The translations under genes were made by a program, and so were the position numbers. From positions 11,920 to 75,919 of the forward strand of contig JBBDXN010000134.1 of NCBI GenBank assembly GCA_040902305.1: 64,000 nt of DNA. The letters are read 5' to 3'. Below the pieces are notes generated by a model. The model was not told the DNA's origin, made no database searches, and saw nothing but the letters and a program-made list of their open reading frames with translations. This stretch comes from Candidatus Rokuibacteriota bacterium (GTDB lineage: Bacteria; Methylomirabilota; Methylomirabilia; Rokubacteriales; CSP1-6). Below, in pieces: positions 1 to 64,000 of this stretch (positions are counted from its first letter, which is position 1; every line of letters begins with the position of its first letter).

Positions 1-1
1 C

Positions 2-271
2 AGCAAGGCGCTCTACAAGAGCACCGCCCTACGCCGCCACGGCCAGATCGCGGACATGATGCGCGAGGCCGACGCGGAGATCTCGCGCGACAACGCGGAG
101 GGGCTCTTCGTCACGGTGCTGGCGGGCATCCTGGACGCGCGCACCGGCGAGCTGGAGTACTGCAGCGCGGGACACGAGCCCCCGCTGCTCCTGCCGCGCG
201 CCGGCCGGCCACTGCGGCGCCTCGGGGAGGGCGGGGGGCCGCCGCTCGGCGCGGTCGACGGCTTCCCCTAG
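2..271 (+). pseudogene. PP2C/SpoIIE-type serine phosphatase fragment (5' end outside window, ends prematurely)
   Basis: Frame 2 is open from the window edge. The translation ...NAEGLFVTVLAGILDARTGELEYCSAGHEPPLLL...GGGPPLGAVDGFP* looks like the middle of a SpoIIE/RsbU PP2C domain. It stops at TAG 269-271 just after the PLG block, so the following (L)YTDG metal-binding block is missing. Sequence composition changes immediately downstream. Confidence 0.5.
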
Positions 272-324
272 GTGCGATTCCACCAAGTTACGCCCACGGA
301 TGCTTTCGCGAAAGACGCAACCCC

Positions 325-1044
325 GTGATCTACGCCAAGGCGTTCTTTGATCTCCAGCTGCAGTTCGCGCACCGAGTCGCGGACTTATCGGGCCGGCCCC
401 TGGCCAGCGTTCTATTGGAGTACACCAATCTCTATGTCCGGTTCGGCCTGGGGCGTGACTTTGATCCCGGTCATCCAGTGTGGCAGGAGTACCTGGCCGG
501 CCTGCAGGCCACGAACGACGGTCGCGGGTGGACGTATCGGTTCTACCTGGCGCGACCGAAGGCCATGGCTGCGCCGGCGGTCGTGGCGACCTTTGGCTGC
601 TTCTCCTACGCGCGGGTGAGTGGTGACCGTATCCGCCTCCACTTCCAGAACGCGGAAGCGGATGGGCGCTCCCCACTGGGGATCGAGCGCGTCGGGCGGC
701 GATTGGCGGACCTGGCCGCCCTCTTCGAGCACGTCAAGCGAACTGCGGGCCAGCCTCTCCAGGTGGTTGGGGCGTCGTGGCTATATAATCTCGAGGCATA
801 TCGCCGTCTGTTTCCGGCCCCGTACGTGGCGACCGCTCACGCGATCGGCCATCGGTTTCAGCGTATGCCGCTATGGGGGCAGTTTCTGGATCGGCATGGA
901 GAGGTCAAGGAGAGCATGACGCGGCCGTTTCTGGAGCGCCTCGAGCGCCAGGCGAGCCTGGACGACCTGGGCCGGTGTTTCCCCTTTCAGGTGCTCTCAG
1001 CCGAGGCTTCGGTGCGGGAGTTCTATGACTTCCACGGGATCTGA
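325..1044 (+). CDS. hypothetical protein (no family recognised)
   Basis: 239-aa ORF with a GTG start and coding-like composition, tightly followed by the next gene. I recognise no motif. Confidence 0.55.
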   Translation: MIYAKAFFDLQLQFAHRVADLSGRPLASVLLEYTNLYVRFGLGRDFDPGHPVWQEYLAGLQATNDGRGWTYRFYLARPKAMAAPAVVATFGCFSYARVSGDRIRLHFQNAEADGRSPLGIERVGRRLADLAALFEHVKRTAGQPLQVVGASWLYNLEAYRRLFPAPYVATAHAIGHRFQRMPLWGQFLDRHGEVKESMTRPFLERLERQASLDDLGRCFPFQVLSAEASVREFYDFHGI

Positions 1045-1053
1045 GCGAGACCG

Positions 1054-1617
1054 ATGTACTCCGCCCCGCCTACCATTACCCTGCAGCCGTTCCAGCCGTC
1101 GCATCTGGCGCTCCTGGGGGTCTGGCTCGAGGAGCCTCACGTGGCTCGCTGGTACCCCCGGTCTGCGGATGACCTGGCGCGGGCGAAGAACCCACCCGTG
1201 GGCGGGTCCCACGCAATCATCGCCTGGGGAACGGCAGAGGTTGGGTATATTCGCTGGCAGCATGTGGACCGCCACGTACTGGACGCGCTCGGCCTGCACG
1301 AAGTTCCGGCGAACTCGGTGGATATCGACATTCTCCTTGGCCACGAAGGGGCCGTCGGCAAGGGGCTGGGCCCGGCCGCCCTCGCGGTCCTCGCCGCCGA
1401 GCTTCGCCAGGACGCCGACGTCCCGCTGCTCGGGCTCACCACCTCGGTCGAGAACACTCGCGCTCACCGAGCGTTCGAGAAGGCCGGGTTTCATATCGCT
1501 CGCCAGTACGACCCCACCGGACTCGGGCCGTGTCATCTCATGGTCCGGGACCTTCGGCGTGAACTGGGCGGCCTGCCTCGGCTAGGCGCGCCTGAGGGCA
1601 TGCGGGTGACGCGATGA
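1054..1617 (+). CDS. GNAT-family N-acetyltransferase (AAC(6')/IucB-like subgroup)
   Basis: 187 aa. Contains HVARWY, the GKGLG acetyl-CoA loop and NTRAHRAFEKAGF, typical of the GNAT Acetyltransf_8-like fold. The stop overlaps the next start (ATGA). Confidence 0.8.
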   Translation: MYSAPPTITLQPFQPSHLALLGVWLEEPHVARWYPRSADDLARAKNPPVGGSHAIIAWGTAEVGYIRWQHVDRHVLDALGLHEVPANSVDIDILLGHEGAVGKGLGPAALAVLAAELRQDADVPLLGLTTSVENTRAHRAFEKAGFHIARQYDPTGLGPCHLMVRDLRRELGGLPRLGAPEGMRVTR

Positions 1618-2198
1618 CGAACGAGCAGAAACCGCAGAAGTGGTGGCAGACCGTGCCGGGGATCTTGACGGCAATAGCCGCCACCATCACCGCGGTGACC
1701 GGCCTGATCGTAGCGCTACAGCAAGCCGGGGTGTTTCAATCTCAGACGAACCCAAGTGCGCCGGTGCGGGTGAGCAAGCCGCCTGCGGGGGCCGGCACTG
1801 TGCCGGGGGCCTCGACGGCCCCGGCCGGCGGGCAGTCCACCGAGTATCCCCGCGCTCTTGCGGCGGGCACCGAGGTGCGATTGGGTAGCGCGGCCTATCG
1901 GATCCTGGCGGCGCAGCTCGATCGGCGGAACGTGGAGGAGCTGACCCTGCGCTTCACGGTGCGTATGACCAACAGCGCGAAGTACCCGACCAACTTCTGG
2001 GATGAGACCTTCCGCCTGGTCGTGGATGGTGTGCCCAGGGCGCCGGTGGGTGGACTGAACAAGCTGGTCCAGGGCGATAGTGCCGCGGAGGGGGATGTCG
2101 AGTTCGCGGTTCCAGCCGCCACGCAGTCCGCGGTCCTGCAGATCCGGCATTCCGACGAATCGACCAGGATCCCCCTCGACCTCGCGGTCAAGCGGTGA
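1614..2198 (+). CDS. single-pass membrane protein with extracytoplasmic beta-rich domain (DUF4352-like guess)
   Basis: 194 aa. N-terminal TM helix (VPGILTAIAATITAVTGLIVAL), then a Pro/Ala-rich linker, then a globular C-terminal domain. Translationally coupled to both flanking genes. Confidence 0.6.
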   Translation: MTNEQKPQKWWQTVPGILTAIAATITAVTGLIVALQQAGVFQSQTNPSAPVRVSKPPAGAGTVPGASTAPAGGQSTEYPRALAAGTEVRLGSAAYRILAAQLDRRNVEELTLRFTVRMTNSAKYPTNFWDETFRLVVDGVPRAPVGGLNKLVQGDSAAEGDVEFAVPAATQSAVLQIRHSDESTRIPLDLAVKR

Positions 2199-2611
2199 GC
2201 GGCACCCGCCACCGCCGGACCTTTCCCGCCCGCCGCGACGCGCTCCCGCAGGTGGAGGCCTTCCTCGCCGAGGTGTGCGCGGGCGCGGGGCTCGCCCACG
2301 ACGTGTGCCTGCGCGTCACGCTCCTGGTGGAGGAGCTGTTCACCAACACGGTGGTGCACGGCCACGGCGCGGACAGCGAGGCGCCGGTGCAGCTCGACTG
2401 CGAGGTGGCCCCCGGCCGTATTGCGCTCGTCTACGAGGACACCGGCCCGCCGCGCGATCCCTTCGCCGCGGTGACGAGCCCCGATCCGGGCGCGGACGTG
2501 GAGGACCGGCCGGTGGGCGGGGGCGTGCTCCTCGTCTCGGCCATGGCCGGGCAGGTCGAGTACCGGCGGGACGGTGACCGCAACCGCATCGCGCTCGTGA
2601 TCGGCGCCTAG
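2195..2611 (+). CDS. anti-sigma regulatory factor / RsbW-SpoIIAB-like Ser protein kinase (HATPase_c_2)
   Basis: 138 aa. EELFTNTVVHG is the N-box-like motif of partner-switching kinases. GTG start overlaps the upstream stop (GTGA). Confidence 0.7.
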   Translation: MSGTRHRRTFPARRDALPQVEAFLAEVCAGAGLAHDVCLRVTLLVEELFTNTVVHGHGADSEAPVQLDCEVAPGRIALVYEDTGPPRDPFAAVTSPDPGADVEDRPVGGGVLLVSAMAGQVEYRRDGDRNRIALVIGA

Positions 2612-2655
2612 GCATCCCGCGCGCGCCCTGCTACCATCCCCGCGGAGGTCTCCTC

Positions 2656-4203
2656 ATGAGCTGGAAGTCCGAGATGGACGAGCTGAAGCGCCGCGAGGAG
2701 CTCGCGGAGGGCCTGGGCGGCCCGGAGCGGGTGAAGCGGCAGCACGACGGCGGGCGCTACACGATCCGCGAGCGCATCGACCGCCTGGTGGACGCGGCCA
2801 GCTTCCACGAGATCGGCAAGATCGCGGGGAAGGCCTCCTACGACGCCAACAACGACCTCAAGGACCTCACGCCCTCGAACTTCGTCTTCGGCCGCGCCCG
2901 CCTCGACGGCCGTCCGGTGGTGGTGGGCGGCGACGACTTCACGGTGCGCGGCGGCTCGGCCGACGCCACCATCAAGGGCAAGCACAACCAGTGCGAGCAG
3001 ATGGCGAACGAGCTCAGGCTACCCCTCATTCGTCTCGTGGAAGGCTCGGGCGGCGGCGGCTCGGTGAAGACCATCGAGACCACCGGCCGCGCCAACGTGC
3101 CCGGCGTCGCCGGGTGGGAGTGGGTCGTGAACAGCATCGGCACGGTGCCGCGGGTGGCGCTCGGCCTGGGCTCGGTGGCCGGCCTCGGCGCCGCGCACCT
3201 CGCGGCCGCGCACTTCTCGCTGATGATCAAGGACAAGTCGGCGCTCTTCGTGGCGGGCCCGCCGGTGGTGGAGCGGCTCGGCCAGAAGCTCACCAAGAAT
3301 CAGCTCGGCGGCTGGCAGATCCAGCTCAAGGCGGGCGCGGTGGACCAGGCGGTGGACACCGAGGAGGAGGCCTTCGCGGCGGCGCGGCGCTTCCTCTCCT
3401 ATCTGCCCTCGTCGGTCTACGAGCTGCCGCCGCGCGGGCCGCAGACCGACGATCCCGAGCGCCGCGAGGAGTGGCTCGCCGACGCGGTGCCGCGCGACAT
3501 CCGCAAGCCGTACAAGATGCGGGCGATCGTGGAGGCGGTGGTGGACCGCGGCTCCTTCTTCGAGATCCAGCCGCTCTACGGCCGCGCCATCATCACCGGG
3601 CTGGCCCGGGTCGACGGCTGGCCGGTGGCGGTCCTGGCCAGCGATCCGTACTTCTACGGCGGCGCGTGGACCGCCGACACCTGCCAGAAGGTGGAGCGCT
3701 TCGTCGATCTCGCCCAGACCTTCCACCTGCCGGTGATCTATCTCGTGGACTGCCCGGGCTTCCTGATCGGTCTCGAAGCCGAGCAGACCGGCACGATCAA
3801 GCAGGGGGTGCGCGCGATGGCCGCCATCTGGCAGTCCACGATGCCGTGGTGCGCGGTGATCATCCGCAACGTGTTCGGGGTGGCCGGCGCGGCCCACAAG
3901 CCGGGCGCGCGCTACGGGCCTCGCTACGCGTGGCCGTCGGGGCGCTGGGGCTCGCTGCCGCTCGAGGGCGGCATCGAGGCGGCCTACCGCGCCGATCTCG
4001 ACGCGGCCCCCGATCGCGCCGCCAAGATGATCGAGATCGAGGAGCGGCTGCAGAAGCTCCGCTCGCCGTTCCGATCCGCGGAGACGTTCTGGATCGAGGA
4101 GATCATCGACCCGCGCGCCACGCGCCCGCTGCTCTGCGAGTTCGCCGAGCTGGCCGCGCCGCTGCGCGAGGCGGGCCCGTCCACCCATCGCATGCGGCCC
4201 TGA
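2656..4203 (+). CDS. acyl-CoA carboxylase carboxyltransferase (beta) subunit, propionyl/methylmalonyl-CoA type
   Basis: 515 aa. Typical N-terminus (ELKRREE...GG...V.RQH..G) and both crotonase-like halves (GGSADA..., VYLVDCPGFLIG). Confidence 0.9.
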   Translation: MSWKSEMDELKRREELAEGLGGPERVKRQHDGGRYTIRERIDRLVDAASFHEIGKIAGKASYDANNDLKDLTPSNFVFGRARLDGRPVVVGGDDFTVRGGSADATIKGKHNQCEQMANELRLPLIRLVEGSGGGGSVKTIETTGRANVPGVAGWEWVVNSIGTVPRVALGLGSVAGLGAAHLAAAHFSLMIKDKSALFVAGPPVVERLGQKLTKNQLGGWQIQLKAGAVDQAVDTEEEAFAAARRFLSYLPSSVYELPPRGPQTDDPERREEWLADAVPRDIRKPYKMRAIVEAVVDRGSFFEIQPLYGRAIITGLARVDGWPVAVLASDPYFYGGAWTADTCQKVERFVDLAQTFHLPVIYLVDCPGFLIGLEAEQTGTIKQGVRAMAAIWQSTMPWCAVIIRNVFGVAGAAHKPGARYGPRYAWPSGRWGSLPLEGGIEAAYRADLDAAPDRAAKMIEIEERLQKLRSPFRSAETFWIEEIIDPRATRPLLCEFAELAAPLREAGPSTHRMRP

Positions 4204-4216
4204 GCTGGCTCGGTCA

Positions 4217-4304
4217 ACCCACCCCTCACGACTTCCACCCCTCACCACTCCCACCCCTCACCACTCCCACCCCTCACCCTGCCCTCTCCCCTGAGGGGAG
4301 AGGG
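4217..4304. repeat. REP/BIME-like nested-palindrome repeat, copy a (partial: tandem outer-arm motifs plus one hairpin)
   Basis: CCACCCCTCAC occurs 4 times at 16-17 nt spacing, followed by the hairpin CCCTCTCCCC-TGA-GGGGAGAGGG (4282-4304). The same core is seen at 5117-5207, 14899-14937, 55975-56101 and 63309-63412. Confidence 0.8.
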
Positions 4305-4312
4305 ATATAGGG

Positions 4313-5107
4313 ATGAAAGGCTCTTTAGACATGGCGTACCAGGCCTTCGATCTCACCGGCAAGACCGCGATCGTCACCGGGGGCAATAGCGGCATCGGTC
4401 TCGGCATGGCGGAGGCGATGGCGCGCGCCGGCGCCGCGGTCTGCGTCTGGGGCACCAACGAGGACAAGAACACGCACGCGCTCGCGCGTCTGCACGCGAT
4501 CGGGGCGAAGGCCCTGGCGCTCCGCTGCGACGTGAGCGACGAGGCGGCGGTGGAGCGCGCGTTCGCGGAGACCGTGTCGACCCTCGGCGGGGTGGACGCC
4601 TGCTTCGTCAACGCGGGGGTCTCGGGCCGCGGCGGCGCCGCGAGCTTCGCGGAGATGACCACCGAGGAATGGCACCGGGTGCTGAAGGTGAATCTCGATG
4701 GCGCCTTCTTCACCCAGCGGGCGGCCGCCCGCCACATGACCGCGCGCGGCGCGGGCGGCTCGCTCGCGGTCACCGCGAGCCAGGCCGCGCTCGAGGGCTC
4801 GCCGCTCAGCGCCCACTACGCGGCCAGCAAGGGCGCCATGCTCTCGGTCATGCGCGCGCTCTCGGTGGGCCTCGCGCGGCACAAGATCCGGGTCAACGCC
4901 ATCGTGCCGGGCTGGATCGACACGCCGATGACCGAGAAGGCGGTGCACGGCGAGGCCTTCAAGACGCGCGTGCTGCCGCGCGTGCCCGTCCGGCGCTGGG
5001 GCACCGGCGACGACTTCGGCGGCATCGCGGTCTACCTGGCCAGCGACGCCAGCAGCTACCACACCGGCGACACCTTCATCATCGACGGCGGCTACGCCAT
5101 CTTTTAG
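4313..5107 (+). CDS. SDR-family oxidoreductase
   Basis: 264 aa. TGGNSGIG Rossmann motif and YAASK catalytic Y-x-x-x-K. Confidence 0.9.
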   Translation: MKGSLDMAYQAFDLTGKTAIVTGGNSGIGLGMAEAMARAGAAVCVWGTNEDKNTHALARLHAIGAKALALRCDVSDEAAVERAFAETVSTLGGVDACFVNAGVSGRGGAASFAEMTTEEWHRVLKVNLDGAFFTQRAAARHMTARGAGGSLAVTASQAALEGSPLSAHYAASKGAMLSVMRALSVGLARHKIRVNAIVPGWIDTPMTEKAVHGEAFKTRVLPRVPVRRWGTGDDFGGIAVYLASDASSYHTGDTFIIDGGYAIF

Positions 5108-5116
5108 GTCTGAGCC

Positions 5117-5207
5117 CGCCCACCCTTACCCCAGCCCTCTCCCTGGAAGGGAGAGGGGGCCGAAATCTCCCTCTCCCCTCTGGGGAGAGGGCAGGGTGAG
5201 GGGGTGG
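5117..5207. repeat. REP/BIME-like nested-palindrome repeat, copy b (full: outer arms plus two inner hairpins)
   Basis: The left arm CCCACCCTTACCCCAG pairs with the right arm CAGGGTGAGGGGGTGG. Inner hairpins are CCCTCTCCC-TGGAA-GGGAGAGGG and CCCTCTCCCC-TCT-GGGGAGAGGG. Sits between convergent gene ends. Confidence 0.8.
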
Positions 5208-5209
5208 TC

Positions 5210-5749
5210 TCAGGGAACAACCTCCCGCCACTCCCCAGGTCGCAGCTCCCCGAGGGAGTACGGCCCCACCGCCGCCCGGATCAACCGTAGCGTGGGGTGC
5301 CCCACCGCCGCGGTCATTCGCCGCACCTGCCGGTTCCGCCCCTCGCGCAGCCCGATCTCGATCCACGCGGTCGGGATCGCCGCGCGGTAGCGGATCGGCG
5401 GCTCGCGCGGCCAGAGTCGCGGCGGCTCCGAGATGAGCGCCACCCGCGCCGGCCGCGTCCGCCCGTCCTTGAGCGCGATGCCCTGACGCAAGCGCTCGAG
5501 CGCCTCCGCGGCCGGCATGCCCTCCACCTGCGCCCAGTAGACTTTCTCGACCCCGTGGCGCGGCTCGGCCAGGCGCGACTGGAGCGCGCCGTCGTCGGTC
5601 AGCAGCACGAGCCCCTCGCTGTCGTGGTCGAGGCGCCCGGCCGGGTAGACGTCGCGTACCGGCACGTGGTCGGCCAGGGTCGGCCGTCCCGCCTGGTCGG
5701 TGAACTGGCAGAGCACGCCGAACGGCTTGTTGAGCAGGAGCAGCGTCAC
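5210..5749 (-). CDS. rluE: 23S rRNA pseudouridine synthase RluE (RsuA/RluE family)
   Basis: 179 aa. [32 protein letters not shown] (catalytic Asp) and [15 protein letters not shown] match RluE closely. Confidence 0.85.
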
Positions 5750-6825
5750 TCGGGCAGCAGCGGAGCCATCTGACGCGGGTCCAGCTCGAGCCAGACCTTC
5801 TCGTCCACCTCGAATACCTCGTGCGGACGGGCGGTGACCCGCAGGCTCAGCGCGCTCCCGGCGGGCCGCACCGTGTAGTCCCAGTGCTCGCCGAGATACG
5901 CGCGCTGCATCACCGCGCCGGGCACGACCGCGCCGCCCCGCTCGGCGGCGGCGGGCGGCTGGCGGTGCAGCACGATGGACTGCGGCCGCAGCGAGAAGCT
6001 CACCCGGCCCTGGGCCGCCGGCGGCTCCGCGAAGGCGCGCCGGGGGATCTCGAAGTGATCGAAGGCGATCGCCTCGCCCCGCGCCTCGCCGTCGAGGAAG
6101 TTGGTGCGGCCGATGAAGCCGGCCACGAATCGAGTACGTGGACGCGCATAGACCGCACGCGGGGCGTCCACCTGCTCGATGCGTCCCTGGTTCATGACCG
6201 CGATGCGGTCGGACGTCACCATCGCCTCCGCCTGGTCATGGGTGACGTAGACGGTCGTGATGTGGAACTCGTCGTGCAGGCGGCGGATCTCGTAGCGCAT
6301 CTCCTCACGCAGGTTCGCGTCGAGGTTGCTGAGCGGCTCGTCGAGCAGCAGGATGGTGGGCTGCACCACGATGGCGCGCGCGAGCGCCACCCGCTGCTGC
6401 TGCCCGCCCGACAGCTCCTGCGGATACCGCCCGCCCAGATGGCCCATCTGCACCACGCCCAGGATCTTGTCCACCCGCGCGCGGATCTCCACGCGCGGCA
6501 GGCGCCGGACTTCCAGGCCGAAGGCCACGTTCTCGGCCACCGTCATGTTCGGCCAGATCGCGTAGCTCTGGAAGATCATCGACATGTTGCGCTTCTCGGG
6601 CGGCAGGGTGGAGGACGGCGAGGAGATCGTGCGGCCGTCCATCGCGATGGTGCCCGCGCTCGGCTCGAGGAATCCCGCGATCATCCGGAGCGTCGTGGTC
6701 TTGCCGCAGCCGGAGGGGCCGAGCAGCGAGACGAACTCACCCTGGGCCAGGGAGAGGCTGAAGCGGTCCACCGCGGTCACGCTGCCGAAGCGGCGGCTCA
6801 CGTCGGTGAGGACGAGACGGCTCAC
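5746..6825 (-). CDS. ABC transporter ATP-binding protein (Fe3+/polyamine FbpC-PotA type)
   Basis: 359 aa. Walker [10 protein letters not shown], signature LSGGQQQR, Walker B LLLDEP, and a C-terminal TOBE-like region. Confidence 0.9.
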
Positions 6826-8504
6826 GAGGCGGTCCTCTTCAAGAGAAAATCGCGGCCGACGAGGCGGAAGCCCAGCAGCACCAGCGCCACCGTGCCCACG
6901 ACCAGGATGAGGCCCATCGAGGAGAGCACCTCGAAGTTGCCCTCGTCGCTCTTGTCGAAGAGCAGGACCGAGAGTACCTGGGTGCCGGTGGTGTAGAGGA
7001 AGATGGCGGAGGACAGCTCGCGGGTGGCCGGGATGAACACGAGGATGAAGGCGCCGGCCAGCCCGCGCTTGAGCAGCGGCGCCACCACGCGGCGCAGGGC
7101 CAGCAGCCGGCTCCCGCCCAGGATGCGGGCGGCGTCCTCAAGCTCCGGGTTGATGCTGCGCAGCGCCGCGTCGCTGTTCGTGTACGCGATCGGCAGGAAG
7201 CGGGTGGCGAAGGCCAGGATCAGGATCCACGCGGTGCCGTAGAGCACGAGCGGCTTCGTGGTGTACGCGGCGTAGAAGCCGATGGCGAGCACGATGCCCG
7301 GGATCACGAAGGGCGCCATCGCCACGTAGGTCAGCGCGCGGCCGAACGGCACCAGCCGCCGGGCCACGATGTAGGCGATGGCCAGAGCCAGGCCGAGCGC
7401 GATGATGGACGCGACCGCCGCGTAGACGAAGGTGTTGACGGTCGCCGCGCGGGTGGCGGTCTGGTCGAAGAGCACGAAGCGCAGGTTGTGCAAGGTGAGG
7501 TTGTCCCAGGAGAAGCCGCGGCCCCAGGCCTTCGCGAAGGCGGCCTGCAGCACCACCACCATCGGCACGAAGAAGGACAGCGAGGTCACGAAGAGGCAGT
7601 AGCCGAGCAGGGCCCAGCGCCAGCGGCCGAGCCGCACCATGCGCCGCTCACCGCCCTTGCCGGTGAGGGCCACGAAGCCCTTGCGCGCCATCAGGCGGTA
7701 CTGGAGCCAGAACAGGAACACGGTGATCAGCAGCAGCGGCATCGCGTAGGCGGCCGCCTCCTGCAGGCGCGGGGGGAACTCGAACATCTGCCACAGCATG
7801 GTGGTCATGACCTGGAAGCGGGCGGGGAGCGCGATGAGGGCGGGGGCGCCGAACAGGGCGATCGCCTCCAGGAACTCCACGATGAAGGCGCCCATGATCG
7901 CGGGCAGCGCGAGCGGCAGGGTCACCCGGAGGGTGGTGCGGAGCGTGGAGGCCCCGAGCGTGCTCGCCGCGTCCTCCATCTCGGAGGAGATCAGGTCGAG
8001 GGCGGAGCGGGTGAACACGAACATGTAGGGGAACGAATAGCAGGCGATGACCAGCACCAGCCCGGTCTTGCTGTAGATGTTGAAGGGGCCGGCGTCGGCG
8101 CCGGTCAGCCCGGTGTAGATGCGGTTGAGCCAGCCCGCGTTGGGGCCCGCCATGAGGATCCAGGCCACCGCGCCCAGGTAGTTGGGCATGATGAAGGTGC
8201 CGAGGACGGAGGCCCACACCAGCCCCTTGCCCGGCATGTCGGTGCGGGACACCGCCCACGCCATCGGCACCCCGAACACGATACAGAGCCCCGCTGCTGC
8301 GAGCCCGACGACCAGGGAATTGATCAGCGCTTCGATGTTGCGCCAGCGGCCGTAGGCGGCCGCGTAATTCTCGAGCGTGAAGGCGCCGGTCTGTGGATGC
8401 TCGAAGCTCGCCCACAGGAGACGGGCGAGCGGATTGACCACGAGCAGCAGCAGCAGCGCGATCAGCAGCAGCCAGACGACGAGCGACTTGTCTCTAGATA
8501 CCAA
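6822..8504 (-). CDS. ABC transporter permease, fused two-domain (FbpB-like)
   Basis: 560 aa, polytopic, with two EAA-type permease modules (EDAASTLGAS..., EDAARILGGS...). 4-nt overlap with the ATPase gene. Confidence 0.9.
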   Translation of the reverse strand: MVSRDKSLVVWLLLIALLLLLVVNPLARLLWASFEHPQTGAFTLENYAAAYGRWRNIEALINSLVVGLAAAGLCIVFGVPMAWAVSRTDMPGKGLVWASVLGTFIMPNYLGAVAWILMAGPNAGWLNRIYTGLTGADAGPFNIYSKTGLVLVIACYSFPYMFVFTRSALDLISSEMEDAASTLGASTLRTTLRVTLPLALPAIMGAFIVEFLEAIALFGAPALIALPARFQVMTTMLWQMFEFPPRLQEAAAYAMPLLLITVFLFWLQYRLMARKGFVALTGKGGERRMVRLGRWRWALLGYCLFVTSLSFFVPMVVVLQAAFAKAWGRGFSWDNLTLHNLRFVLFDQTATRAATVNTFVYAAVASIIALGLALAIAYIVARRLVPFGRALTYVAMAPFVIPGIVLAIGFYAAYTTKPLVLYGTAWILILAFATRFLPIAYTNSDAALRSINPELEDAARILGGSRLLALRRVVAPLLKRGLAGAFILVFIPATRELSSAIFLYTTGTQVLSVLLFDKSDEGNFEVLSSMGLILVVGTVALVLLGFRLVGRDFLLKRTAS

Positions 8505-9540
8505 AGGTCTCGCGGAACTGCTCCTTCACCTCCGGGATGCCCTTCTCGATCTCGGCGGCGGAGGGCCGGATCGTCTTGACCTCCGCGATGGACTTGCCGC
8601 CCGTCATCGGCTTCACGTGCTTGTTCACCGGGTCCTGGTGCTGCTTCACCATCACCTCGTTGCCCTCCCGGCTCAGCAGGTATTCCATGAAGAGCTTGGC
8701 CGCGTTGGGGGCGGGGGCGTTCTTGAGGATGCCGGAGGCCGAGACCATCAGCACCGCGCCGTCCTCCGGATAGACCACCGCGAGGGGATTGCCCTTGGCC
8801 TTGCTCTCCAGCGTGGTGGCCGACGGGCCCGCGGCCACGATGGACTCCTTGGCGTTCAGCATGGTCACGGTGTCGTTGATCGAGCGGCCGATGCGCGGCT
8901 TGTTCAGCTCGAGCTTCTTGAAGTAGTCCCAGCCGTGGAGCTTGCGCATCTGCACGACCCAGGTTCCCACGTAGCCGCTGAAGCCCGGATGGCCGATCGA
9001 GACCTTCCCCTTCCACTTGGGGTCGGTGAGGTCGGCCCACTTCTTTGGGGCCTCCGAGGCGGATACCACGCTCGTATTGTAGGTGATGAGGACGAGACCC
9101 GCCGCGGTGGCCACGAACTGGTCCTCCGGGTCGTTGAACGGCCGGAAGGCGTCCACCAGCTCGCCGAGAGTCTTCGGCTTGTAGGCCTGTAGCCAGCCGT
9201 CCTGCTTCATCCTGGTGTAGTGGCTCTGATCGGTGGAGCTGATCACCGAGGCCTGGGCGATGCCCGCCTTCTGGTCCTGGGCGAGCCGCTGGTAGGCGAC
9301 CTGGGCGGTGGTGCGGATGTAGTTGCACTTCACGCCCGGGTACTTCTTCTCGAAGCCCTGGCAGATGGCCGCCGCGGTCTCCGAGTTGTAGTGGGCGGTG
9401 TACCAGGTGAGCTCCTTCTCCTTCTTGGCCGCCTCGTGGAGCGGCTTCTCGCCGTCGAAGGCGACCGCGGGCGCGCTCCTCATGCCGACGACGGACAGGA
9501 CCGCGAGTACCGCGACGATGAACACTCGAATGGATGTCAT
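8494..9540 (-). CDS. ABC transporter periplasmic substrate-binding protein (Fe3+-type family 1)
   Basis: 348 aa with a signal peptide (MTSIRVFIVAVLAVLSVVGMRSAPA). First gene of the binding protein, permease, ATPase order. Confidence 0.85.
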   Translation of the reverse strand: MTSIRVFIVAVLAVLSVVGMRSAPAVAFDGEKPLHEAAKKEKELTWYTAHYNSETAAAICQGFEKKYPGVKCNYIRTTAQVAYQRLAQDQKAGIAQASVISSTDQSHYTRMKQDGWLQAYKPKTLGELVDAFRPFNDPEDQFVATAAGLVLITYNTSVVSASEAPKKWADLTDPKWKGKVSIGHPGFSGYVGTWVVQMRKLHGWDYFKKLELNKPRIGRSINDTVTMLNAKESIVAAGPSATTLESKAKGNPLAVVYPEDGAVLMVSASGILKNAPAPNAAKLFMEYLLSREGNEVMVKQHQDPVNKHVKPMTGGKSIAEVKTIRPSAAEIEKGIPEVKEQFRETFGI

Positions 9541-9554
9541 GGGCGGTTTCTCCT

Positions 9555-10394
9555 TTATCGTCCGGTGAAGCGGGGCGCGCGCTTCTCGACGAAGTGGGCC
9601 ACGCCTTCCTTGAAGTCTTCGGTGGTGAAGCTCCGGCGCATCTCGTCGTCGCCGACCGCCGTCGCCTCCGCCAGGCTCTGGAACTGCGCCTCCCAGAGCT
9701 GGCGCTTCATGACCCGGAGCGAGCGCGGCGACACCAGGTCCGCGAGCTCGCGCGCGTAGGCGCGCACGTCGTCCTGGAGGCTGGCCGCCGGCTTCACCTG
9801 CGCGACCAGGCCCATCGCGAGCGCCTCCGCCGCGGTGATCGTGCGCGCGGACAGCAGCAGGTCGAAGGCATGCTGCAGGCCCACCAGGCGCGGGAGCATC
9901 CAGCTCGCCCCGTGCTCGGCGATGAGCCCCCGCCGCGAGAACGCGGTGGTGAAGACCGCGGTGTCGGCGGCGATGCGCAGATCGCAGTAGAGCGAGACGA
10001 CCAGGCCGAGCCCGGCGGTGGCCCCGTTCAGCGCCGCGATGATCGGCTTGGGGACCATCGGGAAGTAGGCGTAGGGCCCGCGGAAGTCGGGGCGGACGTC
10101 TCCGCCGGCGCCGGCCGCGTCATCCGGCTCGCCGCGCTCCGAGGAGCCCGCCGGCTCCTGCCGGCCCGCGCCCGCGATGCCGGAGAGCATCTGCATGTCG
10201 GCGCCCGCGCAGAAGCCGCGCCCGGCCCCGGGCAGCACGATCACGCGCACCGCCTCGTCGCGCCCGGCCTCCTCCATCGCCTGCCGCACCTCGCGCCCCA
10301 TCACGCCGGTCCACGCATTCAGCTTCTCGGGCCGGTTCAGGGTGACCGTGGCGATCCGCTCTCGCACCTCGTACAGGATCTGCTCGTAGCCCAT
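9555..10394 (-). CDS. enoyl-CoA hydratase/isomerase (crotonase) family protein
   Basis: 279 aa. VTLNRPEKLNAW, the GAGRGFCAGAD oxyanion motif and AALNGATAGLG. Confidence 0.9.
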   Translation of the reverse strand: MGYEQILYEVRERIATVTLNRPEKLNAWTGVMGREVRQAMEEAGRDEAVRVIVLPGAGRGFCAGADMQMLSGIAGAGRQEPAGSSERGEPDDAAGAGGDVRPDFRGPYAYFPMVPKPIIAALNGATAGLGLVVSLYCDLRIAADTAVFTTAFSRRGLIAEHGASWMLPRLVGLQHAFDLLLSARTITAAEALAMGLVAQVKPAASLQDDVRAYARELADLVSPRSLRVMKRQLWEAQFQSLAEATAVGDDEMRRSFTTEDFKEGVAHFVEKRAPRFTGR

Positions 10395-10436
10395 GCGCGC
10401 GCCCCCCTCGCGTGCCGCATGATAGCGCGTCCGGAC

Positions 10437-10500
10437 GGGGTCAGGTCTTACATTCCGACATTTCGACGCGGTGCGATGTTGGAATGTAAGACCTGACCCC
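10437..10500. repeat. perfect 20-bp inverted repeat (hairpin element), family 2
   Basis: GGGGTCAGGTCTTACATTCC (10437-10456) and GGAATGTAAGACCTGACCCC (10481-10500) flank a 24-nt spacer. A 28-nt solo arm recurs at 49752-49779. Confidence 0.85.
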
Positions 10501-10502
10501 AG

Positions 10503-11753
10503 CTAGCGGCGGTGCGACTCGCGGTCGATGGCGGGGCCGGCGAGGAGGGAGACGGCGGTGACGAGGCCGGAAAGGGCGGCGAAGACGGCCCAGGCGACTG
10601 CGTAGGAGTCGAAGCCCTCCAGCAGGAGGCCGAAGACCGGGGGGCCGATGAGCAGGCCCAGCACGATGGACGCGAAGGCCACGCCGCTCAGCAGGCCTGC
10701 CTGCCGCGGCCCGCCCGCCTCCGCGCTGATCACGAAGAAGATGCCGACCCAGCCGTAGGCGCCCACGCCGGCCAGGAAGGCGAGCAGCCCCGCGGTGACG
10801 GGCGCGGTCGCGGGCCACACCGCGTAGAGGGCGAAGATGACCGCGGCCAGGGCGCCCGTGACCACGAGCCAGAGGGAGCGCCGGCCGGTGGCCCAGCGGT
10901 CGCTGGCCGCGCCCAGCACGAGGCGGGACACCGCGCCGCCTCCCTGCGAGGCGGCCACGAGGAACCCGGCGCCGATCTTGTCGAAGCCGAGCGCCTGGAT
11001 CGTGAAGAGCGGCAGATAGCTCAGCACCGCGCCCTGGACCATGCCGAGCACGAAGCCGGCCGCGAAGAAGAGGACCAGCGCGGGGCGCCGCGCCCACCAC
11101 CACGTCGAGCCCGCGTCCGGCCCGCCGGGCGTGACCGGCGTCGTGCCGCGCGCGCCCTCGCGGAACGCGGCGAGCGGCCGCCAGCCGAGCGCCACCGGCG
11201 CCGCCACGATCACCGAGCAGGCCCCGATGGCGTAGCGCCAGCCCAGCGTGGCCGCGATGGCGGGCAGGGCCAGCGCCGAGATCAGGCCGCCCACCGTGAG
11301 GCCCATCTGCTTGACGCCCATCGCGATGCCGCGCTCGCTCACCGGGAAGGCGTCCATGATGGCCTTGCCCAGCGCGGGGTTCACGACACTCCAGCCGCTG
11401 CCCGCGACGAAGAGGCAGAAGAGGAAGGAGAGGAAGCCTGGTGCCAGCGCCGCCGCGAGGAGCCCGATCGCGCCCACCGCGAGGCCGCCCAGGAAGGCGG
11501 GTCGCACGCCGAGCCGATCGGCGAGCCGCCCGCCCGGCAGCGAGAACAGGAGGCCGGCGAGATAGATGGACGGGATGAGAAAGGCGACCTGGAATCGGGT
11601 GAGCCCGAGCCCCTCCACCAGGCTCGGCGAGAGCGGGGAGATGCCGAGCATGCCGACGGCGCCGGCGCCGTAGGAGGCGGTGAGGACGGTGAGCAGGCGC
11701 CACCGCGCGGGCAGCGCGGACGCGGCGCTCGCGGCCGGCGCGGATTCGCTCAC
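10503..11753 (-). CDS. MFS transporter
   Basis: Only the C-terminal 416 aa of the 936-aa track ORF look real: about 12 TM segments and the GGRLADRLG MFS motif. GTG start at 11753 overlaps the stop of the upstream gene (GTGA). Confidence 0.8.
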   Translation of the reverse strand: MSESAPAASAASALPARWRLLTVLTASYGAGAVGMLGISPLSPSLVEGLGLTRFQVAFLIPSIYLAGLLFSLPGGRLADRLGVRPAFLGGLAVGAIGLLAAALAPGFLSFLFCLFVAGSGWSVVNPALGKAIMDAFPVSERGIAMGVKQMGLTVGGLISALALPAIAATLGWRYAIGACSVIVAAPVALGWRPLAAFREGARGTTPVTPGGPDAGSTWWWARRPALVLFFAAGFVLGMVQGAVLSYLPLFTIQALGFDKIGAGFLVAASQGGGAVSRLVLGAASDRWATGRRSLWLVVTGALAAVIFALYAVWPATAPVTAGLLAFLAGVGAYGWVGIFFVISAEAGGPRQAGLLSGVAFASIVLGLLIGPPVFGLLLEGFDSYAVAWAVFAALSGLVTAVSLLAGPAIDRESHRR

Positions 11754-14133
11754 TTGAGCCAGCGCCAGACCTGCTCGGGCGTGATCGGCAGCGAGCGGAC
11801 CACCACGCCGAACCGCGCGAGCGCGTCCTCGACCGCGTTGGCGACCGCGGCGGGCCCGGGGATCGCGCCGCCCTCGCCCACGCCCTTGGCCCCGAGCGGG
11901 GTGACCGGCGAGGGATGCTCGAGCCGGTCCACCTCGATGAGCGGCACGTCCACCGCGGTGGGCTTGAGGTAGTCCATGAAGGTCGAGGTGAGGAGCTGGC
12001 CCTGCTCGTCGTAGCGGAACTCCTCGAGCAGCGCGGCCCCGATGCCATGCGCGGTCGCGCCGTGCACCATGCCTTCCACGATGAGCGGATTCAGCTCGCG
12101 CCCGCAGTCGTGCACGACCACGTACTTCAGGACATGCACCAATCCGGTGCGCCGGTCCACCTCCACGAGGCAGCAGTGCGCCGCGTTGGAGAAGACGAGC
12201 TGGGAGCGGACCCGGCGCTCGGCGTCCATGGGCTGCGCGAGCGGGTTCTGGTGCGCGTGGCGCGACTCGAGCCCGGGCTCCTCGCCGGGCGGCAGGCCGA
12301 GCACGTCGGCGTAGGCGGTGCGCGCCAGCTCCGCGAAGGAGAGCCGCCGGTCGGGCGCGCCGCGCCCCGCGACCGCGCCCCCGCCGAGCTCCAGATCGGC
12401 GACGGAGGCCTCCAGCCGGTGCGCGGCCAGCCGCAGCAACTTCTCCCGCACCCGCGCGGCCGCGCCCACCACCGCGCCGACGTCGGTCACCGAGAACTTG
12501 TTGGAGTAGTTGCCCGAGAGGTAGAGCCACGGGGTGGTCATCGAGTCGAAGCCGCGGGCCACCGTGATCGCGTCCGGCGTGAGGCCGAGCTCGTCGGCCA
12601 CGATCTGGGCGATGACCGTCTCGTAGCCCTGGCCGCTCGGGGGATCGCCGAGCGACACCCGCACCTGGCCGTCGGGCTCCATGCGGACCATGGCCGCTTC
12701 CGCCGAGCCCGACGCGGCGCGCCTGCCGGTGATGATCTCGTAGGAGGCGAGGTTCGTGCCCGCCGGCTCCACCGACGTCGCGATCCCGATGCCGAGCAGC
12801 CGGTCCTCCTTCCGCGCCCGCGCCTGCTCGGCCCGCCGGGCCGGGTAGCCGAACCGCTCGAGAGCACGGTGTAGGGTCGCCGGGTAGTCGCCGCTGTCGT
12901 ACTGAGCGCCCGGGGGCGTGGTGTAGGGCATCTGGTCCGCGGTCACGTAGTTGCGCAGCCGCAGCTCGGCCGGATCCATCCCGAGACGGCGCGCCAGGAG
13001 GGCCATCGCCCGCTCGATCGCGAAGCACATGAACGGTTTGCCGATGCCGCGGTTGGCGCCGCTCGGGCACTTGTTGGTCAGGACCGACCAGGCCTCGTAG
13101 CGGATCGCGGGAATCCGGTAGCCGTTGGCGATATTGCCGAGCTTGATCAGGTTGTGCTGGGTCGGGGTGATGAGGTTCTTGCCCTCGTCGGCGATGTCGC
13201 GGACGGAGAGCGCCAGCAGGGTGCCGTCGGCCTGGTAGCCGAGCTCGAGGTCCATGATCCCGTTGCAGGCGTGCATCAGGGCGGTGAGGTTCTCGATGCG
13301 GTCCTCGATCCACTTCACGGGCCGTCCGGACTTGCGCGCGAGCAGCGCGCAGATCAGCAGGTAGGCGGGGCGGCGCTTGTTGCCGAAGGCGCCGCCGATG
13401 TCCGGGCAGGAGAGGCGCACGCGGGCTTGCGGGACGCCCAGCGAGGCCGCGAGCACCGAGATCGTGAGGCCGGGCCGCTGGTCGTTCGTCAAGAACTCGA
13501 AGACGTCGGTGCCCGGGTCGTACTCGGCGATGCCCCCGAACGTCTCGAGCGGGGTGGACGCGTAGCGCTGGATCGCGAAGCGCTCGCGGAGCACCCCGTC
13601 GGCCCGCGCCATCGCCTCGTCCACCGGGCCGTAGGTGAGCGTGTCGTGCCAGACGACGTTGCTGCCCAGCTCCGGGTAGAGAAGCGGCGCGTCGGGCCGG
13701 ATGGCGAGCTCCGGGTCCACCACCACCGGCAGCGGCGCGTACTCCACGCGGATCCGCTCGAGCGCGTCCTCGGCGGTGGCGCGATCGACCGCGGCCACCG
13801 CGGCCACCGGCTCGCCCACGTAGCGGACGCGGTCGACCGCGAGGCAGTAGTCGGGCACCCCCGCGGTGGTGGGGATGAGCGGGCGGATGGGCCCCGAGCG
13901 CGCCGCCGCCTCCGCGCCGGTGAGGACCGCGACGACGCCGGGGAGCGCCTCCGCCTCGCGGGTCTCGATGGCCACGATCCGCGCGTGGGCGTGCGGGCTC
14001 CGCAGCATCGCCGCGTGGAGCATGCGCGGGCGCCCGAGGTCATCGATGAAGCGGCCCCGGCCCGCCACCAGACGGGCGTCTTCCTTGAGCGGCAGCGGCC
14101 GGCCGACCCAGCCGCCCGGCGCGGTCCGGTGGC

Positions 14134-14137
<4 letters not shown>
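11750..14137 (-). CDS. xanthine dehydrogenase/CoxL-family molybdopterin-binding large subunit
   Basis: 795 aa from the GTG at 14137, which overlaps the small-subunit stop (GTGA). Has the aldehyde-oxidase a/b-hammerhead N-terminus (GRGRFIDD..., HAHARI) and GGAFGNK. The rest of the 1033-aa track ORF is out-of-frame read-through. Confidence 0.88.
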
Positions 14138-14630
<493 letters not shown>

Positions 14631-14631
<1 letters not shown>

Positions 14632-15551
14632 CAGCGGCTCCGCTCGAGCCGTGCGCGCGCCTGGAGCACGGCGCGCTCGGTGAGCACGGTGGCCAGGTGC
14701 CGGCGATAGTCGGCGGAGCCGTGCACGTCGCCGGGCGGATCGCAGTCCGGGCCGGCCGCCGCGCCGGCGCGCGCGGCGCTCTCGAGGTCGAGGGGCGCGC
14801 CGGTGAGCAGGCGCTCCGCGCCGCTGAGCCGCAGCGGGCGATCCCCGACACCGAAGCCCACCAAGCGTACCAACTCGGGCCGCCCCGCTTCAGACACTCC
14901 CTCTCCCCCGCGAGGGGGAGAGGGCAGGGTGAGGGGGTGCCGGACGCCCACCACCGCCGCGACGCCGGCCAGCGCGAAGTCGCCGGGACGCCGCGCGATC
15001 TCGGCGAAGCCCCAGCCCGGCGACTGGGCGGGGATCTCGATCGCAGTCAGGATCTCGTCGGGCGTGAGCGCAGTCGCGAGCAGGCCGCGGAAGAATTCCG
15101 CCGCGGCGATCACCCGCTCGCCGCGTGGGCCGGTAGCGCGGAACTGGGCGTCGAGGGCCATCAGCGCGGCGGGCAGCTCGGCCGCGGGATCCGCATGCGC
15201 GACGCTGCCGCCGAGCGTGCCCTGGTTCCGGATCGCCGCGTGCCCCACGTGCCGCGCCGCCTCGGCCAGGAGCGGAGCGCGCTCGCGCACCGCCGGCGAG
15301 GTGACCAGCTCGGCGTGGCGGGTCATGGCGCCGATCCGGAGCCCGCCGTGAGGCGTCGGCGCGATCCCGGCCAGCTCGCGAACCCCGTTCAGATCCACGA
15401 GGACCGCCGGCCGGACGAGCCGCATGTTGAGCATCGGCACGAGGCTCTGCCCGCCGGCCAGGATCTTGGTCTCGCCGAAGGCCGCCGCGAGCAGCGCGAT
15501 CGCCTCTCCCAGGCTGTCGGCGCGCGCATAGCGGAACGTCGCCGGCTTCAT
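14631..15551 (-). CDS. FAD-binding medium subunit (CoxM-like), carrying an in-frame repeat insertion
   Basis: 306 aa. Typical N-terminus (F.Y.RA.SL.EA..LL......K.LAGGQSL.PM). The residues ...RHPLTLPSPPRGGEGVSEAG... are encoded by the REP-like element at 14899-14937. Confidence 0.88.
14899..14937. repeat. REP/BIME-like repeat, copy c (one hairpin plus right outer arm), inside a coding sequence
   Basis: CCCTCTCCCCC-GCGA-GGGGGAGAGGG followed by CAGGGTGAGGGGG, the same core as the intergenic copies. Confidence 0.8.
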
Positions 15552-15601
15552 GTGCTACCTTCGGGGCCCGAGCCGTCATCCATCAAGCGTCGAGGAGAGC
15601 C

Positions 15602-15952
15602 ATGAAGATCCATCATCTCTACGTGGACAAGCAGGGCGAGTCGCACTTCGAGGACATGGAGATCCCGTACACCGAATCGGGCCGGGCCGGGAAGCTGTCG
15701 GCGCGGCTGCCCGCGACCGGGATCATATTCAGGGAAGTGTCGCCGGACTACGATCTCGACTGGCACCCGGCGCCGCGGCGGCAGTACATCATCAACCTCG
15801 ACGCGGGGGTGCAGATCACCGCGAGCGACGGGCAGTCGCGCAAGATCGGCGCCGGCGAGGTCATCCTCGTGGAGGACACCTGGGGCAAGGGTCACCTGTC
15901 CAAGGCCCTGGACGGCAAGCTGCGCCACTGCATCTTCGTCCCGATCGAATAG
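15602..15952 (+). CDS. cupin-domain protein
   Basis: 116 aa. Small beta-barrel-like sequence with the typical G.G....G.V.LVED pattern. Good spacing after the divergent coxM-like gene. Confidence 0.65.
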   Translation: MKIHHLYVDKQGESHFEDMEIPYTESGRAGKLSARLPATGIIFREVSPDYDLDWHPAPRRQYIINLDAGVQITASDGQSRKIGAGEVILVEDTWGKGHLSKALDGKLRHCIFVPIE

Positions 15953-16063
15953 CCGGTGGCCGAGAAAGGTCCAGCTGCGAGGCGGCGCCCGAAGGCCGCA
16001 CGCGAGGCGTACTCTCGGTACGTTGAGCGTGCGGTCGAGGGCGCCAACGAAGCAGATGGGCCT

Positions 16064-17230
16064 TTATCGGCCGCCGGCCAGGACGAGGGTGCCGGCGGCG
16101 GAGAGCATGCCGCCCATGCCGTTGACCAGCGAGCAGCTCACGCCCGGCACCTGGCGGGCGCCGCACTCGCCGCGGACCTGGCGGGTGGCCTCGATGATCG
16201 GGAAGATGCCGTACATGCCGGAGTGGGTGTAGGAGAGCCCGCCCCCGTTGGTGTTGATGGGCAGGCGGCCGCCCGGGGTGGAGCGCCCCTCCGCGAAGAA
16301 CTGCACGCCCTCGCCCGGCTTGGCGATGCCGAGCGACTCGAGCATGATCGGGGGCCCCGAGGTGAAGGCGTCGTAGAGCATCACGTGGTTGAAGTCCTTG
16401 GCGGAGACGCCGGCCATCGAGAAGGCGCGCTCGCCGGCCAGGCGGGTCGCCGCGCTCGAGGCCAGATCCTCCATCTGCGTCACCATCACGTGCTCGGTGG
16501 CCTCGCCGAAGCCGCGCACGTAGACCGGGGGCTTGGCGCAGTCCTTCGCCCGGTCGGCCCGGGTCAGCACCACCGCGCCGCCCGCGTCGGTGACGAGGCA
16601 GATGTTGAGCAGGTTGAACGGGTAGGAGACCGGGCGCGAGTTGAGCACGTCGGCCACCGTGATCGGGTCGCGGAAGCGCGCCTTCGGATTCAACGCGGCC
16701 CACTTCCGGGTGGACACCGCCACCTGGGCCCACTGCTCGAGCGTGGTGCCGTGCTCGTGCATGTGCCGGGTCGTGATCATGCCGAAGTAGCTGGTGGCCC
16801 CGCCGAAGCCGTAGGGGAACTCGAACTGCCCGCTGAGCGCGGTGTCTCGAGTCCGGGTGACCCCGGTGCCGGAGCGGCCGCTCTCGCCGTGGGAGACCAC
16901 CGCCACGTCGCAGAGGCCGTGGTGCAGGGCGGCGACGGCGTGGCCCACCATGATGATGAAGGAGCAGCCCCCCACGGTGGTGCCGTCCACGTAGCGCGGC
17001 TTGACGCCGAGGGCCTCGCCCAGCGTGGCGGGCGAGTGCTGGCCCGCGGTGAAGATACCGTCGACGTCCCTGACCTTGAGGCCCGCGTCACGAACGGCAT
17101 TGGATATCGCTTCAAGGTGCAGCGAAAGCTGGCTCGTGTTCGGCAGGGTGCCGATCTGGTCGCTCTCGTCCACGCCCACGATGCAGGCGGTGTTGCGCAA
17201 TTCCCGCTGCCGGTCGGAGACCGTGGCCAT
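16064..17230 (-). CDS. thiolase-like (SCP-x/lipid-transfer type) protein
   Basis: 388 aa from the ATG at 17230 (MATVSDRQ...). ACIVGVDESD, GGCSF (active-site Cys region), and C-terminal NTNGGGLS and GMGG motifs. The upstream part of the 495-aa track ORF overlaps the DUF35 gene out of frame. Confidence 0.85.
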   Translation of the reverse strand: MATVSDRQRELRNTACIVGVDESDQIGTLPNTSQLSLHLEAISNAVRDAGLKVRDVDGIFTAGQHSPATLGEALGVKPRYVDGTTVGGCSFIIMVGHAVAALHHGLCDVAVVSHGESGRSGTGVTRTRDTALSGQFEFPYGFGGATSYFGMITTRHMHEHGTTLEQWAQVAVSTRKWAALNPKARFRDPITVADVLNSRPVSYPFNLLNICLVTDAGGAVVLTRADRAKDCAKPPVYVRGFGEATEHVMVTQMEDLASSAATRLAGERAFSMAGVSAKDFNHVMLYDAFTSGPPIMLESLGIAKPGEGVQFFAEGRSTPGGRLPINTNGGGLSYTHSGMYGIFPIIEATRQVRGECGARQVPGVSCSLVNGMGGMLSAAGTLVLAGGR

Positions 17231-17235
17231 GGCGC

Positions 17236-17652
17236 TCACCGCCTCGGCTGGAACAGCGGCAGGGTCACCTCGTCGCTCACCTTGGTGAACACGACCTCGA
17301 CCGGCATGTCGCACTTGATCGCCTTCGGGGAGGCCTCCACGTTGATCAGGTTCGACATCAGGCGCGGGCCTTCCTCGAGCTGGACCATTGCCAGGACGTA
17401 GGGCGGCTTGATCTTCCACGCCTTCTGGAAGGCCTGGTGCGCGATCTCGAAGGAATGGAGCGTGCCGCGGCCGCTCGCCTGCATCCAGCCGACGCGGCGC
17501 GAGTGGCAGCGCGGGCACAGGATGCGCGGGTAGAAGAAGACGTGCGCGCACTCCTCGCAGCGGGGGAGCATCAGCTTCTCGGCTTTACAGCCGTCCCAGA
17601 ACGGCTTGGCCTCCGGGGTGATCGGACTGGGCAGCGGGCGGTCGACGTCCAT
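17236..17652 (-). CDS. Zn-ribbon/OB-fold protein (DUF35), thiolase partner
   Basis: 138 aa. FW.G......L...C..C......PR..CP.C zinc ribbon, then an OB fold. Sits 5 nt upstream of the thiolase gene. Confidence 0.85.
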   Translation of the reverse strand: MDVDRPLPSPITPEAKPFWDGCKAEKLMLPRCEECAHVFFYPRILCPRCHSRRVGWMQASGRGTLHSFEIAHQAFQKAWKIKPPYVLAMVQLEEGPRLMSNLINVEASPKAIKCDMPVEVVFTKVSDEVTLPLFQPRR

Positions 17653-17813
17653 GGGGCTCCTCTCTCGCGACGAGATAACGACGAGACCGCAGAGACTCTA
17701 CGCGGGGGCGCGGAAGGTGTCAACGAACGCGGGGGCGCGCCTCACGGCAGCGTGAAGGCCAGGACGTGGAGACGAGGGACAGCAGAAGGATCGCGGTCAC
17801 GACTCGCATGGTC

Positions 17814-18596
17814 TCAGACCGCGGGCTCACCCGCGGTGACCGAGATGCACTGGCCGGAGAGGTTCTTGGCCGCGTCGCTGCAGAGGTAGACGGCGAGCGT
17901 GGCGATGTCCTCCGCGGTGGTCATGCGCTTGAGCGGCGACCGCTCCACGAAGCTCCGGCGCATGTCGTCGACCGCCATCCCGCGCACTTCGGCCTGGCCC
18001 GCGATGACGCGATCGATGCGGTCGCCCTCGACCGCGCCGGGAGCGATCGCGTTGACCCGGATATTGTGCGGGGCCAGCTCGAGGGCGAGGCCGTAGGTCA
18101 TGCCGACCTGGCCGGCCTTCGCCGAGCAGTAGCCGATGCGGAAGGGGAGCCCGCGCCGGCCCGCGGTGGACGAGACGTTGACGATCACCCCGCCGCCCGC
18201 CCGGATCATCTCCGGCACCGCGAAGCGGGTGCACATGTAGGAGGTGGTGAGGCAGGAGTTGATCGTGTAGAACCAGTCGTCGGTGGTGTACTCCTGCACG
18301 CGCTTGGTCGGCCCGCCGTCCCCCGCGTTGTTCACGAGGACGTCGAGCTTGCCGAAGGCCTTCACGCCCGCCGCGATCATCTTCTGGACGTCGGCCTCCT
18401 GGGCCGCGTCGCCAGTCACCGCCAGCGCCCGCCCGCCGTCGCCCTTGATCAGGGCGGCCGTCTCCTCCACCAGGTCGCGGCTGCGGGCCGCGCAGACGAC
18501 GGCCGCGCCCTCCCGCGCGAACAGGCGGCTCATCACGCGACCGATGCCCTTGCTGGCGCCGGTGATGAGCGCCACCTTCCCGTCGAGTTGTCCCAT
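17814..18596 (-). CDS. SDR-family oxidoreductase
   Basis: 260 aa. TGASKGIG, NNAG and YCSAK motifs. Confidence 0.9.
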   Translation of the reverse strand: MGQLDGKVALITGASKGIGRVMSRLFAREGAAVVCAARSRDLVEETAALIKGDGGRALAVTGDAAQEADVQKMIAAGVKAFGKLDVLVNNAGDGGPTKRVQEYTTDDWFYTINSCLTTSYMCTRFAVPEMIRAGGGVIVNVSSTAGRRGLPFRIGYCSAKAGQVGMTYGLALELAPHNIRVNAIAPGAVEGDRIDRVIAGQAEVRGMAVDDMRRSFVERSPLKRMTTAEDIATLAVYLCSDAAKNLSGQCISVTAGEPAV

Positions 18597-18779
18597 GGAT
18601 TGCTCGCTCCGTTTTCTCGCTCTCGCTGCGGAGTAATTTTTACCTCGCGGGGAGTGTACCTTTTTCCGACTCGGGGTGAGTCACGAACGTCCCGAGCTCG
18701 ATTGATGAGTATTTGCGCGCGGCGTCGTGGCCCGACGCGCTGGCACGCGGGTTGCCAGTGGATGCGCAGGAGGTGAACC

Positions 18780-19001
18780 ATGACCACGAAGACGAAGAAC
18801 AGACTCGCATCCGCCGTGATCGGCCTGTCGCTGGTCACGCTTGCCACGACGGCATGTGGAACGCTGGGCGGCGCCGCGGTCGGCGCCGGTGCGGGAGCCG
18901 CGGTTGGCGCCGGAACCGGATACGGAGCCGGCAAGGGCGCGTTGATCGGCACCGGCGTGGGCGCCGCGGCCGGCGCCATCTACGATCTCACCAAGGACTA
19001 G
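18780..19001 (+). CDS. glycine-zipper lipoprotein (YMGG-like)
   Basis: 73 aa. Lipobox LATTAC followed by GxxxG repeats. AGGAGG Shine-Dalgarno sequence 6 nt upstream. Confidence 0.7.
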   Translation: MTTKTKNRLASAVIGLSLVTLATTACGTLGGAAVGAGAGAAVGAGTGYGAGKGALIGTGVGAAAGAIYDLTKD

Positions 19002-19015
19002 GTCTGGAGGAATTC

Positions 19016-19300
19016 ATGACGGCGTACAAGGCACTGGCGGTCGGTATCATCGTCGCGGTCCCGCTGTGGGCAGGGGCCGCGGCGGGGCAGAGCAAGCCCT
19101 CGTGTGATCAGGCGAAGGCCGCGGCGCCCCAGAAGGTCGAGGGCCGGGTGGTCCGGGTGGACACGGCGGGCGGCAAGGTCGCGGTCGCCGGGGCCGACGG
19201 CAAGACGCACGAGTTCCAGGCCTCGAAGGAGACCGTGCAAGATTTCAAGGTCGGCGACAAGATCAAGGCCAATCTCCGGTCGCTTCCGAACTGCAACTGA
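19016..19300 (+). CDS. small secreted protein
   Basis: 94 aa from the ATG at 19016 within the 18713-19300 frame. Signal peptide (ALAVGIIVAVPLWAGAAAG) and two Cys residues. No family recognised. Confidence 0.5.
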   Translation: MTAYKALAVGIIVAVPLWAGAAAGQSKPSCDQAKAAAPQKVEGRVVRVDTAGGKVAVAGADGKTHEFQASKETVQDFKVGDKIKANLRSLPNCN

Positions 19301-19403
19301 CGGGTCATCCGGCGGTGGGGGGGCCCCCCGGCCCCCCCCGCCGCCATTTCCTCCCCGTTTCGCGAGGGGTGCGCTACGATGCCGGCGGGAGGGCGAGCGC
19401 GCC

Positions 19404-20423
19404 ATGAACATCCTGAAGTCCCTGGCGGTGAAGAACGTCGAGGAAGCCACGCGGGACATCCCGGTGATCGACTTCGCGCCGGCATTCCGGGGCGACCCGG
19501 CCGGGCTGGAGGCCGTCGCGCGCCGGCTCGAGCACGCCTGCGAGACCGTCGGCTTCTTCTACCTGGCCGGCCACGGCGTCCCAGACGGAGTGGTCGATGC
19601 GGCCTTCGCCGCGTCGCGCGAGTTCCACGCGCTCTCGGAGGCCGAGAAGCTGGGCCTGACGCTCAACGAGAACAACATCGGTTACCTGCCGGTGAACCAG
19701 TCCATCCAGAAGGCCTCGACCGTCCACAAGGCCACCCGGCCGAACTACAACGAGAGCTTCTTCATCAGCCACGACCGCGCCGCCGATCATCCGGACGTGG
19801 TGGCCGGAACCCCGCTGCGCGGGCGCAACCGGTGGCCCGACGGTCACGCCGACATGCGGGCCGCGATGGTGCGCTACTTCAAGACCCTGGAGGCGCTCGG
19901 GGAGCGGATGCTCCCGGTCCTGGCGCGGGCGCTCGGCATGCCCGCCGACCACTTCGCCCCGTTCTTCGCGGACGAGGCGCACGTCAACCTGCGCTTCCTC
20001 CACTACCCGCCGCAGGACGTGAGCGACGACGAGCAGTTCGGCCAGGGCCCGCACACCGACAACTCGTTCATCACGATCCTGGCCCGGACCGAGGTGCCGG
20101 GGCTGGCGGTGCGGCTGCCCGGAGGCGAATGGCTGGCGCCGCCGCTGATCCCGGGCACCTTCCTGGTCAACCTGGGCAACATGATGAAGCGGTGGTCCAA
20201 CGACCGCTTCCTCTCCACGCCCCACGCGGTGCTGAACGAATCCGGGACCGACCGCTACTCGATCGCGTTCTTCTACAGCCCCAACGTATCGGCCCGGATC
20301 GAGTGCCTGCCGAGCTGTACCGGTCCCGACGATCCGCCGCGCTACCCACCCGCGGTCTACGGCGATCTGGTGCTCGAGTTCTACAACGCCAACTATTTCC
20401 ACCGGAAGGGCTACGCTGAATAG
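19404..20423 (+). CDS. 2-oxoglutarate/Fe(II)-dependent oxygenase (isopenicillin-N-synthase-like)
   Basis: 339 aa from the ATG at 19404. IPVIDF, GFFYL.GHGV, and H.D...H facial triad (GPHTDNSF...STPHAV) with R.S near the end. Confidence 0.85.
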   Translation: MNILKSLAVKNVEEATRDIPVIDFAPAFRGDPAGLEAVARRLEHACETVGFFYLAGHGVPDGVVDAAFAASREFHALSEAEKLGLTLNENNIGYLPVNQSIQKASTVHKATRPNYNESFFISHDRAADHPDVVAGTPLRGRNRWPDGHADMRAAMVRYFKTLEALGERMLPVLARALGMPADHFAPFFADEAHVNLRFLHYPPQDVSDDEQFGQGPHTDNSFITILARTEVPGLAVRLPGGEWLAPPLIPGTFLVNLGNMMKRWSNDRFLSTPHAVLNESGTDRYSIAFFYSPNVSARIECLPSCTGPDDPPRYPPAVYGDLVLEFYNANYFHRKGYAE

Positions 20424-20467
20424 ACCGGCGACTTCCCCGGTCAGACTTGAGCGGAATCGAGGCGGAC

Positions 20468-20905
20468 ATGACGAGTCGCGTGATCGGACGAGGGCTGGTG
20501 ACGGCCGGGCTGCTGGGGATCTTCCTCCTGGCCGTGGGTGGGGCCTGGGATGAGGCCGACGCGGGGGATCGGGGGCGCCGAGGGCGGCACCATCATCACG
20601 GCTTCCACGGCCGGCACTTCCACGGCTCCAGCATCTTCATCGGACCCCGGTTCTACGTGGGGCCTCGCGCCTATCCTTATTATCGCTATCCCTACGGGTA
20701 TCCCTACTACGGGGGCTACTACGGGTACGCGCCGCCGCCCGTGGTCGTGACCCCGCCTCCGGTCGTCGTCACTCCGCCGCCCACCTCATACGTGGAGCGT
20801 CCGGCCAGCGACTACTGGCACTACTGCGGGGAGCCGGCCGGATACTATCCGGAGGTTCAGCAGTGCCCGGGCGGCTGGACCCGGGTCGCGCCGCGATCGG
20901 AGTAG
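20468..20905 (+). CDS. secreted His/Tyr/Pro-rich low-complexity protein
   Basis: About 145 aa with a signal peptide, an HHHHGFHGRHFHG stretch, YPYYRYPYGYPYYGGYYGY, a PPPVVVT tandem repeat and a C-terminal YWHYC...YYPEVQQCPGGW motif. The start (20447 or 20468) is uncertain. Confidence 0.55.
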   Translation: MTSRVIGRGLVTAGLLGIFLLAVGGAWDEADAGDRGRRGRHHHHGFHGRHFHGSSIFIGPRFYVGPRAYPYYRYPYGYPYYGGYYGYAPPPVVVTPPPVVVTPPPTSYVERPASDYWHYCGEPAGYYPEVQQCPGGWTRVAPRSE

Positions 20906-20928
20906 CGGATCAGGCTGCGGAGCCGAGC

Positions 20929-21669
20929 TCAGGGGTCCTGCAGGATCATCCGGCGGTAGGACTCCGCGGCCTTCAGCTTGCGGCGCCGGCCCTGCTCGGC
21001 GGCCCACTGGGTGATCATCTCGGCCGGATCCCACCCGCCCATCTGGCTCTTGTGCGCGCGCAGCGCGGCCAGCTTCACGTCCAGCACCGAGGCGATGTCC
21101 ACGTAAGTATCCGGACGCTCCGCGCCGTGGATGAACACCTGGCGGACCTCGTGGGGCTCGAGGCCTTCCGCCAGCAGCTCGGGGAAGATGAGCCGGGTAC
21201 CCGCGGAGGGGAACACCGCGTCGAGCACCACGTCGGCGGCGGCCCGGTGATCCGGGTGGTTCAGGTAGGTGGTCCCGTAGAAGCGCACGGTGGGATCGCC
21301 GGTCAGCACCGCCTCGGGACGGTGGCGACGGATCAGGCGCGTCAGCTCGCGCCGGAGGGCGATCGACGGCTCCAGCATGCCGTCCTCGTGGTCGAGGAAG
21401 ATCGTCTCCTTCACGCCCAGGATCCGGCACGCCTCACGCTGCTCGTCTTCCCGGATCGACACGAGCGCCTCGCGCGTCATGTCGAGCGGGGTGTACTTGT
21501 TGGAGCCGGCGCCCCCCCGGGTGATGCAGACCGCGACGATCTCGCAGCCCGCCCGGGCCCACTTGGCCAGCGTCCCGCCGACCGTGAACTCCTGGTCGTC
21601 CGGATGCGCGTGGATGCTCATCGCCCGCGCCGGCGCGGGCGGCTCGCTCGGCTTGGTCCTGGCGGGCAC
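20929..21669 (-). CDS. PIG-L/LmbE-family deacetylase
   Basis: AHPDD.E motif (SIHAHPDDQE), HPDH, and a C-terminal ...AH.SQ block. Start is GTG 21669 or ATG 21621. The rest of the 344-aa track ORF overlaps the upstream gene. Confidence 0.8.
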   Translation of the reverse strand: MPARTKPSEPPAPARAMSIHAHPDDQEFTVGGTLAKWARAGCEIVAVCITRGGAGSNKYTPLDMTREALVSIREDEQREACRILGVKETIFLDHEDGMLEPSIALRRELTRLIRRHRPEAVLTGDPTVRFYGTTYLNHPDHRAAADVVLDAVFPSAGTRLIFPELLAEGLEPHEVRQVFIHGAERPDTYVDIASVLDVKLAALRAHKSQMGGWDPAEMITQWAAEQGRRRKLKAAESYRRMILQDP

Positions 21670-21683
21670 GCGGCGCGGCCGGG

Positions 21684-22523
21684 CTAGCGGGCGAGCGCGT
21701 CCCAGCAGACGCGCGCCATGCGGCCGATCACGCCGTTGGCCGCGGTGAAGCCGGGGGTGCCGTCGGGCAGGGCGGCGGGCACGCGGTCGGTGTAGGCGGT
21801 GAGGATGAAGAGCGGCCGATCGCCCTGGTAGACGATGCCCGCGTCCATGAAGCCGCGCGACCCGGTCCCGGTCTTGTGCGCGATCCGGGTGCCGAGCGGG
21901 AGCTGCGAGGGCAGGCGCGCCTTGAGCTTCTGCCAGGAGAGGATGTCGAGCGCCAGCCGGCACAGCGCGGAGGTGACGCCGAGGCGCGCGGCCGCCGTCG
22001 GATCCTCGGCGCCCTTGAGGATGAGCTCCAGCAGCAGCCCCTGGTCATTGGGCGTGGTGCTGGTGACCTGATCGAGCGCGTGGTCGGGACCGAGCCGCGG
22101 GGGAATGCCGAAGCGGTGGATGGTGCGCGTCATGCCGGCCGCTTCGCAGAGGCGCTGGATCTCGCCGAGGCCGACCAGGTCCACCACGAGCCCGGTGCAG
22201 GCGTTGTCGCTGACGATGATCATCATGACCAGCGCGTCGCGGAAGGTGATCGAGAAGCCGGGCGTCAGGTGCTGGAAGGTGCCCGAGTCGTTGTCCTGGT
22301 ACCTGGCCTCGATGGTGACCTTCTGGTCCAGCGCGAGCTTGCCGTCGTGGACGGCCTTGAGCGCGGCCATCAGGATCGAGATCTTGCGCGTGCTCGCCGA
22401 GGGCACCGGCACGTCGCCGAGGCGATCGGCGCGTTGCCCGCTCGTGAGGTCCTTGAGATACCAGCTCGTCTGGAACGGCAGCGTGTCGCAGAGGGTATTG
22501 AGACGACCGGCCAGCTCTTTCAT
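21684..22523 (-). CDS. class A beta-lactamase-related serine hydrolase, no signal peptide
   Basis: 279 aa. S-x-x-K (SASTRK), SDN and KTG (HKTGTG) motifs in the canonical order and spacing. The N-terminus (MKELAGRLNTL...) is not a secretion signal. Confidence 0.8.
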   Translation of the reverse strand: MKELAGRLNTLCDTLPFQTSWYLKDLTSGQRADRLGDVPVPSASTRKISILMAALKAVHDGKLALDQKVTIEARYQDNDSGTFQHLTPGFSITFRDALVMMIIVSDNACTGLVVDLVGLGEIQRLCEAAGMTRTIHRFGIPPRLGPDHALDQVTSTTPNDQGLLLELILKGAEDPTAAARLGVTSALCRLALDILSWQKLKARLPSQLPLGTRIAHKTGTGSRGFMDAGIVYQGDRPLFILTAYTDRVPAALPDGTPGFTAANGVIGRMARVCWDALAR

Positions 22524-22527
22524 GGTG

Positions 22528-23460
22528 TTACTCCCCCAGTCCCGGCATGGTGAAGGCGGCGCGCCCGAGCTCGGCCGCGAGCGCCGCGCGCTGCTCGGGC
22601 GTGAGCGCGATCAGGGGCGGACGCACCGTGACCCAGGCGCCATCGCCGCCGTAGCGGGCGATGACCGCCTTGAGCGCGGGGATCATCGGGTAGCGCTGCA
22701 TGATGCCGCGGATCTCGTCGAGGCGCGCCTGCTGGGCGTCGGCCTCGGGGGTCTGCCACTCGCGGTGGAGCTTCGCGATGGCCCCGGGGTTCACGTTGGC
22801 GGTGGCGCTGATGCAGCCGGCGCCGCCATTGCGCATGTTGGCGAGGAGAAAGGTCTCGCTCCCCGCGAACACGTCGAAGCCGGAGGCCGCGAAGGCGTCC
22901 AGCATGGCCTTGGTATTGTTCCAGTCGCCCGAGCTGTCCTTCACGCCGGCCACGATGCCCGGGTAGGCCTTGAGCAGCCGCTCGATGAGCCCCAGCGTGA
23001 TCGGCACCTGGGAGACCGGGGGGATGTGGTAGACGTACAGGCGCAGCCGCCGGTCGCCCACCCGCTCGATCACCTCCGCGAAGCTCTTGAAGAGGCCGTC
23101 GTCGGAGACGCCCTTATAGTAGAACGGCGGTAGCATCAGCACCCCGCCGGCCCCCAGCTTCATGGCGTGCGCGGTGAGCCGCACCGAGTCGGTGAGCGCG
23201 CAGCAGCCGGTGCCCGGCATGAGCCGCCCCGGATCGACGCCCCCCGCGACCACGCGGTCGAGCAGCTCGATCTTCTCCTCGGTCGAGAGCGAGTTGGCCT
23301 CCGAGTTCGTCCCGAACACCGCCAGCCCCACGTCCTGCGACAGGAGCCAGCGGCACTGGCGGACGAAGCGCTCCGGGTCGGGGGAGAGGTCGGCCTTGAA
23401 CGGGGTGACGACGGGGGAGAGGACGCCTCTGATTCGATCAGCACGGTCGGGTGTGCTCAC
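22528..23460 (-). CDS. dihydrodipicolinate synthase/N-acetylneuraminate lyase family (class I aldolase)
   Basis: 310 aa from the GTG at 23460, preceded by GGAGGAG. VVTPF, GTNSE and YYK...Y.IP motifs with the Schiff-base Lys region (GVKDSSGD). Confidence 0.85.
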   Translation of the reverse strand: MSTPDRADRIRGVLSPVVTPFKADLSPDPERFVRQCRWLLSQDVGLAVFGTNSEANSLSTEEKIELLDRVVAGGVDPGRLMPGTGCCALTDSVRLTAHAMKLGAGGVLMLPPFYYKGVSDDGLFKSFAEVIERVGDRRLRLYVYHIPPVSQVPITLGLIERLLKAYPGIVAGVKDSSGDWNNTKAMLDAFAASGFDVFAGSETFLLANMRNGGAGCISATANVNPGAIAKLHREWQTPEADAQQARLDEIRGIMQRYPMIPALKAVIARYGGDGAWVTVRPPLIALTPEQRAALAAELGRAAFTMPGLGE

Positions 23461-23667
23461 ATCGCTCCTCCATCCAACGATAGATGGCTTACGGCCAGCT
23501 ATGGTAGCACCCTTGCCGTCGGGCGGGGGGGGGTGCCCTGCGTGGTGTGGCTTACCCGGAAATGATGACAACCGGGGTGGGCGGGCGCGGGCATACCGGC
23601 TATTACCTCACAGGGAATTGACCGCCTCCCGAGGCCTCAGGGAGTATGCGGGGGAAAGGAGAACCCC

Positions 23668-24648
23668 ATGCTTCGAGTCGGGTTCGTGGGTGCTTTGTCG
23701 TCGAGCTTCGCCGATCGGGTGCGCGCGCATCTCACCATGCCCTGTGACTTCATTCACACCGACGAGAAGAACGCGAGGGACGTGCTCCCGGACGTCGACA
23801 TCCTCGTCACGCTCGTCTTCACGAGCGAGATGGGCGCGGTGGCCAAGCGGCTCCGGCTCATCCAGGTTCCCGGTGCCGGGTTGGACCGGATCGACCGCTC
23901 GGCGATGCCGCCCGGTTCGTCGCTCGCGACGGTGCACGGGCACGAGACCGGCATCGCCGAGTACGTGCTCGGCGCCATGATCGCGCTCAGCCGGGACTTC
24001 GATCGTGTGCACACGAGCCTTCGCGCGGGCCGCTGGGATAGCCAGTGGGCGCCGGGCGTGCCGCCGCCTCCCGTCTGGCCCGAGCTTGCCGGACGGACGC
24101 TCGGCATCCTCGGCTACGGCGGCATCGGCCAGGCGGTGGCCCGGCGCGCCCGCGCGTTCGACATGCGCGTGTGCGCGATCCGCCGCAACGTCGGGCAATC
24201 GGCGGAGGACGACCTCGCCTTCCTGGGCGATATGAAGAGCCTGCCGGATGTGCTCCGGGGCGCCGACTACCTCGCGATCACCCTGCCGCTCACGCCGGAA
24301 ACGCAGGGGTTGATCGGCGAGGAGCAGCTCGAGCTCATGAAACCGACGGCCATCCTCGTGAATGTGGCGCGCGCCCAGATCGTGGATGAGGACGCGCTCT
24401 ATGTGGCCCTCGCCGAGCGGAGGATCGCGGGCGCCGCGCTCGACGTCTGGTATCGCTACCCGTCGGCGCCCGGGTCGGTCCTCCCGGCTCGGCGCCCGTT
24501 TCACGAGCTGCCGAACGTCCTCATGACCCCGCACGTCTCCGGCTGGACCGACGGGATGCTGGAGGCCCAGGCCACACTCATTGCGGAGAACATCCGCCGG
24601 ACCGCGCGCGGGGAGCGTCCCGAGAACATGGTGCCGGTGGCGCCATAG
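23668..24648 (+). CDS. D-isomer-specific 2-hydroxyacid dehydrogenase
   Basis: 326 aa. GILGYGGIGQAVARRA NAD-binding motif, VNVARA and TPHVSG. Confidence 0.85.
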   Translation: MLRVGFVGALSSSFADRVRAHLTMPCDFIHTDEKNARDVLPDVDILVTLVFTSEMGAVAKRLRLIQVPGAGLDRIDRSAMPPGSSLATVHGHETGIAEYVLGAMIALSRDFDRVHTSLRAGRWDSQWAPGVPPPPVWPELAGRTLGILGYGGIGQAVARRARAFDMRVCAIRRNVGQSAEDDLAFLGDMKSLPDVLRGADYLAITLPLTPETQGLIGEEQLELMKPTAILVNVARAQIVDEDALYVALAERRIAGAALDVWYRYPSAPGSVLPARRPFHELPNVLMTPHVSGWTDGMLEAQATLIAENIRRTARGERPENMVPVAP

Positions 24649-24649
24649 A

Positions 24650-25516
24650 ATGGCGAGTATGAAACCCAGGCCCATCACCACGCCCATGGACGAGGCGACG
24701 GCCAGCTTCGGGTCGGGCTTGCGCTGGTGGCGCGAGCGCCGCGGCTTCTCGCAGCTCGACCTGGCCGGCGCCGCCGAGACCACCCAGCGTCACCTCAGCT
24801 TTCTGGAGTCTGGGCGGGCCGGCCCGAGCCCGGAGATGATCCTGCGGCTGGCCACGGTGCTGGACATCCCACTTCGCCAGCAGAACGCTCTGCTTCTCGC
24901 GGCCGGCTTCGCGCCGGCGTGGCGCGAGAGTGATCTCTCCGCACCGGAGCTCGCGCAGGTGAACGGCGCCCTCGACTACATGCTGGCGCAGCAGGAGCCG
25001 TACCCGGCGTTCGTCGTGGACCGGCGATGGAATCTCTTGCGCGCCAATGCCGGCGCGGGGCGATTCGTCGAGTTTCTCACGGAGCCCGCCCCGGCGACGG
25101 CGGCTGCTTCCGCGGAGCCAGTGAACTTCGCGGTCGCGTTGGTGTCCCCCGATGGGCTCCGCCCCTTCATCGTCAACTGGGAGGAGGTCGCCCTGTACTT
25201 TCTCCGCGGCGTGCAGGCCGACGCCATCGCGGATGGTACGCGGCAGACGGCCGAGCTCCTCACGCGGCTGCTCGCTTTCCCCGGCCTCCCCGCGCTCTCC
25301 CAGAACCCGCCGCCGGGAGAGACCCGGGCGCCGGTCCTGATCATTCACTTCAAGAGCAAGGAGACATCGCTCCGCCTGTTCACCACGATCGCGACCCTGG
25401 GTACTCCGCATGACGTGACCTTGCAGGAGATCCGCGTCGAGTGCTTTTTCCCCATGGATGACGCCACCGCCCAGATCTTTCGGGACTGGGGCCGCGGCGC
25501 GGGAGGGCCCCGCTGA
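24650..25516 (+). CDS. XRE-family HTH regulator with MmyB-like ligand-binding domain
   Basis: 288 aa from the ATG at 24650. LR..RERRGFSQL.LA......HLSFLE.GR..PS HTH, then P.PAFVVDRRWNLLRAN, typical of MmyB-like regulators. The stop overlaps the next start. Confidence 0.75.
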   Translation: MASMKPRPITTPMDEATASFGSGLRWWRERRGFSQLDLAGAAETTQRHLSFLESGRAGPSPEMILRLATVLDIPLRQQNALLLAAGFAPAWRESDLSAPELAQVNGALDYMLAQQEPYPAFVVDRRWNLLRANAGAGRFVEFLTEPAPATAAASAEPVNFAVALVSPDGLRPFIVNWEEVALYFLRGVQADAIADGTRQTAELLTRLLAFPGLPALSQNPPPGETRAPVLIIHFKSKETSLRLFTTIATLGTPHDVTLQEIRVECFFPMDDATAQIFRDWGRGAGGPR

Positions 25517-27597
25517 TGGACGGAGAATCTCGGGTCCTCGGAGCGTGCCCGATGGACTGTCCGGACACGTGTAGCTGGGTCGTCACCGTCAAGGATGGGC
25601 GCGCGGTTCGGCTGCAGGGCGATCCCACGCACCCCTTCACGCGCGGCGTCCTGTGCAACAAGCTCGACGACTACGTCGCGTACACGCAGTCCCCCGAGCG
25701 GCTCCTGTACCCGATGCGGCGCGTCGGCCCGAAGGGAGCCGGCGACTTCGAGCGGATCTCCTGGGACGGGGCGCTCGACGAGATCGCCGAGCGGCTGAGC
25801 CGTGTCATCCGCGAGTTCGGCGCGGAAGCCATATGGCCGTACCTGGGCTCGGGCAGCATGGGGCTTCTCCAGGGCTGCTATGGGGCGGGGCGCCGGTTCT
25901 GGAACGTCGTCGGGGCCTCCCGGCACCTCATGACGATCTGCACGATCGCGGGCGGGGTGGGCACCGGCTACACGCTCGGCGACAACCGCGTCGGCATGGA
26001 CCCCGAGACTCTCCGCTTCTCGAAGCTCATCATCCTCTGGGGCAGCAACACGCTGACCACCAACCATCACCTGTGGCGCTCCATCACGACGGCGCGTCGG
26101 AACGGCGCCCACCTCGTGGTGATCGACCCGACCCGGACGCGCACCGCCGATGCCGCGGACAGCCACCTCGCGCTCGTCCCCGGGACCGACGCCGCGCTGG
26201 CGCTCGGACTCCTGCACGTCGTGCTGAGCGAGGGCGCGGAGGATCGCGACTTCATCGACCGCCACACCCTCGGCTGGGACGCGTTCCGCCGGCGCATCCT
26301 GGACTACCCGCCGGCGCGCGTCGCCCTAGTCTGCGGCCTCCCGGTCGACGCGATCGTGGAGCTGGGGAAGCGGATCGCCCGCACGCGCCCCACGGGCATC
26401 CGGGTGACGATGGGGCTCCAGCGACACGGCGGGGGCGGGATGGCGGTGCGGACCATCACCTGCATCCCGGGCGTCACCGGCGACTGGCGATATCCCGGCG
26501 GCGGCGTCGGCTACGACACGCGGGGCTTCTTCGGCGTGAACTGGGCGGGGCTCTATCGGGATGATCTGCGGAAGACCCCCGCGCGCGCACTGAGCATGAC
26601 CCGTCTCGGCGAGGGCCTCCTCGAGGTAACGGACCCGCCGGTCAAGGCCTTGTTCGTCTACGCGAGCAACCCGGCCGCCAGCGTGCCGCACCAGACGAAG
26701 ATCCGGCGGGGGCTCGCGCGGCCCGACCTCTTCACGGTGGCGGTCGAGCACTTCCGGACGGACACCGTCGAGTACGCGGATATCGTGCTCCCCGCCACGA
26801 TGCAGCTCGAACACGCGGACGTCCAGATCTCGTACGGGCACCTCTACATCTCGTGGAACGAGCCCGCGGTGGCGCCGCCCGCGGAGTGCCTGCCCACCAC
26901 CGAGATCTTCCGGCGTCTGGCGCGGCGCCTGGGTCTGGACGTGCCCTGCCTCTACGACAGTGACGAGGATCTGGCGCGCCAGCTCCTCGACTCGGATCAC
27001 CCGTCGCTCCGCGGCATCACGTTCGACGCCCTGAGGACGCGGGGGTGGATGCGGCTCGCCGTCCCGGAGCCGTTCGTACCGTTCGCCGACGGCTTCCCCG
27101 CGCCGTCCGGGAAGCTCGAGTTCTACACCGCTCGCATGACCGAGGCGGGGCTCGACCCGCTCGCGGGCTACACGCCGCCCTACGAGGCGGCCCAGCGCGG
27201 CACGCCGCTGGCCGCCCGGTACCCGCTGGCTCTGATCGCGGGTGCCGACCACTACTTCCTGAACTCGGTGTTCGCGAACGTCCCCACCCAGACGCGGCGC
27301 TCCGGCCCGACGACCATCCGCGTCCACCCCGAGGACGCGACCCCCCGGCGGCTCGAGACCGGCTGCGAGGCCCGCGTCTTCAACGACCGCGGCGCGTTCG
27401 TCGCGCGGGTGGAGGTGACCCCGCGGGTCCGGCCGGGCGTGGTCGCCAGCACCAAGGGGCGCTGGCCACGGCTGTCGAAGGACGGCGCGACCGTCAACGC
27501 CACCGTGGACGAGCGAGACGCCGACATGGGTGGCGGAGCGGTCTTCCACGACAACCGCGTGGAGATTGAACGACTCTTTGTAGGCGAGAGCAGCTAG
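25516..27597 (+). CDS. molybdopterin-dependent oxidoreductase (MopB superfamily, single-subunit type)
   Basis: 693 aa. N-terminal CPMDCPDTCS Cys cluster, MopB body and a C-terminal beta-barrel molybdopterin-binding domain (V.IHP.DA..RG...G..V.V.N.RG). Confidence 0.88.
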   Translation: MDGESRVLGACPMDCPDTCSWVVTVKDGRAVRLQGDPTHPFTRGVLCNKLDDYVAYTQSPERLLYPMRRVGPKGAGDFERISWDGALDEIAERLSRVIREFGAEAIWPYLGSGSMGLLQGCYGAGRRFWNVVGASRHLMTICTIAGGVGTGYTLGDNRVGMDPETLRFSKLIILWGSNTLTTNHHLWRSITTARRNGAHLVVIDPTRTRTADAADSHLALVPGTDAALALGLLHVVLSEGAEDRDFIDRHTLGWDAFRRRILDYPPARVALVCGLPVDAIVELGKRIARTRPTGIRVTMGLQRHGGGGMAVRTITCIPGVTGDWRYPGGGVGYDTRGFFGVNWAGLYRDDLRKTPARALSMTRLGEGLLEVTDPPVKALFVYASNPAASVPHQTKIRRGLARPDLFTVAVEHFRTDTVEYADIVLPATMQLEHADVQISYGHLYISWNEPAVAPPAECLPTTEIFRRLARRLGLDVPCLYDSDEDLARQLLDSDHPSLRGITFDALRTRGWMRLAVPEPFVPFADGFPAPSGKLEFYTARMTEAGLDPLAGYTPPYEAAQRGTPLAARYPLALIAGADHYFLNSVFANVPTQTRRSGPTTIRVHPEDATPRRLETGCEARVFNDRGAFVARVEVTPRVRPGVVASTKGRWPRLSKDGATVNATVDERDADMGGGAVFHDNRVEIERLFVGESS

Positions 27598-28691
27598 CTC
27601 CGGACCAACTCGGCGACCGACTTCAACGGACTGCCGTCTTTCCTTGTGATCGGCCGCCGCGCCGGCCCGGTCTGGTCCCCGAACGTGGGCTGCCAGCAGG
27701 AGTGCTTGCCCGCGCCGCCGGTCACGATCACGGTCAGGTCGTCGGCGGAGCGTACCGCGGGCACCATGGTGTCGGGCGCGTCCTTGGCGCCGCGCTGGAT
27801 CAGGTGCGCGCGGTACTCGTCACCGAGCCGCGCCAGCGGGAAGCGGGCGTGCTCGAAGAGGAACTCCTTGACCTGCCGCTTGGTGAAGCCGTCGCGCGCG
27901 ATCGTGGCGGCGTGCTCGGGGCCGAGCGAGAGCAGGGGATGGCCGCCGGCCAGGAGATTGTTGCTGCCCGCCTGGCCCATGGCGCCCGCGATCACCTTCA
28001 AGATGCCGAGGCCGGTGTAACTGAAGTGGTCCTGGATATTGTGCGGGCCCTCGCACGCGATTGCGGTGACCAGGCTCGTGGCGGCCGGGAAGCCGTGTTC
28101 AATGTGTAGTGGCTCCCACGGGTTCGCTTCCTCGTTCTCGGCCACGCAGTAGGCGATCTTGGCCGGGCTGCCCTGGGTGGCGCGGTCGCCGGTGCCGGGC
28201 AGGCCGCCGCCCACGTTCATCAGGACGAGCCGGATCGCGCGCCCGATCGTGAGGTTGGCGCGGAAGCCCTGGCCGAAGGCGTTGTAGCCCGAGTTGATGC
28301 CGACCTCTTTTGCGATCGGCCCGTTGACGATGATCAGCGGGGCCACCGGGTGCGTGGTGGCCTGGATGGAGTCGAGATTGAACGCGGGATCGGCCAGCGC
28401 CTCGACCGCGGTGAGGATGACCGGCAGGTATTCCGGCCGGCAGCCCGCCATGATCGCGTTGATCGCGATGCGCTCCACCGTGGCCTCGCCTTGGCGCGGC
28501 GGCAGCACCGCCATGACTTCGCGCGGCTCCCGATCGGTGATGCGCAGGAACTCGCGCACGTCCTCTTCGGTTGGGGGCACGATCGGCAGCCCGTCGGTCC
28601 AGCCCTGCCCCTGATAGTGCCGGTTGATCTCCGAGTAGCCGCCCTTGAGGCGGAAGATCTTGGCCGCCGGGCCCGAGGCGGACACGCTCAT
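27594..28691 (-). CDS. conserved hypothetical protein (last gene of the UGSC operon)
   Basis: 365 aa with coding-like composition. The ATG overlaps the UGSC gene stop (ATGA). I cannot assign a family to the motif WTDGLPIVPPT. Confidence 0.7.
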   Translation of the reverse strand: MSVSASGPAAKIFRLKGGYSEINRHYQGQGWTDGLPIVPPTEEDVREFLRITDREPREVMAVLPPRQGEATVERIAINAIMAGCRPEYLPVILTAVEALADPAFNLDSIQATTHPVAPLIIVNGPIAKEVGINSGYNAFGQGFRANLTIGRAIRLVLMNVGGGLPGTGDRATQGSPAKIAYCVAENEEANPWEPLHIEHGFPAATSLVTAIACEGPHNIQDHFSYTGLGILKVIAGAMGQAGSNNLLAGGHPLLSLGPEHAATIARDGFTKRQVKEFLFEHARFPLARLGDEYRAHLIQRGAKDAPDTMVPAVRSADDLTVIVTGGAGKHSCWQPTFGDQTGPARRPITRKDGSPLKSVAELVRS

Positions 28692-29218
28692 CCCCGCGTG
28701 ACCGCCTTCCGCACGATCTCGACCGCGAGCTCCGCCTTCTTCACAACCTCGTCCTCGCGGATGCCGCCCAGCGGGTGGGGGATCAAGGCCAGGGGCAGAT
28801 CGGCGAGCCCGCGGTTCTTCGACTCGAGCCTCGCCAACTGCTCGAACTCATACGTCCCCATGACCACGGTGGGGATCCCCCGCTGCTCCAGTACGATGGC
28901 GCCGTGGATACTCCACGACGTGCACGACCCTCAGTCGGCGCTGCCGACCAGGACGAAGTCGCACGTCGTGAGCGCGGCCAGGATGTCGGGCGACGGCGCG
29001 CCCGCGATGCCCTTCTCGCGCTTGACGACGTCGCGGACCCCGTACTTCTCCTTGAGGCGCGCGACCACCGCCAGCATCAGGGTGCCCGCGTTGGCCTTGC
29101 TGTTGTCGAGGATGCCCGCGCGCTTGCCCTCGAGGCTGGCCAGGCGGGGCGCCAGGCCCGAGGCGAGAATCCGAGGCTCGGCGGTGGGGTCGTACAGGAC
29201 CTGCTCGTCCTGGCTCAT
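28688..29218 (-). CDS. UGSC-family selenoprotein (in-frame UGA = Sec at 28931-28933)
   Basis: The track ORF (95 aa) stops at a TGA, but the frame continues 81 codons to TGA 28688-28690. That second stop forms an ATGA overlap with the next gene. Read-through gives ...VLVGSAD-U-GSCTSWSIHGAIVLEQRGIPTVV..., the defining U-G-S-C motif. A hairpin follows 10 nt after the UGA. Confidence 0.8.
28900..28920 (-). other. putative bacterial SECIS hairpin of the UGSC gene
   Basis: The mRNA reads CGU-CGUGGA-GUA-UCCACG-GCG. This is a 6-bp perfect stem extendable to 9 bp including a G-U pair, with G and U in the apical loop, starting 10 nt after the UGA. Confidence 0.55.
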
Positions 29219-29730
29219 CGGCTGATCTCCTTCCGCCCTCGTAGTTTCCGATCATCCAGCAAGGTCAGCATCCGGTCCACGCCCAGCTCGAGGCACCGCT
29301 TGATCTCGTCCCGCGTCGCGCGGTAGCGGTCCTCGCCCTGGCCGAACGGGTCGTCGACGTCGCCGGCCTCGCCGGCCAGCTCGTGCAAGGTCAGGATCGG
29401 CCGGCCCTGGGCCTCCTCGTAGGCGCCGATCGTCTCCTTCTGCTGCCCGGTCATGGTGACGATGAGGTGCGCCTCCGCCACGATCTCGCGGTGACGGCGG
29501 AGGTCGGTGGAGGCGAACGCGTCCTCGGCCAGGTGGATGTCGTCCTCGCGCAGCACGATGCGCGCGTCGAGCGAGGGAATCATGCCGTCGCGGGCGTGGT
29601 TGGCGATGCCGCCCGAGCGCACCCGGACGTTGCCATTCACCCCGCGCGAATCGAGCATCTTCTCCAGGAGGACGTGGGCCATCACGCTGCGGCAGGTATT
29701 GGCGTGACAGACCAGGAGGACGTTGGTCAA
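29215..29730 (-). CDS. low-molecular-weight protein-tyrosine phosphatase / ArsC-like (C-X5-R-S)
   Basis: 171 aa. VLLVCHANTCRS P-loop near the N-terminus and the DVDDPFG general-acid motif. Only a TTG at 29730 (TTGA overlap with the upstream stop) places the P-loop correctly. The stop overlaps the UGSC start (ATGA). Confidence 0.78.
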   Translation of the reverse strand: MTNVLLVCHANTCRSVMAHVLLEKMLDSRGVNGNVRVRSGGIANHARDGMIPSLDARIVLREDDIHLAEDAFASTDLRRHREIVAEAHLIVTMTGQQKETIGAYEEAQGRPILTLHELAGEAGDVDDPFGQGEDRYRATRDEIKRCLELGVDRMLTLLDDRKLRGRKEISR

Positions 29731-30722
29731 CGCGCCTCCCAGGGAGATTGCCAGTACCGCACGCCCTTCCCCAGATCCTTCCACTCTTCCTTGGGCCGCT
29801 CGCTGAGGTTCTTGCCGAAGTTCGTGCCGGGCGGCTCGTGGAGGTTTTTGCCGAGCGTGTCCGGGAAGAGCTTGCCCAGCTCCTCGGGCTCGAGCCGGCG
29901 ATCGGCCTCGATGCGGCGGATCGGCTCGGGCAGCGCCATCAGGGTGTAGCCGTAGCCGAACGAGTGGAAGACCTGCCCGTTGACGTGGGCGGCGCCTTCG
30001 CTGGCCAGGAACACGACGAGGGGCGCCACGTTGTCCGGATCGCGCTCGGTCCCGATGGCCTGCTCGCTCGGCCACTTGCCGGTCTGCTCGAAGACCTGCC
30101 GACCGCGCGGCGTGGAATCGATCATGCGGGTCGCCCCGCTCGGCATGATCGCGTTCGACGTCACGTTGTACTTCGCCATGCCGTTGGCGGTGGACCAGGA
30201 GAGCCCGATGATGCCGGCCTTGGCCGCCCCGTAGTTGGGCTGCCCGGGCGAGCCAAGCGCGGAGACCGACGACATCGAGATGATGCGCCCGTACTTCTGC
30301 TCGCGCATGTGAGTGGAGGCGGCCCGGGTGCAGAAGTAGGTGCCGTCCAGATGCACGGCGAGGACCGCGTCCCATTCTTCCTTGGCCATGTTGAAGATCA
30401 TCCGGTCGCGCAGGATCCCGGCCACGTTGACCAGGATGTCGATGCGGCCGTAGGTCTTCACCACCTGCTCGACCATCTCGGTGGCCGCCTTGTGGTCGGC
30501 CACCGAGCCGTAGTTGGCCGACGCGGTGCCGCCGGCCTTGACGATCTCGTCCACCACCTGAGCCGCCGGCCCGGTGGCTATGCCCTCGCCGTCCAGGCTC
30601 GCGCCCAGGTCGTTCACCACCACCTTGGCGCCGGCCTTGGCCAGCGCGATCGCGATGCCGCGGCCGATGCCGCGGCCCGCGCCCGTCACGAGCGCGGCCC
30701 TGCCCTCGAGCAGCTTCGCCAT
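29727..30722 (-). CDS. SDR-family oxidoreductase, extended type (hydroxyacyl-CoA dehydrogenase-like)
   Basis: 331 aa from the ATG at 30722 (MAKLLEGRAALVTGAGRGIG...). YGAAK catalytic motif and a C-terminal extension of about 80 aa. Confidence 0.88.
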   Translation of the reverse strand: MAKLLEGRAALVTGAGRGIGRGIAIALAKAGAKVVVNDLGASLDGEGIATGPAAQVVDEIVKAGGTASANYGSVADHKAATEMVEQVVKTYGRIDILVNVAGILRDRMIFNMAKEEWDAVLAVHLDGTYFCTRAASTHMREQKYGRIISMSSVSALGSPGQPNYGAAKAGIIGLSWSTANGMAKYNVTSNAIMPSGATRMIDSTPRGRQVFEQTGKWPSEQAIGTERDPDNVAPLVVFLASEGAAHVNGQVFHSFGYGYTLMALPEPIRRIEADRRLEPEELGKLFPDTLGKNLHEPPGTNFGKNLSERPKEEWKDLGKGVRYWQSPWEAR

Positions 30723-30735
30723 GTCCGGCCTCCGA

Positions 30736-32451
30736 CTACGCGGTCGCCCGCGCGAGCGGGCCGCGCAGGAGCCGTCCGGGGTGCGCGCCGGTGTGCTTGC
30801 CGTCACGCAGCAGGATCTCGCCGTTGACCACGGTGGCCGCGATGCCGCGGGTGCGCTGGATCAGCCGCTTGGCCCCCGCGGGCAGGTCCCGCACCACCTC
30901 GGGCAGCTCGGCCGCGATGGTGTCGGGATCGAAGACCACGAAGTCGGCGGCCATGCCCTCACGGATCAGGCCGCGGTCGGTGAAGCCCCAGTAGCTGGCG
31001 GGCACGAACGACAGCATGCGCACCGCCTGCTCGAGCGTGAGCGCCTGCTTGGCGCGCACCCAGTGGCTCAAGAGATAGGTCTGGAGCGAGCTGTCCATGA
31101 GCTGGGAGACGTGGGCGCCCGAGTCGGAGAAGGTCACCACCGCCTGCGGGTGCTTGATCAGCTCGAGCGCCAGCTCCTGGTTCTCGTTGGCGATCGGGTG
31201 GAAGAAGAAGCGGTCCATGTCCTTCTCGAGCGCCAGATCGATCATGGCCTCGACCGGGTCGACGCCCCGCTCGCGGGCGATCTCGGCCACCGAGCGGTGC
31301 GGCGGATCCACCGAGTCCAGCACGAAGATCCAGTCGTACGCGGCCTGGCGGGCCTCGGTACCGAGGGCCTTGCGGCTGTCCCGCTCGCGCGAGGCCTCGA
31401 CCAGCTTCCGGCGCAGCTCGGGGTCGCGCAGCCGCGTCTGCTGCTCGCCGAGCGGCAGGGCGCGCAGCTCCTTCCACACCGGCAGGCGATCGAACGGCAT
31501 CTGGGTCTTGAACGAGAGCACGAGCGACAGCGCGCGGCTGTGGACCTGGGCGAACATCCGCCCGCCCGCCCGGTTGGTCTCCTCGATCAGCCGCACGTAG
31601 TGGCGCCACATGTCGGGCGCGTCCTTGCGGGTGAAGAGGCCGAAGGTGATCGGCCGGCCGGACTCGACGGCCAGCGCCTTGAGCCGCTTGTGGTAGTCGG
31701 GCAGGTCCGGGTGGTCCACCTTGCGGTCCACGCCCTCGCCCGCCAGCTCGAAGATGCCCGCGTTGAGCTCGCCCATCACGCCGACCAGGCGGCGCACCTC
31801 GTCCCAGCTCGCCATGCGGCTCGCCACCGGGCGGGAGTCGGGCGTCTCGTGGCTGGGCGACCGGGAGGTCGTGAAGCCGATCGCGCCGGCCATCAGCGCG
31901 TTGCGCAGCTCGCCCTCCATCGCGGCCAGGTCGTCCTCGCTCGCCGCTCCATCGAACGCGCGCTCGCCCATCACGTAGGTGCGCAGGGCGGAGTGGCCGA
32001 TGTAGCCCGAGTAGTTGATGCCCTTGGGCAGCGAGTCGAGCGTGTCGAGGAACTCGGGGAAGGTGGTCCAGCGCCAGTCGATGCCGGCTTCCATGGCCTC
32101 GGCCGCGATGTCCTCGGCGCGCTGCAGGTTGCGGATGACCAGGTGCCGGTCTTCCTTGGCGCAGGGGGCGAGGGTGAAGCCGCAGTTGCCCATGACGACG
32201 CTGGTGATCCCGTGCCAGCAGGAGGACGTCCCGAGCGGATCCCAGAAGATCTGGGCGTCCATGTGGGTGTGCCCGTCCACGAATCCCGGCGCGACGACCC
32301 GGCCCTCCGCGTCGATGACTTCTCGAGCGCTTTCGCGAAGGCGACCGATGGCAGAGATCCGGCCGTTGGTCACTCCAACATCCGCGCGAAATCGCGGCAG
32401 GCCGGATCCGTCCACCACCCATCCGTTCTTGATCAGCAGGTCATAGGCCAT
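30736..32451 (-). CDS. amidohydrolase, N-acyl-D-amino-acid deacylase (D-aminoacylase) family
   Basis: 571 aa. DLLIKNG.VVDG.G, PGF.D.HTH.D and GIT..V.GNCG motifs. Confidence 0.88.
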   Translation of the reverse strand: MAYDLLIKNGWVVDGSGLPRFRADVGVTNGRISAIGRLRESAREVIDAEGRVVAPGFVDGHTHMDAQIFWDPLGTSSCWHGITSVVMGNCGFTLAPCAKEDRHLVIRNLQRAEDIAAEAMEAGIDWRWTTFPEFLDTLDSLPKGINYSGYIGHSALRTYVMGERAFDGAASEDDLAAMEGELRNALMAGAIGFTTSRSPSHETPDSRPVASRMASWDEVRRLVGVMGELNAGIFELAGEGVDRKVDHPDLPDYHKRLKALAVESGRPITFGLFTRKDAPDMWRHYVRLIEETNRAGGRMFAQVHSRALSLVLSFKTQMPFDRLPVWKELRALPLGEQQTRLRDPELRRKLVEASRERDSRKALGTEARQAAYDWIFVLDSVDPPHRSVAEIARERGVDPVEAMIDLALEKDMDRFFFHPIANENQELALELIKHPQAVVTFSDSGAHVSQLMDSSLQTYLLSHWVRAKQALTLEQAVRMLSFVPASYWGFTDRGLIREGMAADFVVFDPDTIAAELPEVVRDLPAGAKRLIQRTRGIAATVVNGEILLRDGKHTGAHPGRLLRGPLARATA

Positions 32452-32526
32452 CGCGCTGGCTCCTCTCCGCCCCGCCGGGGGTCCTTCTGAGAAACGGCCC
32501 CATGGTACTCCACCAGTCCCCCCCGC

Positions 32527-32982
32527 TCAACGATCCAGGCGGGCGACCGAGACCCCGGCCGGGCCGCCTCCACCGTCCCGGTACAGCGCGTCGATGAGCG
32601 GACAGTGGGAGGCCTTGCCCGACGCGCAGCGCGCGACCGTGTCTCGGAGGACGCGCTCCATCTCTCTCAAGCTGGCGATCTTGGCCCGCACGTCCTCGAG
32701 ATGCGTCGCGGCAAGGCCGCGAGCCTCGGCGCAGGGGCGCTTGCGGTGGTCGGCCAGGGCCAGCAGGGCTCGTACCTCGTGGATGGAGAAACCCAGCGCC
32801 CGGGCTCGCCGGACGAAGGCGAGCCGTTTCAGGTGGTCTGTCCCGTAGAGACGGTAACCGCCGCCACTTCGCGCGGGTGTCGGCAGGAGCCCGGCCCGCT
32901 CGTAGTACCGGATCGTCTCGACGTTGCAGCCGGTGCGCTTGGAAAGGACCCCGATGGCGAAGCGGACTGCAATAGCCGGCAT
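32527..32982 (-). CDS. merR: MerR-family regulator with Hg(II)-type Cys triad
   Basis: 151 aa from the ATG at 32982, preceded by GGAGGAG. HTH GCNVETIRYYERAGLLP. Cys84, Cys119 and Cys127 (spacings 35 and 8, against 35 and 9 in Tn501 MerR) and the C-terminal HCPLI motif. Confidence 0.85.
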   Translation of the reverse strand: MPAIAVRFAIGVLSKRTGCNVETIRYYERAGLLPTPARSGGGYRLYGTDHLKRLAFVRRARALGFSIHEVRALLALADHRKRPCAEARGLAATHLEDVRAKIASLREMERVLRDTVARCASGKASHCPLIDALYRDGGGGPAGVSVARLDR

Positions 32983-33014
32983 GGCGGTCTCCTCCGGTCG
33001 GCTGAAAATATGTG

Positions 33015-33045
33015 TTGAGTCTGTAGCCGCTACAGACTTTATCAT
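33015..33045 (+). promoter_or_regulatory. MerR-type operator/promoter (19-bp spacer with perfect dyad)
   Basis: TTGAGT (33015-33020), a 19-nt spacer, then TATCAT (33040-33045). The dyad GTCTGTAGC-C-GCTACAGAC spans 33019-33037. The -10 ends 6 nt before the merB-like ATG. Confidence 0.75.
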
Positions 33046-33051
33046 CCCCCC

Positions 33052-33714
33052 ATGGCGACCCTGCACATCCTGACCGCCGACGAGCTCACCGCTCTCGACC
33101 TGGAAGGCCGGTGGAGGACGCGACGGGTCGCTCGGGAGCTCAGGATGTCTCGGCGGATTCTGCGGATGTTCCTGGATCGCGGCGGCCCGATCCCGGTTCA
33201 AGACATCGTCTCGGCCTCCGAGGATTCCGCTGGGTCCGTTCATCAGACGTTGACCGCGCTGGACGACGACGATCTGATCCTCATTCGTGATGGCCAGATA
33301 GACGTCGCGTACCCGTTCTCCGCTTCCCCGACGCCGTTCGTCGTCCGTCTGGCCGAGGGCCGGGAGCGGTACGCCTGCTGCGCGATGGACGCACTCGGCA
33401 TCGCGCCGATGGTCGGCCAGCGCATCGAGATCCGATCCCGCTGTCATCACTGCGGCGAGCCCCTGCAGTTCCCGGTCGATCCGCAGGGCCCGGGGCCCAG
33501 GGCGGAAGGCATCATGCTCTGGATCGGCAAGCAACCGGAAGAGAGATGCCGAGTCGCCGATACGTATTGAACGACCATCAATTTCTTCCGGTCGGAAGAA
33601 CATCTGAGGGCATGGCGGGAGGCGAACCCGACGGTCGAAGGAGCCGGGACCACGGTGGCAGAGGGCTTCAAGCTCGGTGACCGCATCTTCGGGGGGCTTC
33701 TCACAGGAGAGTAA
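33052..33714 (+). CDS. merB: organomercurial lyase MerB homolog with in-frame UGA (Sec) at the Cys159-equivalent position
   Basis: The track ORF stops at TGA 33568-33570, but the frame stays open to TAA 33712-33714. AYPFSA and [11 protein letters not shown] (Cys96-x-x-Asp99 equivalent) lie upstream. Read-through gives [20 protein letters not shown], compared with MerB SFCCHVHFFAS. A SECIS-like hairpin lies 12 nt downstream. Confidence 0.75.
33583..33600 (+). other. putative bacterial SECIS hairpin of the merB-like gene
   Basis: UUCUUCC-GGUC-GGAAGAA is a 7-bp perfect stem with a GGUC tetraloop, the same apical loop sequence as the E. coli fdhF SECIS. It starts 12 nt after the UGA. Confidence 0.6.
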
Positions 33715-33716
33715 GG

Positions 33717-33956
33717 ATGGCGGATCGTCGAATCACGGTCTACTGGTCCTCGACCTGACAGTCCTGCCACGCGGCGAAGGAGTTCCTTTCGTCTCGGGGA
33801 GTGCCGTTCACGGCGAAGAACGTGGCGGAGGACGCGACCGCCCGTGAGGAGCTGATCGGCAAGACCGGCCGGATGGCGGTGCCGGTGATCACGGTGGACG
33901 ATGTGGTGATCGTCGGGTTCGACCGGGGTCGGCTGCAGCGGCTCCTCGGGCCATGA
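33717..33956 (+). CDS. glutaredoxin-like (NrdH/Grx fold) selenoprotein, U-x-x-C active site
   Basis: Not in the ORF track. ATG 33717 (GGAGAG 8 nt upstream), TGA at 33756-33758, stop TGA 33954-33956 overlapping the next start (ATGA). Translation: MADRRITVYWSST-U-QSCHAAKEFLSSRGVPFTAKNV...GRMAVPVITVDDVVIVGFDRGRLQRLL. This has the Grx layout with UQSC where CxxC is expected, and the cis-Pro VP motif. Confidence 0.75.
33774..33792 (+). other. putative bacterial SECIS hairpin of the Grx-like gene
   Basis: GCGAAGG-AGUU-CCUU(U)CGU: a stem with one bulged U and a GU-containing tetraloop, starting 15 nt after the UGA. Confidence 0.45.
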
Positions 33957-34243
33957 CCGTCGCCGCGGTTCGCTGCCCCGACTGTGGCGCGCCGATCACC
34001 CTGGCCGCAGGCCTCGAGTCAGGCGCCTTGCTCGACTGCCCGAACTGCGCGGGGCATGCGGTTCGGGTTCGGGAAGAGGACGGCCGCTGGTCCGCCACCC
34101 TGGCTTACCGAGTGAGCTGCCCGACCTGCGATGAAGTCATGGCCCTTGCCGAGGATGCCAAGCCGGGGGATACGGTCTCGTGCTGTGGCCGCCGCTACCG
34201 ACTCACGTTCGAGTACGGCGCGTTCGCCGCCGAGGAAGCGTAG
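33953..34243 (+). CDS. Cys-rich double zinc-ribbon protein (LysW-like ribbons)
   Basis: 96 aa. CPDCG...CPNC and CPTC...CCG pairs. ATGA overlap with the Grx-like gene. Confidence 0.6.
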   Translation: MTVAAVRCPDCGAPITLAAGLESGALLDCPNCAGHAVRVREEDGRWSATLAYRVSCPTCDEVMALAEDAKPGDTVSCCGRRYRLTFEYGAFAAEEA

Positions 34244-34325
34244 GAGCGAGCTCCAACCAGCCTCGTGGACGCCAACCCGGCCTCCTGATACCCTACCTGC
34301 CGGCCACCAGACGGGGGGAGGGCAC

Positions 34326-35342
34326 ATGGATCTGGGTGTTTTCGACCATCTCGACCGCCGGGACATGCCGGTGACCGACTTCTACGAGCACCGGCTGCGG
34401 CTGCTCGAGAAGTACGACGCGGCGGGCTTCTACTCCTATCACCTGGCCGAGCACCACGCGACCCCGCTCGGGCTGGCCCCGGTGCCCGGGATCTTTCTGG
34501 CCGCGGCCACCCAGCGCACCCGCCGCATCCGCCTCGGGCCCTGCGTGTACTGCCTGCCGCTCTACAACCCACTCCGGCTGATCGAGGAAGTCTGCATGCT
34601 CGATCACCTCTCGCGGGGCCGCTTCGACTTCGGGGTGGGCCGCGGCATCGTGCCCTACGAGATGGCCTTCTTCGACCTGCATCACCTGGAGACCGAGGAG
34701 ATCTACCGGGAGACGCTCGAGGTCGTCCTGCAGGGGTTGACCAGCGACGTGCTCGACCACCGCGGGCCGAAGTACACCTTCCGGAAGGTCCCGATGATCC
34801 TGAAGCCGCTCCAGACGCCGCACCCGCCGCTCTGGTACGGGCTCGGGCACGCGGCCGGCGCGGAGTGGGCCGCCACCAACCGGGCCAACGTGATCACCAA
34901 CCTGGGGGCCGAGATGTCGGCGCCGCTCTTCGTGCGCTACCGCGAGGTGTGGCAGCGCAAGCACGGGGATGCGGCGACGCCGAAGCTCGGCATGGGCCGT
35001 CACGTGGTGGTGGCCCCCACCGAGGACGCGGCCCTGGCGCTCGGCCGCGCCAACTACGCCGTCTGGTACGGGAACCTCACCAAGCTCTGGCGTGACTTCG
35101 GCGCGATCCCGTTCCGGTTCGCGCCCGACTTCGACGAGGCGCGGCGCCGCGGGGTCGCCATCGCGGGCACGCCGGCCCAGGTGCGCGCGGAGTTCGAGCG
35201 GCAGGTGGCGGCGAGTGGCTGCAGCTACATGACCTGCCGGCTGATGTTCGGCGAGATGACCGAGGCGGAGGCGGCGGCCAACGTGGACCTGTTCGTCGCC
35301 CAGGTCATGCCGCACGTCACCGCGCTGACGGTGCCGGCGTGA
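34326..35342 (+). CDS. LLM-class (luciferase-like) flavin/F420-dependent oxidoreductase
   Basis: 338 aa from the ATG at 34326, preceded by GGGGGAGGG. AEHH..P.G, LSRGRFDFGVGRG. Confidence 0.85.
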   Translation: MDLGVFDHLDRRDMPVTDFYEHRLRLLEKYDAAGFYSYHLAEHHATPLGLAPVPGIFLAAATQRTRRIRLGPCVYCLPLYNPLRLIEEVCMLDHLSRGRFDFGVGRGIVPYEMAFFDLHHLETEEIYRETLEVVLQGLTSDVLDHRGPKYTFRKVPMILKPLQTPHPPLWYGLGHAAGAEWAATNRANVITNLGAEMSAPLFVRYREVWQRKHGDAATPKLGMGRHVVVAPTEDAALALGRANYAVWYGNLTKLWRDFGAIPFRFAPDFDEARRRGVAIAGTPAQVRAEFERQVAASGCSYMTCRLMFGEMTEAEAAANVDLFVAQVMPHVTALTVPA

Positions 35343-35346
35343 CGCC

Positions 35347-36114
35347 ATGAGACTCCAGGGGCGCACCGCGTTCGTCACCGGGGCCAGCCGCAATATCGGA
35401 CGCGCCATCGCCCTGGCCTTCGCGGCGGAGGGCGCGGATCTCATCCTGAACACCCGGGCCAACCGCGACGAGCTGGAAGCGGTGGCCGAGGAGTGCCGCA
35501 AGCGCGGGGTTCGGGTTGCGGCGGTGCTCGGAGACATCGGCGATCCCGACGCCGTCGAGGCCATGGTCAAGAACGGCCTCGCGGTGTTTGGGGTCATCGA
35601 CGTGCTCGTGTGCAACGCGGCGATCCGGCCGCACAAGCCGGTCACCGAGACGTCACTCGAGGACTGGCACCGGGTGTTCGCAGTGAATCTCCACTCCGCT
35701 TTCTACCTGGCCCGCGCGGTGGTGCCGGGCATGAAGGAGCGCGGGCGGGGGAGCATCATCGCGCTCGGCGGGCAGTCGAGCCTCACCGGACGGCCGGGCA
35801 CCGCCGCGGTCACCGCGGCCAAGACCGGCCTGCTCGGCCTCGTGCGGGCGCTGGCCGCCGAGCTGGGCCCCGCGGGCGTCCGGGTCAACATGGTGGTGCC
35901 GGGCATCATCGACACCGAGCGCCGCTACGCCGAGTGGTACCCTGAGTTCCGCCAGACGCCGCCGGGGGGGCCGGAGCAGCTCAAGCGCATCCCGCTCGGC
36001 CGGCTGGGCCGCCCGGAGGATATCGCCGAGGCGTGCCTGTTCCTGGCCTCCGACGCCTCCGCCTATGTCACCGGCGACACGATCCGGGTCATGGGCGGGA
36101 GCATCATTGGTTGA
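35347..36114 (+). CDS. SDR-family oxidoreductase
   Basis: 255 aa. TGASRNIG, NAA and the catalytic region, with a typical C-terminus (YVTGDTIRVMGG). Confidence 0.9.
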   Translation: MRLQGRTAFVTGASRNIGRAIALAFAAEGADLILNTRANRDELEAVAEECRKRGVRVAAVLGDIGDPDAVEAMVKNGLAVFGVIDVLVCNAAIRPHKPVTETSLEDWHRVFAVNLHSAFYLARAVVPGMKERGRGSIIALGGQSSLTGRPGTAAVTAAKTGLLGLVRALAAELGPAGVRVNMVVPGIIDTERRYAEWYPEFRQTPPGGPEQLKRIPLGRLGRPEDIAEACLFLASDASAYVTGDTIRVMGGSIIG

Positions 36115-36133
36115 ACCGAGAGAGGAGAACAAC

Positions 36134-36469
36134 GTGGCCGCACAGGCGATGGTGCTCGAGTTCGGGATGGGCGTCGACGTCCACGGAGAAGAAGGGACCA
36201 AGGCGGCCTGCCGGGCGGTGTCGGACGCGATCCGGCACTCGAGCTTGCCACTCTTCACCGAGGTCCGCGCCAAGGGTGGGCGCATGCTGGTGGACGTCAC
36301 GGTCGGCGTCCCCGATCCCGGCAAGGTAGACGTGGAGCGCGTGAAGAAGGAGCTGCCCCACGGCGAGGTGACGGTCCGTCCCGTCGCGGGCGGGCTGCGC
36401 GTGCCCGGCTTCGACACCATCATCGCGTGCGCGGCCATCACGGTCAGCGTGGAATACCCCGGGCGATGA
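36134..36469 (+). CDS. Lin0512-family small protein (tentative)
   Basis: About 111 aa. LEFGMGVDVHGEEGTKAACRAVSDAI resembles the Lin0512_fam N-terminus. GTG 36134 follows GAGAGGAGAA; ATG 36149 is an alternative start. Confidence 0.6.
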   Translation: MAAQAMVLEFGMGVDVHGEEGTKAACRAVSDAIRHSSLPLFTEVRAKGGRMLVDVTVGVPDPGKVDVERVKKELPHGEVTVRPVAGGLRVPGFDTIIACAAITVSVEYPGR

Positions 36470-36509
36470 GCGCCCGGGAACCGGGCGCATCCCCGCTGGA
36501 GGTCACGCC

Positions 36510-36995
36510 ATGAGCGGCATCGGGCTCAAGCGGCTGCAGCACCTCGTGCTCTGGGTGTCCGACGTGGACCGCAGCGTGCGCTTCTACTGCGACGTCCTCG
36601 GTTTCGAGGTGAAGTCGCGCTACCCGAACGCGGCGTTTCTCCGAATCGCGGGCAGCTCCGAGGACCATCACCTGGGGCTGTTCGCCCAGCCCGGTGTCCA
36701 CGGGCCCGACGAGGGCGCGGTGCGCATGTACCACTCGGCGTGGGAAGTGGGCGAGCTGACCGACCTGGTGCGCGCGCGGCGGCGCCTGATCGAGGCGCGC
36801 TCGCTGGTGGGCTCCTCGGACCACGGGGTGAGCCTGTCGCTCTACGCGAAGGATCCCGACGGCCTCGAGTTCGAGGTGTTCTGGACGGTGCCCGGCGGCC
36901 GCCCGGTGGGCACCCGCGCGCTCGACCTGGAAGGCGAGCTGGCCCGGCGCGGCATCCCGATGCCCCAGGAGATCGACGTCGCCCCGTCCACATGA
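36510..36995 (+). CDS. VOC/glyoxalase-family (extradiol dioxygenase-like) protein
   Basis: 161 aa. LQHLVLWVSDVDRSVRFY...LGF pattern and a second half with H...FE. Confidence 0.8.
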   Translation: MSGIGLKRLQHLVLWVSDVDRSVRFYCDVLGFEVKSRYPNAAFLRIAGSSEDHHLGLFAQPGVHGPDEGAVRMYHSAWEVGELTDLVRARRRLIEARSLVGSSDHGVSLSLYAKDPDGLEFEVFWTVPGGRPVGTRALDLEGELARRGIPMPQEIDVAPST

Positions 36996-37691
36996 CGTGT
37001 AGCGGTTGCGGCTTCGAGGCGCCCGCCGACTTCGCGTTCTGCCCCAGGTGCGGCGCGCGGCTCGCCGCCGCTCCGGCGCCGTCGCCTCCGCCCGCCCCGC
37101 CCGCCGCCCCCGAGGGCGATCGCCGGCCGGTCACCGTGCTCTTCGCGGACCTGGCCGGATTCACCGCGCTCAGTGAAGGGCTCGATCCCGAGGACGTGCG
37201 CGCGATCCAGAACGATCTCTTCCACGAGATGTCCGCGTCGATCGACCGCTACGGCCGGCCTCGACCTGGCCAAGAAGATCGGCGACCTCGGCTTCCAGTC
37301 GCGCCTTTACGCGAACCTCGCGGTCGCCTACTGCGCGCTGACCAACCGCTGCGACGAGCAGGGGGTCGGCGCGGCGCACGCCGCCATCGATCTCGACCGG
37401 CGCCTCGGGCAGCTCGATCACCTGGCGGTGCCGCTCATCGTGCTCGGCCAGATCTACCAGTGCCACGGCGATCCGACCCGGGCGATCGCGCACTACCAGG
37501 AAGCGCTCGCGCTCGCCGAGGAGGCCGACGAGCCCCAGCTCCTGTTCCCCTGCTACGATGGCCTCGCCACGGTTTACCTGGACCTGGGCGACGAGGGTCG
37601 CGCGGAGGAGTTCCTGCAGAAAGCCCAGGAGGTCTGCGAGCGGGCCGGGCTCGAGCCCGACGCCCTCGTGGTGCTGCCGTTCCTGGATTGA
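36992..37691 (+). pseudogene. remnant of a large zinc-ribbon/adenylate-guanylate cyclase/TPR regulator (internal deletion plus frame change)
   Basis: The N-terminal frame gives MTCSGCGFEAP..FCPRCG...RRPVTVLFADLAGFTALSE...IDRYG (start of a class III cyclase domain), then becomes nonsense at about 37255. A different frame (37173-37691) then reads a TPR C-terminus (...AIAHYQEALALAEE...). The two parts would normally be separated by many hundreds of residues. Confidence 0.6.
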
Positions 37692-37726
37692 CCTGGTCAC
37701 GACGCGAACAGAGAGGAATACGTCTC

Positions 37727-38395
37727 ATGACGCCCATGCCCCTTCGCTCCGGTGATCCCGCTCCCCACTTTGCGCTGCCCGCGGTCAATCGAGAGGGCCA
37801 GGTCTCACTCGACGACTATCGCGGGCGCAGTCCGGTCCTGGTCGGCCTGTTTCGCGGCCTGCACTGCCCCTTCTGCCGGCGCCAGGTCGTGCAGCTCGGC
37901 ACCACGCAGGAGAAGCTGAAGGCGATGGGCGTGGAGACGATGGCGGTGGTGAATACCCCGCTGACGCGCGCGCGGCTCTACTTCAACTACCGCCCCGCGC
38001 GCGTGCTCCTCGCGGCCGACCCGGAGGCGGCGACGCATCGAGCGTTCGGGGTGCCGGCCGGCGTGGTCGTCGAGGACGAGTCGAAGGCCTCGTGGTCGCA
38101 GGGGACAGTCACGATGGGCCAGCTTCAGGTCGCGCTGATCAATCCCACCGGAGAGCTCCCGGCACCGGAGAACGCCTTCGTGGCGATGGACGTCCTGAAC
38201 AAGAGGGACGGGTTCGAGCCGACCGAGGTCGACCAGCAGATCGTGGCCGTGCACGGCATGCAGCTGACGGGGCACTTTCTCATCGACCGGAGCGGGATCG
38301 TTAGGTGGCGGCAGATCGAGGCCGTGGAGCGGATCGAGGATCTCTCCAAGTTTCCGAGCGACGAGGAGATCCTGGCCGCGGCCCGCGCGCTCTAG
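37727..38395 (+). CDS. peroxiredoxin/redoxin-family protein (CPFC motif) with C-terminal extension
   Basis: 222 aa from the ATG at 37727 (GAGAGGA 10 nt upstream). GDPAPHFALP..., LVGLFRGLHCPFCR, thioredoxin fold. Confidence 0.8.
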   Translation: MTPMPLRSGDPAPHFALPAVNREGQVSLDDYRGRSPVLVGLFRGLHCPFCRRQVVQLGTTQEKLKAMGVETMAVVNTPLTRARLYFNYRPARVLLAADPEAATHRAFGVPAGVVVEDESKASWSQGTVTMGQLQVALINPTGELPAPENAFVAMDVLNKRDGFEPTEVDQQIVAVHGMQLTGHFLIDRSGIVRWRQIEAVERIEDLSKFPSDEEILAAARAL

Positions 38396-38430
38396 GTCGG
38401 CCCCCCTCCACAACTACAGGAGACGACGCC

Positions 38431-39096
38431 ATGGATATCGCCATCCCGCTCTTCGAGGGCATCACCGCGCTGGACGCCATCGGCCCCTACGAGGTCCTCT
38501 CGCGCCTGCCCGGCGCCCGGGTGCGCTTCGTCGCGGTGACGCCCGGCCCGTATCGCACCGACAACCGCCAGCTCACCCTGATGGCCGACGAGCCGCTTTC
38601 CGCGGTGCCGCACCCGGAGGTGGTCATGGTGCCGGGTGGCTTCGGCACCCGCGCGCTCGAGGCGCCGAATCCGCTGCTGGACTGGATCCGCGCGGCGCAC
38701 GAGACGAGCCAGTGGACCACGTCGGTCTGCACCGGCTCGATGCTGCTGGCCGCTGCGGGCATCCTGAAGGGGCTCGAGGCCACCACGCACTGGATGTCGC
38801 TCGACCGCCTGCCCGCCTACGGCGCGCGGCCGACGCTCAAGCGCGTGGTGGAGCAGGGCAAGATCATCACCGCGGCGGGGGTGTCTTCGGGCATCGACAT
38901 GGCGCTCACGCTCGCCGCCCGCATCGCGGGCGACGACGTGGCCCAGGCCATCCAGCTCGGGATCGAGTACGACCCGCAGCCTCCGTTTCGGGCCGGGTCG
39001 CCCACGACCGCGCCCGCGCACATCGTGGAGGGCCTGCGCGCCCGGATGCGGGCCCGCATGGAGCGGGACGAAGCCGCGCTGCACCGCCCCGCCTGA
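38431..39096 (+). CDS. DJ-1/PfpI-family protein
   Basis: 221 aa from the ATG at 38431. Nucleophile elbow SVCTGS and GVSSGIDMAL. Confidence 0.85.
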   Translation: MDIAIPLFEGITALDAIGPYEVLSRLPGARVRFVAVTPGPYRTDNRQLTLMADEPLSAVPHPEVVMVPGGFGTRALEAPNPLLDWIRAAHETSQWTTSVCTGSMLLAAAGILKGLEATTHWMSLDRLPAYGARPTLKRVVEQGKIITAAGVSSGIDMALTLAARIAGDDVAQAIQLGIEYDPQPPFRAGSPTTAPAHIVEGLRARMRARMERDEAALHRPA

Positions 39097-39127
39097 CGAC
39101 CGCGGGCGGCGAGGATATACTGGGCCG

Positions 39128-40021
39128 ATGGAGCGCCGCCGGCTGGGCCGGACCGACATGGAGGTGAGCGTGCTCGGCTTCGGCGGCTCGGAGATCGGCT
39201 ACGAGCGGGCGGGGGCGCGCACGGTGGCCCGTCTGCTCGGCACCGCGCTCGACGCGGGCCTCAACGTGATCGACACCGCCGAGTGCTACGAGGACAGCGA
39301 GACGCTGATCGGATCGGCGCTCGGGGCCCGACGGGACGAGATCTACCTGCTGACCAAGTGCGGCCATCCCCGCGGCTACGGCCGCGGCGACTGGCGCGCG
39401 GCCTCGCTGCTCTCGAGCATCGAGCGGAGCCTCAAGCGCCTCCGCACCGACCGTCTGGACCTGATCCAGCTCCACAGCTGCGAGCTGTCCGACCTCCGGA
39501 AGGGCGAGGCCATCACCGCGCTGGAGCGGGCGCGGGAGCGCGGCCTCACGCGCTACATCGGCTACAGCGGGGACGGGGAAGCGGCGCGCTTCGCGGTCGA
39601 GTGCGGGCGATTCGACACGCTGCAGACCTCGGTGAGTGTCGCGGACCAGGAGTGCTTCGAGCTGACGCTGCCGCCGGCCGTGGAGCGGGGAATGGGCGTG
39701 ATCGCCAAGCGGCCGATCGCGAACGCGGCGTGGCGGTACGCGCGCCGGCCCCCCGAGCCCTACTACCAGCCCTACTGGGAGCGACTGCGCGCGCTCGACT
39801 ACCCGTTCGCGCGTGACGCCGAGCGCGTCGCCTCGACCGCACTCCGCTTCACCCTGGCCGCGCCGGGTGTGCACACCGCGATCGTCGGGACCAAGCGGCC
39901 CGAGCGCTGGCCGGAGAACGCGCGCCTGCTGGAAGCGGGCCCGCTGCCCGCCGCCGACGTCGAACGGATCCGCGCGCGCTGGCGGCAGGTCGCTGAGCCC
40001 TCGTGGACCGGCGAGGTCTGA
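39128..40021 (+). CDS. aldo/keto reductase
   Basis: 297 aa. LG.T...VS.LGFGG, IDTAE.Y, D...LH and IGYS motifs. Confidence 0.9.
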   Translation: MERRRLGRTDMEVSVLGFGGSEIGYERAGARTVARLLGTALDAGLNVIDTAECYEDSETLIGSALGARRDEIYLLTKCGHPRGYGRGDWRAASLLSSIERSLKRLRTDRLDLIQLHSCELSDLRKGEAITALERARERGLTRYIGYSGDGEAARFAVECGRFDTLQTSVSVADQECFELTLPPAVERGMGVIAKRPIANAAWRYARRPPEPYYQPYWERLRALDYPFARDAERVASTALRFTLAAPGVHTAIVGTKRPERWPENARLLEAGPLPAADVERIRARWRQVAEPSWTGEV

Positions 40022-40197
40022 CGAATACCTGAAGCCGGGTGCCTCGTACCAGGAGCGAGGGATCCGGGTCGCCACGGCTGTTACACAGTCGAGGGACTCG
40101 GTAGCATCCGGCGCGTGCTCTGTGCCTCATGCTGTTGGCGTCTGGGTTTCGATACAGCTTCCCGAGCTTGTCGAGCCCCCGTCGGCCGATGTAGGCT

Positions 40198-42042
40198 TTG
40201 GGACTAAGAGCGACCATGACTGCCAGAACTCGCATTGTACGACGCTCAGAGTCTTGGAAGGTTATGGAGCAGTTCGCAACCTGGTCGCTTCGCACCTCGC
40301 CCTCAGAAGTCCTTCGGGCTGGCAAAGCCATTGTTGAGAAGCACGCGCAACGCTTCGGTGAGAAGCGCCGTGAGGCCTTTGCTATCGAGTTCACCAGACG
40401 CGTTGTTGCCCAGTACTGGAACGAGATCCAGTCGGACTATGATCATGTGTGGCCCCTGCCACACATTCTGGTTGACTCGGACGTAGTGCGGCTTACCCCT
40501 GAATTGGAATGGCTGGCTGACCGGCTTGGTCGCGCAGCGGCTCGCCTCGATCCCGTGTCGGCTGGGTACTTTGTTGGTACGACCTACGCTATCGCGCTTC
40601 CGCCCGAGATACGTGCACGCCTGGGGATCTACTACACGCCGCCTGCCCTTAGTTCTCGCTTGTTGGATCAGGTCACCGCAGCGGGGATTGATTGGGGCTC
40701 ATGTACCGTAGTCGATCCAGCGTGTGGAGGAGGCGCCTTTCTTGCCCCAGTAGCTCAGCGAATCATCAAGCATTTGTCCCATCTGGAGCCAGCAGCCCTT
40801 GTCGACGCTATGGCTGGGCGCGTTCACGGCGTTGAACTTGATCCTTTCGCAGCCTGGTTGTCCCAGGTGTTTGTCGAGTCAGTCATGTTGCCTACGTGCA
40901 GGGCCGGGGGGTCTCGACTTCCCCTGTTGGTTGATGTCCGAGATAGTCTGTCAATGCAGTCAACTTCCGAAACCTTTGATCTCGTCATCGGGAACCCTCC
41001 TTATCGGCGTGTGACGCTGTCCACGGTTCTAAGAGACCGGTATTCCAGTAGCCTCTACGGTCACGCGAATCTGTACGGAATCTTCACGGAGTTGGCTCTG
41101 GGTCTGGTAAAGGCTGGGGGCCTTGTTGCGTATGTAACCCCAACGAGTTTCCTGGCCGGTCAGTACTTCAAGAAGCTACGTGACCTTCTGGGCCACGAAG
41201 CTCCTCCGGTGGCTGTCGATTTCATTGCGCAGCGAAAAGGAGTGTTCGACGGTGTGTTGCAGGAGGCGGTCCTCGCCACCTACCGACGCAAGGGGAAGGC
41301 GGAGCCGGCGCCGGTCAGCCTTGTAACGCCGGTGGACGAAGGTACTGCCCGGGTTATAACGGTCGCAGACTTTCGCCTGCCGCACTCTGCCAACCAGCCG
41401 TGGCTGATTCCGAGAAGCGTCGAACAGGTATCTCTGGTTAAGCGGATGGAAGAGATGCCCCATCGTCTTTCGGATTGGGGCTACCGCGTGAGAACCGGGC
41501 CTCTCGTTTGGAATCGGCACCGGAGTCAATTGCGGCTAGAGGCCGGCCCAGGTTGTCTTCCGCTGATTTGGGCCGAGTCGATTACATCGGATGGGCGCTT
41601 CGTACTGAGAGCGCTCAAGCAGAACCACAAGCCGTTCTTCAAGCCATCTGGTAAAGAGGAGTGGCTCATCATCCGGCGTGGCTGTGTCCTCCTTCAAAGG
41701 ACGACTGCAAAGGAACAAGCTCGACGTCTCATCGCGGCAGTGCTTCCCATGCGTCTGTTTCGAAGGTACGGGGCTGTCGTGGTCGAGAATCACCTGAATA
41801 TGATTGTGCCAATGCGGTCGCGTGCCGCGGTCGGGTTGGAGGCCCTTGCTGCATTCCTCAACAGCTCTGTCGTCGATCGAGCATTTCGTTGTGTGAGCGG
41901 TAGCGTTGCAGTCTCGGCCTATGAGCTAGAGGCCCTTCCACTTCCGTCGCCGGAGGACATTCGGAGTGTGGAACAGGCGATCGGGCGCGGTGCGTCGCGA
42001 GACGAGATGGACAAACTCTGCGGTCAGCTATACGGCGTCTAG
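40198..42042 (+). CDS. type II N6-adenine DNA methyltransferase (gamma class, Eco57I/TaqI-like)
   Basis: Up to 614 aa. Motif I VVDPACGGGAFL precedes motif IV LVIGNPPY. TaqI_C-like target-recognition end (AFLNSSVVDR...YELEALPLP). The start is uncertain (40198, 40216 or 40264). Visibly lower G+C than the flanks. Confidence 0.8.
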   Translation: MGLRATMTARTRIVRRSESWKVMEQFATWSLRTSPSEVLRAGKAIVEKHAQRFGEKRREAFAIEFTRRVVAQYWNEIQSDYDHVWPLPHILVDSDVVRLTPELEWLADRLGRAAARLDPVSAGYFVGTTYAIALPPEIRARLGIYYTPPALSSRLLDQVTAAGIDWGSCTVVDPACGGGAFLAPVAQRIIKHLSHLEPAALVDAMAGRVHGVELDPFAAWLSQVFVESVMLPTCRAGGSRLPLLVDVRDSLSMQSTSETFDLVIGNPPYRRVTLSTVLRDRYSSSLYGHANLYGIFTELALGLVKAGGLVAYVTPTSFLAGQYFKKLRDLLGHEAPPVAVDFIAQRKGVFDGVLQEAVLATYRRKGKAEPAPVSLVTPVDEGTARVITVADFRLPHSANQPWLIPRSVEQVSLVKRMEEMPHRLSDWGYRVRTGPLVWNRHRSQLRLEAGPGCLPLIWAESITSDGRFVLRALKQNHKPFFKPSGKEEWLIIRRGCVLLQRTTAKEQARRLIAAVLPMRLFRRYGAVVVENHLNMIVPMRSRAAVGLEALAAFLNSSVVDRAFRCVSGSVAVSAYELEALPLPSPEDIRSVEQAIGRGASRDEMDKLCGQLYGV

Positions 42043-42099
42043 GAGTGGTGGCTCGTGTTTGTCGGTTGGTTCGAGGCTGTTCAAGCGCTGATCCGCTGT

Positions 42100-43203
42100 T
42101 CAGGATCGGAGCTTCGCGGCCACGGATGAAAGACTTGTGGGCCAAAGCCCTCCATCGTGAAAGGCAAGCAGATGTTGAGGCTCGGCGGCAAACCAGACGA
42201 ACGAGTTCCAGGCGACCTCTGTGATGGTTTTCTTGAAGGCTGAGTCCGATCGGTCGCGGAAGGCGGTGACGAAGGCAATCCGGTTCGCCGGGAAGCCCGC
42301 ATCAGTAGCCAATTTGAGAAGGGCCGATTGCCGTTGCGTCGTGATAGCGCCGTCTGTCACGACGACCTCGATAAAGGCAATGAGGACGTTGCCGTCGGTC
42401 CTGCCGTCTTCGAGATCGACGAGGATGATGTCGGGCAGGTTGCGATCTGGGGCGATTTGAAGTCGAAGAGCGGCGGCCAGTTGGTCATCTCTTGCGACCA
42501 CCTTCTCCTTGCTCTCGCTGACCCACAGAACAACGGGCTGCTTCATGAATCGCGGCGCGAAGACTTCCACGACGGATTTTGTCAGCTCAGAGCTCGGGCC
42601 GTGAGACATAAGGCGAGTTTCCCGGTTGGGGAAAGTGACCAGAAGGCGTTCGTCCGTCGAAGCTGCGCCACGACGTAACAGCTGGGTATGCGCCAACGCG
42701 CCGGCTGAGAGGTGTCTACTGCGCCAATCGGCAGCCGCCTTCTCGAGGGAAGCCTCGCTAAGTGTAGGACTGAAGAGAGCAGCGAATTCGGCGCGTAGTG
42801 CATAGCGGGGTTTCGCCGAGGTCGTCGATAGTCCGCGACGCTCAGTAACAGCGTTGTTGCCTATCAGCCCCTGCCGGATTGTTTCATCTCGGATTTGTTC
42901 GCGGCTGTTTTCTGAGTACCAGGGCTTCCCCGCCGGACGGAATCCGGGCTTCAGTGACCTGGTCGCATACGATTCGCGCGCAAGGGCATCACGTTTTGAG
43001 GCTTGCGCGTTAGTCATCCGGACAACCTGCTTGGGAGCTAGCCAGACGTCCGCGCCCTCTATGGCGCCTACATAGAGCAGCGTAAAGACAGCGGAAGCGG
43101 CAGCCTCTCGAACGCAATAGGCGCGGTGCGGTGTACCTTCAGGGAAGATGATCGGCAGCCGAGCATGTATGTCTGCGCGCCCGACGTATGGAGGAAGGTT
43201 CAC
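42100..43203 (-). CDS. BsuBI/PstI-family type II restriction endonuclease
   Basis: 367 aa from the GTG at 43203. LPIIFPEGTPHRAYCVREAAASAVFTLLYVGAIEG is the N-terminal domain. The C-terminal block PDIILVD...LIAFIEVVVTDGAIT..R...L..........AFVTAF.DR..F.K...E.AW...VW.A.EP.HL..F is characteristic of the family. The rest of the 776-aa track ORF is antisense to the next gene. Confidence 0.8.
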   Translation of the reverse strand: MNLPPYVGRADIHARLPIIFPEGTPHRAYCVREAAASAVFTLLYVGAIEGADVWLAPKQVVRMTNAQASKRDALARESYATRSLKPGFRPAGKPWYSENSREQIRDETIRQGLIGNNAVTERRGLSTTSAKPRYALRAEFAALFSPTLSEASLEKAAADWRSRHLSAGALAHTQLLRRGAASTDERLLVTFPNRETRLMSHGPSSELTKSVVEVFAPRFMKQPVVLWVSESKEKVVARDDQLAAALRLQIAPDRNLPDIILVDLEDGRTDGNVLIAFIEVVVTDGAITTQRQSALLKLATDAGFPANRIAFVTAFRDRSDSAFKKTITEVAWNSFVWFAAEPQHLLAFHDGGLWPTSLSSVAAKLRS

Positions 43204-43241
43204 GCTACGATTGTCCCTCGCGTCGCCCAGTCGCCACCATG

Positions 43242-44330
43242 TCACCCGACCTGGAAGCGCTTGATCGCCGCCTGGTCGAAGGCCAGGCCGAGCCCGGGCT
43301 TGTCGGGCACCACGAGCTGGCCGCCCTCGATCTTCGGGGTCTCCTCGTAGAGCTGGAGCGTCCACGGCATGTACTCGACGGTGAGCCCGTTGGGGATGGC
43401 CGCGATCAGGTGCACGTGGATCTCCGGGATCAGGTGGCTCACCACCGGCAGGTTGAAGGCCTCGGCCATGCCCGCCACCTTCATCCACTGGGTGATGCCG
43501 CCCACCCGCAGCAGGTCGATCATCACGATGTCGATCGAGCGGGCCTCCAGCAGGTGGCGGAACGGCACGATGCCGTAGTGGTACTCGCCCGCCGCGATCG
43601 GGGTGTTGAGCGCGTCGGCGACGCGCGCCAGGCCCGGGTAGTCGTCGTGCGCGGTGGGGTCTTCGAGCCAGTAGAGATGATAGGGCTCGATGCGCTGGCC
43701 CACGTCGATGGCGTGGTGCACGCTCCAGAGCTGGTTGATGTCGCACATGAGGTCCACGTCGGCGCCGATGGACTCGCGCATCACCCGCACCCGTTCGACC
43801 GAGGCGGCGATGGTCGGCTCGCTCCCGCACTGCATCTTCATCTGGCGGAAGCCCATGTCGCGCAGGCGCGGGCCCGCCTTGGCCAGGTAGTCCACCGGGT
43901 GCTGGCGCATCAGCGCGCCGCTCGCGTACGTGGGCGCGCGGTCGCGCAGGCCGCCCAGCAGCGCGCAGACCGACCGGCCCGCCGCCTTGCCCATGAGGTC
44001 CCAGCAGGCCATGTCCACCGCGGAGAGTGCGAGCGAGAAGATGCCACCCGGGCCCGAGCCGCCCGCCATGCGCCGGCACTTGGCCGCGATCGCCTCGACC
44101 TGGCTCGGGTCCATGCCGATGGTCAGGCGCGCGAGGCCCTCCACCGCCGCCCGCAGCGCGGGGGTCAGCGCGCCGCCGAAGAAGGTGAGGCCGATGCCGA
44201 CCAGCCCCTGGTCGGTCCCGAGCTCGAGCAGCACGAACTCCCGGGTATCGGTGGGCGCGGGCAGCCCAACCACCAGCGGGTTGTCGGCGGGCGTGGAGAG
44301 GACGCGGGTGGTGACGTGGCTGATCTTCAT
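43242..44330 (-). CDS. mandelate racemase/muconate lactonizing enzyme (enolase superfamily)
   Basis: 362 aa from the ATG at 44330 (MKISHVTTRV...). FKMK-like FRQMKMQCG, metal ligands (DLMCDIN, WLEDP) and DIVMID. Confidence 0.88.
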   Translation of the reverse strand: MKISHVTTRVLSTPADNPLVVGLPAPTDTREFVLLELGTDQGLVGIGLTFFGGALTPALRAAVEGLARLTIGMDPSQVEAIAAKCRRMAGGSGPGGIFSLALSAVDMACWDLMGKAAGRSVCALLGGLRDRAPTYASGALMRQHPVDYLAKAGPRLRDMGFRQMKMQCGSEPTIAASVERVRVMRESIGADVDLMCDINQLWSVHHAIDVGQRIEPYHLYWLEDPTAHDDYPGLARVADALNTPIAAGEYHYGIVPFRHLLEARSIDIVMIDLLRVGGITQWMKVAGMAEAFNLPVVSHLIPEIHVHLIAAIPNGLTVEYMPWTLQLYEETPKIEGGQLVVPDKPGLGLAFDQAAIKRFQVG

Positions 44331-45253
44331 TTCTTGTGCTTGCCGGTGAGCTGGGGCGTGGTGCCTTCCTGTCCCTTTTCCTGTCGGTCGAGCCGCGTCT
44401 CGCGCGACCACGTGCGCTTGAGATCGTCACGGATATTGAACCGGAGCTGCCCGAGGCCCTCGGTCTCGAGCTCGATGCGGTCGCCGTCCTGGAAGCCGGA
44501 GAGCCCGCGGTGGTTGGTGCCGGTGGCGAGGATGTCGCCCGGCTCGAGGGTGTGAATGCTCGTCACCCACTCGATGCAGCGCGGGATCTTGTGCGCCATG
44601 TCGCTCGTGTTGAACGACTGCTTGACCGTCCCGTTTACCGAGAGCCGGATCGCCAGCTTGTGTGGGTCCGCGATCTCGTCCGCGGTCACCAGGTACGGGC
44701 CGATCGGCGCGAAGGTGTCGCGCGACTTCATCTGGTAGAACGTGTTGCCGGTGGGGAGCAGGCCGCGCGCGGAGCCGTCGATGAAGTTGCAGTAGCCGAA
44801 GACGTACTCCATTGCGCGCGCGGCCGGCACCGCGGTGGCGCGCTTGCCGATGATCAGGGCCATCTCGGCCTCGCCCTCGAAGATGGTGGCGGGCACGTCG
44901 GGCAGCACCATGGTTTCGGCGGGGCCGATGATCGCGCCCGGTGACTTCATGAACGCGTTGATCGGCGCCGGCTCGGTGCGCGTGCCGTCCTCCATGTAGT
45001 TCACCGCCATGCACACGATGTTGGTCGGCTTGGGGAGCGGCGGCCGGATCCGCACGCCGGCCAGGGGCTGGGGCTTGCCGCGGCCCGCCGCCTCCTCGAT
45101 CTTCTTGCGGTAGTCGGCGAAGCGGGGGATCAGTCCGCTCATGAGATCGCCGGGCCCCGTGTGGCGGATGTCCTTCACGGTGTCGGAGACGTCCACGACC
45201 GCGTCGCCACGGAGCACGCCGAGCTGGTAGTCGTCGAAGAGCAGTAGTTTCAC
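44327..45253 (-). CDS. fumarylacetoacetate hydrolase (FAH) family protein
   Basis: 308 aa from the GTG at 45253 (AAGGAGG 5 nt upstream). N.VCMAVNY, GEAEMALIIGK, GDI.ATGT. The stop overlaps the enolase-family gene start. Confidence 0.88.
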   Translation of the reverse strand: MKLLLFDDYQLGVLRGDAVVDVSDTVKDIRHTGPGDLMSGLIPRFADYRKKIEEAAGRGKPQPLAGVRIRPPLPKPTNIVCMAVNYMEDGTRTEPAPINAFMKSPGAIIGPAETMVLPDVPATIFEGEAEMALIIGKRATAVPAARAMEYVFGYCNFIDGSARGLLPTGNTFYQMKSRDTFAPIGPYLVTADEIADPHKLAIRLSVNGTVKQSFNTSDMAHKIPRCIEWVTSIHTLEPGDILATGTNHRGLSGFQDGDRIELETEGLGQLRFNIRDDLKRTWSRETRLDRQEKGQEGTTPQLTGKHKK

Positions 45254-45380
45254 GATGACCTCCTTGTCGTTCGGGGAGCCGCCTCGCGAGCCGCCCCATC
45301 CTACTCGCGGGCCCGGGTGTTGACAACGGGGCGTACGAGCGGCGACCCTCTCGCTGAATCCATTCCAGGGAGGAGCCCCA

Positions 45381-46502
45381 ATGAAGGGACGGGTGGCGGG
45401 TCTCAAGGCCTACGGTGGCGAGTTCGAGCTGCGCGAGTACCCGGTGCCCGATTTGGAGCCCGGCGCGATCCTGATCAAGCTGACGCGGGCGGGGGTGTGC
45501 GGCTCCGATCTGCACATCTGGCGGGGCGAGATGAAGGAGACGTACGGCGCGCTGCCCAAGGACCTCACCTTCGGCCACGAGATGTGCGGCAAGGTGGAGC
45601 GGCTCGGGGCCGGGGTCACCACCGACTCGATGGGGCGGCCTTTGCGCAAGGGCGACCGGGTGACCTACTGCTACTTCTTCCCGTGCGGCCGCTGCCCGGT
45701 GTGCCTGCACGACGAGATGGGGAGCTGCCCGCAAAAGGGACGCCCGAACCGGGTGGCCGGCACCGCGCCCTACTTCAACAACGCCTACGGCGACTACTAC
45801 TACCTCCGGCCGGGCCACTTCATCTTCAAGGTGCCCGACGAGATCCCGGAGGACGTGGCCACCCCGATCAACTGCGCGCTCTCCCAGGTGCTCTACGGCC
45901 TGCGCAAGGCGGGCTTCCGGGCCGGCCAGTCGCTGGTGGTGCAGGGAGCGGGCGGGCTCGGCCTCAACGCGGTGGCGGTGGCGCGCGATATGGGCGCCGA
46001 TACCATCATCGTGATCGACCGGCTCGCCGAGCGGCTGGCCCTTGCCCGATCGTTCGGGGCCGACCACACCGTGAACGCGACCGAGATCGCCTCCGCGGAC
46101 AAGCGCGTCGACGCGGTAAAGGCGCTGACCGACGGCTTCGGGGCCAGCGTGGTGGCCGACTTCGTGGGCTACCCCGACGTGATCCCCGAGGGCCTGCGGA
46201 TGCTCCGGGGCGGCGGCTGCTATCTCGAGGTGGGCAGCATCTCGCCCGGCAACGTGTTTTCCTACGACGCCACCGCGCTGGTGCGGGCCAACGCGCGGCT
46301 TGTGGCCACGTCGAACTACTCGCCGTGGGCGCTCGAGCAGTCGCTCTCGTTCATGAAGCGCAACTTGAAGCGCTTCCCCTTCGAGAAGGTGATCTCGCAC
46401 GTGTTCCCGCTCGAGCGCATCTCGGAGGCCTTCGCCCAGGGCGACTGGGCCCAGCGCGGCGGCGACCCCGCGGGCGTCTCCCGCGCCGCGATCTCCATGT
46501 AG
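45381..46502 (+). CDS. Zn-dependent alcohol dehydrogenase (MDR family)
   Basis: 373 aa. GVCGSDLH, GHE..G and the structural Zn Cys cluster (C..C..C......C), with GAGGLG NAD-binding motif. Paralog of 51407-52519. Confidence 0.88.
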   Translation: MKGRVAGLKAYGGEFELREYPVPDLEPGAILIKLTRAGVCGSDLHIWRGEMKETYGALPKDLTFGHEMCGKVERLGAGVTTDSMGRPLRKGDRVTYCYFFPCGRCPVCLHDEMGSCPQKGRPNRVAGTAPYFNNAYGDYYYLRPGHFIFKVPDEIPEDVATPINCALSQVLYGLRKAGFRAGQSLVVQGAGGLGLNAVAVARDMGADTIIVIDRLAERLALARSFGADHTVNATEIASADKRVDAVKALTDGFGASVVADFVGYPDVIPEGLRMLRGGGCYLEVGSISPGNVFSYDATALVRANARLVATSNYSPWALEQSLSFMKRNLKRFPFEKVISHVFPLERISEAFAQGDWAQRGGDPAGVSRAAISM

Positions 46503-46921
46503 CACGCCGCCGACAATTCCTTCGGAATAGACATCGCGGTCACTGCCCTTTTGCGGGCCGAATGGATTCGGGCCGCGCGCTTGTGAGGCGCGCACGACGT
46601 GACTCGCCAGTCTTACCGCTTGACACGCGACGTAGAGCGAGTGATCTGCCAGAAGATGTCCTTACTGTGTATTGCCTCAAACACCGCGTGTCTTTGGGAT
46701 CTGTACCTGCGCTGAAGCCCAGTCTTCCAGAGAGTCAATCACCGTTTCTGTGTTCGGATCTTTCTTGACGTGGTGCGATTTCTCCGTGACTATCGGCGGC
46801 GCTTGTGTTCCTTGACGGGCTTACTAGATGAAATGAGTCCGAGTTGATCTGGCCCAATACGTTGTCGGAGGCGCTAACCGGCTTGTCTGTATCTGAAGAT
46901 GAGCCAGGCAAGACGCCGGTG

Positions 46922-47662
46922 ATGAAGAACCATAACTGCGCAGCCGGAGCGTTTCCGTCTGCACCTTCACTCTGGGCCGCCCACAGTTCGGACGCTACTT
47001 GGACCGTGTTCTGGGATAGGCCTGTACGTGTTGCGCTCGGCCGAATCTGGCCTGTCTGTGGGAAGAGGATTCTGGTCGTCGGTTGTGGCGATAGTCCTGT
47101 CTCGGCACATCTGGTGCGTGGCGGGGCACAGGTCCTAGCGCTCGATTTGTCGTTTCCTGCGCTTGCGGCAGCCGCGCGGAATGGCCCGGGACCCGCATAC
47201 CTCCAGGCGGACGCATCGAGGCTTCCAGTCCTGAATGCGACGTTTGATGTCACCCTGTCGGTCAGCACCCTGCAATACATGGCGATCAATGAAGTCGTGG
47301 GGAATTGCCGTCGAGTCTTGCGGCCCGGCGGCGTGTCCATGTTCATCGAGAATCTTGCGGGTAACCCCGCGGCGAAGCTGGATCGGTTCCGACGCCGCGT
47401 CCTCCGGGTACCAGAACCGCCGACAATGCGCATTCGGCGGCACCTGGAGCTGGCGGATCTCGCCATGTTCGGGCAGATGTTCACCAGGGTCACTGCCGAA
47501 GTCTGGTACGACTGGAGTACGGTCCTGCTGCCCCTCCTTTCCGCGCCTCCCATGGTCCGCCGACTAGTCATCGCGGCAGTTCTTCGGAGCGGGCGCGCGA
47601 CACCGCTATCGGCCTGGAGGTCCCGATTCGGATGGATCCTCTCCGTAGAGGCGCGGGTCTAA
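46922..47662 (+). CDS. class I SAM-dependent methyltransferase
   Basis: ILVVGCGDSP motif I, LDLS, and RVLRPGG post-II region. Start is ATG 46922 or the upstream TTG 46844. Low-G+C islet. Confidence 0.7.
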   Translation: MKNHNCAAGAFPSAPSLWAAHSSDATWTVFWDRPVRVALGRIWPVCGKRILVVGCGDSPVSAHLVRGGAQVLALDLSFPALAAAARNGPGPAYLQADASRLPVLNATFDVTLSVSTLQYMAINEVVGNCRRVLRPGGVSMFIENLAGNPAAKLDRFRRRVLRVPEPPTMRIRRHLELADLAMFGQMFTRVTAEVWYDWSTVLLPLLSAPPMVRRLVIAAVLRSGRATPLSAWRSRFGWILSVEARV

Positions 47663-47667
47663 CTCAG

Positions 47668-48588
47668 ATGGGGTCGATCCCCTTGCTGGCCACCCTGGAC
47701 GTGCATGACCACCCAAGGCTGGAAGCTGTCGTCGAAAAGTCGGCAGAGTTTTTTGCGCGTTCGAATGAACGGGTTACCTACTTTATCCCGTCGGCGATCG
47801 TGCTGCGCCACACCGGCATCCGACACATTCTTCGTGAGATCCGAAGGGTAGGGCACAGCGTCGGATGTCACGGTCTCACGCACGATGCGTCCGAGGATCT
47901 GGGTAGTCTGTCGCCCCGGGCGGAGTATCTTGTTCTGAGGCAGGCGACGGAGATCCTGGAGGACACGCTCGGCGCGCCGGTCCGGAGCTTTCGAGCGCCC
48001 GGCTTCCGGATCAGCCGCCGGACGCAGGAGATCCTGACGGAGCTGGGATACAAGGCGGACTTGTCAGTCACGCCACAGCGCTTGTGCGTGTTGAGTTCGA
48101 GTCCAGTTGAGGTCGGGTGGATGTGGGCGCCGCGTACACCGTACGCACCGAGAGCGGGAAATCCGTTCCGGCGCGGAGAGTTGGACTTACTGGAGATACC
48201 GACGAGCACCCTGGGTCTCCCGCTCACTCACGGGACCATAGCGAATGTTCCCGACTGGTTGACGCAGGCGCTGCTGGCTGGTCTGTCGCTTGAAGCCATG
48301 TACTTTCCCCGCGTGCTCGTCCCGATGTTCCATCCGGAAGCGATCGTTGGAGAGGTGGAACCATGGCGGCCGCAGTTCCGCTGGCGTGATCTCTTTCCCT
48401 CGCGAGTTGGCGGGGTCCGAGCCCGGTTCTATTTCTTCCTCGAACGCGACGCAAGAACAATCCACCGCCGCACGATGGCGACCATCAGGCAGTTGAGAGA
48501 TGTTGCAGGGCTGGAGAGTCTATCGGTTGACGACTATCTGCGCAGGTACGTCACTGAGGACGGTACGGTCAGTTCGGAGTTCGCGTAG
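47668..48588 (+). CDS. polysaccharide deacetylase (NodB-homology) family protein
   Basis: LATLDVHD, GCHGLTHD and FRAPGF motifs. Start is ATG 47668, or 47632 overlapping the previous gene. Confidence 0.7.
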   Translation: MGSIPLLATLDVHDHPRLEAVVEKSAEFFARSNERVTYFIPSAIVLRHTGIRHILREIRRVGHSVGCHGLTHDASEDLGSLSPRAEYLVLRQATEILEDTLGAPVRSFRAPGFRISRRTQEILTELGYKADLSVTPQRLCVLSSSPVEVGWMWAPRTPYAPRAGNPFRRGELDLLEIPTSTLGLPLTHGTIANVPDWLTQALLAGLSLEAMYFPRVLVPMFHPEAIVGEVEPWRPQFRWRDLFPSRVGGVRARFYFFLERDARTIHRRTMATIRQLRDVAGLESLSVDDYLRRYVTEDGTVSSEFA

Positions 48589-48615
48589 GACTGTCTTCGA
48601 CAGTGGGGCCGATCC

Positions 48616-49740
48616 TTAAGCCGATCCTTGAGTAGTCCGGTAGCGACGGATCAGGGCTTCGTCGAGGACGAGGCCGAAGCCGGGGTTGTCGGGGACCTCG
48701 AACATCCCGTCCTTGACGGGCGGACGGTTCGCCCAGAGCGCTTGCCAGGCGGGGTCGCGCTCCGGGTCGGCGAAGCATTCGACGTAGGTGCCGTGCGGCA
48801 CCGCGGCCAGCAGGTGGCCGGCGATCTGCGGCTCCTCGTGGTGCGCCATCTTCACGCCGGCGGCCTCGCAGAGCGCGGCGGCCCGGCGCCACTCGGTCAC
48901 GCCGCCGCCCTCGGAGGCGTCGAAGTTCACCATGTCCACCGCGCCCGCGTCCAGCAGGCGCCGCACCGCGTGGCTCGTGATCTCGGACTGGCCGGCGGTG
49001 ACCGGGATACGCGTCGCCCGCCGTACTTCCGCCATCATGCGGGCGTCGTCGTGCCAGTGACACGGCTCCTCGAACCAGCGGATCTCGAGCGGCTCGACCA
49101 GGCGCGCGAACCGCACCGCGTCCTCGACCGGCCAGCCCCGATTGGCGTCCACCGCGAGGACGAAGTCCGGGCCGGCGGCGAGGCGGGCCGCCGCGACCCG
49201 CTCGGCGTCGGCTTCCGGGGTGAGGCCGCCCACCTTGAACTTGCACCCCGCCATGCCGGCCTCGCGGCAGTTCTCCATCTCGCGGCCGATGTCAGCGAGG
49301 GTCTTGCCCTCGCGGTAGTAGCCGCCGATCGAGATGATAGGCAGCCGCCGGGACGGCGGGCCGCCGAGCAGCACGCAGACGCTCTGGCCGCGCGCCTTGC
49401 CGACCAGGTCCCAGATCGCGCAGTCCACACAGGCGATCGCTTCCATCAGGGTCTTGCGGTCGCGGCTGCTGTGGGTCAGCGCGAACAGGCGAGCCCAGAT
49501 CCGCTCGCCCTCGAAGAGATCCTGGCCGCGGAGGAGTGGGGCCAGCTCTTCGTGGATCAGACGGACGATCTCGGGGCCGTGCTCGCGGTTGTCGCCGTTG
49601 TAGACCTCGCTGACGAGCCCCTCGTCGGTCCGGAGGCGGGTGACCACGGTGGAGCGCTTGAGGACCGCGTAGGTGCTCCCGCCGAAGTTCCGCGTGAGCG
49701 GGATATCGACCGCGATCGCCTCGACGCTATGGAGACGCAT
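48616..49740 (-). CDS. mandelate racemase/muconate lactonizing enzyme (enolase superfamily), second copy
   Basis: 374 aa. CKFKVGG, LAVDANRGW, WFEEP and DMVNFD metal and acid-base motifs. Confidence 0.88.
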   Translation of the reverse strand: MRLHSVEAIAVDIPLTRNFGGSTYAVLKRSTVVTRLRTDEGLVSEVYNGDNREHGPEIVRLIHEELAPLLRGQDLFEGERIWARLFALTHSSRDRKTLMEAIACVDCAIWDLVGKARGQSVCVLLGGPPSRRLPIISIGGYYREGKTLADIGREMENCREAGMAGCKFKVGGLTPEADAERVAAARLAAGPDFVLAVDANRGWPVEDAVRFARLVEPLEIRWFEEPCHWHDDARMMAEVRRATRIPVTAGQSEITSHAVRRLLDAGAVDMVNFDASEGGGVTEWRRAAALCEAAGVKMAHHEEPQIAGHLLAAVPHGTYVECFADPERDPAWQALWANRPPVKDGMFEVPDNPGFGLVLDEALIRRYRTTQGSA

Positions 49741-49751
49741 CCCCGCTCCGG

Positions 49752-49779
49752 GAAATGTCGGAATGTAAGACCTGACCCC
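49752..49779. repeat. solo arm of the family-2 inverted repeat
   Basis: GAAATGTCGGAATGTAAGACCTGACCCC is the exact reverse complement of 10437-10464. Confidence 0.8.
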
Positions 49780-49783
49780 GCCC

Positions 49784-50275
49784 TCAGGCGCCGATGGCCT
49801 GCTCGACGGCCTGTTTGACCTCGGGCGCGGTGGGCGCGGTCTTGGGCTCGAAGCGCGCGGCGACCTGGCCGGTCTTGTCTACCAGAAACTTGGCGAAGTT
49901 CCACTTGATGTCGCCCGAGCCGTCGGGCTTCGTGGCCTGGCCGGTCAGCCAGGTGTAGAGCGGGGCGCGGCCGCCGCCGTTGACCTCGATCTTGGAGAAC
50001 ATCGGGAACGTGACGCCGTAGGTGGTCGAGCAGAACGTCTTGACGTCGGGGTCGCTGCCCGGCTCCTGCCCCGCGAACTGGTTGCAGGGGAACCCAAGCA
50101 CCGCGAAGCCCCGCGGGCCGTACTCGGCCTGCAGCGCCTGGAGCGCCTCGTACTGCGGCGTGAGCCCGCACTTCGACGCCACGTTGACCACCAGCAGGGC
50201 CTTGCCGCGATAGTCACCGAGCGACTGCTCCTTGCCGTCGATGGTCTTCACCGTGAAGTCGTAGATCCCGGCCAT
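49784..50275 (-). CDS. glutathione peroxidase (Cys type)
   Basis: 163 aa. NVASKCGLT (TGC codon, not TGA), FPCNQF and WNF motifs. Confidence 0.9.
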   Translation of the reverse strand: MAGIYDFTVKTIDGKEQSLGDYRGKALLVVNVASKCGLTPQYEALQALQAEYGPRGFAVLGFPCNQFAGQEPGSDPDVKTFCSTTYGVTFPMFSKIEVNGGGRAPLYTWLTGQATKPDGSGDIKWNFAKFLVDKTGQVAARFEPKTAPTAPEVKQAVEQAIGA

Positions 50276-50291
50276 GTCGTGCTCCTTGTGG

Positions 50292-50870
50292 TCAGACGGC
50301 GGGAAGCGCCGCGAGAGCTTTGCGGAAGCGGGAGGCCTGGCCGATCAAGTCCTGGTCGAAGGGAGCGGTGGAAGGACCCTTGTCGATCTTCACCACCACG
50401 ATGAAGGGGCCGTCTTCCTTCAGGATGCGGTCCACCGCGCGCTCGAGCTCCTCCTGGGTGCGCACCTCGATGCCCTTCTCGACGCCGGCGCCGCGCGCGA
50501 TGCCGACGAGGCTCGCCTTCCGGGCGGTCGCGGTGGCCTGGCCGCCGGTGGTCTGGTGCACCTCGTTGTCCCAGACCATCAAGACATAGTTCCTCGGCGC
50601 CTCCGCCGCGATGGTGCAGAGCGAGCCCAGGTTCATCAGCAGGGAGCCGTCGCCGTCCAGGCAGATCACGCGGACGTCGGGGCGGCCGATCGCGATGCCG
50701 AGGCCGATCGAGGAGCACTGGCCCATCGCCCCGAAGGTGTAGCAGTTGAGGGGGCGGTCGGCGATGGCGAGCAGATCGAGCGAGGCCTGGCCGAGGTTGG
50801 AGACCAGGACCTCGTTCTTCACGCGGGAGGCGAGGTACTTGGTGGCGCCGGCGCGGGTGAGCGGGCTCAT
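50292..50870 (-). CDS. TPP-dependent decarboxylase beta subunit (sulfopyruvate/phosphonopyruvate decarboxylase ComE-like)
   Basis: 192 aa from the ATG at 50870. TPP-binding motif GDGS...N (LDGDGSLLMNLGSL). ATGA overlap with the alpha subunit gene. Confidence 0.78.
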   Translation of the reverse strand: MSPLTRAGATKYLASRVKNEVLVSNLGQASLDLLAIADRPLNCYTFGAMGQCSSIGLGIAIGRPDVRVICLDGDGSLLMNLGSLCTIAAEAPRNYVLMVWDNEVHQTTGGQATATARKASLVGIARGAGVEKGIEVRTQEELERAVDRILKEDGPFIVVVKIDKGPSTAPFDQDLIGQASRFRKALAALPAV

Positions 50871-51382
50871 CCTCTCTTGCCTCCGGTGAGCTCGGAGGGT
50901 AGCACGATGGCCACCGGCTGCGAGCTCACGTAGCAGAGCTTGACCAGCCCGTCGGTCTGGTGCTCCAGCTCCGCGATCGACATCGGCCGGATCCAACGGA
51001 TGCCGAGCGCGTCCAGGATGTGGGTGACCGCCCGGCCCATCGGCACCTGCGCCGGGTTGAACTCGCCCAGGTCGCCGCGATGGCTCATCACCAGGACCAT
51101 CGGGATCATGCTCGCCATGTTCAGCGAGGCGAGCGCGTTGGTGCAGTTGCCGAGGCCGCTGTTCTGCATCAGCAGCGCGCCGCGGTGCCCGGCGAGCCAG
51201 GCGCCGGAGAGCAGCCCCACCGCTTCCTCTTCTCTGGTCGTCGTGACCACGCGGCACTCGGGGTCGGCCCACAGCTCGTCCAGCACGTGGCTCACGATGT
51301 AGTCGGGGACGGTCGCGTACAGCCGGATGCCGTTGCGGCGCAGCACGTCCGCGACGTGCTTGGCCCAGCTCTGTTCGGCCAT
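50867..51382 (-). CDS. TPP-dependent decarboxylase alpha subunit (ComD-like, pyrimidine-binding domain)
   Basis: 171 aa. VPD......L, REEEAVG and LMQNSGLGN, typical of the N-terminal TPP domain of split decarboxylases. Confidence 0.78.
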   Translation of the reverse strand: MAEQSWAKHVADVLRRNGIRLYATVPDYIVSHVLDELWADPECRVVTTTREEEAVGLLSGAWLAGHRGALLMQNSGLGNCTNALASLNMASMIPMVLVMSHRGDLGEFNPAQVPMGRAVTHILDALGIRWIRPMSIAELEHQTDGLVKLCYVSSQPVAIVLPSELTGGKRG

Positions 51383-51406
51383 TGCGGGCTCTCTCCTGGT
51401 CGGGGT

Positions 51407-52519
51407 CTAGCTCGGAACGATCGCGGCGCGGGTGACGTGGCCCTTGTCCTGCTGGACGAAGGCCTCCTCGATCGCCTCGAGCGGGAACTTGTGCGAGATG
51501 ATCTTGTTCCACGGATAGCGGGCGCGGGTACGCGTCATCATGTCGAGCGCCCCCCGCAGGTGCTCGGCCTCGTAGTGGGAGAGGCCGATGATGCGGCGGT
51601 TGCCGAAGATGATCCAGGCCGGATCGAACTCGGCCTTCCAGCCCACGTTGATGTTGCCGATCTCGAGATAGGTGCCTTCGGGCGCGGTCATGCGCAGCCC
51701 CTCGTCGACCACATTGGGATTGCCCACCAGCTCCATGACCACGTCGCCGCCCCAGTCGTCGGTGAGCTTCTTCACCGCCTTGATGCGATCGTCCGGCGTC
51801 TTGTGCTCGCGCATGTCCACCACGTCGGTGGCCCCGAAGGAGCGCGCCAGGGCCAGGCGCTCCTCGACCCCGTCGATGACGACGACGCGCGCCGCCCCCA
51901 TCTCCTTCGCCACCGCGCACGCGTAGACCCCGAGGCCGCCCGCGCCCTGGATGACCACGGTCTGCCCCGCCCGCACCGCCGCGATGTCGAGGCCCGCGTA
52001 GACCTGGGAGAAGGCGCAGTTGACGCCCGCGGCCATGTCGTCGGTGATGTCGTCGGCCAGCTTGAAGACCGCGTGATTCGGCCGCAGGTAGAAGTACTCG
52101 CCGAAGCCGCCCTGGAAGTGCGGCCACACCTCGCAGGAGACGAGGAAGTTGGCCTGGCGCACCGGGCAGGACTTGGTCTTGCCCTTGAGGCACATGCGGC
52201 AGCGCCCGCACGGGAAGAAGAAGCGGTAGGCCACCCGGTCGCCCACCGCGAGCGCCCGGCCCGCCGAGTCGGTCGTGACGCCGGGGCCGAGCTTGGCCAC
52301 GCGGCCCACGTGCTCGTGCCCGGTGTTGAGCGGCAGCGGCCGGCCCATCTTCACGTAGTCGAGCTCGCCCCGCCAGTAGTGCAGGTCCGAGCCGCACACG
52401 TTGGCCATCGCCACCTTGACCAGGATCGCGCCGGGCTCGGGGTCCGGCACCGGATACTCGCGGATCTCGAACGGTTTGCCCGCGCCGTGGAACACCGCCA
52501 TCCTCGCCGTCTCGGCCAT
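51407..52519 (-). CDS. Zn-dependent alcohol dehydrogenase (MDR family), second copy
   Basis: 370 aa from the ATG at 52519 (GAGGAGG upstream). NVCGSDLHYW, GHEHVG, the CGRCRMC cluster and GAGGLG. The N-terminal 285 aa of the 655-aa track ORF are spurious. Confidence 0.88.
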   Translation of the reverse strand: MAETARMAVFHGAGKPFEIREYPVPDPEPGAILVKVAMANVCGSDLHYWRGELDYVKMGRPLPLNTGHEHVGRVAKLGPGVTTDSAGRALAVGDRVAYRFFFPCGRCRMCLKGKTKSCPVRQANFLVSCEVWPHFQGGFGEYFYLRPNHAVFKLADDITDDMAAGVNCAFSQVYAGLDIAAVRAGQTVVIQGAGGLGVYACAVAKEMGAARVVVIDGVEERLALARSFGATDVVDMREHKTPDDRIKAVKKLTDDWGGDVVMELVGNPNVVDEGLRMTAPEGTYLEIGNINVGWKAEFDPAWIIFGNRRIIGLSHYEAEHLRGALDMMTRTRARYPWNKIISHKFPLEAIEEAFVQQDKGHVTRAAIVPS

Positions 52520-52594
52520 GAGCCCCTCCTCAGATGATGGACGACGGGCGGAGTTTAGCATGGTAGGCATCGGCCCGTTGTCGGTGACGCACGC

Positions 52595-53353
52595 TTGCCC
52601 GCGCGCACCGGGCACTATGCAAAACTCCTGTGGAGCGCGCGGCACCAGCATGGCGGGCCGCCCGCCGCGCTCCTCGCCCGCGCGTTCGCGCGCCACGCCG
52701 ACCCCGAGGTGCAGATCGCGCGCCTGACCTTCGACTTCCTGCGCCCCGTGCCGCTGACGCCGCTGACGATCGCAACCCGTGTGGTCCGCGCGGGCGCCAA
52801 GGTCCAGCGCCTCGCCGGCACGGTCCTCGCCGAGGGCGGCGCCGCCGTGATCGAGGCCACGTGCCTCGTGATGCGCGTGACGCCGGACCGCGTCGCCGTC
52901 CCACTGGAGACGCTCGCGCGGCCGGCGCTGCCCGCCGAGAGCGTGGCGTTCGAGCTGCCGTTCATGTCCGGCGACGAGGGATACCACCGCGCCGTCGAGT
53001 GGCGGCTCGCGAATGGAACGTGGGGTCGTGGGCCGGTGGCGGCGTGGCTCCGGCTCCGCGTGCCGCTCGTCGCCGGCGAGACGCCGACGCCCCCGCTCGA
53101 GTGCCTCGTCGTCGCCGCCGATTCCGCGAGCGGCGTGGCCGTCGCGGTCGACCCGGCGCGCGCGACGTTCGTGAACGGAGACCTGACCATCGCCCTGCAT
53201 CGCGCGCCGGCCGGCGAATGGATGTGCCTCGACGCGGCCACCACCGGCGAGGCGCACGGCATCGGCGTGGCGCGCGCACGGCTGTGGGACACGGCCGGCC
53301 TGGTGGGACGCTCGCTCCAGACGCTGCTGATCGAGCCCCGCGCCGGCGGTTAA
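52595..53353 (+). CDS. acyl-CoA thioesterase-like double hot-dog protein (TesB/4HBT_3-like), possibly N-terminally shortened
   Basis: 252 aa. HGGPPAALLARA and ...LTIALHRAP.GEW... blocks. The only in-frame start after the upstream TAG (52556) is a TTG, and homologs as I recall them have a longer N-terminus. Confidence 0.6.
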   Translation: MPARTGHYAKLLWSARHQHGGPPAALLARAFARHADPEVQIARLTFDFLRPVPLTPLTIATRVVRAGAKVQRLAGTVLAEGGAAVIEATCLVMRVTPDRVAVPLETLARPALPAESVAFELPFMSGDEGYHRAVEWRLANGTWGRGPVAAWLRLRVPLVAGETPTPPLECLVVAADSASGVAVAVDPARATFVNGDLTIALHRAPAGEWMCLDAATTGEAHGIGVARARLWDTAGLVGRSLQTLLIEPRAGG

Positions 53354-53425
53354 AGGGCCGTGCAGCGGAACCACGCCGACCGGACGCCCTATGGTAGGCT
53401 ACGGGGCGCCCGGGAGGGCCAAGCC

Positions 53426-54412
53426 ATGAAGATAGCGATCCTCGACGACTACCAGGACACGATCCGCACGCTCAACGCCTTCAAGAAGGTGGCGGGCCAG
53501 GACGTCACGATCTGGAAGGATCACACCAAGGACGTCGATACGCTGGCCGCGCGATTGAAGGATACCGAGGTGCTCGTGCTGCTGCGCGAGCGCACCCCGA
53601 TCCGCGGCCCGGTGCTCGATCGCCTCGACCGGCTGCGCATGATCACCCAGGTCGGCGTGGTCCCGCACATCGACATCCCCGCGTGCACCAAGCGCGGCGT
53701 CATCGTCTCCTCGAGCCAGATGCCGGGCCGGCCCTCCTACGCCACCGCGGAGCTGACGTGGGGCCTCGCCATCGCGGCGGTGCGGCGCATTCCCCAGGAG
53801 ATGATCGCGATGCGCGCGGGTAAGTGGCAGGCCTACCCGATCGGCACCGGCCTCCGCGGCAAGACCCTGGGCATCCTCGGCTACGGCAAGATCGGCGCGG
53901 TGGTGGTGGGCTACGGGCGCGCCTTCGGCATGAACGTGCTCGTGTGGGGTCGCGAGAGCACGCTGGAGAAGGCCAAGGCCGACGGCTACACGCCCGCCGC
54001 GAGCCGCGAGGCCTTCTTCGCGGATTCGGACGTGGTCTCGATCCACGTGCGGCTGATCGACGCGACCCGCGGCATGGTGACCGCCGAGGACCTCGGGCGC
54101 ATGAAGCCCTCCGCGGTGTTCGTCAACACGAGCCGCGCCGGGCTCGTGGCGCCGGGCGCGCTCGAGGCCGCGCTCGCCAAGGGCCGGCCCGGCATGGCCG
54201 CGGTGGACGTCTACGAGGACGAGCCGGTGCTGGGCGCCAAGCACCCGCTGCTCGCCATGGACAACGCGATCTGCGTGCCGCACCTGGGCTACGTGGAGCT
54301 CGACGGGCTCGAGCACATGTACGGCACGATCTTCGACCAGGTGCTGGCCTACGGCGCCGGCAAGCCGATCAACGTGCTGAACCCGGAGGCTCTGGCGGCC
54401 GTCAGGTCATGA
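53426..54412 (+). CDS. D-isomer-specific 2-hydroxyacid dehydrogenase, second copy
   Basis: 328 aa from the ATG at 53426 (GGGAGGG upstream). GILGYGKIGAVV, VNTSRA and PHLGY. Confidence 0.88.
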   Translation: MKIAILDDYQDTIRTLNAFKKVAGQDVTIWKDHTKDVDTLAARLKDTEVLVLLRERTPIRGPVLDRLDRLRMITQVGVVPHIDIPACTKRGVIVSSSQMPGRPSYATAELTWGLAIAAVRRIPQEMIAMRAGKWQAYPIGTGLRGKTLGILGYGKIGAVVVGYGRAFGMNVLVWGRESTLEKAKADGYTPAASREAFFADSDVVSIHVRLIDATRGMVTAEDLGRMKPSAVFVNTSRAGLVAPGALEAALAKGRPGMAAVDVYEDEPVLGAKHPLLAMDNAICVPHLGYVELDGLEHMYGTIFDQVLAYGAGKPINVLNPEALAAVRS

Positions 54413-55578
54413 GCATCCGCGACCGCGCGTACATCGTCGGCGTCTTCGAGCATCCGACCCGCAAGGCGGACAACATTTCGCTCGCGCAGCTCCACGCGGA
54501 GGTGGCGAACGGCGCGCTGGCGGACGCGGGGCTCACCAAGGACGACGTGGACGGCTACTTCTGCGCGGGCGACGCGCCCGGCCTGGGCGGCCTCTCCATG
54601 GCCGACTACATGGGCCTGCGCCTGCGCCACATCGACACCACCGAGACCGGCGGCTCGTCGTACGTGGTCCACGTGGCCCACGCCGCGGAGGCGATCGCGG
54701 CGGGGCGCTGCGACGTGGCCCTGATCACGCTGGCCGGGCGGCCGCGCGCAGAGGGCATGGCCACCGGCACCGCGCCCCGCAACTACGGCGCGGCCGCGCC
54801 GGACGTGGCCTTCGAGGCGCCGTTCTCCCCGACGGTGGTGAACCAGTACGCGATGGCCGCGATGCGCCACATGCACGAGTTCAAGACCACCAGCGAGCAG
54901 CTCGCGTGGATCAAGGTCGCGGCCTCCCAGCACGCCCAGCACAATCCCCACGCGATGCTGCGCGAGGTCGTCACGGTGGCCGACGTGGTCGGCTCGCCCA
55001 TGATCTCGGATCCGCTGCATCGCCTGGACTGCTGCGTGATCAGCGACGGCGGCGGGGCGGTGATCGTGGCCCGGCCCGAGGTGGCGAAGCGGCTCAAGCG
55101 CCCGCCGGTCACGGTGCGCGGAGCGGGCGAAGCGGTGAAGCACCAGATGGGCGGGCAGGTGGATCTCACCTACTCCGGCGCGCGCTGGTCGGGCCCGGCC
55201 GCGTTCGAGAGCGCGGGCGTGACCCCGGCCGACATCAAGTACGCCTCGATCTACGACAGCTTCACGATCACGGTGCTGATCACGCTGGAGGACCTGGGCT
55301 TCTGCCCCAAGGGGCAGGGCGGGCGCTTCGTCTCCGACGGTAACCTGATCGCAGGAGTCGGCAAGCTACCCTTCAATACCGACGGCGGCGGCCTCTGCAA
55401 CAACCACCCGGCCAACCGCGGCGGCATGACCAAGGTCATCGAAGCGGTGCGCCAGCTCCGCGGCGAGGCGCATCCGAAGGTGCAGGTGAAGAACTGCGCC
55501 CTGGCCCTGGCCCACGGCACCGGCGGCTCCCTCGCCACGCGGCACGCCAGCGCGACCGTCATCCTGGAGGCGAAGTAG
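54409..55578 (+). CDS. thiolase-like (SCP-x type) protein, second copy
   Basis: 389 aa from the ATG at 54409 (ATGA overlap). AYIVGV, GGSSY, and C-terminal NTDGGGL and HGTGG. Confidence 0.85.
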   Translation: MSIRDRAYIVGVFEHPTRKADNISLAQLHAEVANGALADAGLTKDDVDGYFCAGDAPGLGGLSMADYMGLRLRHIDTTETGGSSYVVHVAHAAEAIAAGRCDVALITLAGRPRAEGMATGTAPRNYGAAAPDVAFEAPFSPTVVNQYAMAAMRHMHEFKTTSEQLAWIKVAASQHAQHNPHAMLREVVTVADVVGSPMISDPLHRLDCCVISDGGGAVIVARPEVAKRLKRPPVTVRGAGEAVKHQMGGQVDLTYSGARWSGPAAFESAGVTPADIKYASIYDSFTITVLITLEDLGFCPKGQGGRFVSDGNLIAGVGKLPFNTDGGGLCNNHPANRGGMTKVIEAVRQLRGEAHPKVQVKNCALALAHGTGGSLATRHASATVILEAK

Positions 55579-55580
55579 CC

Positions 55581-55973
55581 ATGGCCGAGACCGCGCGGAA
55601 GATCCTGGCTCCGACCCCGTCACCCGAGACCGCGCCCTTCTGGGAGGCGGCGGCCAAGGGGAAGCTACTCGTGAAGACCTGCACCGCCTGCGCGCGCGCG
55701 CATCACTATCCGCGGCCGATGTGCCCGTTCTGCGGCAGCGACCGCACCGAGTGGAAGGACTCCACGGGCCGCGGCGTCATCTACTCCTACAGCGTGATGC
55801 GGCGCGCGACCCCGCCCTACGTCATCGCCTACGTGACGCTCGACGAGGGCCCCACGATGATGACCAACCTGGTGGACTGCGACTTCGACGCCCTCCGCAT
55901 CGGCCAGCCGGTCCGCGTGGTGTGGACGCCCACCGACGGCGGCCCGCCCGTTCCCATGTTCACCCCGCGGTAG
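55581..55973 (+). CDS. Zn-ribbon/OB-fold protein (DUF35), second copy
   Basis: 130 aa. PFWEAAAKGKLL...C..C...H.PRPMCP.CGS, then an OB fold. Confidence 0.85.
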   Translation: MAETARKILAPTPSPETAPFWEAAAKGKLLVKTCTACARAHHYPRPMCPFCGSDRTEWKDSTGRGVIYSYSVMRRATPPYVIAYVTLDEGPTMMTNLVDCDFDALRIGQPVRVVWTPTDGGPPVPMFTPR

Positions 55974-55974
55974 A

Positions 55975-56101
55975 CCACCCCTCACCCCGCCCCTCTCCCC
56001 TGCGGGGAGTGGGGGGGCGGCAGTTCGTTCTCCCCATTCTGGAGAGAGGGGGGCCGGGGAGTTGTCCCTCTCCCTTCTGGGGAGAGGGCAGGGTGAGGGG
56101 C
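55975..56101. repeat. REP/BIME-like nested-palindrome repeat, copy d (full, three inner hairpins, partly degenerate)
   Basis: CCACCCCTCACCCCG...CCCCTCTCCCC-TGC-GGGGAGTGGGG...CTCCCCATTCTGGAGAG...CCCTCTCCC-TTCT-GGGGAGAGGG-CAGGGTGAGGGG. Confidence 0.8.
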
Positions 56102-56249
56102 CCGCCATCGCTTCCGCGAAATCCTCGATCACGCGTACTGCCGGTTCGAAGTGCCAAGCCTCCCCGGAGCCTCCGTTTGACCCGCCCCTGGCAATCTGGC
56201 AGGATCACCGCGCTGACGTGAGAGGCGAACCGATCAAAGGAGAGACAGA

Positions 56250-57233
56250 ATGAGAGTGTTGCTCGCGGTCATGCTCGTCGTGGCGGTCGGGGTGTCGGCG
56301 GTGGCGGCCCAGGCGCCGGCGCCGGTGAATCTCGCCTTCGCCACCCTGGACACCGGCAGCGCCTGGTACGTCTACGGCGCCACCATATCCGAGCTGTTGC
56401 GCAAGACCCTGCCGCCCGGCTCGAACATCGACGTCAAGCCACGCGCCGGCGGCGTCGGCAACCCGCGCCTGGTGGCCAGGAACGAGACGCCGCTCGGCCT
56501 GGCCTTCACGGTGACCAACCGCTGGGCCTTCGAGGGCAAGGAGGCCTACACCGAGAAGCTCGAGAACATCCGCGCCCTCGTCGGCGGCTTCGACACCTAC
56601 TATCTCGTCGCGATGGCGACGAAGAAGCTCGGGATCACCTCGGTGCGCGAGATCCGCGACAAGAAGCTGCCGATCCGCGTCTACACCCAGCCGGTCGGCT
56701 CGCTCGGCGAGTTCGCCGGGCGCCAGCTGCTACGGGCGACCGGCCTCGGCTACAACGAGATCAAGGGTTTCGGCGGGTCCACACAGCACGTCGGCTACAA
56801 CGTCATCATCGACGCCTTCAAGGACGGCCGCGCCGACATCCTGTTCGCGGTGGTGACCCCCAAGCACCCGTCGGTGAGCGAGATCGTGTCATCGGTGGAC
56901 GTGGAGTTCCTCGGTCTCGACCCCGACATCGCCAAGGCGCTGCTGCCGCTGGGTTACACCGCCGCCACCATGCCGGCCGACACCTTCAAGAACCAGTCGA
57001 AGCCGGTGAGCACGGTCGGGTTCCCGACGGTGCTGATCACCAACAAGGACCTGCCGGAGCCGATCGCCTACACGGTGACGAAGACGGTCGTGGAGAACAA
57101 GGACGCGCTCGTGCGCGGCCACGGCGGCCTGGCCGCCTTCGACCCACGGACGGCGTGGCAGCCCGACAAGGTCGGCATCCCCCTGCATCCGGGCGCCGAG
57201 CGGGCGTACCGCGAGAAGGGGTGGATGAAATAG
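56250..57233 (+). CDS. TAXI-family TRAP transporter solute-binding protein
   Basis: 327 aa. Signal peptide, G..GS..Y..G..I, and the C-terminal PLHPGA..YY.E.G-like motif (IPLHPGAERAYREKGW). Confidence 0.85.
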   Translation: MRVLLAVMLVVAVGVSAVAAQAPAPVNLAFATLDTGSAWYVYGATISELLRKTLPPGSNIDVKPRAGGVGNPRLVARNETPLGLAFTVTNRWAFEGKEAYTEKLENIRALVGGFDTYYLVAMATKKLGITSVREIRDKKLPIRVYTQPVGSLGEFAGRQLLRATGLGYNEIKGFGGSTQHVGYNVIIDAFKDGRADILFAVVTPKHPSVSEIVSSVDVEFLGLDPDIAKALLPLGYTAATMPADTFKNQSKPVSTVGFPTVLITNKDLPEPIAYTVTKTVVENKDALVRGHGGLAAFDPRTAWQPDKVGIPLHPGAERAYREKGWMK

Positions 57234-58888
57234 CCGACGATCTCGTCCTCGTCAATGGGCGCATCCTGACCCTCGACCCGCGGCGCCCGGTCGTCGCCGC
57301 GCTCGCCGTCGCCGGCGGGCGAATCGCGGCGACGGGCGCGCGCGGGCAGGTCGAGCGCCGGCGCGACCGCCACACGCGGGTGATCGACCTGCGCGGGGCG
57401 ACCGTGATCCCCGGGCTCGTCGACGCCCACGCCCACCTCGACCGCGAGGGGCTCAAGCTCGTCTACCCCTCGCTCGCGCGGTGCCGCTCGATCGCCGATA
57501 TTCAACGGCTCATCCGGGCGCACGCGGCCCGCAGGAAACCGGGCGAGTGGATCGTCACGATGCCGGTCGGCGCCCCGCCGTTCTATCAGGGCGCGCCCGA
57601 TTGCCTGGCCGAGCGACGCTGGCCGACGCGCGCGGACCTCGACGCCGCCGCGCCCGACCACCCCGTCTACCTCCGCGGCATCTGGGGCTACTGGAACCGC
57701 CCGCCGGTCTACTCGGTCGCGAACAGTCGGGCTCTCGCGCTCGCCGGAATCACCCGTGAAACGTCGCCGCCGCCGGGCGTGGAGATCGTGAAGGACGCCG
57801 CCGGCCAGCCCACCGGGCTGTTCGTCGAGCACAACCTCATCCAGGTGCTCGAGTTCACCCTGATGCGCGCGGCGCCACGCTTCACGCCCGACGACCGCCT
57901 GCGCGCGCTCCGCGTCTCGCAGCGCCGCTACGCGGCCCGCGGGGTCACCGCGGTGTACGAGGGCCACGGGATCGCGCCCGAGGTGCTGGCCGTCTACCGG
58001 GAGAGCCACGCGCGGCGCGAGCTCCGGCTGCGCTGCACGCTGGCGGTCAGCCCCACGTGGGAAGCCGCCGAGGCCGCGCGCGCCATCCCCGAGCTGGCGG
58101 CGTGGGCCGGCGGGCGCGGGCTCGGCGACGATCGCCTGCGGGTGGGCGGCATCTGCCTGCACTACGGCGGCGCCGCCCGCGTCGCCCGCGTCCTGCACGC
58201 GTCCCAGCCCTACACCGGATGGGCGGGGTTCGTGGAGAGCGCCAACGATCCCGCGGCCTATCTCGAGCAGGCGGAGCTGGCCGCGCGCCACGGGCTGCGC
58301 GTCAACACCCTGGTCACGCGCTGCCTGCCGGAGGTCCTCGACGCGTGGGAGGCGGTGGCGCGGCGCCATCCCATCCGCGGCCGGCGCTGGGTCCTCGTCC
58401 ATCTCAACGCGGCCACTCCCGAGCAGCTGGCGCGCATCCGCCGGCTCGGCGCGGTCGCCACGACCAACCCCATCTCCTATCTCTACCGCTCGGCCGGCGA
58501 GGAGGCGGCCAAGCTCGACGGGGCCGCCGACCAGCTCCTGCCCCACCGGAGCCTGGTCCGCCACCGCATCCCGTTCGGGATCGCCACCGACAACAAGCCG
58601 GCCGACCCCTGGGTCGCCTTCGCGGCGGTGGTAGCCCGCCGCGACATGCGCACGGGCATGGTCGTGGGCGAGCGCGAGCGGCTCACGCGCGGCCAGGCGC
58701 TCGCCGCCCTCACGGAGGGCGGCGCCCGGGTGACGTTCGCGGAGCGCGAGCGCGGCCGGCTGGCCCCGGGCTGGGCGGCCGACCTCGCGGTGCTCGAGCA
58801 CGACCCGCTGACCGCGCCGCTCGAGGCGCTGGTCGGGCAGACCGCGCGGCTCACCCTGGTCGGCGGCGAGGTCGTCCACGATGCCTGA
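57221..58888 (+). CDS. amidohydrolase (Amidohydro_3 family)
   Basis: About 555 aa. LVNGRILTLD, PGLVDAHAHLD, and the C-terminal ADL.VL..DPL motif. The GTG start at 57221 is uncertain and overlaps the TAXI gene end. Confidence 0.8.
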   Translation: MDEIADDLVLVNGRILTLDPRRPVVAALAVAGGRIAATGARGQVERRRDRHTRVIDLRGATVIPGLVDAHAHLDREGLKLVYPSLARCRSIADIQRLIRAHAARRKPGEWIVTMPVGAPPFYQGAPDCLAERRWPTRADLDAAAPDHPVYLRGIWGYWNRPPVYSVANSRALALAGITRETSPPPGVEIVKDAAGQPTGLFVEHNLIQVLEFTLMRAAPRFTPDDRLRALRVSQRRYAARGVTAVYEGHGIAPEVLAVYRESHARRELRLRCTLAVSPTWEAAEAARAIPELAAWAGGRGLGDDRLRVGGICLHYGGAARVARVLHASQPYTGWAGFVESANDPAAYLEQAELAARHGLRVNTLVTRCLPEVLDAWEAVARRHPIRGRRWVLVHLNAATPEQLARIRRLGAVATTNPISYLYRSAGEEAAKLDGAADQLLPHRSLVRHRIPFGIATDNKPADPWVAFAAVVARRDMRTGMVVGERERLTRGQALAALTEGGARVTFAERERGRLAPGWAADLAVLEHDPLTAPLEALVGQTARLTLVGGEVVHDA

Positions 58889-60767
58889 GCTGCGCTCGCC
58901 GCGGGTGTGGCTGGCGATGACCTGGTCGGCCTTCCAGCTCTACACCGCCTACGCCGGGCTCTACGACCTGCTGATCCAGCTCCCGGTGCACGTGGCCTTC
59001 GCGGTCGCGCTCGGATTCTTGACCGAGCCGACCCCCGACTCGCCCGAGGCGGCGGCCCGGCTGGCCGCGCGGCGGCCCCGGCGCTGGCTCGGCGGCGCCC
59101 TCGCCCTGCTGGCCTTGCTCTGCGCCGCGCACTTCGTCTGGCACAACGAGCGGCTGGCGAGCCGGATGGCCATGGTGGACGAACCCGGGCTCGTGGACGT
59201 CGTCGTCGGCGTGCTCTTCACCGCGCTGCTGCTCGAGGCTTCGCGGCGCCACATTGGCCCCGCCCTGGTCATCCTGGCCCTGGCCTTCGTGGCCTACGCG
59301 TTCGTCGGCCCCTGGCTGCCCGGCTTCGTCGGCCACGGCGGAGAAACGTTCCTCTTACTGATAGACCAGCAGACGATGACGACGCAGGGGATCTTCGGGA
59401 TCCCCACGCTGGTCTCGGCGACGTTCATCTTCCTGTTCGTCGTCTTCGGCAGCGCGATGTCCCACGGCGGCCTGCTGCGCTTCTTCACCGACGCCGCCCT
59501 CGCGGTGGCCGGGGGCACCCGAGGCGGAGCGGGGAAGGTCGCGGTGATCTCGAGTGGGCTGTTCGGGACGGTGAACGGCAGCGCGATCGCCAACGCGGTC
59601 ACCACGGGAGCCTTCACCATTCCGCTGATGAAGCGCGCGGGCTACCGGCCGGAGTTCGCCGCGGGCGTCGAGGCATGCGCGTCGATGGGCGGCCAGCTCA
59701 TCCCGCCCGTCATGGGCGCGGCCGCCTTCATCATGGCCGAGACGCTGCAGGTGTCGTACGCCTCGATCGCGGTGGCCGCGGCGATCCCCGGCGTCCTCTA
59801 CTTCGTGGCGGTGGGAGTCATGGTCCACTTCGAGGCCGCCCGCCGGGGTCTGCCGGTGCTCCCGCGCAGCGCACTGCCGCGCCTGGGCGCCGTCCTGCGA
59901 CGCGACTTCTACCTGCTCGGCGGTCCGGCGGTCCTCGTCTGGCTCCTCGTGGAGGGCCGCTCGCCCCTGTTCGCGGGCTTCTGGGGTCTCGTGGTGGCGT
60001 TCGTGCTGTCCTGGGTGCGGCGCGACACGCGGATCGGCGCCGCGCGCGTGCTGGCCATACTGTCCGACAGTGCGCAGGCGGCGATGCCGGTGGCGCTGGC
60101 CTGCGCGACCGTCGGCATCGTGGTCGGGGTCGTCAGCACCACCGGGCTCGGGCTCAAGCTGGCGACGGGGATCGTGAGCCTCGCCCAAGGCAGTCTGCTG
60201 CTGACCTTGATTCTCACGATGGTCGCCGCGCTCGTCCTCGGCACCGGGCTGCCGACCTCCGCGACCTACATCATCACCTCGATCATGGCCGCCCCGGCGC
60301 TGGTCGAGCTCGGCGTCCCGGTGCTGGTCGCCCACATGTTCGTGTTCTACTTCGGGATCCTGGCCGACCTCACCCCGCCGACCGCGATCTCGACCTACGC
60401 GACCTCGTCGATCGCCGGGTCCGACGTGTGGAAGACTCAATGGGTGGGCATGATGCTGGCGCTCTCGGGATTCATCATCCCGTTCTCCTTCGTCTACGAC
60501 CCGGCGCTGCTGCTGATCAACGCCTCCGTGCCCCACATCATCCTGCGCACGCTGGCGGTCACGCTGGGGATCGTCATGCTGGGGGCCGGGCTCATCGGAT
60601 ACTTCCGGGCGCCGACGCGCTGGTGGCAGCGCGCGCTGTTGCTGGTCGGCGCCCTGCTGCTGATCTTCCCCGGCGTCTGGAGCGACACCGCCGGGCTCCT
60701 CTGCTTCGTCGCGGTGGTCATCTCACAGCGCGCCGCGCGTCCGGCCGGCGCCACGGAGGCGGCGTGA
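58881..60767 (+). CDS. TRAP transporter fused DctQ-DctM permease (TAXI type)
   Basis: 628 aa, polytopic. FQLYTA...... N-terminus typical of TAXI-associated fused permeases. Confidence 0.88.
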   Translation: MPELRSPRVWLAMTWSAFQLYTAYAGLYDLLIQLPVHVAFAVALGFLTEPTPDSPEAAARLAARRPRRWLGGALALLALLCAAHFVWHNERLASRMAMVDEPGLVDVVVGVLFTALLLEASRRHIGPALVILALAFVAYAFVGPWLPGFVGHGGETFLLLIDQQTMTTQGIFGIPTLVSATFIFLFVVFGSAMSHGGLLRFFTDAALAVAGGTRGGAGKVAVISSGLFGTVNGSAIANAVTTGAFTIPLMKRAGYRPEFAAGVEACASMGGQLIPPVMGAAAFIMAETLQVSYASIAVAAAIPGVLYFVAVGVMVHFEAARRGLPVLPRSALPRLGAVLRRDFYLLGGPAVLVWLLVEGRSPLFAGFWGLVVAFVLSWVRRDTRIGAARVLAILSDSAQAAMPVALACATVGIVVGVVSTTGLGLKLATGIVSLAQGSLLLTLILTMVAALVLGTGLPTSATYIITSIMAAPALVELGVPVLVAHMFVFYFGILADLTPPTAISTYATSSIAGSDVWKTQWVGMMLALSGFIIPFSFVYDPALLLINASVPHIILRTLAVTLGIVMLGAGLIGYFRAPTRWWQRALLLVGALLLIFPGVWSDTAGLLCFVAVVISQRAARPAGATEAA

Positions 60768-62137
60768 TGGCACAGGGCATCCGGGACTTCGTGGCCGGCT
60801 ACGAGCGCGCCTTCCCCGGCGAGGTCGTGCGGGTTTCCGAGCCGGTGACGACCGACTTCGACGTCATGGCGCTCGTGCTCGAGTACGAGCGGCGCCGCCG
60901 CTGGCCCATTCTCCTGTTCGAGAAGGTCGCGGGCGCCGACATGCCGATCATCGCCAACGTGGTGGCCAGCCGGAAAGCGCTCGCCTGGGCGCTCGGGGTG
61001 CCCGAGACGCGCCTGGCGCGCGAATACGCGCGGCGCATCAAGGACACGATCAAGCCCAAGGTCGTCGGGGATGCCTCCTTCCGCGAGCGCGTGCTGACCG
61101 GGGCCGATCTCGACCTCGGCCGGCTGCCGATCCCGACCTACTTCCCCGGCGACGCCGGCAAATATTTGACGGCCGGCATGCTGGTCGCACGCGATCCCGA
61201 GACGGGCGTGGAGACGGAAGGCTACCACCGCTTCCAGGTGAAGGGCCGCGACCGCATGGGCGTGAGCCTCCACTCGCGGCGCCGCATGTTCGAGTACCAG
61301 CGCCGCGCCGAGGCCCGCGGCCAGGCGCTGCCGTGCGCGGTCGCGCTCGGCCTCCACCCGCTGGTGTCGATGGGCTCGCTCGCCTACCCGCCCGCCGAGG
61401 TCGGCAAGTTCGAGGTGGTGGGCGGGCTCTTCGGCGAGCCGCTCGAGGTCGGACCATGTACCTCGATAGACCTGACGGTTCCGGCCGCGGCCGAGATCGT
61501 GATCGAGGGAGAGATCCTCCCCGGGGTGCGCGAGCCCGAGGGCCCGTTCGGCGAGTTCACCGGCTACTTCTCGCGCCGCTCGACCGAGCACGTCTTCCAG
61601 GCAAAGGCGATCTCGATGCGGGCCGCCCCGTGGTTCCAGTCGATCGGCTCCGGCCGCGCCGGCGATCACATCACGACGCTGGCCCTCGTGCGCGAGGCGG
61701 AGATCTGGAACGCGCTCCAGCGGGTGATCCCCAACGTGACCGGCGTCCACGTGCCGCTGTCCGGCACGTCGTCCTTCAGCGCCTACATCGCCATCAAGCA
61801 GGGCCGCCCGGGCGAGGCCAAGCACGTGATCCCGATCGTGCTCGGCGTGGACCACTACCTGAAGCTCGTGGTCGTGGTGGACGACGACATCGACGTGTTC
61901 GACGAGTCCGACGTGATGTGGGCGGTGGCCACGCGGATGCAGGCCGACCGCGACCTGGTCACCATCGGCGGGAGCCTCGGCGCGCTGCTCGACCCGAGCG
62001 CCGACGAGCGCGGAGTCACCGCCAAGCTCGGCATCGACGCCACGCGCCCGTTCGGCGAGCCCTTCGCGGCCAAGCTGGTGATGGATCCCGCGAAGATGGC
62101 GTGGGCGCGCGCGCTGGTCGACCGCCTCGGCGGCTGA
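60767..62137 (+). CDS. UbiD-family (prFMN-dependent) decarboxylase
   Basis: 456 aa from the ATG at 60767 (TGATG overlap). EGPFGEFTGYF, YHRFQV, VVVDDDIDV. No UbiX-like gene in the window. Confidence 0.9.
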   Translation: MAQGIRDFVAGYERAFPGEVVRVSEPVTTDFDVMALVLEYERRRRWPILLFEKVAGADMPIIANVVASRKALAWALGVPETRLAREYARRIKDTIKPKVVGDASFRERVLTGADLDLGRLPIPTYFPGDAGKYLTAGMLVARDPETGVETEGYHRFQVKGRDRMGVSLHSRRRMFEYQRRAEARGQALPCAVALGLHPLVSMGSLAYPPAEVGKFEVVGGLFGEPLEVGPCTSIDLTVPAAAEIVIEGEILPGVREPEGPFGEFTGYFSRRSTEHVFQAKAISMRAAPWFQSIGSGRAGDHITTLALVREAEIWNALQRVIPNVTGVHVPLSGTSSFSAYIAIKQGRPGEAKHVIPIVLGVDHYLKLVVVVDDDIDVFDESDVMWAVATRMQADRDLVTIGGSLGALLDPSADERGVTAKLGIDATRPFGEPFAAKLVMDPAKMAWARALVDRLGG

Positions 62138-62147
62138 GGAGCTCCGC

Positions 62148-63236
62148 GTGACCGACCACCCGAGCACTCACGGGGAGGCCAGGTCCTCGCCGCTGAAATC
62201 GCTCATGAAGTGGGTCGGAATCGTGGCGGCGGTGCTGTCGCTCATCGCGGGGGTGCGTCAGGTTCTCACGCTGACCGGCGAGTCCGCGGAGCGCGAGCGG
62301 CGCATCGGCGAATTGCTGGCGACCGGCGCGGCACAGCAGTCGGCCAAGGACTATCCGCAGGCGTGGATGAGCTTCGAGACGGCGTTGACGCAGGCAGAGC
62401 AGGGCAATCTCCTCGCCAAGCTGACACGTCGTCTGGGCGAGCGGCGGCGACAGGTGAGAGTGGCTCAAGAGGATCTGGCGATGCAATGGCTGGAGAGCAT
62501 CGCGGTGCCTCCGGGGCAGACATTCGCGAGCATCGTCGACAAGGTTCTGCCCGTGCTGCATCGGGGCGTTCTTGAAGGCTCCGGCGCGCGAGCCGGCGAC
62601 CTGTATGCGCACGTGGGCTGGGGATACTTCTTGAAGCGGCGCGATGGACCGTCGTCGCTGGACCCCGCTCCGTGGTACGTCAAGGCGCTCGAGGCCGATT
62701 CCGCCAATCCCTATGCGCATGCCTTCTCGGGTCACTGGAAGATGTGGAACCACGAGCCGCTCGACGCCGCGATGGGCGAGTTCGCCGCGGCCATCGCGAG
62801 CAATCGTGAACGCGCGTTCGTGCGCGGCTTGCAGGTCGCGGCGTTGGTGAATCGGGGCAGCGCCGACGCGCGCCTGGAGCTCGTCAAGGCGGCCAACGAC
62901 GTGCGCAAGAACGACGAACCCATGGACGGGCGAATGCGGCGCGAGCTGCGGGTGATCTACCATCTCGCCCTGAACGACAAGCCCTTCACGCAACGTCTGA
63001 TCACGGCGCTACCGGTGACCGAGCAGCTGGCGACCATCGAGATGGTCACAGCCGGTCCCTCCTCCGCGGCGGGGTCGGACGATTCGTTGAGCGTCGCGAC
63101 CGCGCTCCTGGAAGAGGCCGGAGGCGAGCCGGCACGCGCGGTGAAGACCTGGCGTGCGGTGCGCGCGAATCAATCGGAGTCGGACAGTCCCCTGGCCCGG
63201 CGAGCGGACGCGGCGATCAAGCGCCTGGCGAGATGA
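62148..63236 (+). CDS. membrane-anchored hypothetical protein (helical-repeat-like ectodomain)
   Basis: 362 aa with a GTG start and one TM helix (WVGIVAAVLSLIAGV). The remainder is alpha-helical and TPR-like by eye. No family recognised. Confidence 0.5.
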   Translation: MTDHPSTHGEARSSPLKSLMKWVGIVAAVLSLIAGVRQVLTLTGESAERERRIGELLATGAAQQSAKDYPQAWMSFETALTQAEQGNLLAKLTRRLGERRRQVRVAQEDLAMQWLESIAVPPGQTFASIVDKVLPVLHRGVLEGSGARAGDLYAHVGWGYFLKRRDGPSSLDPAPWYVKALEADSANPYAHAFSGHWKMWNHEPLDAAMGEFAAAIASNRERAFVRGLQVAALVNRGSADARLELVKAANDVRKNDEPMDGRMRRELRVIYHLALNDKPFTQRLITALPVTEQLATIEMVTAGPSSAAGSDDSLSVATALLEEAGGEPARAVKTWRAVRANQSESDSPLARRADAAIKRLAR

Positions 63237-63308
63237 GCGCCTACGGCGCGCCCGGGCCGGAACCCTAGCCCGCGCTATTCACGAATGCGTGTCCCGCGTC
63301 CGGCCCGC

Positions 63309-63412
63309 CCCCTCCACCAGCCCCCTCACCCGGCCCCTCTCCCCCTCCGGGGGCGAGGGGATCGAAACGGCTCCCTCTCCCTCGGCGAGGGAGCGGGTCG
63401 GGGTGAGGGTGG
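63309..63412. repeat. REP/BIME-like nested-palindrome repeat, copy e (diverged)
   Basis: CCCCCTCACCCGG-CCCCTCTCCCCC-TCC-GGGGGCGAGGGG ... CTCCCTCTCCCTC-GGC-GAGGGAGCGGG-TCGGGGTGAGGGTGG. Same architecture, between convergent genes. Confidence 0.7.
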
Positions 63413-63437
63413 CGCCCGTGTTCACGCATGGTCCGGG

Positions 63438-64000
63438 CTAGAGCCTCGCCATCACCCGATCCGCGAAGTCCTCGATCACGCGGTACTGCCGGTTCAGCGG
63501 CGGGTAGAGCATGATCTGGCTCAGCCCCTGGCTCTCCAGCTCCTTCAATCGCTCCACCACGCGTTCGGGCACCCCGGTCAGGCACGTCGCCTCGATCAGC
63601 GCCGGCGTGAGGAAGCGCGCCTCCTCCGGGTCCACGAAGCTGTAGTGGCTGCCGTGCAGGCGCTGGTGCCGGACCTCGGCCGGCGCCTCGTTCAGCCAGT
63701 CGAGATAGCCCTTCCAGACCGGCCGCGCGTAGGCGGGCGGCTCCGCGCCGGTCTCCAGATGGTGCGCGACCAGGTAGTGGAGCCCCGAGATCACCGCGGC
63801 GCCGCACTCCGCGATGATCCGCTCGGAGTTGGCGGCCTCGCCCGGCTGGCGCAGCGCCACGTTGACCATCGCGGCGGTGTGGAAGCCCGCGGGTAGGGCG
63901 CGTCCGGTTTTCTCGGAGCCGCGGCGCGCGTTGGCGAGCATCTCCGGCACGGTGCCGCCGCGGGGCATGCCGGAGATGAGCCCATCGCCCAGCTCGCCGG
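63438..64000 (-). CDS. LLM-class F420/flavin-dependent oxidoreductase (5' end outside window)
   Basis: The frame is open to the window edge (...GELGDGLISGMPRGG...). The C-terminal part matches luciferase-like monooxygenases (LGDG.I, ...TGVPERVVERLKELESQG). Confidence 0.75.
   Translation of the reverse strand, partial: GELGDGLISGMPRGGTVPEMLANARRGSEKTGRALPAGFHTAAMVNVALRQPGEAANSERIIAECGAAVISGLHYLVAHHLETGAEPPAYARPVWKGYLDWLNEAPAEVRHQRLHGSHYSFVDPEEARFLTPALIEATCLTGVPERVVERLKELESQGLSQIMLYPPLNRQYRVIEDFADRVMARL

Follow-up and report, generated by a model that had tools for sequence, protein, structure and literature searches.

The window analysed here, a stretch of 64,000 nucleotides from Candidatus Rokuibacteriota bacterium (GCA_040902305.1 JBBDXN010000134.1:11920-75919), carries a co-directional block of genes on its minus strand (Table 1), which encodes an SDR, an LMW-PTP, a selenoprotein of the UGSC family and a 365-aa protein, referred to as X in the following. 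The three 4-nt overlaps between these genes that were proposed in the initial annotation (TTGA at 29727-29730, ATGA at 29215-29218 and ATGA at 28688-28691) are exact on this strand. Shine-Dalgarno sites are located 6 nt ahead of the SDR ATG (GGAGG), 4 nt ahead of the LMW-PTP TTG (GGGAGG, 29740-29735) and 8 nt ahead of the UGSC ATG (AGGAG); no good site was found ahead of the ATG of X, which suggests that translation of X depends on coupling. Translational coupling is thus suggested by the overlaps, but the stoichiometric co-expression that had been deduced from them is not shown by such an arrangement. The junctions differ even among close relatives (loci L083 and L101). The SDR start is preceded, at a distance of 13 nt, by the end of an Amidohydro_3 gene, which occupies the same position in the relatives L083 and L101; because the amidohydrolase is conserved with the set, the block comprises five genes. 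In Pfam searches, adh_short, LMWPc and UGSC (PF24696, 150 bits) were matched. The SDR is a classical one, not an extended one as first described: it has the motifs TGAGRGIG (TGxxxGxG) and YxxxK and matches the adh_short and adh_short_C2 models, and no epimerase-type domain was matched in it by Pfam or NCBIfam profiles.

Table 1. Genes and RNA features of the block, with positions counted from the first letter of the window
Feature	Position	Strand	Remarks
Amidohydrolase (Amidohydro_3), 571 aa	30736..32451	-	first gene of the co-directional block; profile match
SDR, classical, PRK07791-like, 330-331 aa, C-terminal extension	29727..30722	-	ATG 30722 to TGA 29727; adh_short
LMW-PTP, YwlE-like, 171 aa	29215..29730	-	TTG 29730 to TGA 29215; LMWPc; P-loop CHANTCRS, DPFG
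UGSC-family selenoprotein, 176 aa, Sec96-Gly-Ser-Cys99	28688..29218	-	ATG 29218 to TGA 28688; PF24696, 7.8e-44
Selenocysteine codon, in-frame UGA (TGA) of the UGSC gene	28931..28933	-	D-U-G-S-C string kept in other loci
SECIS hairpin, bacterial	28900..28920	-	7-8 pairs, 5-nt loop, invariant G-U
Partner protein X, 365 aa, unannotated family	27594..28691	-	ATG 28691 to TAG 27594

The assignment of the third protein as a selenoprotein holds: the in-frame TGA is a genuine selenocysteine (Sec) codon, followed after 11 nt by a covarying SECIS hairpin. In an alignment of 27 SECIS sequences, 90% of the cells are paired, four pairs show compensatory changes and G23 and U24 of the loop are invariant; none of 500 shuffles reached the score of this alignment. 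The hairpin is missing from UGSC genes of the Cys type, and synonymous sites are frozen in the UGA forms only. A Cys occupies the Sec column of the alignment in P0123, P0186, P0196 and the haloarchaeal and Arthrobacter members. Gene callers everywhere cut UGSC into pieces that are 94-96 aa and 57-68 aa long, as would be expected if the UGA were a real stop and UGSC two small ORFs or a pseudogene; given that full-length Cys homologues align through the UGA, that compensatory changes and frozen sites are confined to UGA forms and that UGSC is established as a family of selenoproteins (PF24696, NF041046; PMC2398784), the probability of this reading is negligible. Of 81 loci, 59 contain the codon string for D-U-G-S-C and six more its Cys version. 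Sec forms outnumber Cys forms by about 10:1 in the loci examined, and 255 Sec members versus 21 Cys members have been reported (PMC2398784), a ratio typical of a catalytic Sec. The window protein, with its motif D-U-G-S-C-T-S-W and a SECIS directly after the UGA, is a typical member of the family; it scores 150.3 bits with PF24696 (cut-off 25) and 120.5 bits with NF041046, marginally under the cut-off of 125 with U scored as C. ARAGORN found no tRNA in the 64-kb window.

The TTG start proposed for the LMW-PTP is upheld by its strong Shine-Dalgarno site, by 171-aa homologues that align over 100% of the query and by the recurrent overlap with the SDR gene, which is identical in L083, L100 and L104. 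Its closest solved structures are the YwlE arginine phosphatases 4kk3, 1zgg and 4pic (E 5.5e-15), its relatives are named "low molecular weight protein arginine phosphatase" by NCBI, and it shares with the YwlE type the CHANTCRS loop with a Thr before the second P-loop Cys and the DVDDPFG acid loop. As judged from these sequence features, the protein is of the YwlE type, arginine-phosphatase-like, and not an ArsC. With thioredoxin-coupled ArsC (pI258/LMW-PTP type), it has the fold and the C-X5-R-S P-loop in common, but the relay formed by Cys82 and Cys89 (S. aureus numbering) is missing: outside the P-loop, there is a single Cys at residue 146 and none in the 80-90 region, and with the ArsC model TIGR02691 the protein reaches 30 bits, the cut-off being 174. 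Although the protein adjoins the redox protein UGSC, its conserved neighbour is the SDR.

These observations bear on the proposal that all four proteins work together in fixed stoichiometry as a single reductase module, in which an ArsC-like LMW-PTP acts on an oxyanion or phospho-substrate and is recycled by UGSC. Besides the overlaps at all junctions and the weak matches of the LMW-PTP to ArsC models, the order amidohydrolase-SDR-LMWPc-UGSC-X, which recurs in the relatives L082, L083 and L101-103, and the database protein P0127, in which LMWPc and UGSC are joined in a single ORF, would be in line with it. However, only close relatives, with identities of at least 85%, show this recurrence, which is thus a matter of common descent; even among them, LMWPc and UGSC are separated by an IS110 element in L083, and SDR and LMWPc by 660 nt in L101. 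The P0127 fusion is probably due to an indel error, since neighbouring genes on the same contig are fragmented. The overlapping SDR-LMWPc pair occurs without UGSC-X in L100 and L104, and it is found near UGSC only in close Methylomirabilota relatives. Conversely, no LMWPc accompanies UGSC-X in L001, in L084 or in any of the 80 diverse genome loci with this pair, among which three P-loop motif matches proved false. The four-gene set was found in none of L001, L084, L100, L104 and the 80 genome loci. Hence, the neighbourhood on whose conservation the proposal had been staked is not conserved as a four-gene set, although the UGSC/X pair within it is, and the role of Cys-P-loop partner of UGSC falls away for the LMW-PTP, which is paired with the SDR elsewhere. 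The single module is already largely refuted by this distribution, and we consider it very improbable, the more so as this YwlE-like protein lacks the ArsC relay cysteines. The four genes are two unrelated pairs set side by side; the block as a whole is probably a lineage-specific juxtaposition, in which the amidohydrolase gene, the pair of SDR and YwlE-like phosphatase and the pair of UGSC and X have come together.

Loci with UGSC and X are distributed over Methylomirabilota, Chloroflexota, all classes of Proteobacteria, Acidobacteriota, Actinomycetota, Bacillota, haloarchaea and methanogens. The two genes are adjacent and on the same strand in at least 66 of 81 loci (D-[U/C]-G-S-C beside X in 65, a variant motif in one more), and both gene orders occur. 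Fusions are likewise found in both orders: UGSC::X in P0253, P0264, P0359 and a Sec gene of Robertmurraya (L019 6398-8011), and X::UGSC in P0245 and P0250. The natural fusion P0264 is predicted as one confident body (pLDDT 94.5, pTM 0.94). The pair is therefore probably an ancient functional unit, a two-subunit enzyme that forms one chain in many organisms. A known orphan selenoprotein and a large unannotated partner family thus occur together or fused in bacteria and archaea. Several UGSC/X paralogues are present per replicon in haloarchaea.

The UGSC-containing selenoprotein family was described by Zhang and Gladyshev (PMC1976440, PMC2398784), who gave its function as not known and a "likely Trx-like fold"; the fold predicted here differs from this in being flavodoxin-like with five beta-alpha units, Sec96 being placed at a helix N-terminus and Cys99 one turn on. 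Fusion to a conserved domain, "Unknown_1", was already mentioned in 2008 (PMC2398784), and this domain is very probably X. Neither X as a constant partner nor the linkage to thioredoxin (Trx) and thioredoxin reductase (TrxR) nor the resemblance to GrdB and PrdB described below was found in searchable papers. The 66 members of X have no match in Pfam or NCBIfam at E up to 1, and no relative was found in the PDB. The AlphaFold model is very confident (pLDDT 96) and predicts an alpha/beta fold that would be new. Conserved motifs are GWTDGLPxVPPT, NAVMAGC84, R151, C182 and E185, with Asp33, Asn78, Cys84, Arg151, Cys182 and Glu185 as conserved residues. In the Foldseek search, E values near 1e-3 were reached only by fumarate hydratases of class I (Fe-S); at TM 0.20-0.25 and an rmsd of 16-18 Å, these do not constitute a real fold match. 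P0288 has an Ile in place of Cys84 and P0247 has no U/C-x-x-C motif; hence, redox chemistry cannot be universal in the family.

Although the window itself contains no thioredoxin or TrxR gene, 12 of the 99 loci contain a TrxR active-site motif, in each case on the same strand as X, i.e. about 10% of the loci are flanked by a dedicated TrxR and about 90% are not. In the protein P0289, X is fused to a TrxR with the motifs CAVCDA and GGGDSA. The gene orders are trxB-trxA-X-UGSC in Arthrobacter, X-UGSC-trxB in Roseovarius, trxB...SDR-X-UGSC-like in Variovorax and UGSC-X followed by a 303-aa TrxR-like protein in Haloterrigena; in L068, Pyr_redox_2 lies immediately upstream of UGSC. The idea of a thiol-coupled reductase thus appears to be supported as far as the thiol/selenol redox link of UGSC is concerned, but not in its LMW-PTP/ArsC part, and the TrxR linkage provides the first testable lead to the function of UGSC/X. 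Further neighbours are heterogeneous, many being hydratases and not redox enzymes: (i) transporters of the TRAP, TTT and MFS types; (ii) LysR, GntR and sigma-54 regulators; (iii) genes for CoA-transferases, enoyl-CoA hydratases, PrpD, AcnX and amidohydrolase-type enzymes. To judge from their annotation, the putative substrate could be a small acid, carboxylic or amino, or the CoA ester of such an acid, in a catabolic pathway.

We therefore favour, with a probability of roughly 0.6, the interpretation that UGSC and X form a thioredoxin-driven, Sec-dependent two-subunit reductase acting on a small carboxylate. Against it stand the many loci that lack a dedicated TrxR, the members devoid of redox residues, the individual insignificance of the GrdB and PrdB matches described below, the heterogeneous and often hydratase-type neighbours and the NifU-like domain of the Arthrobacter UGSC, which would also suit a metal or Fe-S role. 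Such an enzyme could operate in the following manner: X would bind the substrate and UGSC would supply the catalytic selenol, Sec96. The Sec may attack the X-held substrate or, alternatively, an oxidised Cys of X; Cys99 would then resolve the adduct to a selenenylsulfide, which would be re-reduced by thioredoxin and NADPH-thioredoxin reductase. The dedicated Trx/TrxR may serve this purpose in the approximately one tenth of loci where it lies beside the pair, and the housekeeping system elsewhere.

The mechanism is probably analogous to that of glycine and D-proline reductases, more precisely of their selenoprotein B components. With the selenoprotein B profiles TIGR01917, TIGR04483 and TIGR01918, GrdB was matched by 11 of 17 UGSC members and PrdB by 8 of 17, and there were others that matched GrdF/TIGR01918; each match is weak and individually insignificant (best E 0.0075; 15 bits versus a cut-off of 602). 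As a control, no family recurs among the 66 X members. UGSC shares the U-x-x-C redox motif with GrdB, GrdF and PrdB, and its weak similarity to GrdB falls into the Sec-bearing C-terminal part (residues 336-417 of 431), but with scores far under the family cut-offs, it is not a member. In both systems, the Sec subunit is small and has a larger partner that binds, or in the case of X would bind, the substrate; X, however, has no similarity to the pyruvoyl proproteins GrdE and PrdA in any of its 66 members, and GrdA and GrdC/D of glycine reductase have no counterpart. The grd operons carry a dedicated trxB-trxA upstream, which resembles the Arthrobacter trxB-trxA-X-UGSC locus. Their hosts are Stickland fermenters, whereas those of UGSC/X are mostly aerobes and haloarchaea, with the genes in carboxylate catabolic clusters.

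Two other roles of the pair have to be weighed against the proposed reductase. UGSC/X could be a metallo- or Fe-S enzyme, e.g. a carboxylate hydro-lyase or isomerase, with Sec96, Cys99, Cys84 and Cys182 as ligands that thioredoxin only keeps reduced or helps to assemble. Four conserved Sec/Cys residues over two subunits, the NifU-like domain fused to Arthrobacter UGSC, the many dehydratase and hydratase neighbours (AcnX, PrpD, enoyl-CoA hydratase, enolase) and the metal binding predicted for many Sec sites in a 2026 review (PMC13188914) are compatible with this role, as are the fumarase hits of X were it not for their poor superposition. Yet, U-x-x-C spacing at the start of a helix is classic for redox centres, Cys84 is replaceable, and the X::TrxR fusion and the trxB-trxA operon favour electron transfer, so that a metal-dependent enzyme is unlikely. 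Alternatively, the pair might serve in general antioxidant defence or repair, in the manner of a peroxidase or a sulfoxide reductase, and be recycled by TrxR as AhpC is by AhpF, without a catabolic role. The AhpC/AhpF-type systems likewise have a U/C-x-x-C protein beside or fused to a flavoprotein of the low-Mr TrxR type, and Msr/Trx offers a similar parallel; universal stress protein genes adjoin the pair in two haloarchaea, and oxic surface waters are rich in members of the UGSC family (PMC2398784). UGSC/X differs, however, in having neither a peroxiredoxin nor a thioredoxin fold and in possessing the extra 365-aa subunit. Moreover, the pairs are embedded in catabolic clusters of the substrate-inducible kind, which also encode transporters and LysR, GntR or sigma-54 PrpR-type regulators, the haloarchaeal paralogues are as expected of substrate-specific enzymes and the conserved Arg, Glu, Asp and Asn pocket residues of X suggest a small polar substrate, which makes a general protective function quite unlikely.

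More tentatively, and as a possibility that we would put below even odds, the UGSC/X reductase may represent a third, previously unrecognised branch of substrate reductases that depend on Sec and are driven by thioredoxin, the other two being glycine and D-proline reductase. This branch would have the new-fold protein X as its catalytic subunit, would be widely distributed among aerobic bacteria and also, with Cys in the place of Sec, among archaea, and would contribute a reduction to the catabolism of some carboxylate or amino acid that is common in the environment. If true, such a role would account for the rank of UGSC among the most abundant selenoproteins of aquatic metagenomes.

The conserved unit in this region is the pair formed by the selenoprotein UGSC (PF24696/NF041046, D-U-G-S-C motif) and an adjoining, unannotated 365-aa protein, here called X. 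The X family comprises 5,607 clusters at 50% identity (E up to 1e-3), occurs in at least 598 genomic loci of bacteria and archaea and is named "hypothetical" in all sources. Neighbourhoods were evaluated by counting degenerate DNA motifs over loci and by inspecting about 20 annotated loci: the D-U-G-S-C codon string adjoins X on the same strand in 59 of 81 loci, to which the Cys version adds six and a variant one, with ~0.5 expected by chance. UGSC may be positioned upstream or downstream of X, and fusions are frequent among database proteins, namely UGSC::X and X::UGSC, tandem X-X and one X::thioredoxin-reductase; in Robertmurraya, the UGSC/X fusion is a single Sec-containing gene. A "UGSC/Unknown_1" fusion, in which Unknown_1 is probably X, is already mentioned in a 2008 survey (PMC2398784). 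UGSC is thus hardly ever found by itself; its partner, separate or fused, comes from a very large family that has no relative in Pfam, NCBIfam or the PDB.

In the window, UGSC and X close a block of five co-directional genes (see table), of which the last four had been described in the initial annotation as a translationally coupled operon. The three 4-nt overlaps lie exactly where that annotation had placed them, and good Shine-Dalgarno sites precede the SDR start, the TTG of the phosphatase and the UGSC start; no good site was found 5' of the X start. The SDR, previously labelled "extended", actually belongs to the classical type (TGAGRGIG, YxxxK, PRK07791-like) and carries a tail at its C-terminus. 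A scan for sigma-70 promoters and terminators found nothing, and is uninformative for this phylum. A MerR regulator of the heavy-metal type, located 76 nt upstream of the amidohydrolase and divergent from a MerB homologue, may or may not regulate the block, whose strand it shares; at the equivalent position in an 88%-identical relative (locus L083), MerR is absent. At the other end, a molybdopterin oxidoreductase with weak likeness to the DMSO/selenate reductase family converges with X, overlapping it by 4 nt at its stop codon. Further away, a small ORF matching a LysW-like zinc-ribbon domain adjoins a luciferase-like monooxygenase gene.

Coordinates of the gene block, of its surroundings in the window and of the SDR-phosphatase pair in two further loci
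Feature	Coordinates	Strand	Remarks
Molybdopterin oxidoreductase, cytoplasmic-type	25516-27597	+	Fe4S4, Molybdopterin, Molydop_binding domains
X, 365-aa ORF	ATG 28691 to TAG 27594	-	zero matches in family scans (Pfam, NCBIfam)
UGSC protein, 176 aa	ATG 29218 to TGA 28688	-	in-frame TGA 28933-28931; PF24696 150 bits, NF041046 120.5 bits
LMW-PTP, 171 aa	TTG 29730 to TGA 29215	-	LMWPc match
SDR, 331 aa	ATG 30722 to TGA 29727	-	adh_short match
Amidohydro_3 amidohydrolase	30736-32451	-	first of five co-directional genes
MerR regulator	32527-32982	-	heavy-metal type
MerB (alkylmercury lyase) homologue	33052-33570	+	
Small ORF, LysW-like	33953-34243	+	PF21344, E 1.4e-9
Luciferase-like monooxygenase	34131-35342		
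SDR + YwlE-like phosphatase pair, window	29215-30722	-	overlapping genes
SDR + YwlE-like phosphatase pair, locus L100	5012-6486		overlapping genes
SDR + YwlE-like phosphatase pair, locus L104	5030-6501		overlapping genes

The order amidohydrolase-SDR-LMWPc-UGSC-X is kept in close Methylomirabilota relatives; its junctions are not. In L083, an IS110-family transposase (5348-6283) is inserted between LMWPc and UGSC with both halves intact, and in loci L101-L103 SDR and LMWPc are 660 nt apart. At 74-78% identity of X (loci L001 and L084), UGSC-X alone is left of the set, and L100 and L104 encode LMWPc homologues (76-77% identity) with an overlapping 330-aa SDR upstream and without UGSC-X. The four genes therefore do not form a conserved unit, since UGSC-X and SDR-LMWPc each occur without the other: the block is an amidohydrolase plus two independent gene pairs side by side, an ordinary lineage-specific juxtaposition. 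The proposed ArsC-like coupling of the phosphatase to UGSC is likewise unsupported, given both this lost co-occurrence and the nature of the phosphatase, which is nearest to YwlE arginine phosphatases (E 5.5e-15), with the P-loop Thr and the DPFG motif in common, contains none of the ArsC relay cysteines and has relatives labelled "low molecular weight protein arginine phosphatase" by NCBI. Among 80 diverse X-carrying genome loci, the LMWPc P-loop motif matched three times, each time falsely (one match inside a luciferase-like gene, two in non-coding frames). It is unusual in itself for a putative arginine phosphatase to be paired with a dehydrogenase, as in this gene pair conserved without UGSC/X. 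In a 99%-identical relative (L082, 7001-7783), a single 260-aa ORF (P0127) joins LMWPc to the N-terminal half of UGSC, probably an indel artefact of long-read assembly, because neighbouring genes on the contig are fragmented. In L101-L103 (8178-10208), a gene of the SBP56 selenium-binding-protein, methanethiol-oxidase family and SCO1/SenC directly follow X.

The in-frame UGA of UGSC is a selenocysteine codon, as the designation of the gene as a selenoprotein had implied. Full-length homologues carry Cys at this column, the Sec form outnumbering the Cys form by ~10:1, and a comparison of 27 Sec-type genes, drawn from many phyla, shows that the 30 nt 3' of the UGA are near-frozen, synonymous sites included. 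Beginning 11 nt past the UGA, they form a hairpin of 7-8 bp with an invariant G-U in the loop; four pairs show compensatory changes, and none of 500 shuffles reached the observed covariation score (same 27 genes). The hairpin is absent in all six Cys-type genes checked. A Sec-type UGSC gene whose in-frame SECIS hairpin is identical to the bacterial consensus is also found on a contig binned as thaumarchaeon (L024, 6759-6823, "Candidatus Nitrosocosmicus" MAG), which is probably mis-binned and bacterial.

The predicted model of X alone is confident (pLDDT 96.2, pTM 0.94), and its conserved residues include D33, N78, C84, R151, C182 and E185. Sequence and profile searches of the PDB, Pfam and NCBIfam gave zero matches, Foldseek against the PDB yielded no genuine fold match (best TM 0.25), the faint matches being to class I fumarase and Toblerone-fold hydrolases (E 1e-3 to 0.3), and BFVD contained no meaningful match. 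The natural fusion P0264 is predicted as one confident body (pLDDT 94.5, pTM 0.94), in which the UGSC domain adopts a five-fold beta-alpha, flavodoxin-like architecture rather than a thioredoxin fold, its third helix bearing U/C-x-x-C at the N-terminal end; the structural neighbours of this domain are only generic flavodoxin-like proteins.

UGSC/X would most likely be a two-subunit reductase that depends on Sec, is driven by thioredoxin and acts on a small carboxylate or amino acid, with a mechanism most likely analogous to that of selenoprotein B of glycine and proline reductase. Thioredoxin reductase is a recurrent neighbour: gene orders are trxB-trxA-X-UGSC in Arthrobacter, X-UGSC-trxB in Roseovarius, trxB...SDR-X-UGSC-like in Variovorax and Pyr_redox_2-UGSC-X in locus L068, a TrxR-like gene follows UGSC-X in Haloterrigena, and P0289 is the X::TrxR fusion. 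Of 99 loci, 12 contain the active-site motif of TrxR, every time on the X strand. Weak recurrent similarity links UGSC members to GrdB (11/17) and PrdB (8/17), and also to GrdF/TIGR01918; profile searches with 66 X members revealed no recurrent family. UGSC is nevertheless not a member of the GrdB/PrdB family, because it misses the cut-offs by far and lacks the pyruvoyl partner of the glycine and proline reductases. Cleavage at Gly83-Cys84 of X to form a pyruvoyl group, by analogy with GrdE/PrdA, was considered and rejected as unsupported, because Cys84 is replaceable and, in the model, lies between two helices at an N-cap.

Alternatively, the four Sec/Cys residues of UGSC/X may build a metal or Fe-S site, in line with the faint fumarase resemblance, the hydratase neighbours and a NifU fusion in Arthrobacter: on a plasmid of Arthrobacter sp. 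ERGS1:01 (L091, 8982-9797), a Cys-form UGSC carries a C-terminal NifU-like domain with CxxC (PF01106, E 4e-6), which hints at Fe-S or metal chemistry. A general antioxidant system would be a further, less likely explanation. The neighbours of UGSC/X comprise (i) carboxylate TRAP, TTT and MFS transporters; (ii) LysR, GntR and sigma-54 regulators; and (iii) CaiB/BaiF CoA-transferases, enoyl-CoA hydratases, acyl-CoA dehydrogenases, PrpD, AcnX, Ldh_2 and amidohydrolase-type enzymes, the latter including DUF6282 with HxH...H...H...D motifs, the pattern of amidohydrolase-superfamily enzymes. In a Bacillaceae genome (L019, 9944-10843) as well as on a haloarchaeal plasmid (L089, 9014-9865), the genes after UGSC/X encode DUF6282 and a ProC-like NAD(P)-binding protein. 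A single redox chemistry cannot apply to every member, and subfamilies may differ, since the UGSC::X fusion P0247 has lost the U/C-x-x-C motif and another fusion, P0288, has Ile for Cys84 of X.

For ~20 years, UGSC has ranked with the most abundant prokaryotic selenoprotein families in lists from ocean and freshwater metagenomes, and it is still termed uncharacterised in a 2026 review; our literature search found no functional studies. UGSC systems, natural Cys versions among them, are present in culturable Arthrobacter, Paracoccus, Roseovarius, Variovorax, Robertmurraya and haloarchaea and, together with the X partner and the thioredoxin reductase link, make what was an orphan an enzyme system that can be tested directly. 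The gene is systematically mis-annotated, the Sec gene being split in two and X labelled "hypothetical": annotation pipelines routinely cut UGSC at the Sec codon to a ~96-aa fragment and leave the remainder, sometimes X as well, unannotated, as in most metagenome gene calls and on a plasmid of Acidovorax sp. T1 (L098, 7464-7754).

Follow-up and report, generated by a model that had tools for sequence, protein, structure and literature searches.

Does the in-frame TGA that closes a short open reading frame (ORF) in a Rokuibacteriota contig end the gene, or is it read as selenocysteine (Sec) inside a longer protein? The ORF in question lies on the minus strand of the window, by which we mean the whole 64-kb stretch of DNA that was analysed. 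It comprises 95 aa (28931..29218) and has the C-terminus ...FVLVGSAD, followed by TGA at 28933-28931. Past this TGA the same frame continues as GSCTSWSIHGAIVLEQRGIPTVVMGTYEFEQ...VRKAVTRG for 80 residues until a TGA at 28690-28688. The complete gene, a member of the UGSC family, therefore runs from ATG 29218 through the in-frame TGA to the TGA at 28690-28688, and its product has 95 + 1 + 80 = 176 aa. An earlier, sequence-only reading of this DNA had described the 95-aa ORF, its FVLVGSAD end, the TGA and a 176-aa read-through product, and all four agree with the sequence of the minus strand. The third-position G+C content (GC3) of the UGSC gene is 1.00 upstream and 0.93 downstream of the TGA, and no other in-frame TGA of the window has a strong coding signal on both sides. 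Additionally, the terminal TGA overlaps the ATG of the next gene (28691-28689) as ATGA. The same reading had pointed out this overlap and held that it only works if the UGA is decoded; the overlap exists and is consistent with read-through, but is no proof of it. ORF calling has thus split the gene of a predicted Sec-containing protein of 176 residues, and the 95 codons of the ORF make up its first half. The features of the locus are collected in Table 1.

Table 1. Features of the UGSC locus, given as positions in the window
Feature	Position	Strand	Basis
Complete UGSC-family selenoprotein gene, 176 codons + stop, predicted Sec at codon 96	28688..29218	-	Translation; PF24696; NF041046; coding signal before and after the TGA
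In-frame UGA, predicted to be read as selenocysteine, first residue of [U/C]-G-S-C	28931..28933	-	TGA in 38 and TGC/TGT in 45 homologues at the same codon; motif invariance
Predicted bacterial SECIS, 9-bp stem (28920-28912 with 28908-28900), loop GUA (28911-28909)	28900..28920	-	Fold; fdhF-like geometry; synonymous constraint
365-aa partner protein, ATGA overlap with UGSC	27594..28691	-	Adjacency; fusions; AF2 model, pLDDT 84.6
LMW phosphotyrosine-phosphatase / ArsC-like gene, 171 aa, TTG start, CX5R loop VCHANTCRS	29215..29730	-	PF01451, 67 bits
Short-chain dehydrogenase (SDR) gene, probable true start ATG 30722	29727..30806	-	PF13561/PF00106
Amidohydrolase (Amidohydro_3) gene, first of an apparent five-gene operon	30736..32451	-	PF07969, 121 bits

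The family to which the read-through product belongs is clear. With U written as C, it matches the Pfam model PF24696 (UGSC) over positions 2-171/172 (E value 7.8e-44; 150.3 bits, gathering threshold 25) and the NCBIfam model NF041046, 'UGSC family (seleno)protein', with 120.5 bits; the C-terminal 80 residues alone still match NF041046 with an E value of 8.5e-19. Membership of the UGSC family, which had been proposed from the motif, is thereby borne out end to end by PF24696, and by NF041046 also for the part beyond the TGA. The equivalog cut-off of NF041046 (125 bits) is not reached, the shortfall being 4.5 bits. The close Cys form P0003 scores 120.2 bits against this model and other members reach E values as low as 5.5e-46; the near miss is a property of the whole clade and does not conflict with the Pfam match. 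The product is an ordinary member of a known family, which has been on record since 2007-2008 as 'UGSC-containing protein' through the work of Zhang and Gladyshev (PMC1976440, PMC2398784). The family comprises about 3,600 clusters at 50% identity from Bacteria and haloarchaea. The window clade shares with it the full-length HMM match, the [U/C]GSC motif and the mix of Sec and Cys forms. It differs by the shortfall of 4.5 bits, which is nothing essential, and by its origin in soil or groundwater Methylomirabilota, whereas the family was described from aquatic samples.

Next to these matches, the codon alignment of homologues bears on the TGA itself. Across 79 genome loci and 4 metagenome loci, the aligned codon is TGA in 38 genes and TGC or TGT in 45, and the Cys orthologues that the sequence-only reading had proposed to look for are found at exactly the UGA codon. 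The TGA forms span four lineages, namely Methylomirabilota, two lineages of Chloroflexota and one metagenome lineage. The motif D-U-G-S-C-T spans residues 95-100, and none of its positions (D, C/U, G, S, C, T) varies among the 38 members aligned. The public annotation suggests another view, in which the TGA is a true stop and the locus is a split gene or a pseudogene, with a 95-aa gene in front of sequence that is either not translated or translated separately. Gene callers give it so, as in dozens of public 96-97-aa 'hypothetical proteins' and at locus L404, which is called as 93 + 71 aa, and TGA is indeed the commonest true stop in the window (13/26 confident ORFs). However, the 80 codons past the TGA keep a high GC3, and in 32 distinct genes of the TGA type they combine a conserved protein sequence with synonymous variation that reaches the very last codons. 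Moreover, the part past the TGA matches the second half of the UGSC models, the Cys-containing homologues have continuous reading frames across the site, and neither a start codon nor a ribosome-binding site for a separate second half lies right after the TGA. We regard a true stop as extremely improbable.

Immediately downstream of the UGA, the transcript can form a hairpin of 9 bp, CGUCGUGGA-GUA-UCCACGGCG, which we interpret as a predicted SECIS. Its first base lies 11 nt past the UGA (10-nt spacer), and the G and U of its loop occupy positions 23 and 24, counting the U of UGA as 1. A hairpin had been reported here before; it exists, with its 10-nt spacer and a stem that is 9 bp in full, whereas the 6-bp core quoted at that time begins 3 nt further in. 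The nucleotide sequence of this region is under unusual constraint. Specifically, codons +3 to +10 are nucleotide-invariant among the 32 distinct genes, and codons +1 to +12 contain a mean of 0.45 minor codons versus 6.1 elsewhere (p < 1e-5). The Ser codon at +7, the source of the loop U, is the rare AGT in all 38 Sec forms (38/38), whereas all 28 Cys forms (28/28) have AGC. Each of the three remaining Sec lineages also has a hairpin at this offset, differing in sequence and with the loops GUG, GUU and GUG. When every TGA trinucleotide of the window was considered (1417 over the two strands), that of UGSC alone combined a stem of at least 9 bp, a loop of 3-6 nt and G/U at positions 23/24. One other TGA, at +61737, is followed by a SECIS-like hairpin of the 7-8 bp class; it is out of frame and was dismissed as a chance match.

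The stem by itself is less telling than the loop. The folding energy of the hairpin is not significant (z = -0.9) and not unusual for DNA of 70% G+C, and Rfam, applied to the entire window with its gathering thresholds, gave no match. The potential to form the stem is partly due to the conserved peptide TSWS(I/V)H and is seen in some Cys forms too; what tells Sec from Cys forms is therefore the loop and not the stem. Like the SECIS of E. coli fdhF, the predicted element is a hairpin within the coding sequence just past the UGA and carries G/U in the loop at 23/24. It differs in that its 9-bp helix is perfect and its loop has 3 nt, or 5 nt when the closing pair A-U is open, and in having no counterpart of the bulged U17, while a bulged A is present in the hairpin of the Chloroflexota orthologue L062. 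Together, the canonical distance, the GU loop, the synonymous constraint and the counterparts in three other Sec lineages give a positive answer to the SECIS prediction that the sequence-only reading had suggested as a check. We propose that the hairpin, with G23/U24 in its apical loop, would bring SelB and its Sec-tRNA(Sec) to the ribosome in the manner of the fdhF SECIS of E. coli, and that translation would go on for 80 codons past the UGA to the stop that overlaps the start of the partner gene.

A UGA that is read through could also be decoded by a standard amino acid, either by near-cognate suppression or under a reassigned code. Short metagenome contigs that have Ser (TCA), Leu (TTA), Arg or Cys at the UGA position would fit such decoding, but in the TCA and TTA variants the hairpin is intact, and they resemble TGA altered by a single-base error or mutation. 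In the alignment an invariant Cys stands opposite the UGA, the classical signature of Sec/Cys exchange, and the U of the G23/U24 loop is held by a rare codon in the TGA forms only. Since TGA terminates half of the confident ORFs of the window, the genetic code is not reassigned. The distribution of the Sec machinery also argues against a standard amino acid, tRNA-Sec being present in TGA-carrying MAGs with selA or selB beside it in some. Specifically, a scan with a tRNA-Sec 30-mer located the tRNA-Sec gene in at least 12 MAG assemblies that also hold TGA orthologues, among them the window's closest relative, CAVVEU..., with 92% nucleotide identity. In the 12 loci fetched, selA lies beside tRNA-Sec in seven and selB in four, and the Methylomirabilota cluster consists of tRNA-Sec, about 1.4 kb, and then selA and selB; selD was seen in none of the fetched tRNA-Sec loci. 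ARAGORN detected no tRNA in the 64-kb window, and tblastn with SelA, SelB and SelD of E. coli matched neither the window nor any of the first 79 loci. At least 19 loci labelled Methylomirabilota or Rokuibacteriota and at least one of Binatia came from a search for loci with SelA, none of them listed from a UGSC-bearing assembly; this lack of overlap was due, among other limits, to overly specific peptide patterns, and was resolved by the tRNA-Sec 30-mer scan. The sel genes whose presence in the genome had been named as a check are accordingly found, together with tRNA-Sec, as selA and selB in TGA-carrying sister MAGs, and none lies within the window. A Methylomirabilota MAG with 63 predicted selenoproteins has been described (PMC13188914). 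Decoding by a standard amino acid appears highly improbable to us, and insertion of Sec at UGA codon 96 is, on the comparative sequence evidence, very probable.

The UGSC gene is tightly packed with its neighbours. Its start overlaps, as ATGA (29218-29215), the stop of the phosphatase-like gene, which in turn shares TTGA (29730-27) between its own TTG start and the stop of the SDR gene. The operon arrangement is kept in related MAGs with about 90-92% nucleotide identity. The phosphatase-like gene is found upstream of UGSC only in L001-L013 and L030-L034, which represent the window's own clade, and it is fused in frame to UGSC in P0007 / L032. The gene on the downstream side, encoding the 365-aa partner, is far more constant. 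It adjoins UGSC in all but 4/79 loci, three of these four ending at a contig edge, and look-ups that started from the partner found UGSC next door in 3/3 cases. The pair occurs in essentially all loci, across eight or more phyla of Bacteria and Archaea. Additionally, 12 of the best 150 family representatives (about 8%) are of fusion length (485-591 aa, with the UGSC domain N-terminal). All 12 contain the partner motifs, one was confirmed by BLASTP, and the natural fusion P0351 is 46% identical to the partner over 361 aa. Fusion of UGSC to a domain named 'Unknown_1' was noted in 2008 (PMC2398784), and Unknown_1 may or may not be the 365-aa partner. The constant pairing and the fusions suggest that UGSC and the partner probably form a physical complex. 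The identity that we assign to the locus, with good though slightly lower confidence than Sec insertion itself, is that of a Sec-decoded UGSC gene working together with this partner.

The partner has no counterpart among the families searched. It gave no match in Pfam (E values up to 10) or NCBIfam, and none or only chance matches to PDB sequences; an exact-sequence look-up of the window's partner protein returned no record. Its homologues conserve two near-invariant Cys residues (Cys84 and Cys182) and five invariant or near-invariant His residues. A predicted pocket of the partner is lined by Cys84 and Cys182 together with His114, His217, His222, His260 and His330. A second Sec was considered for the homologues L037 and L066 and rejected, the in-frame stops there being true gene ends. 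The structure was predicted from 36 database sequences of 48-94% identity, and the only significant structural matches of the resulting model are class I (4Fe-4S) fumarate hydratases (Foldseek E value about 2e-4, probability up to 0.95, TM-score 0.26-0.32). Comparison by hhalign of the partner with TtdA and FumA of E. coli yielded probabilities below 1%, and UGSC did not match TtdB; we therefore treat the fumarase-like fold of the partner as a lead only.

For UGSC itself, a Cys form with 73% identity was modelled by AF2 (pLDDT 90); the model adopts a five-stranded parallel flavodoxin-like α/β fold, with the D-U-G-S-C-T motif located between strand 3 and the N-terminus of the next helix. Searches of the PDB by single sequence and by profile gave chance matches only. 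Compared with PDB structures, the model has flavodoxin-like, CheY-like and B12-binding neighbours. The model thus makes UGSC a flavodoxin-like domain and not one of thioredoxin fold. A Trx-like fold with a UxxC redox motif has been proposed for the family (PMC2398784), according to which UGSC would be a free-standing thiol oxidoreductase of thioredoxin fold with a general antioxidant role, next to an incidental neighbour gene. The position of the motif at a strand-to-helix junction is thioredoxin-like and agrees with this literature view. The five-stranded parallel model, however, has no thioredoxin among its best 50 PDB neighbours, and a partner that is adjacent in essentially all loci of at least eight phyla, and fused in some 8% of the best 150 representatives, hardly looks incidental. 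A free-standing thioredoxin-type protein therefore seems improbable.

The sequence relation of UGSC leads instead to selenoprotein B. Among 38 members, the GrdB model (TIGR01917) is matched by 31 (best E value 8.5e-5), GrdF by 15, PrdB by 12, TIGR01918 by 10 and GrdH by 8. The matches fall on the C-terminal part of the models, the site of Sec in GrdB, GrdF, GrdH and PrdB. The similarity is weak across members, with scores no higher than about 20 bits where the cut-offs exceed 600, and the UGSC protein of the window scores 15.2 bits against TIGR01917, far below the cut-off of 602. These recurrent matches suggest that UGSC is remotely homologous to selenoprotein B (GrdB/PrdB), namely to its C-terminal part, which bears the Sec. 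The two are alike in this weak similarity and in the UxxC spacing of Sec and Cys, and selenoprotein B is one subunit of a multi-subunit enzyme, as UGSC probably is. They differ in size, UGSC having 150-180 aa compared with about 240 aa in PrdB and about 430 aa in GrdB. They also differ in context: UGSC has no pyruvoyl proprotein (GrdE, PrdA) or GrdA nearby and is paired with the unrelated 365-aa protein. Indeed, no GrdA, GrdE or PrdA-type gene was found in the window, in L404-L408 or in the recurrent neighbour clusters of the 79 loci. Finally, the hosts of UGSC include aerobes and haloarchaea, as opposed to amino-acid-fermenting anaerobes.

On this basis, UGSC would be the small redox subunit of a two-part enzyme, with the 365-aa partner as the large subunit, and not a free-standing thioredoxin-like protein. 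Sec96 would serve as the nucleophile or redox centre and could form a selenenylsulfide with Cys99, and the 96-99 bond would then be re-reduced by a thiol system. Such a selenoprotein-B-like redox mechanism is a tentative proposal that we hold at slightly under an even chance. The second Cys of the motif is absent from some members (CGAS in P0454, CGTS in P0463), which fit poorly with an obligatory U/C-x-x-C redox pair. The motif might instead supply a metal or iron-sulfur ligand shared with Cys84, Cys182 and the histidines of the partner, in a dehydratase or isomerase of the hydro-lyase type rather than a redox-cycling reductase. The resemblance of the partner model to class I fumarate hydratases and the conserved Cys and His residues of the partner speak for such an enzyme, as do a NifU-like domain fused to some UGSC proteins and neighbour genes that often belong to acyl-CoA metabolism, including enoyl-CoA and MaoC hydratases. 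The class I (4Fe-4S) fumarate/tartrate dehydratases are the sole solved structures that resemble the partner model, and some of them are two-subunit enzymes with a small second subunit. In contrast, the partner showed no sequence or profile similarity to these hydro-lyases and conserves two Cys rather than three, and the small subunit, UGSC, has another fold. With no Pfam match at E 10, two conserved Cys and TM-scores of only 0.26-0.32, the partner falls outside Fumerase/Fumerase_C, and the profile comparison with FumA, TtdA and TtdB of E. coli was empty. The cluster of class I fumarases is bound by three Cys of one subunit, and Sec is not known to act as an Fe-S ligand. Furthermore, it is selenoprotein B to which UGSC is related by sequence, and there Sec serves as a redox nucleophile. 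We consider a hydro-lyase rather unlikely.

The UGSC locus is a clean case of a selenoprotein gene halved by ORF callers, and the identical mis-annotation is present in dozens of public Methylomirabilota records, where it appears as 96-97-aa 'hypothetical proteins'. The findings on this locus will be no surprise to a selenoprotein specialist. The constant pairing and fusion with one uncharacterised partner offer a handle on the function of the UGSC family. It is a doubtful but real possibility that UGSC and its partner constitute a widespread, sometimes fused two-subunit (seleno)enzyme, in which a minimal relative of selenoprotein B is joined to a new catalytic domain, and which may help to degrade an organic acid or acyl-CoA compound by catalysing a step that is reductive or depends on a thiol or selenol; its hosts would be aerobes of the soil, not anaerobes that ferment amino acids. 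With the pairing, the flavodoxin-like model and the relation to selenoprotein B, the function of the family is now approachable by specific experiments.

The 95-codon ORF that the sequence-only reading had taken for a UGSC-family selenoprotein cut short at a TGA does continue in frame, for 80 further sense codons (GSCTSWSIHGAIVLEQRGIPTVVMGTYEFEQ...VRKAVTRG) up to a TGA that overlaps the next gene as ATGA, and we treat both halves as a single gene with selenocysteine (Sec) at codon 96. A six-frame scan of the window for in-frame TGA codons with at least 30 codons of GC3 above 0.8 and GC2 below 0.6 on each side returned exactly one site, the UGSC TGA, with GC3 of 1.00 before it and 0.93 after it. 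With Cys in place of the TGA, the 176-aa product scores 150 bits against Pfam PF24696 (UGSC), over positions 2-171 of 172, and 120.5 bits against NCBIfam NF041046 ('UGSC family (seleno)protein'); the 80 residues past the TGA, taken by themselves, match the second half of NF041046 (E 8.5e-19). These matches bear out both the family assignment and the homology of the C-terminal part. The strict equivalog cut-off of NF041046 was missed by 4.5 bits; since a close Cys-containing relative likewise falls under it, the shortfall belongs to the clade as a whole. There is no reassignment of the code, because TGA ends 13 of the 26 confident ORFs of the window. Additionally, synonymous codons vary past the TGA in 32 distinct TGA-type genes while the protein is conserved, a signature of translation under purifying selection.

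Three consecutive 4-nt overlaps (TTGA, ATGA, ATGA) link the SDR, LMW-phosphatase-like, UGSC and 365-aa partner genes, a series which implies that translation of the four is tightly coupled by way of the Sec codon. With the amidohydrolase gene immediately ahead, they form a five-gene stretch, to which a Rokubacteria (Methylomirabilota) MAG contig shows 92% DNA identity. The molybdopterin oxidoreductase gene convergent with the partner gene, whose stop codon overlaps that of the partner by 4 nt, contains no in-frame TGA and is therefore of Cys or non-Sec type.

Coordinates of the features discussed (window positions unless a locus is named; L-numbers, homologous or related loci; P-numbers, database proteins)
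Feature	Position	Strand	Details
UGSC gene start (ATG)	29218-29216	minus	from reading of the frame
In-frame TGA (Sec codon)	28933-28931	minus	95 codons before it, ending ...CDFVLVGSAD
Predicted SECIS hairpin	28920-28900	minus	CGUCGUGGA-GUA-UCCACGGCG; 9-bp stem, 10-nt spacer after UGA
UGSC gene stop (TGA)	28690-28688	minus	ATGA common to start of 365-codon ORF
Partner ORF, 365 codons	27594-28691	minus	start overlaps UGSC stop (ATGA, 28688-28691)
Overlap of upstream LMW-phosphatase-like gene and UGSC	29215-29218		ATGA at UGSC start
Overlap of SDR and LMW-phosphatase-like genes	29727-29730		TTGA
Molybdopterin oxidoreductase gene	25516-27597	plus	693 aa; domains Fe4S4, Molybdopterin, Molydop_binding
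Second SECIS-like hairpin	61737-61780	plus	8 bp (7-8 bp); G and U at 23/24 after a TGA
L035 hairpin			loop GUG; internal mismatch
L062 hairpin			loop GUU; bulged A
L404 hairpin			loop GUG; U-A pair versus U-G in window
Metagenome variants at Sec position	L409:1786-1788, L410:417-419		proteins P0001, P0004; also P0002, P0003
tRNA-Sec gene, example	L203:3117-3214		98 nt

The hairpin noticed earlier downstream of the UGA also held up as a candidate SECIS. Its loop G and U occupy positions 23 and 24 (U of UGA = 1), as in the E. coli fdhF SECIS, whose sequence we checked; in the E. coli system these are the bases recognised by SelB. The folding energy is unremarkable for this G+C content (z = -0.9; window G+C 69.5%). 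Across the 1417 TGA trinucleotides of the window, a hairpin of this kind with 9 bp or more stands only after the UGSC TGA. Codons +3 to +10 (TGC ACG TCG TGG AGT ATC CAC GGC) are nucleotide-invariant in 32 of 32 distinct genes; minor codons average 0.45 in codons +1 to +12 versus 6.1 in the remainder of the gene, a value as low being reached by none of 100,000 random samples of 11 codons. Hairpins of different sequence stand at the same offset in other Sec lineages (L035, L062, L404), again with G23 and U24. The stem follows in part from the conserved peptide TSWS(I/V)H, and some Cys forms also show it; the loop U, in contrast, does not follow from the peptide. Specifically, the Ser +7 codon is the rare AGT in all 38 Sec forms and AGC in all 28 Cys forms with Ser there. 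The sole case of at least 9 bp, the codon invariance, the lineage-specific hairpins and the Sec-linked AGT all speak against a chance origin of the hairpin. The TGA ahead of the second SECIS-like hairpin of the window (61737) does not lie in the reading frame of the local gene (GC2 0.92-0.99 in the frame of this TGA), so that this hairpin is a chance match.

The family alternates between Sec and Cys at this codon. Our homologue search, with one genome per species, gave 79 loci, of which 36 carry TGA at the aligned codon and 43 TGC or TGT. The former comprise 34 loci with 70-98% protein identity to the window's gene, mostly labelled Methylomirabilota or Rokubacteria, and two from Chloroflexota; Cys-form hosts are Binatia, haloarchaea, sphingomonads, Acidimicrobiia, Embleya and other actinomycetes, and one myxobacterium. 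With the window and metagenome loci included, 38 Sec forms stand against 45 Cys forms, so the Cys orthologues that the sequence-only reading had asked for do exist. On four short metagenome contigs, full-length 176-aa relatives have Ser (TCA), Leu (TTA), Arg or Cys in place of Sec; because the hairpin, including AGT ATC, is intact in both variants checked (2 of 4), they look like single-base errors or recent TGA mutants rather than true Cys-type genes. Some contigs (L001, L003, L004, L006, L007, L008, L025, L031, L308) are probably mis-binned: despite 76-98% protein identity to the Methylomirabilota locus, contigs bear the labels Acidoferrum, Deferrimicrobiaceae, Chloroflexota, Verrucomicrobiia, Dormiibacterota, Limnocylindria or Solirubrobacteraceae, and a MAG labelled Nitrosotalea (an archaeon) also holds the Methylomirabilota-type tRNA-Sec 30-mer.

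As for the sel genes that the sequence-only reading had asked for, the window itself holds no tRNA gene and no match to SelA, SelB or SelD (tblastn with E. coli sequences), but sister genomes do carry Sec machinery. Both selA and selB turned up on a Methylomirabilia contig that was picked out by a GC-biased pattern for the pyridoxal-phosphate motif of SelA, and in related loci a 98-nt tRNA-Sec gene (anticodon TCA) lies about 1.4 kb upstream of selA. The same arrangement with selA and selB recurs in the Methylomirabilota loci L203-L220 and L251, and the tRNA is almost invariant across the phylum. Scanning the genome collection with a 30-nt invariant stretch of it gave, as a lower bound, at least 12 assemblies with both this 30-mer and a TGA-type UGSC gene (DATFUK, JBGQHJ, DASQAL, DATHSW, CAWKCA, JBKPBU, JBGPTW, JBGQLG, DATIFV, CAVVEU, JACPCW, JBKKCN), CAVVEU being the closest relative of the window. 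ARAGORN called tRNA-SeC in 12 of 12; selA adjoins it in seven and selB in four of the 12 loci (up to 8 kb or to the contig end), and no selD was seen in the fetched tRNA-Sec loci. SelB would very likely direct the insertion of Sec at codon 96. Methylomirabilota have already been reported to be rich in selenoproteins, one MAG having 63 predicted selenoprotein genes according to a 2026 review (PMC13188914).

Searches of Pfam (up to E 10), NCBIfam and PDB sequences gave no match for the 365-aa partner, and nearly all of its more than 8000 relatives in databases lack a name or are called 'hypothetical'. Its pairing with UGSC is obligate: in essentially all 79 loci the homologues of the two are direct neighbours on one strand, the partner lying downstream of UGSC in Methylomirabilota, Binatia, haloarchaea and sphingomonads and upstream of it in Acidimicrobiia and other actinomycetes, with no third gene conserved across the 79 loci. 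Reverse look-up from three distant partner proteins found a PF24696 gene immediately upstream each time. An exhaustive profile search gave 3584 UGSC representative clusters, and 12 of the best 150 are of fusion length (485-591 aa), with UGSC N-terminal and the partner motifs behind; in one fusion (P0351) the partner part and the partner protein of the window share 46% identity over 361 residues. Gene fusion and universal adjacency are strong evidence that the two proteins form one enzyme made of two parts, in which UGSC is likely to be the small redox subunit.

For a Cys form with 73% identity, structure prediction (pLDDT 90) gave an alpha/beta/alpha domain with five parallel strands, which places the U/C-G-S-C motif between strand 3 and the N-terminal end of the helix that follows. 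The PDB structures nearest to it are flavodoxin-like, CheY-like and B12-binding domains of a generic kind, and the model lends no support to the thioredoxin-like fold suggested in 2008 (PMC2398784). The GrdB model TIGR01917 was matched individually by 31 of 38 UGSC members (best E 8.5e-5), and other selenoprotein B models by fewer (GrdF 15, PrdB 12, TIGR01918 10, GrdH 8). Residues 85-173 of the window's UGSC align to TIGR01917 positions 336-417, which we take to be the region of the GrdB Sec. We read UGSC as a putative remote homologue of the Sec-bearing part of selenoprotein B, not a member. For PrdB, a Sec nucleophile and a selenenylsulfide with Cys have been proposed; likewise, Sec96 may act as nucleophile and form a selenenylsulfide with Cys99.

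The main functional rival, which we regard as rather unlikely, holds that the motif and Cys/His residues of the partner bind a metal or Fe-S centre in a hydro-lyase-like enzyme. Cys84 and Cys182 of the partner are near-invariant, and His114, His217, His222, His260 and His330 are invariant or near-invariant. The sole structural likeness of the partner model (pLDDT 84.6, pTM 0.86) is to class I Fe-S fumarate hydratases (E 2e-4 to 1e-3, TM 0.26-0.32), a lead only; profile comparison of the partner with E. coli FumA and TtdA gave nothing. Members lacking the second Cys (CGAS, CGTS) fit neither the metal or Fe-S model nor the selenenylsulfide model neatly. In some fused members (P0454, P0463, P0474) CGAS, CGTS or CGGC replaces CGSC, so the first Cys/Sec is more conserved than the second Cys. 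Some UGSC proteins (P0341, P0342) end in a NifU-like domain that contains a CxxC motif (PF01106, 28.7 bits in P0342), a hint of Fe-S or thiol-redox chemistry.

In the window's clade, the amidohydrolase, SDR and LMW-phosphatase/ArsC-like genes precede the UGSC-partner pair. In the closest relative (L032, CAVVEU010000033.1) the LMW-phosphatase/ArsC-like gene is joined in frame to the UGSC N-terminal half, and the product called there (P0007) has 260 aa and stops at the TGA; the joining is due either to true gene fusion or to an indel in the assembly, and if real would tie the phosphatase-like protein functionally to UGSC. Other recurrent neighbours, named from Pfam matches in L404-L408 and elsewhere from reading of the cluster sequences, resemble acyl-CoA dehydrogenase, family III CoA transferase, enoyl-CoA or MaoC hydratases, acyl-CoA ligases, Amidohydro_2 and luciferase-like oxidoreductases. 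Such neighbours point to a role of the pair in the catabolism of some organic acid or amide.

The selenoprotein call was correct, and the gene is an ordinary new member of a family described since 2007-2008 (PMC1976440, PMC2398784, PMC13188914) and already provided with curated models. The partner association, the fold and the selenoprotein B link are modest additions, with which the function of the family becomes testable.

Follow-up and report, generated by a model that had tools for sequence, protein, structure and literature searches.

A selenocysteine-containing merB-like module under MerR-type control in Rokubacteria, a candidate minimal member of a selenium-rich mer system

The window analysed here (the whole 64-kb stretch of DNA) holds a merR-type gene that diverges from three co-oriented genes coding for a MerB-like protein, a glutaredoxin (Grx)-like protein and a tandem zinc-ribbon protein, the first two of which carry an in-frame TGA (Table 1). 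The three genes are tightly packed, with a 2-nt gap between merB and grx (33715-33716) and an ATGA overlap between grx and the ribbon gene (33953-33956). A first-pass annotation, made from the sequence alone, had described this arrangement as a Hg-type merR with three Cys and the HCPLI motif facing a compact three-gene unit, whose merB-like gene has a UGA at the position of the MerB residue Cys159, and had read both UGA-containing genes as coding for selenoproteins. Each of these elements was recovered at the positions listed, and the comparison with homologs bears out the reading of the two UGA codons.

Table 1. Features of the merR-merB(U)-grx(U)-ribbon locus, in positions of the 64-kb window
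Feature	Position	Strand	Details
merR-type regulator, 151 aa	32527-32982	-	Cys84, Cys119, Cys127; motif HCPLI
Divergent MerR-type promoter/operator	33015-33045	+	-35, 19-nt spacer with dyad, -10
MerB-like organometal lyase selenoprotein (putative), 220 aa	33052-33714	+	Cys110-x-x-Asp113, Sec173
UGA, predicted Sec173 codon of the MerB-like gene	33568-33570	+	in-frame TGA, codon 173
SECIS-like hairpin of the MerB-like gene	33583-33600	+	UUCUUCC-GGUC-GGAAGAA, begins 13 nt after UGA
Glutaredoxin/NrdH/YruB-like selenoprotein, 79 aa	33717-33956	+	active site U14-Q-S-C17
UGA, predicted Sec14 codon of the Grx-like gene	33756-33758	+	codon 14, motif T-U-Q-S-C
SECIS-like hairpin of the grx gene	33773-33793	+	8-bp stem, 5-nt loop, begins 15 nt after UGA
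Tandem LysW-like zinc-ribbon protein, 96 aa	33953-34243	+	four Cys pairs

The MerB-like sequence matches the Pfam MerB profile (PF03243) with 109.2 bits against a gathering threshold of 27, its residues 89-214 covering the entire profile (positions 1-126 of 126) and spanning the TGA. Alignment with MerB and MerB2 sequences from the PDB places Sec173 on the catalytic Cys159 of the crystallised MerB, and Cys110 and Asp113 on Cys96 and Asp99, respectively; the triad Cys96/Asp99/Cys159 of MerB reads Cys110/Asp113/Sec173 in the window protein, a chemically compatible replacement. Around the Sec site, 'sfC(S)hvhFF' of MerB corresponds to 'tyCttinFF' of the window protein. Cys159 belongs to the triad by which MerB surveys define the family (PMC8261052), and with Sec at this position the window protein deviates from that definition. 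The fold was assessed with an AF2 model of P0017, a Cys homolog that is 58% identical to the window protein (pLDDT 87.5). MerB and MerB2 structures make up the whole of its best 11 PDB matches (TM 0.53-0.75), ten of them crystal structures with E-values of about 1e-11 and one an NMR model with 1.4e-8. Two NCBIfam MerB models score below their cutoffs (NF009710, 81.8 bits versus 193; NF033555, 60.1 versus 200). MerB(U) paralogs also occur without merR, grx or ribbon genes (L002-L006, L009, L010 and about 30 more), amid metabolic genes, which leaves room for non-mercury substrates.

The regulator matches the Pfam domains MerR (PF00376), MerR_1 (PF13411) and MerR-DNA-bind (PF09278), corresponding to the HTH and dimerisation regions, and is 44% identical to Tn21 MerR. 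Its three Cys align with Cys82, Cys117 and Cys126 of that protein, the metal loop being one residue shorter, and all three are retained in the full-length orthologs adjoining merB(U). The top NCBIfam model is MerR (TIGR02051, 135.1 bits, below the equivalog cutoff of 150.85), with CadR/PbrR (116.5 bits) and CueR (116.4 bits) behind it. Since both the MerR and the MerB scores lie under the NCBIfam equivalog cutoffs, family membership cannot give the metal or substrate specificity. The divergent promoter consists of a -35 element TTGAGT (33015-33020) and a -10 element TATCAT (33040-33045) separated by 19 nt, and the dyad AGTCTGTAGC/GCTACAGACT at 33018-33038 is a perfect 10+10 inverted repeat (100% complementary). 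A scan of positions 32400-34500 for sigma-70 promoters with spacers of 16-18 nt found nothing, because the MerR-type spacer falls outside the lengths allowed; the promoter was therefore read directly from the sequence and then checked by conservation: of 23 distinct relatives, 22 have the box TTGAGTCTG-AG...CTACAGAC upstream of their merB(U). The merB ATG starts only 6 nt past the -10 element, so the merB transcript is probably leaderless.

The Grx-like protein was matched by Pfam Glutaredoxin (59.3 bits) and, slightly below the cutoff of 88.55, by NCBIfam GlrX_YruB (82 bits). In the third protein, the pairs C8/C11 and C29/C32 make up a first site and the pairs C56/C59 and C77/C78 a second one, and Pfam Zn_ribbon_LysW (PF21344) is matched in two stretches. 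Its AF2 model is all-beta (pLDDT 88.5), the best PDB match being LysW (3vpb_E, rmsd 1.1 A over 45 columns). Six of the ligands (C8, C11, C29, C32, C56 and C77) are invariant in the alignment of relatives, apart from exchanges of Cys for Sec: TGA encodes positions C11, C29 and C32 in relatives, and one to three ligand Cys per protein are Sec in at least 26 distinct genes. A carrier function of the LysW/ArgW type was considered for the ribbon and rejected, as the acidic EDWGE carrier tail is absent (the C-terminus reads ...FAAEEA) and no ATP-grasp ligase of the LysX/ArgX type was seen among the immediate neighbours; the LysW/ArgW equivalog models also score below their cutoffs (TIGR01206, 13.3 bits versus 53.2; NF041070, 41.8 versus 75).

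On comparative evidence, both in-frame TGAs are genuine Sec codons. TGA stands at the MerB Sec codon in about 60 GTDB loci and in 70 distinct sequence contexts, and at the Grx Sec codon in 53 contexts, all of them aligning with Cys, and the coding signal and the Pfam domain run on beyond the TGA. The MerB codon is TGC in L058 and in mycobacterial homologs, and P0017 and P0039 also have Cys at this position; some of the Cys-form labels given to merB and grx in our locus context table stem from partial hits that do not reach the Sec codon, and among the loci so labelled the TGC form was verified for L058 only. Each TGA is followed by a SECIS-like hairpin whose conservation extends to synonymous sites. 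Six stem pairs of the MerB-gene hairpin are invariant or wobble-compatible across 56 distinct sequences, and its codons are kept against the background usage (CGG in 56/56 versus 38%, GAA in 50/56 versus 18%, TCG in 54/56 versus 45%); L058, with the Cys form, lacks the hairpin. The structure of the grx hairpin is kept in 22 sequences, with one compensatory change from C-G to A-U in L033 and L034. Folded as single sequences, neither hairpin is better than its shuffles (z = 0.30 and -1.10), so the case for them comes from comparative conservation alone. An Rfam scan of the whole window at gathering thresholds gave no match, meaning that no curated SECIS or tRNA-Sec model applies to it, and no tRNA genes were found in the 64 kb. 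The window does contain a third selenoprotein gene, of the UGSC family, and very large selenoproteomes have been reported for Methylomirabilota, with 63 selenoprotein genes in one MAG (PMC13188914).

The conservation of the unit was surveyed in Rokubacteria/Methylomirabilota MAGs from soil and groundwater, which the window resembles. About 24 distinct loci show the gene order with merR divergent from merB(U)-grx(U)-ribbon, and the pairing of grx with the ribbon gene is conserved as well: of 54 ribbon loci, 49 have the two side by side, in many cases with no merB. At least 13 loci combine the pair with merR, merF and merP-like genes and lack MerB altogether, which ties the pair to Hg(II) handling and not to the maintenance of MerB. 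Where enough sequence is available downstream, the operon of most relatives runs on into merF, a gene for a CC membrane protein resembling MerT and a UxxU gene of the MerP-like type; uptake genes (merT/merP, or merC/merF) lie downstream in 15 of the 24 loci that clearly have merB(U)-grx(U)-ribbon. MerF scores above its cutoff in these relatives (63.2 bits versus 50), as does the MerP-like UxxU protein (NF041115, 110 bits versus 95). A canonical MerA that has both an NmerA domain and a CC tail is encoded in L127/L134, where the order is T(U)-P(U)-B-Z(U2)-CCm-MerA, and in L139, where it adjoins MerB(U), and a reductase resembling MerA comes after the ribbon in L033, L034 and L109; a reductase beside the module is thus found in a minority of relatives. 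The in-frame TGAs of the relatives are nearly all at Cys metal ligands, the Sec-bearing proteins being MerB, Grx, the ribbon, MerP (UxxU), MerT (CU) and the reductase (CxxxxU). In L082 and L085 the locus belongs to a metal-resistance island that also encodes P-type ATPases and CDF transporters. As for the flanks in the window, the amidohydrolase, SDR, luciferase-like, Lin0512 and glyoxalase genes stand beside the module in no other locus examined, and hence are not part of the unit. The GC content shows a modest dip (0.64-0.66 versus 0.70-0.72), a signal too weak to call horizontal transfer.

The first-pass annotation had also stated that no merA, merT or merP is recognisable in the window, and this holds: tblastn searches of the 64 kb (E<=1e-3) with Tn21 MerA, MerT, MerP, MerC and MerE, and with the Rokubacterial MerF, CC-membrane protein and MerP-like protein, gave no match, and when the MerA-like reductase of L033 was added (E<=1e-4) no reductase or transporter match was listed. 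What does not hold is the extension of this absence to the module as such, which had been placed outside the merA/merT/merP world and in a MerA-free context. The finding of transport genes or merA in the same operon context had been named as an argument against that proposal, and they are found there in relatives, if not in the window itself. The linkage of relatives to merF, merT, merP and merA suggests that the module is a reduced form of a mer system rich in selenium and not necessarily independent of MerA. The proposed selenium-based hand-off of mercury fares likewise, as Sec at metal-ligand positions fits it, while the independence from MerA, MerT and MerP does not stand as worded.

We consider it probable that the locus is a MerR-controlled, Sec-dependent organomercurial-lyase module, the minimal version of a mer system rich in selenium that is common in Methylomirabilota (Rokubacteria, NC10). 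Hg(II) or an organomercury compound would bind to the three Cys of MerR, and the remodelling of the promoter with its 19-bp spacer would switch on merB(U)-grx(U)-ribbon. The putative lyase would hold R-Hg+ with Cys110 on one side and, on the other, the selenolate of Sec173, which is ionised at all times; Asp113 would protonate the carbon, and the hydrocarbon would be released. The remaining Hg(II), very tightly held by the S/Se pair, could then move by ligand exchange to Sec14/Cys17 of the redoxin and be handed next to a Cys4 site of the tandem ribbon protein, where it may be kept (buffering or sequestration) or given to a reductase encoded elsewhere.

The fate of the Hg(II) is where two other readings part from this one. 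The module could be an organomercurial add-on to a conventional broad-spectrum mer system, with a MerA elsewhere in the genome reducing Hg(II) and the Grx and ribbon acting as an NmerA-like shuttle to it, nothing being MerA-independent. We regard this as a possibility to be taken seriously, if not the expected one: canonical MerA shares an operon with MerB and the ribbon or adjoins MerB(U) in the relatives named above, others have a MerA-like reductase after the ribbon, and the source contig, at 81,462 bp, extends beyond the 64-kb window. Against it, most of the 54 ribbon loci have no reductase in the fetched flanks, even where 6-9 kb of downstream sequence is available, and none of the at least 132 MerA loci listed from GTDB comes from an assembly carrying the module, which is weak evidence given that the scans (a single-protein scan with very specific peptides and an alignment scan) were limited by their patterns. 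Conversely, the Grx (UxxC) and ribbon (Cys/Sec4) pair could be the end-point of a MerA-independent pathway, in which Hg-selenolate/thiolate sites would trap the Hg(II) set free by MerB(U) or brought in through MerF/MerP(UxxU), possibly with a flavoenzyme-free conversion, by reductive elimination to Hg(0) with formation of a selenenylsulfide, or into inert HgSe. This seems unlikely, though if true it would amount to a second, selenium-based mercury detoxification alongside MerA, protecting the unusually large selenoproteome of Methylomirabilota.

Whether mercury is the metal at all can also be questioned. The MerR, MerB and SaoL model scores are all under their cutoffs, CadR/PbrR and CueR come near the MerR score, the orphan MerB(U) paralogs lie amid hydrolase, crotonase and luciferase-like genes, and Sec at the metal site may alter the substrate range, as argued by Haft and Gwadz (bioRxiv 10.1101/2022.07.06.499078, section 13); the module could then serve a soft metal other than mercury, or some other organometal (organotin, organolead, Cd, Au, Ag, Cu, or an organometallic intermediate of metabolism, as put forward for SAO). 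Mercury-specific operon partners in relatives, namely MerF above its cutoff, MerT, MerP-like proteins and canonical MerA with a C-terminal CC, speak against it, as do the three Hg(II)-type Cys kept in the regulator, and we hold such a substrate to be improbable. Redox maintenance is an equally doubtful role for the Grx selenoprotein: it would re-reduce a Cys110-Sec173 selenenylsulfide of MerB, with the ribbon as a structural zinc protein or small regulator and no carriage of Hg. Sec enzymes do form selenenylsulfides readily and as a rule depend on a reductant of their own, the Grx falls into the NrdH/YruB-like group of redoxins, and the ribbon fold resembles the Zn-binding LysW domain. However, the MerB-less loci with merR, merF and merP-like genes that have the grx(U)-ribbon pair leave no MerB to be maintained, and the recurrent Sec at ribbon ligand positions is unexpected for a purely structural zinc site. 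Finally, it is extremely improbable that the TGAs are plain stops and the genes truncated or decaying, which would make the module a read-through artefact. Gene callers do give products of 172-173 aa, and the window has no tRNA-Sec; against this, TGA falls exactly on the catalytic-Cys codon in all the distinct MerB and Grx sequences counted above, the conserved downstream frame supplies the rest of the Pfam domain, conservation extends to the hairpins, and other members have Cys codons at the site.

Mercury resistance is among the best-understood metal-detoxification systems. We found no description of a Sec-bearing MerB/Grx/ribbon mer module in the searchable literature, though an earlier one may exist, and selenoprotein curators stated that, a few MerT-like proteins aside, mercury resistance had no known selenoproteins (Haft and Gwadz, bioRxiv 10.1101/2022.07.06.499078). 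New here are a MerR-controlled operon family, widespread in Methylomirabilota, in which as many as six different proteins have predicted Sec where Hg ligands stand, and two conserved uncharacterised partners, the UxxC redoxin and the tandem Cys/Sec ribbon. The recurrence of the unit in dozens of related genomes from soil and groundwater speaks for a so far undescribed way, based on selenium, in which bacteria handle mercury. Since MerB surveys demand Cys159 (PMC8261052), Sec-form genes are missed, and since gene callers cut the proteins short at the TGA, metagenome-based estimates of demethylation capacity are probably too low. The module gives a genetic handle on the long-discussed intracellular antagonism between Hg and Se, and makes the puzzle of genomes with MerB but without MerA testable. 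Natural Sec/Cys pairs, such as the window protein and that of L058, could be used to probe the contribution of selenium to Hg-C cleavage and Hg transfer.

The closest known relative is SaoL, from the selenocysteine-assisted organometallic (SAO) locus of Clostridioides difficile and other anaerobes (Haft and Gwadz 2022/2023), which carries Sec at the position of MerB Cys159 (bioRxiv 10.1101/2022.07.06.499078, section 13). SaoL and the window protein share the PF03243 fold, this Sec and an operon with other selenoproteins. Membership of the SaoL family (NF040728) was nonetheless rejected, with 69.2 bits versus a cutoff of 140 and only positions 13-129 of 159 of the profile matched; the active-site CU dipeptide of SaoL is replaced by ...DTY-U-TT... 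in the window and by ...SL-U-TT... in relatives, and the nine-gene SAO neighbourhood (the SaoA/P/B/X ABC transporter, SaoE, SaoC, SaoT and SaoD) is not found around the window gene, whose neighbours are merR, grx, the ribbon, a luciferase-like monooxygenase, an SDR and an amidohydrolase-like ORF, with merF/merP-like genes in relatives. The module also differs in being under MerR, in its linkage to merF/merT/merP/merA in relatives, and in its hosts, which are soil and groundwater Methylomirabilota and not strict anaerobic fermenters. SAO has been argued to be a metabolic and not a resistance system (Haft and Gwadz, bioRxiv 10.1101/2022.07.06.499078).

With canonical mer (Tn21/Tn501 merRTPAD and R831b MerB), the module shares the divergent three-Cys MerR, the dyad promoter with its 19-bp spacer, the Cys/Asp/Cys(Sec) triad of MerB and, in relatives, MerF, MerT, MerP and sometimes MerA. 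It differs in the Sec that takes the place of the catalytic Cys159, in the lack of merA/T/P in the window, in scores under the equivalog cutoffs, and in the two added conserved genes (UxxC redoxin and tandem ribbon) between merB and the transport genes. The HMA domains of NmerA and MerP carry Hg(II) by CxxC ligand exchange and take Hg from MerB. The Grx (UxxC) and ribbon (CxxC...CxxC) may be comparable small soluble two-ligand carriers, stripping Hg(II) from MerB or transporters, but they have a thioredoxin fold and a zinc ribbon, both unrelated to the ferredoxin-like HMA fold, and would use selenolate. The UxxU protein NF041115 and the MerT-family CU selenoproteins, described as isolated families and not as parts of operons with MerB(U), Grx(U) and the ribbon, are absent from the window and lie directly downstream of the module in relatives, following the same principle of Sec at Hg ligands. 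The ribbon itself has the same zinc-ribbon domain as LysW and ArgW, here as a tandem duplicate, with ligand Cys that can be Sec and in a mer-operon context.

The divergent merR and the plus-strand unit that it faces are separated by a 69-bp intergenic region. The MerB-like and glutaredoxin-like (grx) genes of this unit are spaced by 2 nt, and the grx and zinc-ribbon genes are joined by an ATGA overlap. Pfam matches in the module are to MerR, MerB, Glutaredoxin and two copies of the LysW-type zinc ribbon, while the best-ranked NCBIfam models are MerR, MerB and a YruB-type glutaredoxin-like protein, each scoring below its curated cutoff. The regulator shares 44% identity with Tn21 MerR, with C84, C119 and C127 aligned with the three Hg(II) ligands and a loop that is one residue shorter. 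Between merR and merB, TTGAGT and TATCAT flank a 19-nt spacer that contains a perfect inverted repeat (10+10), which is the architecture of a MerR-type promoter. The translations, Pfam matches, Tn21 MerR alignment and promoter reading bear out every element of the anatomy described in the first-pass annotation. The merB ATG lies 6 nt past the -10 hexamer (33040-33054) and has no Shine-Dalgarno sequence, so that the transcript is probably leaderless; in most of the relatives compared, the merB leader is 25-40 nt long, often with a GGAGG-type ribosome-binding site. The GC content is 0.64-0.66 over the module (32900-34100) and 0.70-0.72 in the flanks, and no synteny of the flanking genes with any other module locus was found, both of which are compatible with a mobile cassette.

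Coordinates of the module genes (from translation of 32300-34500), of a further gene in the window and of related genes at numbered loci (L) in relatives' genomes; (U), selenocysteine at an in-frame TGA
Feature	Location	Positions	Strand	Remarks
merR-family regulator	window	32527-32982	minus	151 aa
MerB-like gene	window	33052-33714	plus	220 aa; in-frame TGA 33568-33570
Glutaredoxin-like gene	window	33717-33956	plus	79 codons; TGA is codon 14; motif T-U-Q-S-C
Zinc-ribbon gene	window	33953-34243	plus	96 aa, four Cys pairs
Probable selenoprotein gene, UGSC family	window	28688-29218	minus	TGA 28931-28933; ...VGSAD-U-GSCTSW...
Sec-bearing ribbon gene	L018	2149-2430		
Sec-bearing ribbon gene	L027	3206-3487		
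Sec-bearing ribbon gene	L033	10939-11193		
Sec-bearing ribbon gene	L034	636-890		
Sec-bearing ribbon genes	about 25 further loci (L098-L131)			
MerA-like pyridine-nucleotide disulfide oxidoreductase	L033	11261-12601		directly after ribbon gene
MerA-like pyridine-nucleotide disulfide oxidoreductase	L034	2983-4347		directly after ribbon gene
MerP-like/MerT-like selenoprotein gene	L094	6977-7192		after module
MerP-like/MerT-like selenoprotein gene	L101	4188-4406		after module
MerP-like/MerT-like selenoprotein genes	L104	5570-5884, 5953-6189		after module
MerB homolog with in-frame stop	L164	358-981		Nitrospiraceae MAG
MerB homolog with in-frame stop	L139	2798-3298		Rokubacteria MAG
Solitary MerB(U) genes	L002-L006, L009, L010, L012, L014, L023, L024, L028, L030-L032, L035, L038-L057, L059-L062	~10001-10660 in most		

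A protein-database search with the read-through MerB-like query returned 1140 relatives. Most of the best 120 of these have a length of 170-173 aa and a query coverage of 78%, which means that they stop exactly at the TGA; P0017 and P0039, among the few full-length relatives, have Cys at this position. A scan of GTDB genomes gave 80 loci, chiefly MAGs labelled Rokubacteria or Methylomirabilota, which were aligned with tblastn, whose alignments pass through stop codons. Opposite residue 173, about 60 loci have a TGA codon, and L058 and distant mycobacterial homologs have TGC. On the 3' side of the MerB UGA lies a hairpin (UUCUUCC-GGUC-GGAAGAA) that, across 56 distinct sequences, either does not vary or varies in ways compatible with wobble pairing; the proteins of these sequences share just 40-70% identity. 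Its codons depart from the genes' own usage (CGG in 56 of 56 against 38%, GAA in 50 of 56 against 18%, TCG in 54 of 56 against 45%), and the Cys form L058 has lost it. The grx hairpin is kept in 22 sequences, with one compensatory change from a C-G to an A-U pair. The single-sequence folding energies of the hairpins are unremarkable, and no matching model was found in Rfam. The alternative that the TGAs are true stop codons is contradicted by all of the comparative data, and on this strong comparative evidence the TGAs of the window are selenocysteine (Sec) codons. Two points are less direct: with C in place of U, the UGSC-family gene, the third probable selenoprotein gene of the window, reaches 120.5 bits on NF041046 (cutoff 125), and a recent review mentions 63 predicted selenoprotein genes in one Methylomirabilota MAG (PMC13188914).

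The Pfam match of the MerB-like protein (109 bits) crosses the TGA and reaches the end of the profile, and when it is aligned by HMMER with the MerB and MerB2 crystal structures, C110 corresponds to Cys96, D113 to Asp99 and U173 to Cys159. For the Cys homolog P0017, modelled with AlphaFold (pLDDT 87.5), the top structure matches are all MerB (E ~1e-11). The score lies below the MerB equivalog cutoffs, and we rejected identity with SaoL, the MerB-like selenoprotein of anaerobes, for which the score (69 bits, cutoff 140), motif and neighbourhood all fail; the protein is best described as belonging to a separate Sec-containing MerB lineage. The ribbon model is all-beta (pLDDT 88.5), with LysW as its best solved relative (rmsd 1.1 Å over 45 columns), and the 537 database members of this family are all unnamed or carry a generic automatic label.

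Merging the MerB-based and ribbon-based locus sets gave 54 distinct ribbon genes, hosted by Methylomirabilota-type MAGs or a few bins labelled otherwise. Complete or nearly complete Methylomirabilota genomes with the module include CAVUPM01 (1.8-Mb contig) and CAVYTA01 (1.0-Mb contig). Directly upstream of the ribbon lies a grx in 49 of the 54, with MerB upstream of grx in 34. The three-gene arrangement noted at first sight is conserved, with the order merB(U)-grx(U)-ribbon clear at 24 loci, of which 20 have a detected divergent merR and 15 have transport genes downstream. In relatives the divergent merR agrees with that of the window in its three Cys and its operator, and the transport genes are merF (above the NCBIfam MerF cutoff), a CC-motif membrane protein of ~120 aa that is weakly MerT-like, and a MerP-like gene. 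In the window and in L026, L091, L096 and L097 the module takes a minimal form, with no transport genes within at least 2.9 kb downstream. The grx-ribbon pair also occurs without merB beside merR, merF, CC-motif or merP-like genes (e.g. L100, L104, L108), so that it resembles a core component of Hg(II) handling, to which MerB would be a broad-spectrum addition. Canonical MerA (NmerA, CVNIGC, C-terminal CC) follows the ribbon in L127 and L134 and MerB(U) in L139, and L082 and L085 are located in metal-resistance islands that also encode P-type ATPases and CDF transporters. The MerB homologs of L164, whose host is outside Methylomirabilota, and of L139 have an in-frame stop that is probably at the Sec position, and belong to merT-merA operons that are canonical in other respects. 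Solitary MerB(U) paralogs, more than 35 in all, share the SECIS hairpin but have neither merR nor grx nor ribbon beside them; their neighbours in L003-L006 and L009 are alpha/beta hydrolase, crotonase-like and luciferase-like monooxygenase genes.

Across the loci, nearly all in-frame TGAs in the tblastn alignments fall on Cys known or presumed to be metal ligands; the few single TGA or TAG matches at non-Cys positions, for instance with the MerR, MerE-like and CC-membrane queries, are stray alignments. Counted in distinct contexts, Sec is found at the Cys159 equivalent of MerB (70), the first Cys of the Grx CxxC (53), C32, C11 and C29 of the ribbon (26, 18 and 2), both Cys of the MerP-like GMTCxxC (21 and 18; UxxU, family NF041115), the second Cys of the MerT CC pair (3) and the second Cys of the redox-active CxxxxC of the L033/L034 reductase (2). 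TGA thus replaces Cys32, Cys11 or, rarely, Cys29 in the first ribbon of relatives, at most three times per protein, and the second ribbon in L033 and L034 retains two of its four Cys. Sec in the first site argues against a purely structural zinc site and for a role in soft-metal binding or exchange. The MerA-like flavoproteins downstream in L033, L034 and L109 lack the NmerA domain and the C-terminal CC pair; that of L109 is a Cys form (GGTCALRGCDPKK), and those of L033 and L034, with the motif GTCLGRG-TGA-IPKK (CxxxxU), may represent a hitherto undescribed mer-system reductase that contains Sec. L094, L101 and L104 contribute the MerP-like motif GMT-U-xx-U (NF041115) and a MerT-like ...SAC-U-IGP, known selenoprotein families that here share an operon with MerB(U), Grx(U) and the ribbon. 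The earlier reading of a selenium-based mer module gains from Sec at Hg-ligand positions; its supposed separateness from merA, merT and merP does not hold, as MerT-like and MerP-like genes, and in a few loci merA, follow the module in relatives.

The best-supported reading is that the module encodes an organomercurial lyase that depends on Sec and is induced through MerR, together with its own Hg(II) relay. MerB (C110/D113/U173) would cut the Hg-C bond, the product on its S/Se pair would be taken off by U14/C17 of the redoxin and handed to the Cys4 site of the ribbon, and Hg would then be retained there or given to a reductase. The gene anatomy, Sec decoding (on comparative grounds), the fold, the ligands and operator of the regulator, and the genetic linkage with genes for mer transport and reduction are shown; the inducer, activity, transfer direction and fate of Hg are what we infer. 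With dozens of selenoproteins, an organism might need a scavenger that matches its own selenols in Hg affinity.

A conventional pathway, in which MerA would be encoded elsewhere in the genome, overlaps this relay and differs in the last step alone. The window is part of an 81,462-bp contig (database entry of its own ribbon protein, P0121), so that ~17 kb of the source contig lie beyond it, and among the 132 or more loci listed by two non-exhaustive MerA scans of GTDB genomes, none is from an assembly that carries the module; we give this version a substantial chance, if one clearly short of even. Action on another metal or organometal is possible, given the missed equivalog cutoffs and the many MerB(U) paralogs standing alone amid metabolic genes, but in relatives its partners in the operon belong to mercury-specific families. 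Pure redox maintenance by Grx is disfavoured, since the grx-ribbon pair is also present without MerB.

The module is of interest for mercury and selenium biochemistry as well as for metagenomic estimates of demethylation potential; a large mer survey that required Cys159 recorded just one MerB from Rokubacteria (PMC8261052). In the searchable literature, which did not cover Haft and Tolstoy 2025, no account was found of an operon with merB(U), grx(U) and ribbon under MerR control. Haft and Gwadz wrote that they knew of no selenoprotein in mercury resistance, a few MerT-like proteins aside (bioRxiv 10.1101/2022.07.06.499078), and UxxU HMA proteins and MerT-like selenoproteins have been catalogued as isolated families (PMC13188914). 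Sec at the Cys159 position of MerB is itself known from SaoL of the SAO locus, which has a CU motif and less than 15% identity to MerB, is restricted to anaerobes and has been argued to be metabolic (bioRxiv 10.1101/2022.07.06.499078). The window protein shares this Sec with SaoL but differs in score, motif and neighbourhood, and the feature is a mer operon re-built around selenocysteine and two new conserved partners, of which the window holds the minimal form.
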